From: a virus | Taxonomy: Duplodnaviria; Heunggongvirae; Uroviricota; Caudoviricetes | Strand: one strand, 5' to 3' | IMG/VR virus record: IMGVR_UViG_3300029875_000118 | DNA: 7,493 nucleotides | Part shown: positions 1 to 7,493 of the stretch, in pieces | How the letters are laid out: each line of letters opens with the position of its first letter | How positions within the stretch are numbered: the stretch's first letter is position 1 | Made by a program: the position numbers and the translations under genes | Notes under the pieces: generated by a model | Databases searched by the model: none | Seen by the model: only the letters and a program-made list of their open reading frames with translations | What the model was told of the DNA's origin: nothing

Positions 1-500
1 ATTTCTCCTACTTCCTCGGCAATCAATCCGTAGAATCCCCAGTCACGCCTGTCATTTTCGCATTGCGACCTGTACCACACAGGGCGCATCTTGAAAATGA
101 GATCGGCGTGCTCTGAATCTATCGTCTCTACTGAATGTTTATAGCGAATAGACGATGTTGACCGCAGTACAGACGAAATTGCGGGGTCAGGATTAAGATA
201 AAGATTTGCCGCCGCTGTAGTCGTGGCCAAATTCCATAAATAAAACGCTTCACGACCTGTCAGTGGATAAAAATCTCCCCCATAACGACCGCTTTCCAGA
301 TCATTCACTTCTACTTTGTTTTTGAGCTTATTATCCACTTCAGTTTTTGTGTATCTGGTACTGATATCCTGCTTTGCACTGGTCATATCAGTCTGAAGTG
401 TTGATACTTTTACGTTAATTGAGGAAATATCTTCCTTAGCTTTACTGACATCTCCCTTTAGCGTGGTGATGTCTCCTGGAATTACTGTCGATGTAGCCAT
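1..500 (-). CDS. Tail-fibre-like protein, N-terminal 166 codons (C-terminus beyond the left edge): coiled-coil-like N-terminus followed by a peptidase-S74-like (intramolecular chaperone) motif
   Basis: ATG at 498-500 with SD GGGAGA 4 nt upstream and the preceding gene's TAA stop 9 nt upstream. The frame is open through position 1: MATSTVIPGDITTLKGDVSKAKEDISSINVKVSTLQTDMTSAKQDISTRYTKTEVDNKLKNKVEVNDL...STSSIRYKHSVETIDSEHADLIFKMRPVWYRSQCENDRRDWGFYGLIAEEVGE. The segment 'S-x-R-x-K ... L-x-x-RPV-x-Y ... G(F/L)IA(E/Q)EV' resembles the start of the auto-cleaving chaperone domain found at the C-terminus of phage tail spikes and fibres. The ORF track misses it because it runs off the edge. Confidence 0.6.
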   Translation of the reverse strand, partial: MATSTVIPGDITTLKGDVSKAKEDISSINVKVSTLQTDMTSAKQDISTRYTKTEVDNKLKNKVEVNDLESGRYGGDFYPLTGREAFYLWNLATTTAAANLYLNPDPAISSVLRSTSSIRYKHSVETIDSEHADLIFKMRPVWYRSQCENDRRDWGFYGLIAEEVGE

Positions 501-509
501 TTGTCTCCC

Positions 510-791
510 TTACATCCAGCCACGAATTTGATGATCAATAGCAATTGCGTATTCATCGAATATTGACGGTATTTTGACATCATTAATGATGCGTACGTTT
601 ACAAAATATCCGTCCTCCTTAACACATACAGGATCACCACCTTCTGTTAGTTCGCCTGTTTCTTTGTATACGTCACCTATTACATCAATGAGAACATCGT
701 TCTGTATCATCTCGTCATCATAATAACCAATGCTATCCATAAAGGCCGAAAAGTCTGCCTTGTCTGTGAATTTGATAATTAAATCTCGCAT
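510..791 (-). CDS. Hypothetical small acidic protein (93 aa), translationally coupled to the fibre gene; possibly a fibre chaperone or accessory protein
   Basis: ORF MRDLIIKFTDKADFSAFMDSIGYYDDEMIQ...HQIRGWM. Its ATG (789-791) shares one base with the fibre TAA (791-793) in a TAATG arrangement. A strong SD, GGGAGAGG, lies 6 nt upstream inside the fibre 3' end. About 20 Asp/Glu against 8 Lys/Arg. I do not recognise the family. Confidence 0.65.
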   Translation of the reverse strand: MRDLIIKFTDKADFSAFMDSIGYYDDEMIQNDVLIDVIGDVYKETGELTEGGDPVCVKEDGYFVNVRIINDVKIPSIFDEYAIAIDHQIRGWM

Positions 792-3230
792 TATATTACC
801 TCTCCCATTTGCGCATCGGTTAATTCTTTATGCCATATACGAAAATTACGAATGTGACCAAAAAGATGACGTAGGCCGCTATTAGTCTGCCCCCCAATCC
901 TGAAGAAATAACCAGATTTGACACCGACATGATCCGTGGTTTTAGGAGTTCCATGCTGGGCATTGCTAACGAAATGCACATTACCAGATTCATTTAAAAC
1001 AAATCCAAGAACAGATTTTTGTTCAAATAATACTGGCGATACCGCGGCTACTGTACTACCGTTTTTATTGTACATTGTAACACCAGGAAATAATGTTGAA
1101 CTGATAGCAACACTTATATATTGACCCGGAGTTGTACTCCCACCACTGGTATCAAAAACTCGTGGTGCTGCATTTGGCGTTTCGTTCCAGTTTGTATGAA
1201 CTTCAGCTAGAAATGTTAAAGGTGGTGTACCGATATTGTTATTTGTTGGTATATTCACCATATCACTGGCTCTTGTGACTGGCGTTGCCTCAGTAATAAT
1301 AAACGAAGAAGCGCACGAACCGCCTTCGACCTGAGGAGTTGCAACATAAATATAATCATCTGCACCAGTGCCACCCCCTTTTGGTGGTGCATATTGCACC
1401 ATCGCACCGATCATATTTTCTGTATCAAGTGCCTTAATTGTTGCCTCAAAGAAAATCCATTTGCTTGCTTCATTTTTAACAGCCCTTGCAGTAATACGAC
1501 TTGCAGCGCCGCCAGTTTTATCAATCGATAAATCTGTCATATTTAAGTAAGCATCACCCAGGAATTTGTAGGTAGAGCCATCATATTCTTCAAATCGTAA
1601 TCGACATCTTAAATTTGGAGTCCCACTTTGTACCCTGCATGAGATAGTTACATACTTTTCATCGCCGGTAACATCATATCCTTTGCTTCCAGATACTGTG
1701 ACAATAGAAATGGCTGAGGTTTGCCCCACCATTTCTGGTTTTAATGTGAATTTTGCGTACTGGAAACCAAAATCATCTACACCTGATGTATTTAAAATCA
1801 TATTTGATGACTTGTTCCACTTTGATGGATTTGTGCTGTTTATTAACAGGTTTGTACGCTGCCCTTCAATCAGCAATCCATACTTTTCAAAGCGAGGTTC
1901 ATCGATTGCAGCCTCTGTCAGCACACCAGATTTATTAATATAGGTTGCTTTCGATGCGCGTTTAAACTTTACAATCTTGTCGCCAGGCATTGTTATTTCA
2001 TCGTCGCCAATAACAATCTTTTTATATGATGGCGAAAAGCCCGTAATCATATCCAGTGAATCGTTAAATGGTATCCACACATCAGGAAGCGGCTGTAATA
2101 CATATTTATACGGTTCTGCTGCCTGGCTTGCGTACTCTCTGGCTGCGTCTTCACTTGCTTTAGCTGCTGTCTGGCTTGCAGCGGATGCTTTCGCCGAGTT
2201 CGCCGCCGCAGTCTCGCTCGCCTTTGCGTTGGTTTCACTGGTTTTTGCAGCTTTTTGACTATTTGCTGATGCAGTGGCAGAAGCAGCCGCCGCACTTGCA
2301 GAACCAGCTGCGGCACTCTCGCTTTCAGCTGCTGCATCCTGACTACTTTTCGCCGCAGTTTCACTGGCTTTAGCGTTCGTTTCGCTGGTCTTCGCTGCCG
2401 TCTGACTGGACTTTGCGTTAGTTTCGCTAGTCTTCGCTGCTTTCTGGCTGTTAGCCGCAGCAGTTGCTGATCCAGCTGCTGAAGTCGCAGAACCGGCTGC
2501 CGCGCTCTCGCTTTCGGCTGCTGCATTCTGGCTATTNNNNNNNNNNNNNNNNNNNNNNNNNNNNNNNNNNNNNNNNNNNNNNNNNNNNNNNNNNNNNNNN
2601 NGCCGTCTGGCTGGACTTTGCGTTGGTTTCGCTCGTCTTTGCTGCTGTCTCGCTATTTTTCGCGTTGGTTTCGCTCGTCTTTGCTGCTGTCTCGCTATTT
2701 TTCGCGTTGGTTTCTGATTTTTTGGCTGCTGTCGCGGAGTTTGCCGATGCAGTCTGTGAGGCCGCTGCCGCCTGTGCGCTGTTACCTGCATTCGTCTCTG
2801 ACGTTTTCGCCGCGTTCTTCGATGATGCCGCTGCAGTTTCGGATTTCTTTGCCGCCGCTGCGCTCTGAGAGGCGGCTTCGGCGTTGCGTGCCGCTTCTTC
2901 CACCATTGCCTCAAAACGACGCAATGCCTCCGGCATGACATCCTCTTCCGTCATGGCACCGAGAAAATCATTCAGCGTACCTGGTCTGGAACCTTCATAG
3001 ACGGTAATGGTCCCGGCATGTGAAGGCGGAAAACCTTCAACCAGCAGGATAACGCTGTACTGGCCATACTCAACATCCATACTGTAACGCCCGGCTTCAT
3101 CCGGATTTTCTGAGGCCACCGTGTTTACCACAACCGTGGTGCTGTTACGTTTTGCTTTGAGCTGAATGGTGCAGTTCTGTATCGGTTTTCCTGCACCGTC
3201 TTTCAGCACACCTGAAATCTGTACTGCCAT
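791..3230 (-). CDS. stf: Side tail fibre protein (lambda Stf-like N-terminus and repeat shaft, non-lambda distal domain); interrupted by an N-run with an apparent frame change
   Basis: The N-terminal frame reads (MN)MAVQISGVLKDGAGKPIQNCTIQLKAKRNSTTVVVNTVASENPDEAGRYSMDVEYGQYSVILLVEGFPPSHAGTITVYEG..., which matches the lambda Stf N-terminus as I recall it. GGAG lies 5 nt upstream of the ATG at 3228-3230; the ORF-track start at 3236 sits inside that spacer. Ala/Ser/Thr/Glu-rich repeats (KTSETNAKSSQTAAKTSETNAK...) run into the N-run at 2537-2601. The same repeat protein resumes in a different frame after the gap and continues to a TAA at 791-793, ending ...GHIRNFRIWHKELTDAQMGEVI. The two ORF-track pieces (2532..3236 and 791..2941) are therefore one gene. 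The Arg-rich N-terminal part of the 716-aa ORF (2602..2941) is an off-frame artefact. Confidence 0.8.
2270..2536. repeat. Imperfect long-period direct repeat (about 189 bp, about 63 codons) in the fibre shaft-coding region
   Basis: The segment beginning gcagaaccagctgcggcactctcgctttcagctgctgcatcctgact (from 2298) recurs with a few mismatches from 2487 (gcagaaccggctgccgcgctctcgctttcggctgctgcattctggct). The protein shows the matching repeat ...AAAESESAAAGSA...NSQKAAKTSETNAK... Confidence 0.8.
2537..2601. other. Run of 65 N (assembly gap or masked bases) inside the repeat region of the fibre gene
   Basis: Directly visible. The true coding frame differs on the two sides of the run. Confidence 0.99.
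2620..2703. repeat. Perfect 42-bp tandem duplication (two copies) inside the fibre shaft-coding region
   Basis: 2620-2661 and 2662-2703 are identical (gcgttggtttcgctcgtctttgctgctgtctcgctatttttc), encoding a 14-aa unit of the TSETNAKNSETAAK type. Degenerate copies flank it. Confidence 0.9.
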
Positions 3231-3240
3231 ATTCACTCCA

Positions 3241-3269
3241 CAAATAAAAAAGGCACCATTTCTGGTGCC
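3241..3269 (-). terminator. Rho-independent terminator-like hairpin between J and the side tail fibre gene
   Basis: On the minus strand: GGCACCA-GAAA-TGGTGCC (7-bp GC-rich stem, GNRA-type tetraloop) followed immediately by TTTTTTATTTG. It sits 20 nt after the J stop and directly upstream of the fibre RBS (GGAG) and start. It is probably leaky, since the fibre gene has no room for its own promoter. Confidence 0.55.
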
Positions 3270-3288
3270 CGAATTTGGGTTTTAAAAT

Positions 3289-6200
3289 TCAACTGATACG
3301 GATACCGGCTGTTGATTTCTTCATCACGACAACAAGAAGGTCGCTGATACTGGTCGTTGGCGTCCAGTTATTAGCACCATATGAAGAAACATTGAAAGTC
3401 AGGGTGACATGACCGTGTCCGGCAGGCATATCAATGACGGATGAAAATACCCTGCTGACATCCGTCGCGGGTTGCTGAAAGATTTCCTGTCCGTTCTTCA
3501 GCACCTGCAGCTTACAGGTTGAATACCAGTATGACTGTTGGTTGTTGCTGTTGAAGTTTTCATGCTTACCACCGCGAAACAGAACGGGTGGGATTACTAT
3601 CTGACGGTCAAAAGCCTGGTCATCGTACACAGTGACCGTTATTGTACCGCTGGCATAACTGCCATTTCTCGGAAAGGCTTTTCCCACCGTTTTGACAATA
3701 TCACCTTCAATCTGGTTGGCAGACAGTTTTCCCAGAATCCGACAGTTCTGGTTAATCGTGACATTGTTGAGCGTCCCGGAGTTCGCATTCACGTTACCGC
3801 TGATATCGGCATTTTTCGCCGTCAGCCGCCCGTCCGGTGTCAGGGAAAATACCGGAGGATTGCCGCCGCTGGTAATGGTGGGAGCCGTCAGATACTTCAG
3901 GAACACTTCGTTCATGAATATCTGGTTGCCCTGCGCCACAAACATCGGTGTTTCATTCCCGTTTGCCGGGTCAATAAACGCGATACGATTGGCGGCAACC
4001 AGAAACTGGCTCAGTTTGCCTTCCTCTGTATCCTCCATGCTGAGGCCAAGCCCCGCGACATAATGCTTACCGTCTTCGGTCTGCTCAATTTTGACGCCCC
4101 ACATGGCATTCCATTTATCGTTGGCGTCTTTCCACTCTTTCGAAAACTCATCCAGTCTGCTGGCGTTATCCTCCGTCAGGTCGACTTTTTCCAGCAGCTC
4201 TTTACCGAGATGGGATTCGGTTATCTGGCCTTTGAAAAAATCCAGGTAACCTTCCGCATCATCGCTCGCCCGACCGACGGCTTCCACGAATGCTGATTTG
4301 CCAACGGTGTTCACACTGCGAACGTAAAAATAATAATCATGGCCAGGCTTGATATTGATACTGGCGGCTATCCAGTACAGCGCCGTGCCAAGATAACGCG
4401 CGCTGGTTTCAACCTGCCTGATATCGGTAATCCGCTTTTCCGAGAACCAGAACTCAAACTGTACCGTCGGGTCATAAACCGCAAGATGCGGCGTGGCGGT
4501 TATCTGAAAATAGCCCGGCGTCAGCTCAATCCGCGATGGCGCTGCCGGTGCGGCAATCCGGAACGATACCGACGCCGGATCCCCCTGCTGTCCCCACGCA
4601 TTTACCGCCCGGACTGTCAGCCTGTAGTTCCCCAGCGCCAGTTGCGTGAAGCGGTATGTGGTTTCCGTCGTCCTGGCCGTGCTGACCAGTCGCTCACTGC
4701 CATCGTCCGCTGCCACGGTCAGGCGAAGCAGGAAGCTCACGCCCTTCACCACCTTCGGCGTGTCCCAGCGCGCCAGCACCTGATATTCCCCGCTGTCAGC
4801 GGTGACTTCTGCGGTCAGGTGCTGCACCGCTGGCGGCGTGACACCGTTCACCGTTCCGCTCTGGTCGCCGTCAAAGTGCGCCCCGTTATCCACGATGGCT
4901 TCTTTCTCCGGTACATGCTGCACGGCAGTGATGGCATACGTGCCGTCGTCGTTCTCACGGATACTCACACAGCGGAACAGGCGCTGGCGCAGCGTCGGCA
5001 GCTTCAGCCCCCACACGCTGTACTCGGCAACGCCGTCAGGAACCCGGCTCACTTTCACCTTCACGCCGTCGGTGACGGACTGGACCTCCACGCTGACCGG
5101 ATTCCCCTGCCCGTCAACCAGGCTTATCAGCGTGGTGCCGGAGGATGGCAGCGTGATTTCACGGTCGAGCGTCAGCGTCCGGGTCTGGCGGTTCACCGCC
5201 AGCACGCGCCCGCCGATGCTGATCCCCGCATAGTCATCATCACAGATTTCAATAACATCGCCCGGTACATGGCGAAGCCCTTCGGCACCCACGCTGAAGT
5301 CCACGGTCTGCGTTTCCAGCAGCTCCGTTTTAATCAGCCACAGCCCGGCGCGGTGTGCCTGCCCCCGGCTGGTACAGCCAAAGGCATCCATTTTCGTGAC
5401 GTTACGACCGTAACGGCGAATGGCCTGCGTATCCTCCACAAGCTCTGTCGCCGTCTCCCAGCCGTTATTCGGGTCAATCCAGTTCACCTCAACGGCATTA
5501 TGGCGGTCCTTCAGGGCGCTGAAGCTGTAGCGGAACGGCGCGCCATCATCCGGCATCACCACATTACTGCGGTTATAGGTCCACACCTTATCCGACGGTC
5601 GGTCCTGCACGAACGTCAGCGTCTGCCCGTTCCATACCGGCATACAGCGCATTGCCGAGCAGAAATCACTGAGAACATCCCACGCCTTACGCTGTGTGGT
5701 CAGGTAGGCATTACAGGAAATGCACGGCTCCGTGCCACCAAAACCGTCCGGCACCGACTGGTCGCAATACTGGCCGATGACATACAGCGCCCATTTGTCC
5801 ACATCCGCCGCACCAAGACGTTTCCCCATGCCGTAGCGCGGATGGGTCAGCATATCCCACAGACACCAGGCCATGTTGTTGCTGTATGCTGGCTTAAACG
5901 TTCCGTCCCAGATACCGCTGTATTGCCGCGTCTGCGGGTTATAGTTCGACGGCACCTGCAGAATGCGCCCGCGAAGATGATAATTACGGCTCACCTGCTG
6001 ACTGCCGAACTGTTCCGAGTCCACCTGCACGCCGACCAGTGCCGTGTTCGGGTAGCACTGTTTCACATCNNNNNNNNNNNNNNNNNNNNNNNNNNTGTTC
6101 TGCAGCTGGTCTGTGGTGCTGTCCGGCGTCATCCTGCGCATCCGGATATTAAACGGGCGCGGCGGCAGGTTACCCACCACCACCGAGGCCAGATACTGCG

Positions 6201-6681
6201 AGGTGGTTTTGCCCTTAATGGTGATGTCTTTTTCCGTCACCCAGCCACCGTTACGCTGTATCTGAACCAGCAGGCGGACTTCCGACGGATTCCTGTCCCC
6301 CTTTGAGGTGGTTTCCACCAGTGTCTGCACGCCGAAAGTAAAACGCAGACGGTCAATGTTTGCCGACGTGATGGTCCGGGTGATCGGCGTGTCATATTTC
6401 ACTTCTGTACCGAGCACCGTCTCGGAGCCGGAGGATTCAAACCCCTCCGGCGGAGTCTGCTCCTGCTCACCTGCCCGGAACACCACCGTGACGCCGGAGA
6501 TGTTGGTATTCCCCTCAGTGTCCAGCACTGGCGTACTGTTCAGCAGCACGCTTTTTAATCCATCCACCGGACCGTCAATCGGCCCTTCGCTGATGGCATC
6601 GATCACACTCAGCAACTGCGTGGACTTCAGGTTGTCCTTCGCTTCGCGCGGGGTATGCCCCTTACTGCTGCCTTTACCCAT
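3289..6681 (-). CDS. J: Host specificity protein J (tail tip / central tail fibre, lambda gpJ family)
   Basis: 1130-aa [41 protein letters not shown]...AGIRIS with TGA stop at 3289-3291. GGAG lies about 8 nt upstream of the ATG. The length and sequence over most of the protein match lambda gpJ as I recall it. It contains a 25-nt N-run that keeps the frame (9 X codons). Confidence 0.95.
6070..6094. other. Run of 25 N (unresolved or masked bases) inside gene J; reading frame is preserved across it
   Basis: Directly visible. The J translation continues in frame on both sides (...TDQLQN-X9-DVKQCYPNT...). Confidence 0.99.
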
Positions 6682-6703
6682 TCTTCACGCTCCATAAACG
6701 ACA

Positions 6704-6723
6704 AAACCGCCCGCAGGCGGTTT
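6704..6723. promoter_or_regulatory. Perfect 8-bp inverted repeat (AAACCGCC-cgca-GGCGGTTT) in the I-J intergenic spacer; possible RNA stem-loop of unknown function
   Basis: Read directly from the sequence at 6704-6711 and 6716-6723, within the 60-nt spacer between the I stop and the J start. There is no long U-tract downstream on the coding (minus) strand, so it is not a canonical intrinsic terminator. Confidence 0.3.
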
Positions 6724-6741
6724 CACATAAAACATTTTGCA

Positions 6742-7389
6742 TCAGCGACCAATCACCACAACCTGACCACCATCACCTTCATCTGCCGTGCTGATCTCCT
6801 GAGATACCACTCGCGACCCCACACGCATTTCACCGTACAGAACGGGCAGAACATTGCCCTGGGCAACCATGTTATCCAGTGACGAGAAATACGTGTTCTG
6901 TTTGCCGTTATCTGTACTGGCTGCCGTGGGCGTCCGGGCTTTCGGTGCCAGCATCTGCGCCACACCACCCAGGATCATACTGGCCCCAGCCGCATACATG
7001 CCCGATAAAGCCGCGGCACCCAGCCAGCCTGCGGGGTTCCACCACGCCACCGCAATCAGCGCCGCACCCAGCACCGCCTGAAAAACACCGCCACTTTTGG
7101 CTCCCGCCAGACGCGGCACGATGTGGATCACTGCACCATTTGCCAGCGGCTCATTAAGACGGGCAGATAATTCGGTTTCACCTGCATCACGCCCGGCAAT
7201 GCGCACCTGATACCAGCCGTCATTCAGTTTCTGACGAAACGCCGGGACCTGTGTGGACAGCGCCCGGATGGCTTCAGCCCCCGTTTTCACACGAAGGTCG
7301 ATGCGGCGGCCAAATCGTTGCAAATCCCCGTAAAGGCAGATGCGTGCCATGCCTGGTGACGCCAGAGGGAGTGTGTGCGTCGCTGCCAT
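6742..7389 (-). CDS. I: Tail assembly protein I (lambda gpI-like)
   Basis: 215-aa ORF MAATHTLPLASPGMARICLYGDLQRFGRR...SQEISTADEGDGGQVVVIGR with a Gly/Ala-rich hydrophobic segment in the middle. An SD-like GAGAGAGG lies about 10 nt upstream of the ATG at 7389. Its position between K and J and the N- and C-terminal sequence match lambda gpI as I remember it. Confidence 0.88.
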   Translation of the reverse strand: MAATHTLPLASPGMARICLYGDLQRFGRRIDLRVKTGAEAIRALSTQVPAFRQKLNDGWYQVRIAGRDAGETELSARLNEPLANGAVIHIVPRLAGAKSGGVFQAVLGAALIAVAWWNPAGWLGAAALSGMYAAGASMILGGVAQMLAPKARTPTAASTDNGKQNTYFSSLDNMVAQGNVLPVLYGEMRVGSRVVSQEISTADEGDGGQVVVIGR

Positions 7390-7493
7390 TTGTCGGTATA
7401 CCTCTCTCGTTTGCTCAGTTGTTCAGGAATATGGTGCAACAGCTCGCCGTCGCCGCAGTAAATGGCGGCATGATTCGGCACCGATGAACCAAA
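7287..7493 (-). CDS. K: Tail assembly protein K, C-terminal fragment (N-terminus lies beyond the right edge of the window)
   Basis: The minus-strand frame is open from the window edge and reads ...FGSSVPNHAAIYCGDGELLHHIPEQLSKRERYTDKWQRRTHSLWRHQAWHASAFTGICNDLAAASTFV, ending at a stop at 7287-7289. The 'HAAIYCGDG' segment fits the His-containing motif of NlpC/P60-type peptidases, and the sequence matches my recollection of the lambda gpK C-terminus. The ORF track shows only the 64-aa piece from an internal GTG. It overlaps gene I by about 103 nt in a different frame, as I recall for lambda K/I. Confidence 0.8.
   Translation of the reverse strand, partial: FGSSVPNHAAIYCGDGELLHHIPEQLSKRERYTDKWQRRTHSLWRHQAWHASAFTGICNDLAAASTFV

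Follow-up and report, generated by a model that had tools for sequence, protein, structure and literature searches.

A compositionally foreign receptor-recognition segment in the side tail fibre locus of a lambda-like prophage

We asked how a low-GC end came to be joined to a GC-rich, lambda-like tail operon in a 7,493-nt stretch of viral DNA (the window; Table 1). The initial annotation had read positions 1-2130 as a cassette of three co-oriented genes, grafted onto the lambda-like backbone and acquired as a unit from a lower-GC phage or host lineage. We consider a modified reading probable, namely that positions 1-2092 form the distal, swappable half of a side tail fibre locus with several components within a lambda-like prophage, and that the GC step marks exchange with an AT-rich phage pool.

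Table 1. Features of the window and their GC content.
Feature	Position	Strand	GC	Remarks
gene3, 5' part	1..500	minus	0.436	234-aa protein, of which codons 1-166 are present; truncated at window edge
Spacer GGGAGACAA	501..509	minus		9 nt, between orf93 and gene3; Shine-Dalgarno-like GGGAG
orf93	510..791	minus	0.376	acidic 93-aa protein (PHROG 1361); translationally coupled to fibre by TAATG
Lambda Stf-type fibre	3230->791	minus
Distal fibre			0.404
Conserved fibre C-terminal 27 residues	794..874	minus		aa 781-807
Hypervariable tip	875..1144	minus		aa 691-780; in putative ConA/LamG-like lectin domain
Distal module body	1145..2089	minus		aa 376-690; opens with universal junction motif LPDVWIPFNDSLDMITGFSPSYKK... 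(~1919-2089)
Fibre shaft	2090..2837	minus	0.55-0.56	Ala/Ser/Thr-rich, repetitive; 42-nt tandem repeats, SETNAK type
Stf-type N-terminal tail-attachment domain	2838..3230	minus	0.53 (fibre N-terminus)	aa 1-131; ATG at 3230; Pfam PF08400
Terminator-like hairpin	3251..3270	minus		between J and fibre, at lambda's lom position
Tip attachment protein J	3289..6681	minus	0.567 (first two thirds ~0.60, last third ~0.50)	1130 aa; six J-specific Pfam domains
Tail assembly protein I	6742..7389	minus	0.598	ORF; homologous L008 gene has PF06805
K (C40/JAB peptidase)	7287..7493	minus		C-terminal 68 codons; from translation

K, I and J share 91% nucleotide identity with lambda, and K overlaps I by 103 nt, the same overlap as in lambda. 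J and lambda J are 94-100% identical as far as about residue 950 and 48-70% identical over the last 180 residues. The fibre gene starts 59 nt past the J stop codon within this lambda-like tail operon; its residues 1-131 match the prophage tail fibre N-terminal family PF08400 (E = 7.8e-69, 230 bits against a cut-off of 26.6 bits), and positions 2881-3247 are 85.6% identical to lambda stf at the nucleotide level. A 65-nt N-run (2537-2601) splits the shaft, and the flanking reading frames differ by one base; a continuous fibre frame across it is putative in the window, and six near-identical public contigs have 49 nt in its place and encode an intact 807-aa fibre. The three units of the cassette proved to be co-oriented and coupled as proposed: all lie on the minus strand, the fibre stop codon (TAA, 791-793) overlaps the orf93 ATG (791-789) in a TAATG at 789-793, and the 9-nt spacer separates the orf93 stop codon (510-512) from the gene3 ATG (500-498).

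Profiling of GC and codon usage along the window confirmed a significant shift near position 2100. Total GC is 0.407 over 1-2130 compared with 0.562 over 2131-7493, and a two-segment maximum-likelihood fit places the change point at 2111 (log-likelihood ratio 75). At third codon positions, GC (GC3) amounts to 0.33 across the cassette, 0.48 across the fibre N-terminus and shaft, and 0.67 across I and J; the cassette differs from I and J with a chi-square p of 1.5e-47 and from the fibre N-terminus and shaft with p = 2e-6. The by-eye estimate of a fall from ~60% to ~35-45% was accurate for the low end and, on the high side, for I and most of J, but overstated for the shaft and fibre N-terminus. 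GC3 descends along the window as a staircase rather than in a single step, with its own change point at ~2374-2494, within the shaft (log-likelihood ratio 15.2 compared with a top value of 9.4 among 300 permutations), where it drops from 0.53 to ~0.36-0.42 past ~2494. Because this decrease begins ~300-400 nt upstream of the LPDVW junction, the junction is no clean compositional border, and the sharp step in total GC at 2111 is partly the end of the Ala-rich shaft (GC2 0.71). The cassette is a compositionally foreign, horizontally exchanged segment, as judged by its GC and GC3 shift and its homologues in composition-matched genomes.

The distal module of the fibre comprises ~430 aa, starting at the motif LPDVWIPF (~2089). 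The region encoding residues 376-690 is 82-84% identical over ~1 kb at the nucleotide level to fibre genes of T1-like, T5-like and Seuratvirus phages, with stretches of 90-180 nt reaching 93% between temperate and virulent phages, and the encoded residues are ~90% identical to homologues in low-GC virulent phages. The module body matches the head spike fibre domain NF048003 (distal residues 92-293; 62.7 bits against a cut-off of 36 bits) and PDB 6tb9, the "Head spike fiber Rcc01080" of the R. capsulatus GTA (E = 1.9e-5), while the ConA/LamG-like family PF13385 scored 22.9 bits on the fibre against a gathering score of 27.6 bits. Pfam gave no S74 match in this first fibre, which ends in the putative LamG-like region and a conserved tail: residues 781-807 show 59-81% identity among the lambdoid, T1-, T5- and Seurat-like fibres, whereas the preceding 90 residues are unrelated. 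These 90 residues (691-780) are the likely specificity determinant. The low-GC segment thus corresponds to the receptor-recognition end of a side tail fibre with accessory genes, in agreement with the earlier assignment.

A recurrent junction at 2050-2130 had also been predicted, and we found one there. The LPDVW junction, with LPDVWIPF at ~2089, is common to ten fibres from seven groups, homology to virulent phages begins at 2086-2137, and about 12 of the 60 sampled E. coli records match positions 1926-2093 only; in two such records that we examined, the allele is of the 2E9 type and either the shaft is a different one or the fibre is interrupted. We rejected position 2111 itself as an allelic breakpoint among lambdoid prophages, because the homology of the sampled E. 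coli records mostly crosses it and ends at ~1850, 1808 or 2036.

The distal module and the small ORF occur together in lambdoid, Jouyvirus, Dhillonvirus, T1-like, T5-like, Seuratvirus and rV5-like phages. Whatever the GC of the upstream part (0.42-0.56), the module has a GC of 0.39-0.43 and a GC3 of ~0.30, the exception being a Dhillonvirus copy at GC 0.54. Among complete E. coli genomes, 720 of 5426 carry the orf93-gene3 pair and 1331 of 5426 the shaft and junction; the isolated lambdoid phages IdasGreatGrand (on which we found no paper) and PhiR49_1 likewise carry the cassette. A graft private to this genome, or a recent one, is incompatible with these counts. The initial annotation had named, as counter-evidence, related lambda-like phages in which this segment has an unaltered composition; such relatives exist, and they date the fusion as old, while the foreign composition still stands. 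Nor did the segment behave as a single acquired unit. Relative to T1-like swan01, identity passes from ~90% (fibre residues 376-690) through ~15% (691-780) to 48% (orf93) and 55% (gene3); among lambdoid prophages and E. coli prophages only ~800-1950 forms a hypervariable core, both flanks being conserved; and in Lambda_2E9, a Dhillonvirus record and LL12 the S74 gene is missing although the fibre and small ORF are present. Taken together, these data partly support the initial annotation: the segment is a receptor module of foreign composition with a recurrent junction, but neither a private or recent graft nor inherited as one block.

Of the proposed lower-GC sources, phage or host, our data favour a phage. 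Close homologues are found in low-GC virulent phages, whereas a scan of species-representative genomes for a bacterial source returned the small ORF in Escherichia contigs only, and an exact 50-mer spanning the orf93-gene3 junction had zero matches in that collection. The closest contigs are Escherichia assemblies, with E. marmotae as the species of the nearest homologue that bears a name. The composition of the module (GC 0.40, GC3 0.29-0.30) is matched by T5-like genomes only, and the GC step therefore points to modular exchange with an AT-rich phage pool; it is this parity in composition that suggests a direction of transfer.

Directly downstream of the fibre gene, where a Tfa-family chaperone was sought, orf93 is found instead; a truncated tfa remnant lies further downstream of the cassette in E. 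coli relatives. The protein gave no Pfam or NCBIfam match, only chance-level sequence matches to the PDB and no recognisable chaperone match for its predicted fold, and a profile search of 1.84 billion representatives returned only 85 clusters. Weak multi-stretch matches to giant proteins with PKD repeats, and one to a TPR protein, were judged artefacts of motif or composition, the PKD matches because orf93 is modelled with an alpha/beta and not an Ig-like fold and the Pfam PKD domain is absent from it. As orf93 stands beside the distal module in every phage group examined, its sequence distribution marks it as a conserved partner of the LPDVWIPF-type fibre. Compared with IdasGreatGrand, the two copies of orf93 are 85% identical, whereas the fibre tips are 97-98% identical (nucleotide); orf93 does not co-vary with the tip. 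Most likely, orf93 would serve as the dedicated assembly factor or adaptor of the fibre, at the position that follows stf in lambda and encodes Tfa there.

The product of the third gene opens with a putative docking motif (MATSTVIPGDITTLK) at its N-terminus, followed by a predicted long helix and, from S116, the start of a predicted Peptidase_S74 intramolecular chaperone domain. The fragment in the window, cut at residue 166, scored 21.5 bits with PF13884 (cut-off 22 bits), while a 95%-identical full-length E. coli homologue scored 27.3 bits; gene3 also matched PDB chain 8hqz_d, "L-shaped tail fiber assembly" (E = 5.7e-8). An AF2 monomer model of the full-length homologue was unusable (pLDDT 50) and was left out of the fold search. 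The Ser-Lys dyad is present in the cleavage motif S-x-x-R-x-K (S116-S-I-R-Y-K121), and across 22 homologues T115, Y120 and K121 are invariant, S116, S117 and R119 at least 90% conserved, and the docking motif invariant or nearly so. The protein may form a short trimeric stub consisting of the N-terminal motif, a coiled coil and a C-terminal S74 chaperone, which, judging by its sequence, could cleave itself at S116 to leave a small branch or cap. Its motif, M-x-T-x-T-V-I-P-x-D-I-T-x-L-K, matches that of distal fibre proteins predicted to dock on a homologous T5-like proximal fibre; the BASEL-II AlphaFold-Multimer prediction has gp24 docking onto gp22, a proximal fibre with a galectin-like domain at its end. 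We tentatively suggest a broader possibility, that orf93 stands for a class of assembly factors or adaptors of tail fibres that is new, and whose coupling to the LPDVWIPF module is obligatory in at least six groups of coliphages, among them temperate as well as virulent phages and both siphoviruses and myoviruses, with the short S74 protein acting in trans as a removable cap or chaperone and not as a second receptor-binding branch.

We regard the fibre as a chimera by design, in which a lambda Stf anchor and an Ala/Ser/Thr shaft of backbone-like composition are joined at LPDVWIPFNDSLDMITGF... to the distal module, made up of a head-spike-fibre-like domain, a putative ConA/LamG lectin-like tip with its 90-aa hypervariable patch, and the conserved 27-aa tail. 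The module belongs to a gene pool on which temperate lambdoids draw together with virulent coliphages of the T5-, T1-, Seurat/Nonag-, Dhillon- and rV5-like groups, with homologous recombination in the conserved flanks as the probable route of exchange. Its function may be to bind a surface glycan, O-antigen for example, in a reversible primary step that sets host range; O-antigen binding has been assigned to the lateral fibres of BASEL phages (PMC8594841, PMC11990801).

We considered whether the junction or the GC step could have arisen otherwise. An assembly chimera or masked-stretch artefact might be suspected from the N-run, whose two sides are in different reading frames and which is 430 nt away from the change point, on its upstream side, but independent assemblies already exclude it: the identical arrangement is seen in 17 independent contigs, in isolated phages and in 96 complete E. 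coli genomes that each cover at least 80% of 1-3300. It is also very unlikely that the GC drop merely reflects protein composition or functional constraint in a beta-rich, Asn/Ile/Lys-rich receptor domain of native origin. While the end of the Ala-rich shaft, with its GC2 of 0.71 and a GC3 already at ~0.42, accounts for part of the 2111 step, synonymous sites shift the most (GC3 0.33 against 0.67, p on the order of 1e-47), and the Dhillonvirus "rolling" encodes the homologous domain at GC 0.54 and GC3 0.59, so this protein family can be encoded at high GC and does not require low GC.

Also unlikely is the view that the cassette is a long-resident portion of the AT-rich accessory arm of lambdoids, equivalent to the lambda b region, from which virulent phages took the module, such that the GC step is the usual boundary between left arm and b region. 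In lambda, GC indeed falls from 0.57-0.60 in K/I/J through 0.58/0.52 in stf and 0.49 in tfa to 0.31-0.38 in ea47/ea31/ea59; AT-rich DNA, including a KAP NTPase gene at GC 0.32, follows the cassette in near-identical contigs; the module is very common among E. coli prophages; and its GC is below that of the upstream part in T1-like swan01 and Seuratvirus KurtStettler too. However, the GC3 of the module (0.29-0.30) equals that of its structural neighbours in T5-like phages (0.26-0.30, compared with 0.41-0.52 in swan01), and since it causes no GC step in T5-like phages, this is the only group in which it looks native. In addition, the 97-aa gene directly past the cassette is back at GC 0.53, so that the low-GC tract does not run on into the accessory arm. 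We also judged it unlikely that gene3 is a nonfunctional fossil, in which the C-terminus of a long fibre gene survived the displacement of that gene and has a chance ATG. Its best PHROG match does align at positions 1147-1323 of a 1385-residue profile, and it lacks the receptor-binding body of the 510-579-aa third genes in KurtStettler, BUCT632 and IrisVonRoten, but conservation argues against this origin: third genes of ~224-234 aa with their own Shine-Dalgarno sequence and start codon are maintained in lambdoid prophages and in compact-genome T1-like virulent phages, the orf93-gene3 DNA recurs in the 720 E. coli genomes, and the docking motif and S74 residues are those described above as invariant or nearly so. 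Exchange with an AT-rich phage pool remains the reading that we prefer.

The closest known system is gp22-gp23-gp24 of the T5-like phage IrisVonRoten (Bas32, MZ501075), with equivalents in BUCT632, KurtStettler (Bas22) and swan01, which share the gene order: a long fibre, a ~92-aa ORF overlapping the fibre stop, a 9-nt spacer (also between gp23 and gp24) and an S74-ending protein (PMC8594841, PMC11990801). The present fibre and gp22 share 49% identity over 748 aa; in these relatives, identity is 73-75% for the distal part (BUCT632, swan01, KurtStettler), 35-48% for orf93 and 55% for gene3, and the N-terminal motif of the third protein is common to all four. Unlike IrisVonRoten, the present locus has a lambda Stf-type anchor (PF08400, 86% identical to lambda in nucleotide sequence) in a temperate, lambdoid backbone, an unrelated 90-aa tip, and a minimal, T1-like third protein of 234 aa without the 300-aa receptor-binding body of gp24. 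With lambda Stf/Tfa (Ur-lambda) it shares the position after J, N-terminal homology (58% amino-acid identity over 286 residues), a downstream gene coupled by a 1-nt overlap and, by analogy, a probable role in accessory primary adsorption. Compared with lambda, however, other sequences stand in for the entire distal half and for the chaperone, lom is missing, and GC drops within stf rather than after tfa. The branched LtfA/LtfB fibre of T5-like DT57C offers a possible analogy, being a two-protein fibre whose second protein attaches via the first, with autocleaving S74 chaperone domains and O-antigen recognition (PMC4728585, PMC10713586), but LtfA has its own S74 domain, whereas the first fibre here ends in a lectin-like domain and conserved tail, and a 93-aa ORF lies between the two fibre genes here.

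Tail-fibre modules are exchanged among unrelated phages, as between lambda Stf, T4 gp37/38 and P2 H (Montag 1989; Haggard-Ljungquist 1992; Sandmeier 1994, as cited in PMC3945230), and fibre-plus-chaperone modules are common to several Alteromonas phage families (PMC10579305). Similarly, a receptor module and small accessory gene move here between temperate and virulent phages and across morphotypes. In contrast with the Stf, gp37/38 and P2 H exchanges, a different protein family is involved, no invertase or crossover site is evident and conserved coding flanks are apparently used; the temperate-virulent identity is also high for such a pair.

The module is thus of a common, well-known kind and not a new kind of system. 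The locus nevertheless provides a clean, quantified case of a host-range module moving between temperate prophages and virulent therapy-candidate phages, with an LPDVWIPF junction, two conserved homology arms around a ~1.1-kb hypervariable core and an uncharacterised 93-aa partner gene as its concrete results. These may be of use for prophage fibre annotation, for predicting or engineering host range by swaps at natural junctions, and in making orf93 a target for functional work.

The GC drop first read by eye proved real: total GC was 0.407 over 1-2130, a cassette comprising the distal fibre, a 93-aa ORF following the fibre gene (orf93) and a third gene cut by the window edge (gene3), versus 0.562 elsewhere in the window, and a two-segment likelihood scan placed the change point at 2111 (log-likelihood ratio 75). 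The shift was also seen in codon usage, with GC3 rising from 0.33 for the cassette to 0.48 for fibre N-terminus plus shaft and 0.67 for I and J (cassette versus I+J, p = 1.5e-47, chi-square), and with CTG making up 73 of the 98 leucine codons in I+J versus 8 of 39 in the cassette. GC3 fell as a staircase, from ~0.71 in the J core through 0.58 in the J C-terminus, 0.53 in the fibre N-terminus and 0.42 in the distal shaft to 0.30 in the distal module (the C-terminal ~430 aa of the fibre, from the LPDVWIPF motif), followed by 0.34 in orf93 and 0.40 in gene3. Its change point lay at ~2374-2494, within the Ala/Ser/Thr-rich shaft (log-likelihood ratio 15.2 versus a maximum of 9.4 in 300 permutations). 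Since GC3 changes earlier and the Ala-rich shaft has a GC2 of 0.71, the total-GC step at 2111 partly marks the end of the shaft.

Every gene of the window is carried on the minus strand, and the tight coupling proposed for the three coding units was found in both its parts, namely a TAATG overlap at 789-793 and a 9-nt spacer, GGGAGACAA, at 501-509.

Features of the window and segments of the fibre protein
Feature	Position	Strand	Remark
K, last 68 codons	7287-7493	-	translation
I	6742-7389	-	
J	3289-6681	-	six J-specific Pfam domains
Terminator-like hairpin	3251-3270		
Side tail fibre gene	ATG 3230 to TAA 791-793	-	
orf93 (93-aa ORF)	510-791	-	
gene3	ATG 500 to off window edge	-	
Fibre, conserved segment	residues 376-690		about 90% identity to swan01, BUCT632, KurtStettler
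Fibre, divergent segment	residues 691-780		10-17% identity to swan01, BUCT632, KurtStettler
Fibre, C-terminal end	last 27 residues		59-81% identity to swan01, BUCT632, KurtStettler

Nucleotide identity to phage lambda was 91% across K, I and most of J, and the J protein was 94-100% identical to lambda J up to ~residue 950 versus 48-70% beyond it (last ~180 residues). The J C-terminus is a second swapped receptor-binding end within the window, and the terminal receptor of this divergent end probably differs from LamB. In the J C-terminus (3289-3830) GC drops to 0.44-0.50; a GC3 change point lies near 4512, and nucleotide homology to lambda and the isolated lambdoid phages IdasGreatGrand and PhiR49_1 ends at ~3736-3755. 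A 655-aa plus-strand ORF (4339-6306) runs antisense to J, and there are several more long plus-strand ORFs; these are most likely chance open frames of GC-rich coding DNA, not genes.

The fibre shaft contains a 65-nt N-run (2537-2601), either side of which the frames are off by one base. Searching for the exact orf93 protein returned 17 contigs, and the six near-identical ones retrieved matched the flanks of this run at 99-100% identity, carried 49 nt in its place and encoded an intact 807-aa fibre, so the frame break is limited to the masked stretch; fibre residue numbers follow this 807-aa ORF. A second N-run within J (6070-6095, 26 nt) corresponds to 32 nt in a near-identical relative contig, L008, and the original length may have been altered in both runs.

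The fibre has at its N-terminus the attachment domain of lambda Stf (PF08400, 230 bits), continues into a shaft built of 42-nt repeats and reads LPDVWIPFNDSLDMITGFSPSYKKIVIGDDEITMPGDK from residue 376 (window ~2089). Its distal 432 residues include a GTA head-spike-fibre-like domain (NF048003, 62.7 bits, cut-off 36); this distal part also matches PDB 6tb9 (E = 1.9e-5) and has a ConA/LamG-like region scoring under the Pfam threshold. PHROG 1419 spans the entire fibre protein, and the full architecture is therefore that of an established family. The acidic orf93 product matched PHROG 1361, a family without assigned function, had no Pfam or NCBIfam matches and was alpha/beta in its AF2 model. When its profile was run against a library of 1.84 billion representatives, weak multi-stretch matches to PKD-repeat giant proteins were obtained; orf93 has no PKD domain by Pfam, and these matches are probably an artefact of its GYFVNVRI motif. 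The gene3 product, 234 aa at full length in relatives, consists of a conserved N-terminal motif, a predicted long helix and a Peptidase_S74 intramolecular chaperone domain, which scored 21.5 bits in the truncated window copy and 27.3 in a full-length homologue (Pfam cut-off 22). Its S74 motif is S116-S-I-R-Y-K121, with T115, Y120 and K121 invariant and S116, S117 and R119 nearly so, and the C-terminal part of gene3 matches a chain of known structure from an L-shaped tail fibre (E = 5.7e-8).

The three-gene order recurs in four virulent phages, swan01 (T1-like), BUCT632 and IrisVonRoten (both T5-like) and KurtStettler (Seuratvirus), as a fibre gene, a ~92-aa ORF overlapping the fibre stop and a gene for an S74-ending protein; in IrisVonRoten (gp22-gp23-gp24) a 9-nt spacer precedes the third gene, as in the window. 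At the protein level, the distal fibre shares 73-75% of its residues with swan01, BUCT632 and KurtStettler, the fibre 49% with IrisVonRoten gp22 (across 748 residues), and orf93 35-48% with its counterparts in the virulent phages. The gene3 product was 55% identical to that of swan01, and the other third genes have nothing in common with it beyond the N-terminal motif M[AV]TxT[VI]IPxDITxLK and the S74 end. Such a three-gene lateral fibre layout has already been described for T5-like phages and small siphoviruses, and the BASEL papers ascribe O-antigen recognition to such fibres. IrisVonRoten gp22 is described as ending in a protruding galectin-like domain, and gp24 is predicted to dock on this proximal fibre (BASEL-II, PMC11990801). 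No S74 gene adjoins the fibre and small ORF in the lambdoid phage Lambda_2E9 (Jouyvirus), the rV5-like myovirus LL12 and the Dhillonvirus 'rolling', whose record stops just past the small ORF. Since, in addition, tblastn with orf93 hit 181 phage records, each time beside or overlapping a tail-fibre gene, the conserved core is the distal module plus orf93; the S74 protein is an optional third part. IdasGreatGrand and many E. coli prophages carry the very cassette of the window, with 95-96% nucleotide identity, and 720 of 5426 complete E. coli genomes have the orf93-gene3 pair (90-93% identity).

An alignment of ten fibres, drawn from seven phage groups, extends from LPDVW to the end, with unrelated upstream parts, and nucleotide homology to the virulent phages starts at 2086-2137 and ends at ~1142-1149. 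The junction that the initial annotation placed at 2050-2130 thus recurs, but it separates fibre backbones, and lambdoid alleles are swapped at breakpoints further in. Most of 60 sampled E. coli records have the same shaft, with homology continuous through 2111 and stopping at ~1850, 1808 or 2036. In ~12 of the 60 the match was limited to a conserved junction segment (1926-2093), and in the two of these inspected the allele is of the 2E9 type and either the shaft differs or the fibre is interrupted. Sliding identity across three lambdoid relatives resolved a hypervariable core (~800-1950) between a 5' conserved arm of shaft and junction and a 3' conserved arm of orf93 and gene3. Segments of the cassette have separate histories; orf93, for example, is 85% identical to its IdasGreatGrand copy within flanking DNA of 96-100% identity.

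The distal module has a GC of 0.39-0.43 and a GC3 of 0.28-0.36 in lambdoid, T1-like, T5-like and Seuratvirus fibres, and the upstream fibre parts in those groups range from 0.42 to 0.56 GC. The Dhillonvirus homologue is encoded at a GC of 0.54 and a GC3 of 0.59; the protein family can therefore do without AT-rich coding, which speaks against function alone as the cause of the low GC. The module fits the composition of its neighbours only in T5-like phages (neighbour GC3 0.26-0.30), being lower in GC than its surroundings in swan01 and slightly lower in KurtStettler. We infer that the source was an AT-rich phage pool with T5-like composition, and transfer out of this pool is the presumed direction. 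Nothing pointed to a bacterial source, the host-lineage donor raised as an option at the outset: a profile scan of species-representative bacterial genomes with orf93 found essentially Escherichia contigs, plus one contig of 2.8 kb, assigned to a Collinsella MAG, that is probably a mis-binned fragment. Lambda itself has a similar GC staircase (K/I/J 0.57-0.60, stf 0.58/0.52, tfa 0.49, b region 0.31-0.38), and beyond the cassette the near-identical contigs carry genes for a 97-aa membrane protein (GC 0.53) and a KAP NTPase (0.32), then thrS. The GC step is the transition from lambdoid left arm to accessory arm, which the module swap has moved to within the fibre gene.

In L008 (11007-13525), the 97-aa hydrophobic protein follows gene3, and the KAP-family NTPase gene lies on the opposite strand next to thrS-infC-rpmI-rplT-pheST. 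The 97-aa protein is 95% identical to the product of the gene after orf92 in Lambda_2E9 and in ST131-type prophages adjoining sitABCD. This region is the prophage end, with the KAP NTPase gene as candidate defence cargo.

Domain content, translational coupling, synteny, motifs, junctions, distribution and composition were observed directly. In the proposed mechanism, the Stf anchor would attach the fibre to the tail, and the lectin-like tip, which carries the hypervariable patch, would bind a surface glycan. In lambda, the Stf assembly chaperone Tfa is encoded after stf; orf93 sits in the place of tfa and shares the 1-nt overlap geometry of lambda stf/tfa, and its product may be an assembly factor or adaptor. 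A truncated tfa persists further downstream in E. coli relatives, which fits loss of the old distal stf and tfa by replacement. The gene3 product would dock by its N-terminal motif, trimerise aided by the S74 domain and then shed this domain at S116, leaving a 115-residue stub or cap.

Taken together, the finding is real and the initial interpretation of the cassette was broadly right. Fibre-plus-chaperone modules common to different families have already been described (PMC10579305). Of mild interest here are the universal junction with its precise definition, the rather high temperate-virulent identity (82-84% overall, up to 93% locally) and the uncharacterised 93-aa partner. Exchange of tail-fibre modules between unrelated temperate and virulent phages is a classic exception to their genetic isolation (PMC3945230).

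Follow-up and report, generated by a model that had tools for sequence, protein, structure and literature searches.

A short S74-domain protein as a probable minimal distal subunit of a multi-component side tail fibre

This locus raises the question of how a phage comes to encode an S74-type chaperone domain, usually the C-terminal end of its protein, that appears to begin unusually near the N-terminus, and of what such a protein might do. The window (the whole 7,493-nucleotide stretch of Caudoviricetes DNA that was analysed, IMG/VR record IMGVR_UViG_3300029875_000118) carries the gene at its left edge: translation of positions 1-500 gives a minus-strand frame that is open for 166 codons from an ATG at 498-500 and then runs off the edge, leaving residues 1-166 of 234 within the window (1..500, minus strand). 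The segment that first drew attention, STSSIRYKHSVETIDSEHADLIFKMRPVWYRSQ...DWGFYGLIAEEV, lies inside this translation. The gene has its own start signals. A Shine-Dalgarno sequence, GGGAG (505..509, minus strand), stands 4 nt 5′ of the ATG in the 9-nt intergenic gap that separates it from the TAA stop (510-512) of an upstream 93-aa gene, and the same junction of stop, GGAG-like sequence and ATG was found in 7 other phages.

To obtain the complete gene, the locus was extended leftwards through identical contigs, using the complete 93-aa neighbour as an exact-match probe. Six contigs were retrieved, among them a human-gut metagenome scaffold (L017) with 100% DNA identity to window positions 1-2536 and an NCBI genome assembly (L016) that shows 99.8-99.9% identity wherever it overlaps the window and whose 234-aa product contains all 166 window residues unchanged. 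The complete ORF measures 705 nt (234 aa) in both. The preliminary description was therefore right that the window edge truncates the gene and that the motif starts about 115 residues in (residues 113-116); the S74 domain nevertheless occupies residues 116-234 of 234 and is thus C-terminal as usual, appearing close to the N-terminus because the protein is short. Of the two possibilities that the description had offered, a short stand-alone chaperone-like or fibre-like protein is what the completed gene encodes, and an unusual domain order was rejected.

Membership in the S74 family was evaluated at the levels of profile, catalytic residues and predicted fold. The window holds the first 51 residues of the intramolecular chaperone (IMC) domain (residues 116-166; 1..155, minus strand), the other 68 lying outside it. 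Against Pfam PF13884 (Peptidase_S74), the window fragment matched profile positions 1-49 of 58 with residues 116-164 (E=2.9e-4, 21.5 bits), just below the gathering cut-off of 22 bits because the window edge removes 9 profile positions; the full 234-aa product of L017 reached 27.4 bits (E=4.2e-6, residues 116-172, profile positions 1-57 of 58), and the S74-type assignment made from the fragment accordingly passed the Pfam search. The window protein also matched PHROG 3299 (E=6.6e-92). The Ser-Lys dyad that the description had proposed to look for is present as S116-S-I-R-Y-K121. Ser116 (codon at 153..155, minus strand) corresponds to PF13884 position 1 and is predicted to act as catalytic nucleophile and to be the residue with which the released domain would begin; Lys121 (codon at 138..140, minus strand), at Ser+5, is the predicted general base. 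Both are invariant in 14 close and 61 diverse homologues, R113, S114 and T115 are likewise invariant across the diverse set, and alignment places the same S-x4-K spacing in DT57C LtfA.

The best sequence matches in the PDB were the C-terminus of DT57C LtfA (E=2e-7) and then the ICA domain of MyRF; repeating the search with a 14-sequence profile gave a weaker value (E=8e-4) than the single sequence. For fold comparison we used an AF2 model run with the 61 diverse sequences (pLDDT 86-98 over residues 121-230), leaving out a run on the 14 close homologues whose mean pLDDT was 50. The only meaningful structural matches of this model were IMC structures. An exhaustive HMMER search returned 3506 cluster representatives at E<=1e-3; among the best 150 of these, lengths spanned 69-1284 aa (with fragments at the short end), several proteins measured 183-300 aa, and nearly all matches finished a few residues from the C-terminus. 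On profile and model evidence, the protein is a member of the S74 / IMC family. It shares the C-terminal domain (PF13884 / MEROPS S74) with K1F endosialidase (3GW6), the GA-1 neck appendage (3GUD) and the T5 pb1 L-shaped fibre (4UW8); whereas those domains fold large clients (fibres and spikes of ~650-1400 residues, built as triple beta-helices or beta-prisms), the client here has 115 residues and consists mainly of alpha-helical coiled coil. The ICA domain of MyRF (7DC3) is a eukaryotic homologue of the phage IMC but belongs to a membrane-bound transcription factor, an unrelated context.

What precedes the IMC domain can be divided into three segments. Residues 1-15, MATSTVIPGDITTLK (456..500, minus strand), form a motif common to the products of third genes in the fibre cassette described below, and we regard it as a putative docking peptide. 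The consensus N-terminus of these products, M(A/V)TxT(V/I)IPxDITxLK, heads proteins of 231-574 aa in PeterMerian, SECphi27, HMD-P4, KurtStettler and IrisVonRoten (Gp24), and in HMD-P4 (333 aa), KurtStettler (510 aa) and IrisVonRoten Gp24 (574 aa) it is followed by extra domains before the S74 domain. A tblastn search with the motif returned 124 phage records, 17 of them from Bacillus phages and matching through the coiled coil only. More than 20 records were recovered by both of two independent tblastn searches, and in these the start of the motif lies 12-15 nt past the last sense codon of the small upstream gene (9-12 nt past its stop). Furthermore, PHROG 4563 and PHROG 19752 align their own positions 1-32 with residues 1-32 of the protein. 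This conservation could partly reflect a recombination boundary used in cassette exchange rather than a binding role.

Residues 10-51 (348..473, minus strand) comprise six heptads (DITTLKG, DVSKAKE, DISSINV, KVSTLQT, DMTSAKQ and DISTRYT, of the form D-[IVM]-[ST]-x-[LAI]-x-x) and are predicted to form a trimeric coiled-coil stalk. The coiled-coil N-terminus noted at the outset is well founded: 11 of the 12 a/d positions are aliphatic, a count equalled in 0 of 10,000 shuffles. AF2 predicts a helix over residues 11-48, and the segment gives weak matches to the trimeric coiled coils of P22 gp26 and Lpp. As an alpha-helix rises ~1.5 Å per residue, the six heptads would span ~6 nm. Among homologues the coil varies in length by 7, 14 or 21 residues, multiples of 7 that keep both reading frame and heptad register. 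The third segment, residues 52-115 (156..347, minus strand), consists of a YTKTEVDNKLK motif and a tip segment (GGDFYPLTGREAFYLW..TTTAAANLYLNPD..VLRST) and is predicted to stay on the mature protein. This is the only stretch between the coil and the predicted cleavage site; it found no family match and was modelled at a pLDDT of 53-65. Within it T93, T94, A98 and N99 are nearly invariant in the 61 homologues, and ~30 of its residues (roughly 85-115) belong to a segment conserved with thousands of S74 proteins. The ~65 residues available between coil and cleavage site probably leave the predicted mature part too short to hold a recognisable receptor-binding domain.

The gene order of the window places the protein within a side tail fibre locus. 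On the minus strand, a partial K gene (7287-7481) is followed by I (6742-7389) and J (3289-6681), the latter two also identified by Pfam, and then by a proximal side tail fibre gene (791..3236) whose product measures 807 aa in L016. This fibre has a lambda-type N-terminal domain (PF08400, phage_tail_N, E=1.1e-68), Ala-rich repeats, and a C-terminal part with a spike-fibre domain (NF048003, GTA_spike_fiber, 61.9 bits) and a ConA-like lectin domain (Laminin_G_3, E=1.2e-4); its frame is artificially interrupted in the window by a run of N at 2537-2601 and is uninterrupted in L016. The 93-aa gene (510..791, minus strand) overlaps the fibre stop with its start (TAATG) and belongs to phrog_1361 (E=3.1e-40); its product, for which searches of Pfam, NCBIfam, PADLOC and PDB sequences returned nothing meaningful, may be a partner, adaptor or chaperone of the fibre. 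A small gene of ~92 codons directly 3′ of the fibre gene was found in 181-201 phage records. The gene had been described as a second fibre-like gene, and it is indeed one, standing third in a cassette that runs from proximal fibre through ~92-aa protein to S74 protein.

This order was seen in nine annotated loci from four phage groups: lambda-like phages and prophages (IdasGreatGrand, PhiR49_1, PhiR55_1 and E. coli 980-2), T1-like Drexlerviridae (PeterMerian and SECphi27), Seuratvirus (KurtStettler) and T5-like phages (HMD-P4 and IrisVonRoten). All three products are homologous across the four groups. The fibres have phage-specific N-termini and C-terminal ~550 residues that are 46-60% identical, the small proteins are 35-55% identical between groups, and the third-gene products, 231-574 aa long, every one end in an S74 domain. 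The cassette is mobile. Phage 21, mEp460 and Lambda_2E9 carry homologues of the fibre (~50% identity to that of the window) and of the 92-aa protein (45-48%) without an S74 gene, a gene for a 95-97-aa membrane protein directly following the small gene instead. The proximal fibre is therefore independent of the third gene, and the third gene is an optional add-on.

Comparison with longer fibres suggests how the protein was assembled. Long one-piece fibres of 539-1243 aa, among them a lambda-type Stf of 735 aa with a PF08400 N-terminus, have C-termini that share 55-61% identity with residues 45-234, and the whole 166-aa window protein aligns at positions 1147-1323 of the 1385-position PHROG 3299 profile. 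The conserved end-piece starts ~30 residues before the predicted cleavage site (TTTxxAN...RSTS). From these sequence relationships, we therefore read the protein as a fusion of the cassette N-terminal motif with a widely used end-piece of tip plus IMC.

The gene is also common, contrary to the sense of rarity conveyed by the preliminary description: its DNA occurs in 760 of 5426 complete E. coli genomes (14%), and short S74 proteins as such are frequent. In prophage copies a 3′ remnant of tfa lies just downstream, and many copies sit in defective prophages with a pseudogene fibre. Homologues of the same length (231-245 aa, 55-59% identity) are found in ~45 records of virulent T1-like phages (Drexlerviridae). 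Among seven phage and prophage copies, all intact, pairwise dN/dS was 0.12-0.3 and similar in the N-terminal 115 codons and the IMC part; the gene is under purifying selection. Taken with its own ATG and GGGAG, the register-preserving coil indels and its retention in the ~45 T1-like records, this identifies a real gene rather than debris. In six T1-like phage records the gene is in two pieces, by a 1-nt frameshift in orkinos, the one examined, which suggests that it is dispensable on laboratory K-12 hosts.

We consider that the protein is probably the minimal form of a distal (or branch) subunit in a side tail fibre of several components. We infer that it trimerises, cleaves itself, attaches to the fibre and is present in the virion. 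Briefly, three chains would associate via the C-terminal S74 domain (residues 116-234), bringing the coiled coil of six heptads and the small tip segment into register; the Ser116/Lys121 dyad would then cut each chain before Ser116, freeing a 13.8-kDa chaperone piece (116-234) and leaving a 12.5-kDa mature subunit of 115 residues. The N-terminal peptide may hold this trimer on the distal part of the proximal fibre, whose gene lies two places upstream; the 93-aa protein could act as an intermediary. Candidate roles for the 115-residue stub on the fibre are a cap, a spacer or a weak glycan contact. A search of the literature on virion proteomics of proteins labelled “chaperone of endosialidase” yielded only the one-piece S74 fibre of phage SH6, which belongs to another family.

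The closest known arrangement is that of the T5-like phage IrisVonRoten (Bas32), in which Gp24 has been modelled as a “T-shaped” distal fibre on the proximal fibre Gp22, within a Gp22-Gp23-Gp24 lateral module (Humolli et al., BASEL; 10.1101/2024.09.12.612763). There, too, a proximal fibre with a lectin-like C-terminus (galectin-like in Gp22; 10.1101/2024.09.12.612763) is followed by a 92-aa protein and by one that ends in an S74 domain. Gp23 shares 36% identity with the 93-aa protein of the window, and Gp22 is ~47% identical to phage 21 Stf, which is in turn ~50% identical to the window fibre. The N-terminus of Gp24, MVTKTVIPTDITKLK, resembles MATSTVIPGDITTLK, and its S74 dyad reads SDSRLK. 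The two third-gene products differ in what lies between: Gp24 (574 aa) has two predicted receptor-binding domains between anchor and IMC, whereas the present protein has only the coiled coil and ~65 further residues, and their relationship is confined to the first 28 residues and to the IMC domain, which is 26% identical.

A genetic precedent is provided by the T5-like phages DT57C and DT571/2 with their branched lateral tail fibres, where LtfB, the second of two fibre proteins, ends in an S74 domain of its own, docks on LtfA through a conserved N-terminus and is held on the virion via this first fibre (PMC4728585; PMC10713586). Besides giving the best IMC match in the PDB, DT57C LtfA also contains the YTKTEVD motif. 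The differences are that the docking segment of LtfB (45 aa, phiEco32 gp15-like) is dissimilar in sequence to the motif described here, that LtfA carries an IMC of its own while the proximal fibre of the window does not, that no 92-aa gene is noted at the DT57C/DT571/2 locus (PMC4728585; PMC10713586), and that LtfB is a proven receptor-binding protein, whereas the present protein is a putative fibre subunit. The cassette also recalls lambda Stf-Tfa, standing in the same position after J and having a fibre with the Stf N-terminal domain, but neither the 93-aa nor the S74 protein matched the Tfa-type family (lambda Tfa, Mu U, P2 G) in Pfam, NCBIfam or PHROG, and identity as a Tfa-like chaperone was rejected.

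Other explanations can be weighed against a distal subunit. Database labels such as “putative lateral tail fiber chaperone” and “chaperone of endosialidase” (PeterMerian, KarlJaspers, SECphi27 and JK16) imply an assembly chaperone that acts in trans on the proximal fibre and is itself outside the virion; a literature search on “lateral tail fiber chaperone” found no paper. The gene does occupy the position of lambda tfa downstream of stf, the small protein leaves no space for a clear receptor-binding domain, and by Pfam the proximal fibre has neither an S74 domain of its own nor a Tfa-type partner. However, S74 domains act in cis on their own chain in endoNF, T5 pb1 and GA-1 gp12 (PMC4728585), and the protein itself lacks a Tfa-type Pfam match. 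This explanation is further weakened because homologous fibre and 92-aa genes occur without the S74 gene in the phage 21-type loci, because multidomain proteins of 333-574 aa, one of them modelled as a distal fibre, share both motif and slot, and because long one-piece fibres end in the same unit of tip and IMC; we consider it unlikely. A more unusual view, to which we assign a somewhat lower probability still, is that the “intramolecular” chaperone is used intermolecularly: the N-terminal peptide may dock on the unassembled proximal fibre or its complex with the 93-aa protein, and S74 trimerisation may clamp three fibre chains in register before self-removal leaves a coiled-coil cap. Closely allied to it is the notion of a receptor-blind “blank” at a universal docking site, for which larger distal subunits with the same motif, including those from intact copies in defective prophages, may compete; if so, such competition would lead to phenotypic mixing of host range.

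The resemblance of residues 45-234 to the ends of long fibres, and the placement of the window protein near the end of the PHROG 3299 profile, also fit a C-terminal fragment stranded by cassette replacement and hitch-hiking without function, and the locus is a mosaic junction, with the tfa remnant downstream in prophage copies and many copies in defective prophages whose fibre is a pseudogene. Yet such a leftover is contradicted by the start codon and Shine-Dalgarno sequence of the gene, by a 15-residue motif that is missing from the long fibres and common to more than 100 third-position genes, by purifying selection on both halves among seven examined copies, all of them intact, and by the same length being retained in compact virulent T1-like genomes, with coil indels that preserve frame and heptad register; we therefore hold it to be very unlikely. 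Most improbable of all is a fibre-like decoration located elsewhere on the particle, on head, neck or whisker. Weak coiled-coil matches to a “minor head protein” family (PHROG 19577, E=8.7e-6) and to minor capsid proteins of SPO1-like Bacillus phages point that way, as does the domain of the neighbouring fibre that NCBI names “head spike fiber”. The head-protein matches are, however, confined to the heptad segment (residues 9-51), in four phage groups whose head genes are unrelated the gene always comes directly after that of a lateral or side tail fibre, and the motif co-occurs with the fibre and 92-aa genes rather than with head genes. A head fibre was rejected, coiled-coil similarity being its sole support.

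We thus return to a minimal distal subunit as the preferred reading. Fibre subunits ending in S74, lateral fibres built of several parts and the exchange of fibre genes as cassettes are already established, and the gene, annotated in hundreds of genomes, is real but ordinary. A slight novelty lies in placing this short protein at the lower size limit of the series of distal subunits, and in the breadth of phages that have the 15-residue N-terminal motif and the ~92-aa partner in common. Little is added to basic biology, and the practical value is threefold. Annotation, in which the family goes by the conflicting names “chaperone”, “tail fiber protein” and “hypothetical”, gains a consistent reading from the cassette. 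Siphoviruses of the lambda-like, T1-like, Seuratvirus and T5-like groups share both the motif and the ~92-aa partner and, if the motif is a docking peptide, it would offer a ready means of exchanging distal fibre modules from one phage chassis to another. Finally, at 234 residues the protein is about the smallest natural S74 client and may serve as a compact model for chaperone-driven trimerisation and self-cleavage.

The 93-aa gene (phrog_1361), located on the minus strand at 510–791 between the side tail fibre gene and the S74 gene, encodes a protein for which sequence searches of Pfam, NCBIfam, PADLOC and the PDB yielded zero matches. Its homologues are found directly 3′ of a fibre gene in 181–201 phage records, spanning lambda-like, T1-like, Dhillonvirus, Queuovirinae, T5-like and rV5-like phages. 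The fibre stop codon and the start codon of the 93-aa gene overlap as TAATG, a start-stop arrangement that suggests translational coupling of the two genes. The same E. coli/Salmonella-type fibre cassette was also observed in short records named as Listeria or Campylobacter phages (OR847733.1, OR848352.1, MG065676.1 and others), with 92% or 39% identity to the small protein; contamination or mislabelling probably explains these records.

The side tail fibre gene itself is listed as two ORFs (791–2941 and 2532–3236), a split of the frame that is artificial because a 65-nt run of N (2537–2601), within the Ala-rich repeat region, stands in place of 49 nt in L016, a near-identical genome assembly contig used for comparison. 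Tandem Ala/Ser/Thr-rich repeats of the fibre shaft (about 2200–2900, minus strand; for example, KTSETNAKSSQTAA and KTSETNAKASETAA) account for both the strong AT skew over this stretch (−0.3 to −0.65) and the long spurious ORFs in other frames. A second run of N (26 nt, 6070–6095) lies inside gene J. Only 52 nt (3237–3288) separate J from the side tail fibre gene, and lom is absent from this gap; a gene of the lom/ail family occupies the same position in the close relatives IdasGreatGrand, PhiR49_1, PhiR55_1 and E. coli 980-2.

Six T1-like phage records (orkinos and five other Drexlerviridae) carry the S74 gene in two pieces. In orkinos (L015, 1501–2239), the split is caused by one additional C within a C5 run (TTTTTACCCCC) at the FYPLTG codons, which could reflect a sequencing error, loss of the gene on K-12 hosts that lack O-antigen, or slippage. 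The third gene of the KurtStettler cassette (L008, 3789–5321) encodes a 510-aa product that continues beyond the S74 domain for ~200 Gly-, Gln- and Cys-rich residues ending in PTPPTPPTSCC, an extension that is atypical for S74 proteins.

Past the left edge of the window, L016 shows three features after the S74 gene. The first encodes a predicted two-pass membrane protein of 97 aa (5007–5300), which is homologous to phage 21 gp24 and occurs too in phages without an S74 gene. The second, at 5783–7525 on the strand opposite to the S74 gene, encodes a KAP-family P-loop NTPase of 580 aa with similarity to PDC-S49 (E=1.7e-15), a candidate defence protein in PADLOC; the third is the host gene thrS (8263 onward). 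The 93-aa and S74 genes remain intact in E. coli B derivatives and strain E200086, whereas their fibre gene is a pseudogene. Downstream of the prophage copies of the cassette, a tail fibre assembly (tfa) gene has left a 111-nt 3′ remnant (L002, 6362–6472; L011 and L012, both 3362–3472), the scar of an older stf-tfa module that was displaced by the fibre cassette.

Follow-up and report, generated by a model that had tools for sequence, protein, structure and literature searches.

The analysed window, a stretch of 7,493 nucleotides, carries the tail-operon genes K, I and J in this order, followed by stf, a gene of mosaic build that encodes the side (lateral) tail fibre of a lambdoid prophage. 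J and I were confirmed by Pfam and are both intact here, and K is open over its visible part. The stf gene is encoded on the minus strand at 791..3230; according to the ORF list and the sequence, it starts with the ATG at 3230-3228 and ends with the TAA at 793-791. The same two sources contain no lom gene between J and stf in the window. The start codon of the next gene, orf93 (510..791, minus strand), overlaps the stop codon of stf within the sequence TAATG, and a third gene at 1..500 on the minus strand is cut by the window end. The plus-strand ORFs beneath stf are short (at most 93 amino acids), and no support was obtained for any of them. Promoter-like and terminator-like sites occur in the window at counts at or below chance, and no Rfam family was found in it.

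The sequence-only reading had treated the gene as one mosaic fibre. The mosaic build stands, but stf is not readable as a single open frame in this window: a run of 65 N within the repeat shaft (2537..2601) interrupts the gene and sets its two halves out of frame, the flanking in-frame codon starts being 67 nt apart. A second mask, located inside J, is frame-preserving. Contigs identical or near-identical to the window were found by an exact-protein look-up of orf93. Two of these, L026 and L027, whose flanks are 99.8-100% identical, have 49 nt where the window has the 65-N mask, and in L026 (99.8-99.9% identical) stf is intact with 807 codons.

The lambda-like collar and shaft

The first 131 residues of the fibre (2838..3230, minus strand) form a collar or attachment domain of the lambda Stf type. 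They match the phage_tail_N family PF08400 almost from end to end (positions 1-131 of the 134 in the model; E 7.8e-69; 230 bits, cut-off 26.6), and residues 1-208 are 65% identical to lambda orf-401 in BLASTP. The domain is followed by an Ala/Ser/Thr-rich heptad-repeat shaft (2111..2837, minus strand; GC 0.56), which gives repeated BLASTP matches to residues ~114-398 of lambda Stf. Tandemly repeated units of 21 and 42 nt, corresponding to 7 and 14 amino acids, occur in the shaft and are perfect at 2620-2714, and the number of shaft repeats accounts for the varying protein length among relatives (731, 794 and 807 amino acids). The lambda Stf-like N-terminus and shaft proposed from the letters alone are thereby borne out.

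In the side fibre of Ur-lambda, which is composed of a collar, a linker and a coiled coil, residues 1-91 form a dodecameric collar at the gpV/gpM junction (PMC12617516). The shaft encoded here probably forms a trimeric coiled coil; from the Ur-lambda fibre we infer that collar and shaft would both be trimeric. The collar domain would attach the fibre to the tail directly above the tip. The gene shares its position after J, the PF08400 collar and the Ala/Ser/Thr-rich coiled-coil shaft with lambda stf. However, the hinge, the gp37-like distal rod and the OmpC-binding tip of the lambda protein are absent, and no tfa gene follows.

The junction and the two-domain head

The change from lambda-like to other sequence is abrupt. 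At ~2095-2137 the GC content drops from 0.56 to 0.40 and the similarity to lambda stops. The N-terminal domain (2840-3230) and the shaft (2131-2839) have GC contents of 0.532 and 0.556, respectively, and those of the distal segments 1246-2130 and 794-1245 and of the next gene are 0.406, 0.400 and 0.372. This agrees with the AT-rich shift that had been noticed near 2050-2130. The peptide quoted for the transition, EYASQAAEPYKYVLQPLPDVWIPFNDSLDMITGF, is encoded at ~2036-2140 on the minus strand, and the second quoted peptide, SGLRHLFGHIRNFRIWHKELTDAQMGEVI, is likewise present on this strand and terminates at the TAA at 791-793. The exchangeable head starts with a conserved junction motif, QPLPDVWIPFNDSLDMITGF (2036..2095, minus strand), which was delimited by homology breakpoints and by its conservation in relatives. 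Here, homology to lambda ends and homology to the fibres of T1-like and T5-like phages begins; nucleotide homology starts at 2137 with JLBYU10, at 2095 with VSe12 and at 2093 with Lambda_2E9. Residues P7, P9, D10, W12 and P14 of the motif are nearly invariant among 60 relatives. A second homology break is located at ~1142-1149, between the two domains D1 and D2 described below. As had been suspected, the distal part is unlike the gp37-like end of the lambda fibre: lambda orf-314 has no BLASTP match anywhere in the last ~440 residues. Instead, the distal segment is shared by lambda-, T1-, T5- and rV5-like phages.

The AlphaFold model of the distal part is all-beta and has a pLDDT of 91.6. Together with the profile matches, it suggests that this part apparently consists of a short linker and two tandem ConA-like sandwiches. 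The first domain, D1 (1241..1978, minus strand), is predicted to fold into a ConA-like beta-sandwich; it is of the 'phage head spike fiber' type and matches NCBIfam NF048003 above its cut-off (61.9 bits against 36; model 1-181 of 182, window 1268-1873). Its edge strands are conserved and its body is hypervariable. The second domain, D2 (794..1264, minus strand), is Laminin_G_3- or pentraxin-like, has a predicted two-sheet jelly-roll beta-sandwich fold and ends in the RHLFGHIRNFRIWHKELTDAQ strand motif. The last 152 residues match PF13385 from model position 5 to position 149 (of 151) with 22.7-23 bits (E ~1e-4), which is below the Pfam threshold of 27.6; among the 60 relatives, 28 match this family with E <= 1e-3, the best at 1.9e-11. 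When the D2 profile was compared with PDB sequences, all of the weak matches (E 0.018-1.5, none individually significant) fell into the LamG/pentraxin group. A fold search with the two-domain model as query likewise returned lectin-type neighbours. The C-terminal LamG-like motif had been assigned to a single distal domain; the LamG assignment is supported by the match over nearly the whole PF13385 model, its recurrence in relatives and the confident structure model, but the larger D1 precedes this domain. This additional lectin-like domain, related to a gene transfer agent (GTA) head-spike fibre, had escaped the sequence-only reading, and the architecture is common and catalogued.

Conservation is unevenly distributed over the head. 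Islands at residues 1-100, 261-320 and 401-439 alternate with variable bodies at residues 101-260 and 321-400. D1 has a phmmer match to the fibre protein Rcc01080 of the gene transfer agent RcGTA (E 1.8e-5), which covers the N- and C-terminal framework strands. This fibre was considered as a structural template for D1, being its sole PDB sequence match, and was rejected: the fibre is a monomer and the PDB entry resolves residues 2-10 only (PMC7296036), so that it lends experimental support to neither the fold nor the oligomeric state of D1.

The downstream genes

orf93 encodes an acidic protein of 93 amino acids, for which neither a fold match nor an adhesin-like feature was found. It is located directly downstream of the head across phage families and is always adjacent to it. 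The Tfa family has no match in the downstream ORFs (Pfam, NCBIfam), and Pfam is blank for the ORF next to stf; in E. coli relatives, only a C-terminal remnant of tfa is present, farther downstream. Thus, the suggestion that the fibre may not use a lambda Tfa-type chaperone agrees with the gene content, as a different small-protein family takes the place next to the fibre gene. The product of the third gene is a small fibre protein that contains coiled coil and a Peptidase_S74 intramolecular-chaperone domain (PF13884). The partial copy in the window scores 21.5 bits, and the full-length copy of Escherichia phage IdasGreatGrand (96% identical) scores 26 bits, above the gathering score of 22. In relatives, the product has 234 amino acids, and PGAP names it 'tail fiber domain-containing protein'; it matches PHROG 3299, which corresponds to its C-terminal part, and PHROG 37852.

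Lambdoid prophages and the T1-like phage JLBYU10 carry the genes for the fibre, orf93 and the S74 protein together. Lambda_2E9 and the rV5-like phages have kept the head and orf93 and lack the S74 gene, and in T5-like VSe12 another second fibre gene occupies the place of the S74 gene. Across relatives, the identity of orf93 tracks the conserved framework of the head and not its variable parts (r 0.87, a descriptive correlation only, since the pairs lack phylogenetic independence). A parallel change of orf93 and the variable bodies was looked for but not observed: the D1 body of VSe12 is 91% identical and its orf93 35%, and the bodies of contig L010 are 31% identical and its orf93 81%. We regard orf93 as a candidate assembly factor and as a partner that is conserved alongside the lectin-like head. 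We further put forward the tentative idea that the head and orf93, often together with the S74-processed mini-fibre, may form a self-contained host-range cassette, in which orf93 might represent a new Tfa-independent class of assembly factor or a structural cap that recognises the conserved ConA-like framework of the head in lambda-, T1-, T5- and rV5-like phages.

Function of the head and comparison with other fibres

On balance, the locus probably encodes a lambdoid mosaic side fibre with a lectin-like two-domain head, which would bind a surface polysaccharide and which would be Tfa-free. At the PLPDVWIPF junction, an AT-rich, horizontally mobile cassette would have replaced the T4-gp37-like rod and tip of the lambda fibre. 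The head would most likely act as a non-enzymatic lectin for a surface polysaccharide, either O-antigen or capsule, with the variable bodies of D1 and D2 setting the specificity. It would provide the reversible first contact, after which J would engage the terminal receptor, and orf93 and the S74 small fibre protein would probably help assembly or add a branch. Glycan binding is suggested by the predicted fold and by homology to the capsule-binding GTA fibre. For the lateral fibres of siphoviruses of this kind, O-antigen is regarded as the facultative receptor that is bound first (PMC8594841, PMC11990801). The literature search yielded neither binding nor adsorption data on this head from any coliphage and nothing relevant on side or lateral tail fibres with LamG, Laminin_G_3 or ConA-like domains; a paper on a Cronobacter T1-like fibre and a tail-spike paper were considered as precedents and set aside, as they concern other fibre types.

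The RcGTA protein, also termed GhsB (Rcc01080; PDB 6TB9 and related entries), contains the homologue of D1 and, as an appendage, binds capsular polysaccharide (PMC7296036, PMC10218006). In contrast to the fibre described here, GhsB is located at capsid pentons with one chain per spike, has 325 amino acids and has no LamG domain after the D1 homologue. It plugs into the head-spike base of the capsid via an N-terminal Leu-Gly repeat (PMC7296036); a repeat of this type is absent from stf, whose N-terminus is the Stf collar domain.

Counterparts of the head are found on the lateral fibres of T1-like Warwickvirus JLBYU10, T5-like VSe12 and the rV5-like phages ime and EmilHeitz (bas49_0026), which share the junction motif, the D1-D2 head and the adjoining orf93. 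These fibres differ in their adaptors and shafts, which are T5 pb1-like, T1-like or those of a 1478-aa rV5 fibre. JLBYU10 and VSe12 retain 86-91% identity in the variable body of D1; in D2, identity over the variable body is only 19-28%. For a fibre of EmilHeitz, a 'lectin-like head' was described by low-resolution cryo-EM (PMC12143355); bas49_0026 carries the head described here and presumably corresponds to 'RBP_10' of this phage. The predicted fold is further shared with the jelly rolls of the ConA-like lectin/glucanase superfamily (laminin G, pentraxins, CBM40 and clostridial-toxin lectin-like domains), and the C-terminal strand motif G-x-I-x-x-[FL]-R-[IV]-W-...-L-[ST]-x-x-Q aligns with pentraxins and with an S-layer LamG domain. 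However, identity to these proteins is only 8-18%, and the setting here is the tip of a phage fibre. [quoted passage not shown]

It is also conceivable that the head serves mainly as a docking platform and that the true receptor binder is the attached S74-processed small fibre or orf93, resulting in a branched fibre such as that documented for LtfA and LtfB of T5-like DT57C (PMC10713586). In addition to this precedent, the grouping of the three genes in lambdoid prophages and JLBYU10, the different second fibre gene of VSe12 and the covariation of orf93 with the head framework are in line with such an arrangement. However, the bodies of the head are hypervariable, as expected for a host-facing surface, and S74 cleavage would leave a small fibre of ~115 residues, mainly coiled coil. 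Moreover, Lambda_2E9 and the rV5-like phages manage without the S74 gene, and orf93, at 93 amino acids, shows neither an adhesin-like feature nor a fold match, and we regard this arrangement as unlikely. Also improbable is an enzymatic head, in which D1 would be a glycanase or lyase of the ConA fold that cleaves O-antigen or capsule as part of a depolymerase fibre. The conserved strands of D1 contain the invariant charged or polar residues R73, E82, N87, Q260, E262 and R280; the charged ones could form an active site, with the acidic ones as the catalytic pair, instead of belonging to the framework. It is very unlikely that stf is a dead remnant in a decaying prophage, frameshifted like that of laboratory lambda and yielding no fibre: the gene segments on either side of the mask are in different frames, the frame-preserving mask in J suggests that masks preserve length and truncated copies exist in other genomes, but the near-identical contigs have 49 nt at this position and an intact gene in L026, J, I and the visible part of K are open, and the mask sits in a perfect tandem-repeat array in which assembly and masking errors are likely.

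Side fibres determine which surface sugars are grasped first and therefore shape host range; for this reason, they are deliberately swapped in engineered phages and delivery particles. The window can be seen as an example of a temperate lambda-like phage that borrowed a putative receptor-binding head from the pool of virulent T1-, T5- and rV5-like phages, and the short conserved junction motif could be a practical fusion point. No published receptor was found for the head, nor a function assigned to the 93-aa protein that accompanies it, which provides a modest but real experimental opening.

The fibre type itself is common, already catalogued and not new. Its two halves match positions 1-209 and 213-793 of PHROG 1419, a tail protein family of 793 positions (E 5e-124 and 3e-283, respectively). 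The exact stf architecture is found in 96 of 5,426 complete E. coli genomes, and some E. coli genomes have truncated copies fused to unrelated prophage genes. The fibre of IdasGreatGrand (XNS38299) shows 99% amino acid identity in the distal 439 residues, with 97% DNA identity over the gene downstream of the mask; this protein and E. coli WP_354142978 agree with the fibre of the window end to end in architecture and also in the downstream genes, and only the number of shaft repeats differs. At 50% identity, the head falls into about 2,300 clusters; it is borne on varied adaptors (phage_tail_N, Phage_tail_fib, Tail_spike_N, Phage_fiber_2 and collagen). PGAP lists the relatives as 'prophage tail fiber N-terminal domain-containing protein' or 'phage head spike fiber domain-containing protein'.

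A mosaic fibre with a lectin-like head

The side tail fibre gene stf lies on the minus strand (3230 to 791), after K, I and J in a lambdoid tail operon. Residues 1-131 of its product match the prophage tail fibre N-terminal domain PF08400 (E 7.8e-69), residues 1-208 share 65% identity with lambda orf-401, the N-terminal half of Stf, and the lambda shaft gives many staggered matches to the Ala/Ser/Thr-rich stretch. This shaft consists of tandem repeats of 21 and 42 nt, i.e., units of 7 and 14 residues, which is the pattern expected for a coiled coil; the repeat number varies among relatives, with fibres of 731, 794 and 807 amino acids. Perfect 42-nt (14-residue) tandem repeats are located at 2620-2714, adjoining a masked run of N. 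The last approximately 440 residues show no match to lambda orf-314, the T4 gp37-like part, and the GC content, which is 0.53-0.56 across the N-terminal domain and the shaft, falls to 0.40-0.41 between about 2130 and the stf stop and to 0.37 in the next gene. Thus, the mosaic is real, and the lambda-like part breaks off at the AT-rich turn near 2130 described in the sequence-only reading, whose quoted peptides were also found in their places.

This reading had further recognized a LamG-like motif at the C-terminus and proposed HMM searches and structure prediction for the distal part, the results of which support it. The "phage head spike fiber" domain NF048003 of NCBIfam was detected at 1268-1873 (61.9 bits, cut-off 36), and Pfam Laminin_G_3 spans nearly its whole model on the last 152 residues, with 23 bits, which is below the gathering score of 27.6; it is matched by 28 of 60 relatives (down to 26% identity; best E 1.9e-11). 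The sole PDB sequence match of the distal part is the RcGTA head spike fibre Rcc01080 (E 1.8e-5), which matches the first domain at the framework strands of both its ends; since only residues 2-10 are resolved, this entry gives no fold. For the last 439 residues (the head), AlphaFold2 gave a confident, all-beta model from a 60-sequence alignment (mean pLDDT 91.6, pTM 0.88), and in Foldseek tandem laminin-G and neurexin domains as well as Pa193/E217 proteins align over 385-444 columns, spanning both domains. A profile of the second domain alone matched only LamG/pentraxin chains among PDB sequences, weakly (E 0.018-1.5) and through the terminal motif. These results support a predicted architecture of a short linker and two tandem lectin-like sandwiches.

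Spread and shuffling of the head

Phage lineages sharing at least part of the distal segment, a search for which had also been proposed earlier, include T1-like JLBYU10, T5-like VSe12, Lambda_2E9 and Escherichia phage IdasGreatGrand. DNA similarity to the JLBYU10 and VSe12 fibre genes (81%) covers only about 1142-2137, the linker and first domain, and that to Lambda_2E9 is restricted to 1851-2093; the LamG domain has close matches only in IdasGreatGrand, E. coli prophages and the near-identical contigs L026-L029. Among 60 relatives, the head is conserved at residues 1-100, 261-320 and 401-439 and variable in the bodies at 101-260 and 321-400; the junction motif PLPDVWIPF hardly varies, and the same head is carried by N-terminal adaptors as different as phage_tail_N, Phage_tail_fib, Tail_spike_N, Phage_fiber_2 and collagen. 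This is how a receptor-binding module usually looks when it is exchanged at conserved linkers, and the variable surfaces presumably face the host.

The whole protein is matched by PHROG 1419, and PGAP names it "prophage tail fiber N-terminal domain-containing protein" or "phage head spike fiber domain-containing protein". At least 80% of 1-3300 is present in 96 of 5,426 complete E. coli genomes, and the head occurs in 220 phage records, more than 2,500 clusters at 90% identity, 2,345 representatives at 50% identity and other Enterobacterales, with distant relatives, some of them partial matches, in Aeromonas, a Solemya gill symbiont and a Marinicaulis genome. The fibre family is common and already catalogued, and so of low novelty.

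Genes downstream of the fibre

IdasGreatGrand, whose copy of the fibre is 99% identical across the distal 439 residues, carries the same genes downstream. The first, orf93 (510-791, minus strand), encodes 93 amino acids and has a start codon overlapping the stop codon of stf. It falls into PHROG 1361, a family of unknown function, and neither Pfam nor NCBIfam gives a match. Homologues occur in 181 phage records and lie directly 3' of the fibre gene in all cross-checked ones (lambda-like, T1-like, T5-like and rV5-like phages), and also in 10 of 16 genome loci bearing a head relative, including every Enterobacterales locus with a near-complete head, even at 26-34% fibre identity. Its divergence tracks the conserved head framework (r 0.87), not the variable bodies, which would fit a factor recognizing this framework; shared ancestry could explain it equally.

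The next gene (1-500, minus strand, truncated by the window end) encodes a coiled coil and a Peptidase_S74 intramolecular-chaperone domain. In IdasGreatGrand the gene is complete, and its product, 96% identical, reaches 26 bits for this domain (gathering score 22); relatives have a "tail fiber domain-containing" protein of 234 amino acids, and in JLBYU10 the S74 protein is split in two. Self-cleavage would leave only about 115 residues, and the protein could branch from the side fibre or cap it. No Tfa-type gene was found after stf, in agreement with the earlier suggestion that the fibre may not use a chaperone of this lambda type. In E. coli relatives, tfa is reduced to a C-terminal remnant beyond the cassette, which thus seems to have displaced the former distal part of stf along with most of tfa. 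In the lambda-like phage Lambda_2E9, the manganese/iron transporter operon sitABCD (4677-8126 of that record) directly follows the fibre cassette, apparently as cargo (a moron) inserted at the same hot spot.

Proposed role of the head

In Ur-lambda, Stf residues 1-91 form a twelve-copy collar at the gpV/gpM junction, followed by a flexible linker and a trimeric coiled coil (PMC12617516); by analogy, the N-terminal domains would form a collar, the shaft would be trimeric, and each chain would end in the two-domain lectin-like head. The RcGTA head fibre, the one homologue with a tested function, binds capsular polysaccharide (PMC7296036, PMC10218006), and O-antigen is held to be the facultative first receptor of the lateral fibres of T1-, T5- and Dhillonvirus-type siphoviruses (PMC8594841, PMC11990801). 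A "lectin-like head" was reported on a fibre of rV5-like EmilHeitz (PMC12143355), presumably the product of bas49_0026, on which this phage carries the head. Together, these precedents point to a head that most probably attaches reversibly to a surface glycan before J engages its terminal receptor. Both the observation and the interpretation of the sequence-only reading are sound.

It is rather unlikely that the head is instead a platform on which the S74 mini-fibre or orf93 docks, so that the fibre would branch like that of DT57C (PMC10713586). A glycan-cutting enzyme is likewise unlikely; the invariant residues E82 and E262 are suggestive of one, but the nearest folds are binders. A frameshifted dead stf is quite improbable, too. 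With 67 nt separating in-frame codon starts across a 65-N run at 2537-2601 within the shaft, the two halves do not share a frame in the window, and a 26-N run in J (6070-6095) keeps the frame, but contigs with identical or near-identical flanks have 49 nt at the place of the 65-N run, in frame.

Follow-up and report, generated by a model that had tools for sequence, protein, structure and literature searches.

The small, highly acidic protein encoded on the minus strand at 510..791 of the window (the whole 7,493-nt stretch of tailed-phage DNA that was analysed) is very probably a dedicated partner of lectin-type fibre heads, to which it is functionally linked. Its gene directly follows the side tail fibre gene and was found to be linked to the lectin head of that fibre, travelling with the head as a cassette. 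A trans-acting assembly factor for the lectin head, perhaps remaining bound to it, was given about an even chance of being the correct description of this partner, and is favoured here over a structural joint for a distal fibre. We infer physical binding to the head, and an assembly role rather than another role there.

The ORF encodes 93 amino acids, with its ATG at 791-789 and its stop codon at 512..510. This gene and all neighbouring genes in the window are on the minus strand. The fibre stop codon (TAA, 793..791) shares base 791 with the small gene, the last base of the stop being the A of the ATG, as expected for translational coupling. A Shine-Dalgarno (SD) sequence, GGGAGAGG (799..806), is located 7 nt before the ATG, within the last fibre codons. 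Start and SD were conserved among relatives, in which the small gene overlaps the fibre stop by 1 nt or 4 nt. In the gaps separating the fibre, small and third genes, the coding strand showed no promoter-like or terminator-like site. The protein contains 20 acidic (D+E) and 8 basic (K+R) residues, for a net charge of −12, with a computed pI of 4.10 and a mass of 10.7 kDa. The first-pass annotation, made from the sequence alone, had described a 93-residue, highly acidic product of net charge about −12 with a strong SD and a start overlapping the fibre stop, and was accurate on each of these points, although it did not give the strand. Acidity was kept in all members compared (net charge −9 to −17), and the conserved motifs were M[RK]D..LKF.D, D.IG..Y, DGYFVN[VI]R and P[LI]R.W.

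The small ORF is a genuine, conserved and constrained gene. Pairwise dN/dS was 0.17-0.33, and approximately 0.32 in pairwise comparison across 49 distinct alleles; the gene is under purifying selection. Relative to the closest phage, IdasGreatGrand (510-791 compared with 6510-6791 of its region, L001), DNA identity was 84-94% in the small gene and 96-100% in the flanks, and dS of the small gene was 0.39 (vs 0.09-0.14) with a dN/dS of 0.17. This dip in identity is a short recombination patch in an otherwise near-identical cassette. Positive selection was considered as a cause of the divergence and ruled out, because a high dS with a dN/dS of 0.17 indicates recombination and not adaptive change. 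It is scarcely conceivable that the ORF arose by chance, or is a decaying minus-strand remnant rather than a functional gene: only its small size and its missing annotation speak for this, whereas conservation is full-length down to 30% identity, dN/dS lies in the range given above, and SD and start are kept. The overlapping plus-strand ORFs (574..723 and 730..885) were without support. An ORF that is not translated or not conserved, which the first-pass annotation had allowed for, was thus not what was found.

A profile search placed the protein in PHROG 1361, a family already known but not characterised (E = 3.1e-40, 137 bits; profile positions 1-92 of 92 aligned to residues 1-93). PHROG 1361 and the related phrog_18574 are phage families of unknown function, and members carry the RefSeq/PGAP name 'hypothetical protein'. 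No sequence relatives were found in Pfam (E ≤ 1), NCBIfam or PDB, and no experimental work on any family member was found in the literature. Homologues were detected by tblastn in 181 phage records when the window protein was the query and in 211 when a T5-like member was used. A large protein collection contained 199 clusters at 90% identity, all of approximately 93 aa. An exhaustive search of 1.84 billion cluster representatives returned only 44 clusters at 50% identity, and a scan of one genome per bacterial species returned three loci, of which two came from Escherichia genomes and the third from a contig assigned to a Collinsella MAG. From these 44 clusters and three loci the family therefore appears narrow, belonging to enterobacterial phages and prophages. 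Two longer proteins from the representative search were not treated as homologues: a 915-aa protein matched only via a repeated 'DGYVFVRVR'-like string, and a 2,928-aa protein matched over a 28-residue stretch only.

An AlphaFold2 model of the small protein was built from a 19-sequence alignment (pLDDT 81, pTM 0.67). The modelled fold comprised a strand, two helices and four more strands (beta-alpha-alpha-beta4) in an alpha/beta sandwich. The last 23 residues had pLDDT values of 60-66, compared with 84-89 elsewhere, though they carry the conserved P[LI]R.W motif. Being conserved yet of low confidence in the model, this C-terminus would fit a segment that becomes ordered on a partner. Foldseek searches with the model returned nothing below E = 0.02 against the PDB, and only uncharacterised uncultured-phage proteins among predicted viral structures. 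As modelled, the generic alpha/beta fold yields no functional lead. The earlier statement that no motif could be assigned was confirmed by these searches, the one family matched having no assigned function. The remote-homology and structural search proposed with it gave no significant structural neighbour, and no homology to an unrelated, characterised family was found.

The gene upstream encodes a side tail fibre (Stf-like; 791..3236, minus strand). It was listed as two overlapping ORFs (791..2941 and 2532..3236) because a 65-nt N run at 2537-2601 breaks the frame; it was treated as one gene across the masked run, the homologues (804-815 aa) being single genes. Near its end, a 'Phage head spike fiber' domain (NF048003; 1268..1873, minus strand; NCBIfam E = 1e-16, 62 bits, cut-off 36) precedes a C-terminal LamG/ConA-like (lectin-like) head at 809..1264 on the same strand. 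The window's head matched Pfam Laminin_G_3 at E = 1.2e-4, which is below the gathering score; the same profile was matched by 12 of 18 diverse head homologues, at best with E = 5e-7 and over nearly its whole length. Within the final 200 fibre residues (809-1393), compared over loci L001-L090, the first ~75 and last ~35 residues were conserved and the ~90 between them were hypervariable. This head middle had a mean pairwise distance of about 50% even among prophages with 75-85% identical small proteins. Such a pattern is what a receptor-binding lectin head having exchangeable loops should show. The fibre C-terminal consensus was ...IRIGGQT..G.RHLFGH[IV]RN[FL]RIWHK.LTDAQ.GE... The last 160 residues of the head have a net charge of +1; charge complementarity between head and small protein was looked for and was not found. 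The distal domain had earlier been called novel, but homologous fibre ends have already been described. IrisVonRoten Gp22 has a C-terminal 'galectin-like domain' (PMC11990801), and a 'lectin-like head (D69)' was seen by cryo-EM in the homologous fibre of EmilHeitz (PMC12143355), with fibre maps at 7.3-9.5 Å (PMC12143355).

Genomic context was surveyed in an 88-locus set, comprising the 80 IMG/VR loci closest to the window, the window itself and seven annotated phage regions. Further loci comprised 48 of a 48%-identical subgroup (mEp460-type), nine more annotated regions and three contigs with 30-36%-identical members. Throughout the 88-locus set the small ORF overlapped the stop of a lectin-head fibre ORF by 1 or 4 nt, with the single exception of a locus in which the fibre was disrupted. 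The 48 mEp460-type loci had the same arrangement. All 16 annotated phage regions had the small gene directly after a LamG/ConA-like fibre end: the lambdoid phages IdasGreatGrand, PhiR49_1, mEp460, 21, 2E9 and ev243, together with Warwickvirus tunus and PeterMerian, Dhillonvirus rolling, Nonagvirus JenP1, Tequintavirus VSe12 and IrisVonRoten, and Vequintavirus LL12, are among the phages with the cassette. It thus spans six lineages of siphoviruses and myoviruses with otherwise unrelated genomes, and even the 30-36%-identical members on the three contigs still follow a Laminin_G_3-type fibre end. Searching by tblastn with the last 200 fibre residues returned 205 phage records, compared with 181-211 for the small protein, and the breakdown by organism name was nearly equal for head-bearing and small-protein records. 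The survey that had been suggested earlier, of whether homologues always follow LamG-type fibres, accordingly found them after such fibre ends in six lineages and down to 30% identity.

A natural swap was found between two Vequintavirus fibres. The fibres of rV5 (gp41) and LL12 (gp041) are 97% identical over the 500 N-proximal residues compared. The rV5 fibre (L141, 16200-20018) ends in an S74 intramolecular chaperone with the gene for a distal tail protein directly next, and neither the small protein nor the lectin head had a homologue in 30 kb of rV5 late genes. In LL12 (L007, 1-4333) the fibre has the lectin head as its end and the small gene comes next; the product of this small gene differs in its last ~40 residues from all other members. 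Taken together, the two endings therefore define the unit of exchange as the lectin head plus small gene against another tip plus built-in chaperone. The same replacement of S74 by the head has been reported for EmilHeitz versus MaxBurger, with cryo-EM (PMC12143355), and a small-gene homologue lies beside the lateral tail fibre gene of EmilHeitz. Read from the gene arrangements, such a swap would be expected if the small protein serves the head in trans as the C-terminal domain serves the alternative tip. The rV5 virion proteome was considered as evidence on the small protein and set aside as uninformative, rV5 being without the gene.

Downstream of the small gene, the window contains the 5' part (166 codons) of a third gene at 1..500 on the minus strand, cut by the window edge. 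From its ORF and conserved N-terminus it encodes a short, distal fibre-like protein. Its ATG (500-498) is in the same frame as the small gene and 9 nt after the small-gene stop, and the spacer GGGAGACAA is itself an SD (GGGAGA). A conserved N-terminus of ~20 aa (MATSTVIPGDITTLKGDVSK) is followed by a coiled-coil-like stretch, after which a Peptidase_S74 intramolecular chaperone domain begins (about 9..155, minus strand; E = 3e-4, just under the gathering score). The N-terminal consensus M[AV]T[SK]T[VI]IP.DI..LK was conserved across four phage lineages. The rest of the protein differs completely among relatives, being 234 or 346 aa with an S74 end, 351 aa in JenP1 and 574 aa in IrisVonRoten Gp24 (third-gene coordinates are 5796-6500 in L001 and 4789-6513 in L090). 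The conserved first ~20 residues look like a docking peptide. Some BASEL records call the third gene a 'putative lateral tail fiber chaperone'. Very little of the 234-aa protein would be left after S74 self-cleavage; candidate roles for it are a short distal fibre or a trans chaperone.

The third gene is part of the cassette in the window and in many lineages, and is absent in at least five. In phage 21, Lambda_2E9, ev243 and 46 of the 48 mEp460-type loci, fibre and small gene are followed by a small membrane protein without a distal fibre gene; the remaining two mEp460-type loci had no readable downstream ORF. A distal fibre gene was also missing beside the small gene in Dhillonvirus rolling, Vequintavirus LL12 and a distant P0159-type prophage. 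The small gene is thus independent of a distal fibre gene. PhiR55_1 presents a different combination, its small protein being 32%, its head ~34-38% and its third gene 89-95% identical to those of the window. Mantel correlations of small-protein distances were r = 0.80 with the third-gene N-terminus, 0.54 with the last 35 residues of the fibre and 0.08 with the head middle. Mean pairwise distance was 0.19 for the small protein and 0.50 for the variable head middle. By these comparisons, the head end, the small protein and the start of the distal fibre form one conserved block between two variable receptor-binding regions. The Mantel pattern was not read as co-evolution, because linkage alone could produce it.

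It is possible, though on balance doubtful, that the small protein is a structural joint or adaptor which remains in the virion, located where the proximal fibre ends, and there forms or completes a socket for the N-terminal ~20 residues of the third protein. The outcome would be a two-part or branched fibre with a short or T-shaped distal part. The gene does lie between proximal and distal fibre genes in the window and in most E. coli prophage, Warwickvirus, Nonagvirus and Tequintavirus cassettes; distal proteins are alike only in their first ~20 residues; the Mantel r of 0.80 with the third-gene N-terminus at least matches the 0.54 for the fibre end; and one 30%-identical member accompanies a distal fibre whose N-terminus is different. 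IrisVonRoten Gp24 is a 'T-shaped' distal fibre, modelled by Humolli et al. as attached to the proximal Gp22 (PMC11990801), and the gene between them, bas32_0023, is a homologue of the small gene annotated 'tail fiber protein'. The role of its product is not discussed by Humolli et al. (PMC11990801). However, a position between proximal and distal fibre genes, though true of the window, is not general: it is false in 21, 2E9, ev243, the mEp460-type loci, rolling, LL12 and the P0159-type prophage, so that at least five lineages keep the small gene without an adjoining distal fibre gene. Most lineages without a distal fibre also keep the C-terminal motif. The Mantel signal is confounded by physical linkage, both flanks being adjacent to the small gene, and PhiR55_1 pairs a 32%-identical small protein with a near-unchanged distal protein. 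In AnnaHegner, moreover, a T-shaped fibre is reported to sit on a proximal fibre from the adjacent gene (Gp9, Gp10), with no gene number left for a small protein between them (PMC11990801). The more specific proposal of a permanent virion subunit, in which the small protein and the conserved last head strands form a universal socket for the 20-residue plug of interchangeable distal fibres, is considered unlikely. If true, it would explain how siphoviruses and myoviruses can have one proximal design in common and how distal receptor-binding modules can be exchanged freely; a fibre joint of this kind, from a fold without a known relative, would be new.

An assembly factor is supported by the invariant synteny and the co-occurrence of head and small protein, by the rV5/LL12 cassette swap, by retention of the small gene without a distal fibre and the combination found in PhiR55_1, and by a constrained, coupled gene whose product has a conserved C-terminus of low pLDDT. 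Several observations weigh against it. Conservation is far higher in the small protein than in the head middle (0.19 vs 0.50; Mantel r = 0.08), whereas Tfa-type chaperones co-vary with the tip they fold, and lectin/ConA-like beta-sandwiches usually fold unaided. There is no sequence or fold similarity to known fibre chaperones, head and small protein are not electrostatically complementary, and the annotation of the IrisVonRoten copy as a 'tail fiber protein' would suit a structural role. Strict linkage to a carbohydrate-binding-type head could also be read as a sign that the acidic protein sits on the head's glycan-binding face as a cap or regulator, either in the producing cell, against premature polysaccharide binding or aggregation, or as a releasable mask on the free virion. 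Its acidity (net −9 to −17) might then mimic anionic surface glycans. Such a cap is improbable, however, since a mask of a variable site should co-vary with that site and the small protein does not co-vary with the hypervariable, presumed receptor-binding loops (r = 0.08); to our knowledge, there is no precedent. Acidity, and nothing else, also fits an unrelated passenger (moron), that is, a mimic of DNA or of a protein, or else an anti-defence factor, hitch-hiking beside the fibre gene, a role that had been raised earlier for small acidic phage proteins in general. This is highly improbable, and the strict late-operon synteny speaks against it: the small gene is a late one, is coupled to the fibre, is kept beside one head type in six lineages and is lost with that head. 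Mimics of the Ocr/ArdA type would be marked by early expression outside structural operons, whereas this gene is in a late fibre operon, and the small-protein model does not have a fold like those of known mimics.

The mechanism proposed for the assembly factor is as follows. The small gene is a genuine late gene that is transcribed together with the side tail fibre gene and translationally coupled to it, and the small protein would be made in step with each fibre chain. Its product, a small, soluble and very acidic alpha/beta protein, would work with the lectin-like fibre head by binding the conserved part of the head (its first and last strands) and not the hypervariable loops. It would be needed for correct folding or assembly of the head end of the trimeric fibre, and may stay bound after assembly. 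It would thereby fill the slot taken by Tfa in lambda, P2 and Mu, or by the C-terminal S74 chaperone in other fibre alleles. A dedicated chaperone or assembly factor for the distal domain, in the position where lambda has Tfa, had been proposed in the first-pass annotation. A factor dedicated to that domain is supported by the synteny, the co-occurrence and the rV5 swap; a chaperone as such would be one reading beside a bound subunit or joint.

The likeness to Tfa, gpG and gpU of lambda, P2 and Mu (Caudo_TAP, PF02413) is one of position and proposed job. Like them, the small gene comes directly after the fibre gene within one operon and can be exchanged together with a C-terminal module, and its product would help a distal end to fold and possibly stay bound. 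Tfa-type proteins are about 175-195 aa, whereas the small protein is half that size (93 aa), is predicted to be a single small alpha/beta domain without a PF02413 match (no Pfam match at E ≤ 1, no NCBIfam match), shows no co-variation with the variable tip region, and accompanies a monomeric lectin-type sandwich instead of an intertwined trimeric tip. The Peptidase_S74 domain belongs to the fibre chain and undergoes auto-cleavage, whereas the small protein is a separate polypeptide without S74 similarity; no S74 match was found in the 93 residues, the S74 domain of the window being in the third gene. T4 gp57A would be alike in being a small, acidic, trans-acting fibre helper, provided that an assembly factor is the right reading. 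It is a general fibre-trimerisation chaperone, all-helical, oligomeric and not tied to one fibre gene, whereas the small protein has no sequence match to it, is predicted to be alpha/beta and is strictly linked to one head type. T4 g35 and g36 sit between g34 and g37, as the small gene sits between proximal and distal fibre genes in the window, but there is no similarity to the gp35/gp36 joints. In sequence and in predicted fold, the small protein is unrelated to Tfa, gp57A, gp38 and S74. S74 is nevertheless its genetic alternative in the same Vequintavirus fibre (rV5 gp41 vs LL12 and EmilHeitz; PMC12143355). LtfA-LtfB branching in DT57C was rejected as a model, the fibre being of a different type with no small gene between the two (PMC10713586); ltfA and ltfB have adjacent gene numbers (gp108, gp107) with no room for one (PMC10713586). 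The Eligo lambda-chimera preprint was likewise set aside, P2 tips and not the lectin-head cassette having been used there.

The main relevance of these results is to phage fibre engineering and retargeting by tip swaps, and to the interpretation of fibre structures. Lectin-headed lateral fibres are common in coliphages and prophages, and several BASEL model phages carry the cassette. Should the small gene prove to be an obligatory head partner, transplants of these heads into chimeric lambda Stf, T5-like Ltf or rV5-like fibres must carry it, and structure predictions and cryo-EM fits of lectin-headed fibres should include its product. An assembly role, if true, would be a third solution for finishing a trimeric fibre, beside Tfa-type proteins and intramolecular chaperones, and PHROG 1361 would gain a function.

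Further upstream on the minus strand, the window contains a lambda I-like gene (6742..7389) and J (3289..6681), with a 26-nt N run at 6070-6095 inside J. A terminator-like hairpin and T run (3270..3251, minus strand) lies right after J and before the fibre gene, a feature also annotated in phage 21. IdasGreatGrand and PhiR49_1 have a lom gene between J and the fibre gene, whereas the window has none there. In lambdoid relatives the cassette is closed by a 95-97-aa predicted two-TM membrane protein (MDISPLLHALCA...), which would lie past the window edge. Its gene directly follows the small gene in phage 21 and mEp460 and follows the third gene in the window's relatives (examples are L003, 4292-4579; L088, 5688-5981; L148, 2792-3085); the protein may have a lysogenic-conversion or exclusion function.

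A near match to some part of the 1.4-kb region was present in 760 of 5,426 complete E. coli genomes. The 'Collinsella' MAG contig (L146) carries an E. coli prophage cassette and is probably mis-binned. Cassettes of rV5-like and T5-like coliphages, at 88-96% protein identity, were also present in Campylobacter (MG0656xx) and Listeria (OR847733, OR848352) phage records, which are probably mislabelled or contaminated.

Follow-up and report, generated by a model that had tools for sequence, protein, structure and literature searches.

A 65-N run in a lambdoid side tail fibre gene most likely represents an assembly gap of 49 nucleotides within one intact reading frame

In the 7,493-nt stretch of DNA analysed here, which we refer to as the window, a run of exactly 65 Ns (positions 2537-2601) interrupts a tail fibre gene whose reading frame appears to change from one side of the run to the other. 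We conclude, with a probability of roughly 0.92, that this run marks a gap left by assembly or scaffolding, with a length that was estimated, in the repeats of the fibre shaft, that the DNA it stands for most likely measures 49 nt, and that this DNA belongs to one gene of 807 codons. The change of frame almost certainly arises only because a gap of estimated length is read as if it were real bases, and the underlying gene is almost certainly that of an intact side tail fibre of 807 aa.

The gene content of the window, with every gene on the minus strand, corresponds to the distal end of a lambdoid tail module, and the gene order I - J - fibre on that strand is the same in annotated relatives. 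The features of the window, and those within the fibre gene that bear on the apparent frame change, were as follows:

7389-6742, minus strand: tail assembly gene I
6681-3289, minus strand: gene J (tail tip / host specificity protein), followed directly by the fibre gene
6070-6095: 26-N run inside gene J
3270-3251, minus strand: terminator-like hairpin with a T-run, ~20 nt before the ATG of the fibre gene
3230-791, minus strand: Stf-type fibre gene, from the ATG at 3230 to the TAA stop at 793-791
2602-3230, minus strand: 5' part of the fibre gene, with the PF08400 collar and the first heptads, to residue 209 plus two bases of codon 210
2620-2714, minus strand: perfect 42-nt tandem repeat equal to two heptads (KTSETNAKNSETAA; TRF, 2.3 copies, 100% match)
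2537-2601: 65-N run inside the fibre gene
2532-2534, minus strand: apparent TAG stop, met only if the 65 Ns are 65 bases
791-2536, minus strand: 3' part of the fibre gene, with the remaining heptads to about residue 370 of 807, the C-terminal domain and the TAA at 793-791
791-510, minus strand: 93-aa ORF (phrog_1361), of unknown function
500-1, minus strand: start of a second fibre gene, cut by the window end

The fibre gene encodes a lambda Stf-type side tail fibre composed of a PF08400 collar, a heptad shaft and a C-terminal domain like that of spike fibres. The match to PF08400 (prophage tail fibre N-terminal) covers residues 1-131 with a score of 226.3 bits against a cut-off of 26.6, and the segment that encodes it (window 3230-2838) lies outside the N-run. 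The N-terminal domain is homologous to the solved collar of lambda, as residues 1-94 align end to end with the 'Tail fiber protein' of PDB 9e7m/9mgh (E 7e-50). The whole 807-aa protein belongs to phrog_1419 ('tail protein', 1402 bits), and the NCBIfam model NF048003 ('phage head spike fiber domain') matches residues 448-649. The mechanical list of ORFs placed the start of the gene at a GTG (3236), two codons before the ATG at 3230; the start at the ATG (MAVQISG...) agrees with those of the related loci L001, L020 and L021 (L numbers denote loci retrieved for comparison) and of the solved lambda protein, and another allele of the fibre (L030/L031) starts with MAAVKISG.

Several observations were made on the surroundings of the gene. 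The ATG of the 93-aa ORF shares one base with the TAA of the fibre gene (TAATG), which couples the two, and no match to the ORF was found in Pfam or NCBIfam. In many related loci (L030, L032, L034, L037, L038) an ORF of 92-93 aa likewise follows the Stf-type gene, at a position where one would expect a gene for fibre assembly or for a chaperone. No Tfa-type assembly gene was found directly downstream of the fibre gene, the 93-aa ORF being followed by the second fibre gene. The latter is 234 aa long in relatives, with a weak match to Peptidase_S74 (endosialidase chaperone), and given its start at 500-1 the prophage has two fibre-like proteins after J. The gene lom, which many relatives carry, is absent from the 52-nt spacer between J and the fibre gene (3237-3288). 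In the near-identical contigs L020-L022 the end of the prophage adjoins a gene for a KAP-family NTPase and the cluster thrS-infC-rpmI-rplT-pheMST, and it is likely that the vicinity of this cluster is also the chromosomal context of the fibre end of the window.

The frame switch itself, described in the original prediction together with a TAG immediately after the Ns, is present in the record as reported. From the ATG at 3230 the N-terminal frame reads MAVQISG...KSSQTA, with TSETNAKSSQTA just before the Ns, and if the 65 Ns are taken as bases this frame re-emerges as NAA followed by TAG at 2534-2532. The repeat-rich protein (NSQNAAAESESAAAG..., NSQNAAAESESAAAGSATS...) is free of stops in the frame whose first codon lies at 2536, through to the stop at 793-791. 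The edges of the run are GCCGTCTGGCTG, from 2602, and TCTGGCTATT, ending at 2536, and the two frames join only if the gap has a length of 1 mod 3 (49, 64, 67, 70 and so on), whereas 65 is 2 mod 3. An arbitrary gap length would break the frame with a chance of 2/3. The immediate TAG is unremarkable, since the wrong frame (frame 2) of this GC-rich repeat is full of stops, and as a result of these two circumstances the pattern alone is uninformative as to whether the gene is broken.

In order to close the gap from related sequences, contigs were collected by an exact-protein look-up of the neighbouring 93-aa ORF, which returned 10 contigs from NCBI, ENA metagenome and Logan assemblies. Nine of these align with the window at 99.8-100% up to both N boundaries, and in all nine the fill is exactly 49 nt. 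Among them L023 is 100% identical to the window on both sides of the gap, over 115 nt on the upstream side and 2536 nt on the downstream side, and L021 is likewise 100% identical across 899 nt upstream of the gap. In L023 and L027, whose flanks are exact to the N boundaries, the fill reads AGCGAAAACCAGCGAAACGAATGCTAAAGCCAGTGAAACTGCGGCGAAA in the orientation of the gene. The gene is intact in these relatives: the four contigs that contain the whole of it (L020, L021, L025 and L027) have a single uninterrupted ORF of 807 aa, in agreement with the single product of about 810 aa that had been anticipated for the locus. Insertion of the 49-mer into the window gives an ORF of 2424 nt, the product of which differs by one residue from the L027 protein and by one from the L021 protein. 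Based on the sequences of these relatives, the source organism would be expected to have the same 49 nt.

The length of the fill was also uniform across a wider set of sequences. A population scan, in which the 23-nt and 30-nt flanks had to match exactly with 40-70 free bases between them, returned 18 matches from IMG/VR, 9 from metagenomes and 1 from Escherichia ruysiae, all of them 102 nt long, which equals a fill of 49 nt. The 39 fetched loci that contain the junction have six sequence variants of the fill and a single length (49 nt), and no fill of 64, 65, 67 or 70 nt was present among these loci or in the flank scans that permitted 40-70 nt. When the fibre region and the whole window were compared by megablast with 5,426 complete E. 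coli genomes and with a phage collection, no near-identical locus was identified, only alleles of ~92-95% identity, the best over the fibre region being at ~95%. An exact pattern of 104 nt that covers the 42-nt duplication of the window together with the upstream flank had no match among the genome, viral and metagenome contigs searched. The best annotated of the related loci, L001, encodes a protein of 798 aa ('prophage tail fiber N-terminal domain-containing protein'), has 49 nt between the flanks and lacks one 42-nt repeat unit that is present in the window. Other alleles of the fibre are continuous ORFs of 781 and 798 aa; these lengths, like the 807 aa of the near-identical contigs, lie within the ~700-1100 codons expected for Stf-type side tail fibres. 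One locus, L031, has no long fibre gene listed and was considered as a candidate for a frameshifted stf; it was rejected as such, its DNA being identical to that of L030 with the 799-aa ORF intact.

The 26-N run in gene J (6070-6095) provided an internal control for how lengths of N-runs in this record are to be read. The corresponding DNA is 32 nt long in every homologue examined (AAACGCTCTGGTCGTCATACACCGAAATCATC in L030) and encodes the conserved ...NKTLWSSYTEIID... segment. Five loci (L030, L031, L032, L035 and L038) are 100% identical to the window over 1398 nt upstream of this gap, and all have 32 nt; beyond the gap the window is still L030-like at the next three informative sites (6013, 6001, 5968). 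The difference between 26 Ns and 32 nt therefore indicates that the lengths of N-runs in the record are estimates and not base-for-base masks. The lengths given are wrong in both places, the run in J being 6 too short and that in the fibre gene 16 too long, and the frame of J is kept across its Ns because an error of 6 is a multiple of 3. Thus the preference expressed in the original prediction, namely that the gap length is arbitrary and the fibre gene intact, is borne out by the nine near-identical contigs with 49 nt and is further backed by this second N-run.

As the identity of the window switches between L030 and L020 near the N-run in J, a scaffold join of two prophages at that run was also considered, and it was rejected by a site-by-site comparison. 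The switch from L030-like to L020-like sequence falls in the interval from 5968 to 5821, where the sequence is contiguous. Positions 7493 to 5968 of the window agree with a lineage of prophages that lies beside zinT/hya and has lom (L030 and others; 100% over 1398 nt), and those from 5821 onward with a lineage that lies beside thrS-infC-pheST and is without lom (L020, 99.86%). This mosaic junction at 5821-5968 looks like the product of natural recombination and not a scaffold chimera. The J gap itself is within a stretch of ~105 nt that is common to the two J lineages except for one C/T difference inside the gap.

The repeats around the fibre gap gave a further constraint on its length. With the 49-nt fill in place the protein has 36 uninterrupted Ala/Ser-rich heptads (AAKTSET / NAKNSET / ...) at residues 119-370, with a period of 21 nt in the DNA, and the heptad register is continuous across the fill, with Ala at fixed positions. 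As the register is kept only by fills of 7+21n nt (28, 49, 70 and so on), both the 65 nt of the record and the in-frame length of 64 nt break it. The perfect 42-nt tandem repeat sits 18 nt from the gap and yields an exact repeat of 53 nt just upstream; another exact repeat, of 28 nt, lies mostly inside the fill and has its second copy 189 nt downstream. The shaft is 253 aa long in the 807-aa allele, which has the 42-nt duplication, versus 239 aa in the commoner alleles, and the duplication is absent from the best-ranked complete E. coli genomes. Repeats of this kind, the 42-nt tandem included, make the stretch hard to assemble from short reads. Since the gaps in J and in the fibre gene both lie in repeated or shared sequence, we consider that they probably represent typical break points of short-read assembly.

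The alternative that had been set beside an arbitrary gap length is that the Ns replace bases one for one, in which case the shaft repeats would contain a true +1/-2 frameshift and the gene would be a split stf pseudogene like that of laboratory lambda. The frames do differ at a gap of 65, some stretches of the sequence collection are masked as N, and a frameshifted stf is already known from lambda PaPa (PMC12617516). The statement that laboratory lambda carries such a frameshift, which accompanied the prediction, is correct, but it has no bearing on the window. Against a base-for-base reading, the run in J has 26 Ns in place of the 32 nt of all homologues, the five with 100% identity upstream among them, relatives with exact flanks have 49 nt in 39 of 39 cases with no 65-nt or out-of-frame fill, and a surplus of 16 bases is compatible with neither repeat unit (21 or 42 nt). 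With N lengths that are not base for base and relatives that are in frame, the proposal of a real frameshift is left unsupported, and we regard it as very improbable. It is similarly hard to credit that the 65 Ns conceal a true variant that breaks the frame, such as 16 nt inserted into the 49-nt allele; if they did, the prophage would have a naturally inactivated side tail fibre, comparable in the wild to the stf frameshift of laboratory lambda.

That the gene is intact but that the Ns conceal an in-frame length variant private to this strain, such as 70 nt (one more heptad) or 91 nt (one more 42-nt unit), is improbable. Alleles do vary by two heptads elsewhere in the shaft (239 versus 253 aa, the perfect 42-nt duplication), and 65 is numerically nearer to 64 or 70 than to 49, but every near-identical contig has 49 nt, including those with flanks of 100% identity, scans that permitted 40-70 nt yielded no fill of 70 nt, and the control in J indicates that the N-runs are several bases too short or too long. 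A functional change of frame, whether by programmed ribosomal frameshifting or by slippage-driven phase variation in the repeat tract, has almost no chance of being correct. What speaks for it is only an apparent frame switch and the capacity of repeats in principle to slip, whereas the repeat units are of 21 and 42 nt, so that slippage preserves the frame, and the relatives have a single ORF, with frames that do not overlap. The reading that best accounts for the data is thus an estimated-length gap that stands for 49 nt in an intact gene.

The comparison with the side tail fibre of Ur-lambda places this gene in a well characterized family. Ur-lambda gpStf is a trimer whose collar domain (residues 1-91) contacts gpV and gpM, and beyond the collar a flexible linker leads into a proximal coiled coil (102-393), which is followed by a hinge and, distally, by the part that binds the receptor (PMC12617516). 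The window shares with it (PDB 9e7m/9mgh) the PF08400 collar, aligned over residues 1-94, the location of the gene downstream of J in a lambdoid tail module, and a long region of Ala/Ser-rich heptads at the position that the proximal coiled coil occupies in Ur-lambda. The window differs from Ur-lambda in that the C-terminal half of the protein is unrelated to the OmpC-binding end of the lambda fibre, having instead the NF048003 module (phrog_1419), in that lom is missing between J and the fibre gene, and in that the gene downstream is the 93-aa ORF of unknown function and not one for a Tfa-type assembly protein. Laboratory lambda (PaPa) is without side tail fibres as a result of its stf frameshift (PMC12617516). 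The fibre gene in the raw window resembles PaPa stf in appearing as two ORFs in different frames; however, the lambda frameshift is a sequenced mutation, and the one here exists only if 65 Ns are 65 bases. In comparison with estimated-length scaffold gaps in repetitive genes assembled from short reads, no difference was found: the flanks of the N-runs are contiguous elsewhere, and the N lengths and true lengths disagree (65 versus 49; 26 versus 32), both in repeated sequence, making the window an ordinary case.

We propose that 49 nt under the Ns would join both frames into the one gene of 807 codons. In its product, the N-terminal collar domain would dock on the tail tip, in keeping with its homology to the docking domain of lambda, and the shaft of 36 Ala/Ser-rich heptads would, by analogy with Ur-lambda gpStf, probably form a trimeric coiled coil. 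The C-terminal domain, unlike that of lambda, probably binds a surface receptor. There is nothing new in the feature as such: the fibre belongs to a well-known family, and what interrupts its gene is an ordinary assembly gap. For this record, a gene caller would split or truncate the fibre gene and may label it a pseudogene, and reading frames should not be inferred from the lengths of its N-runs.
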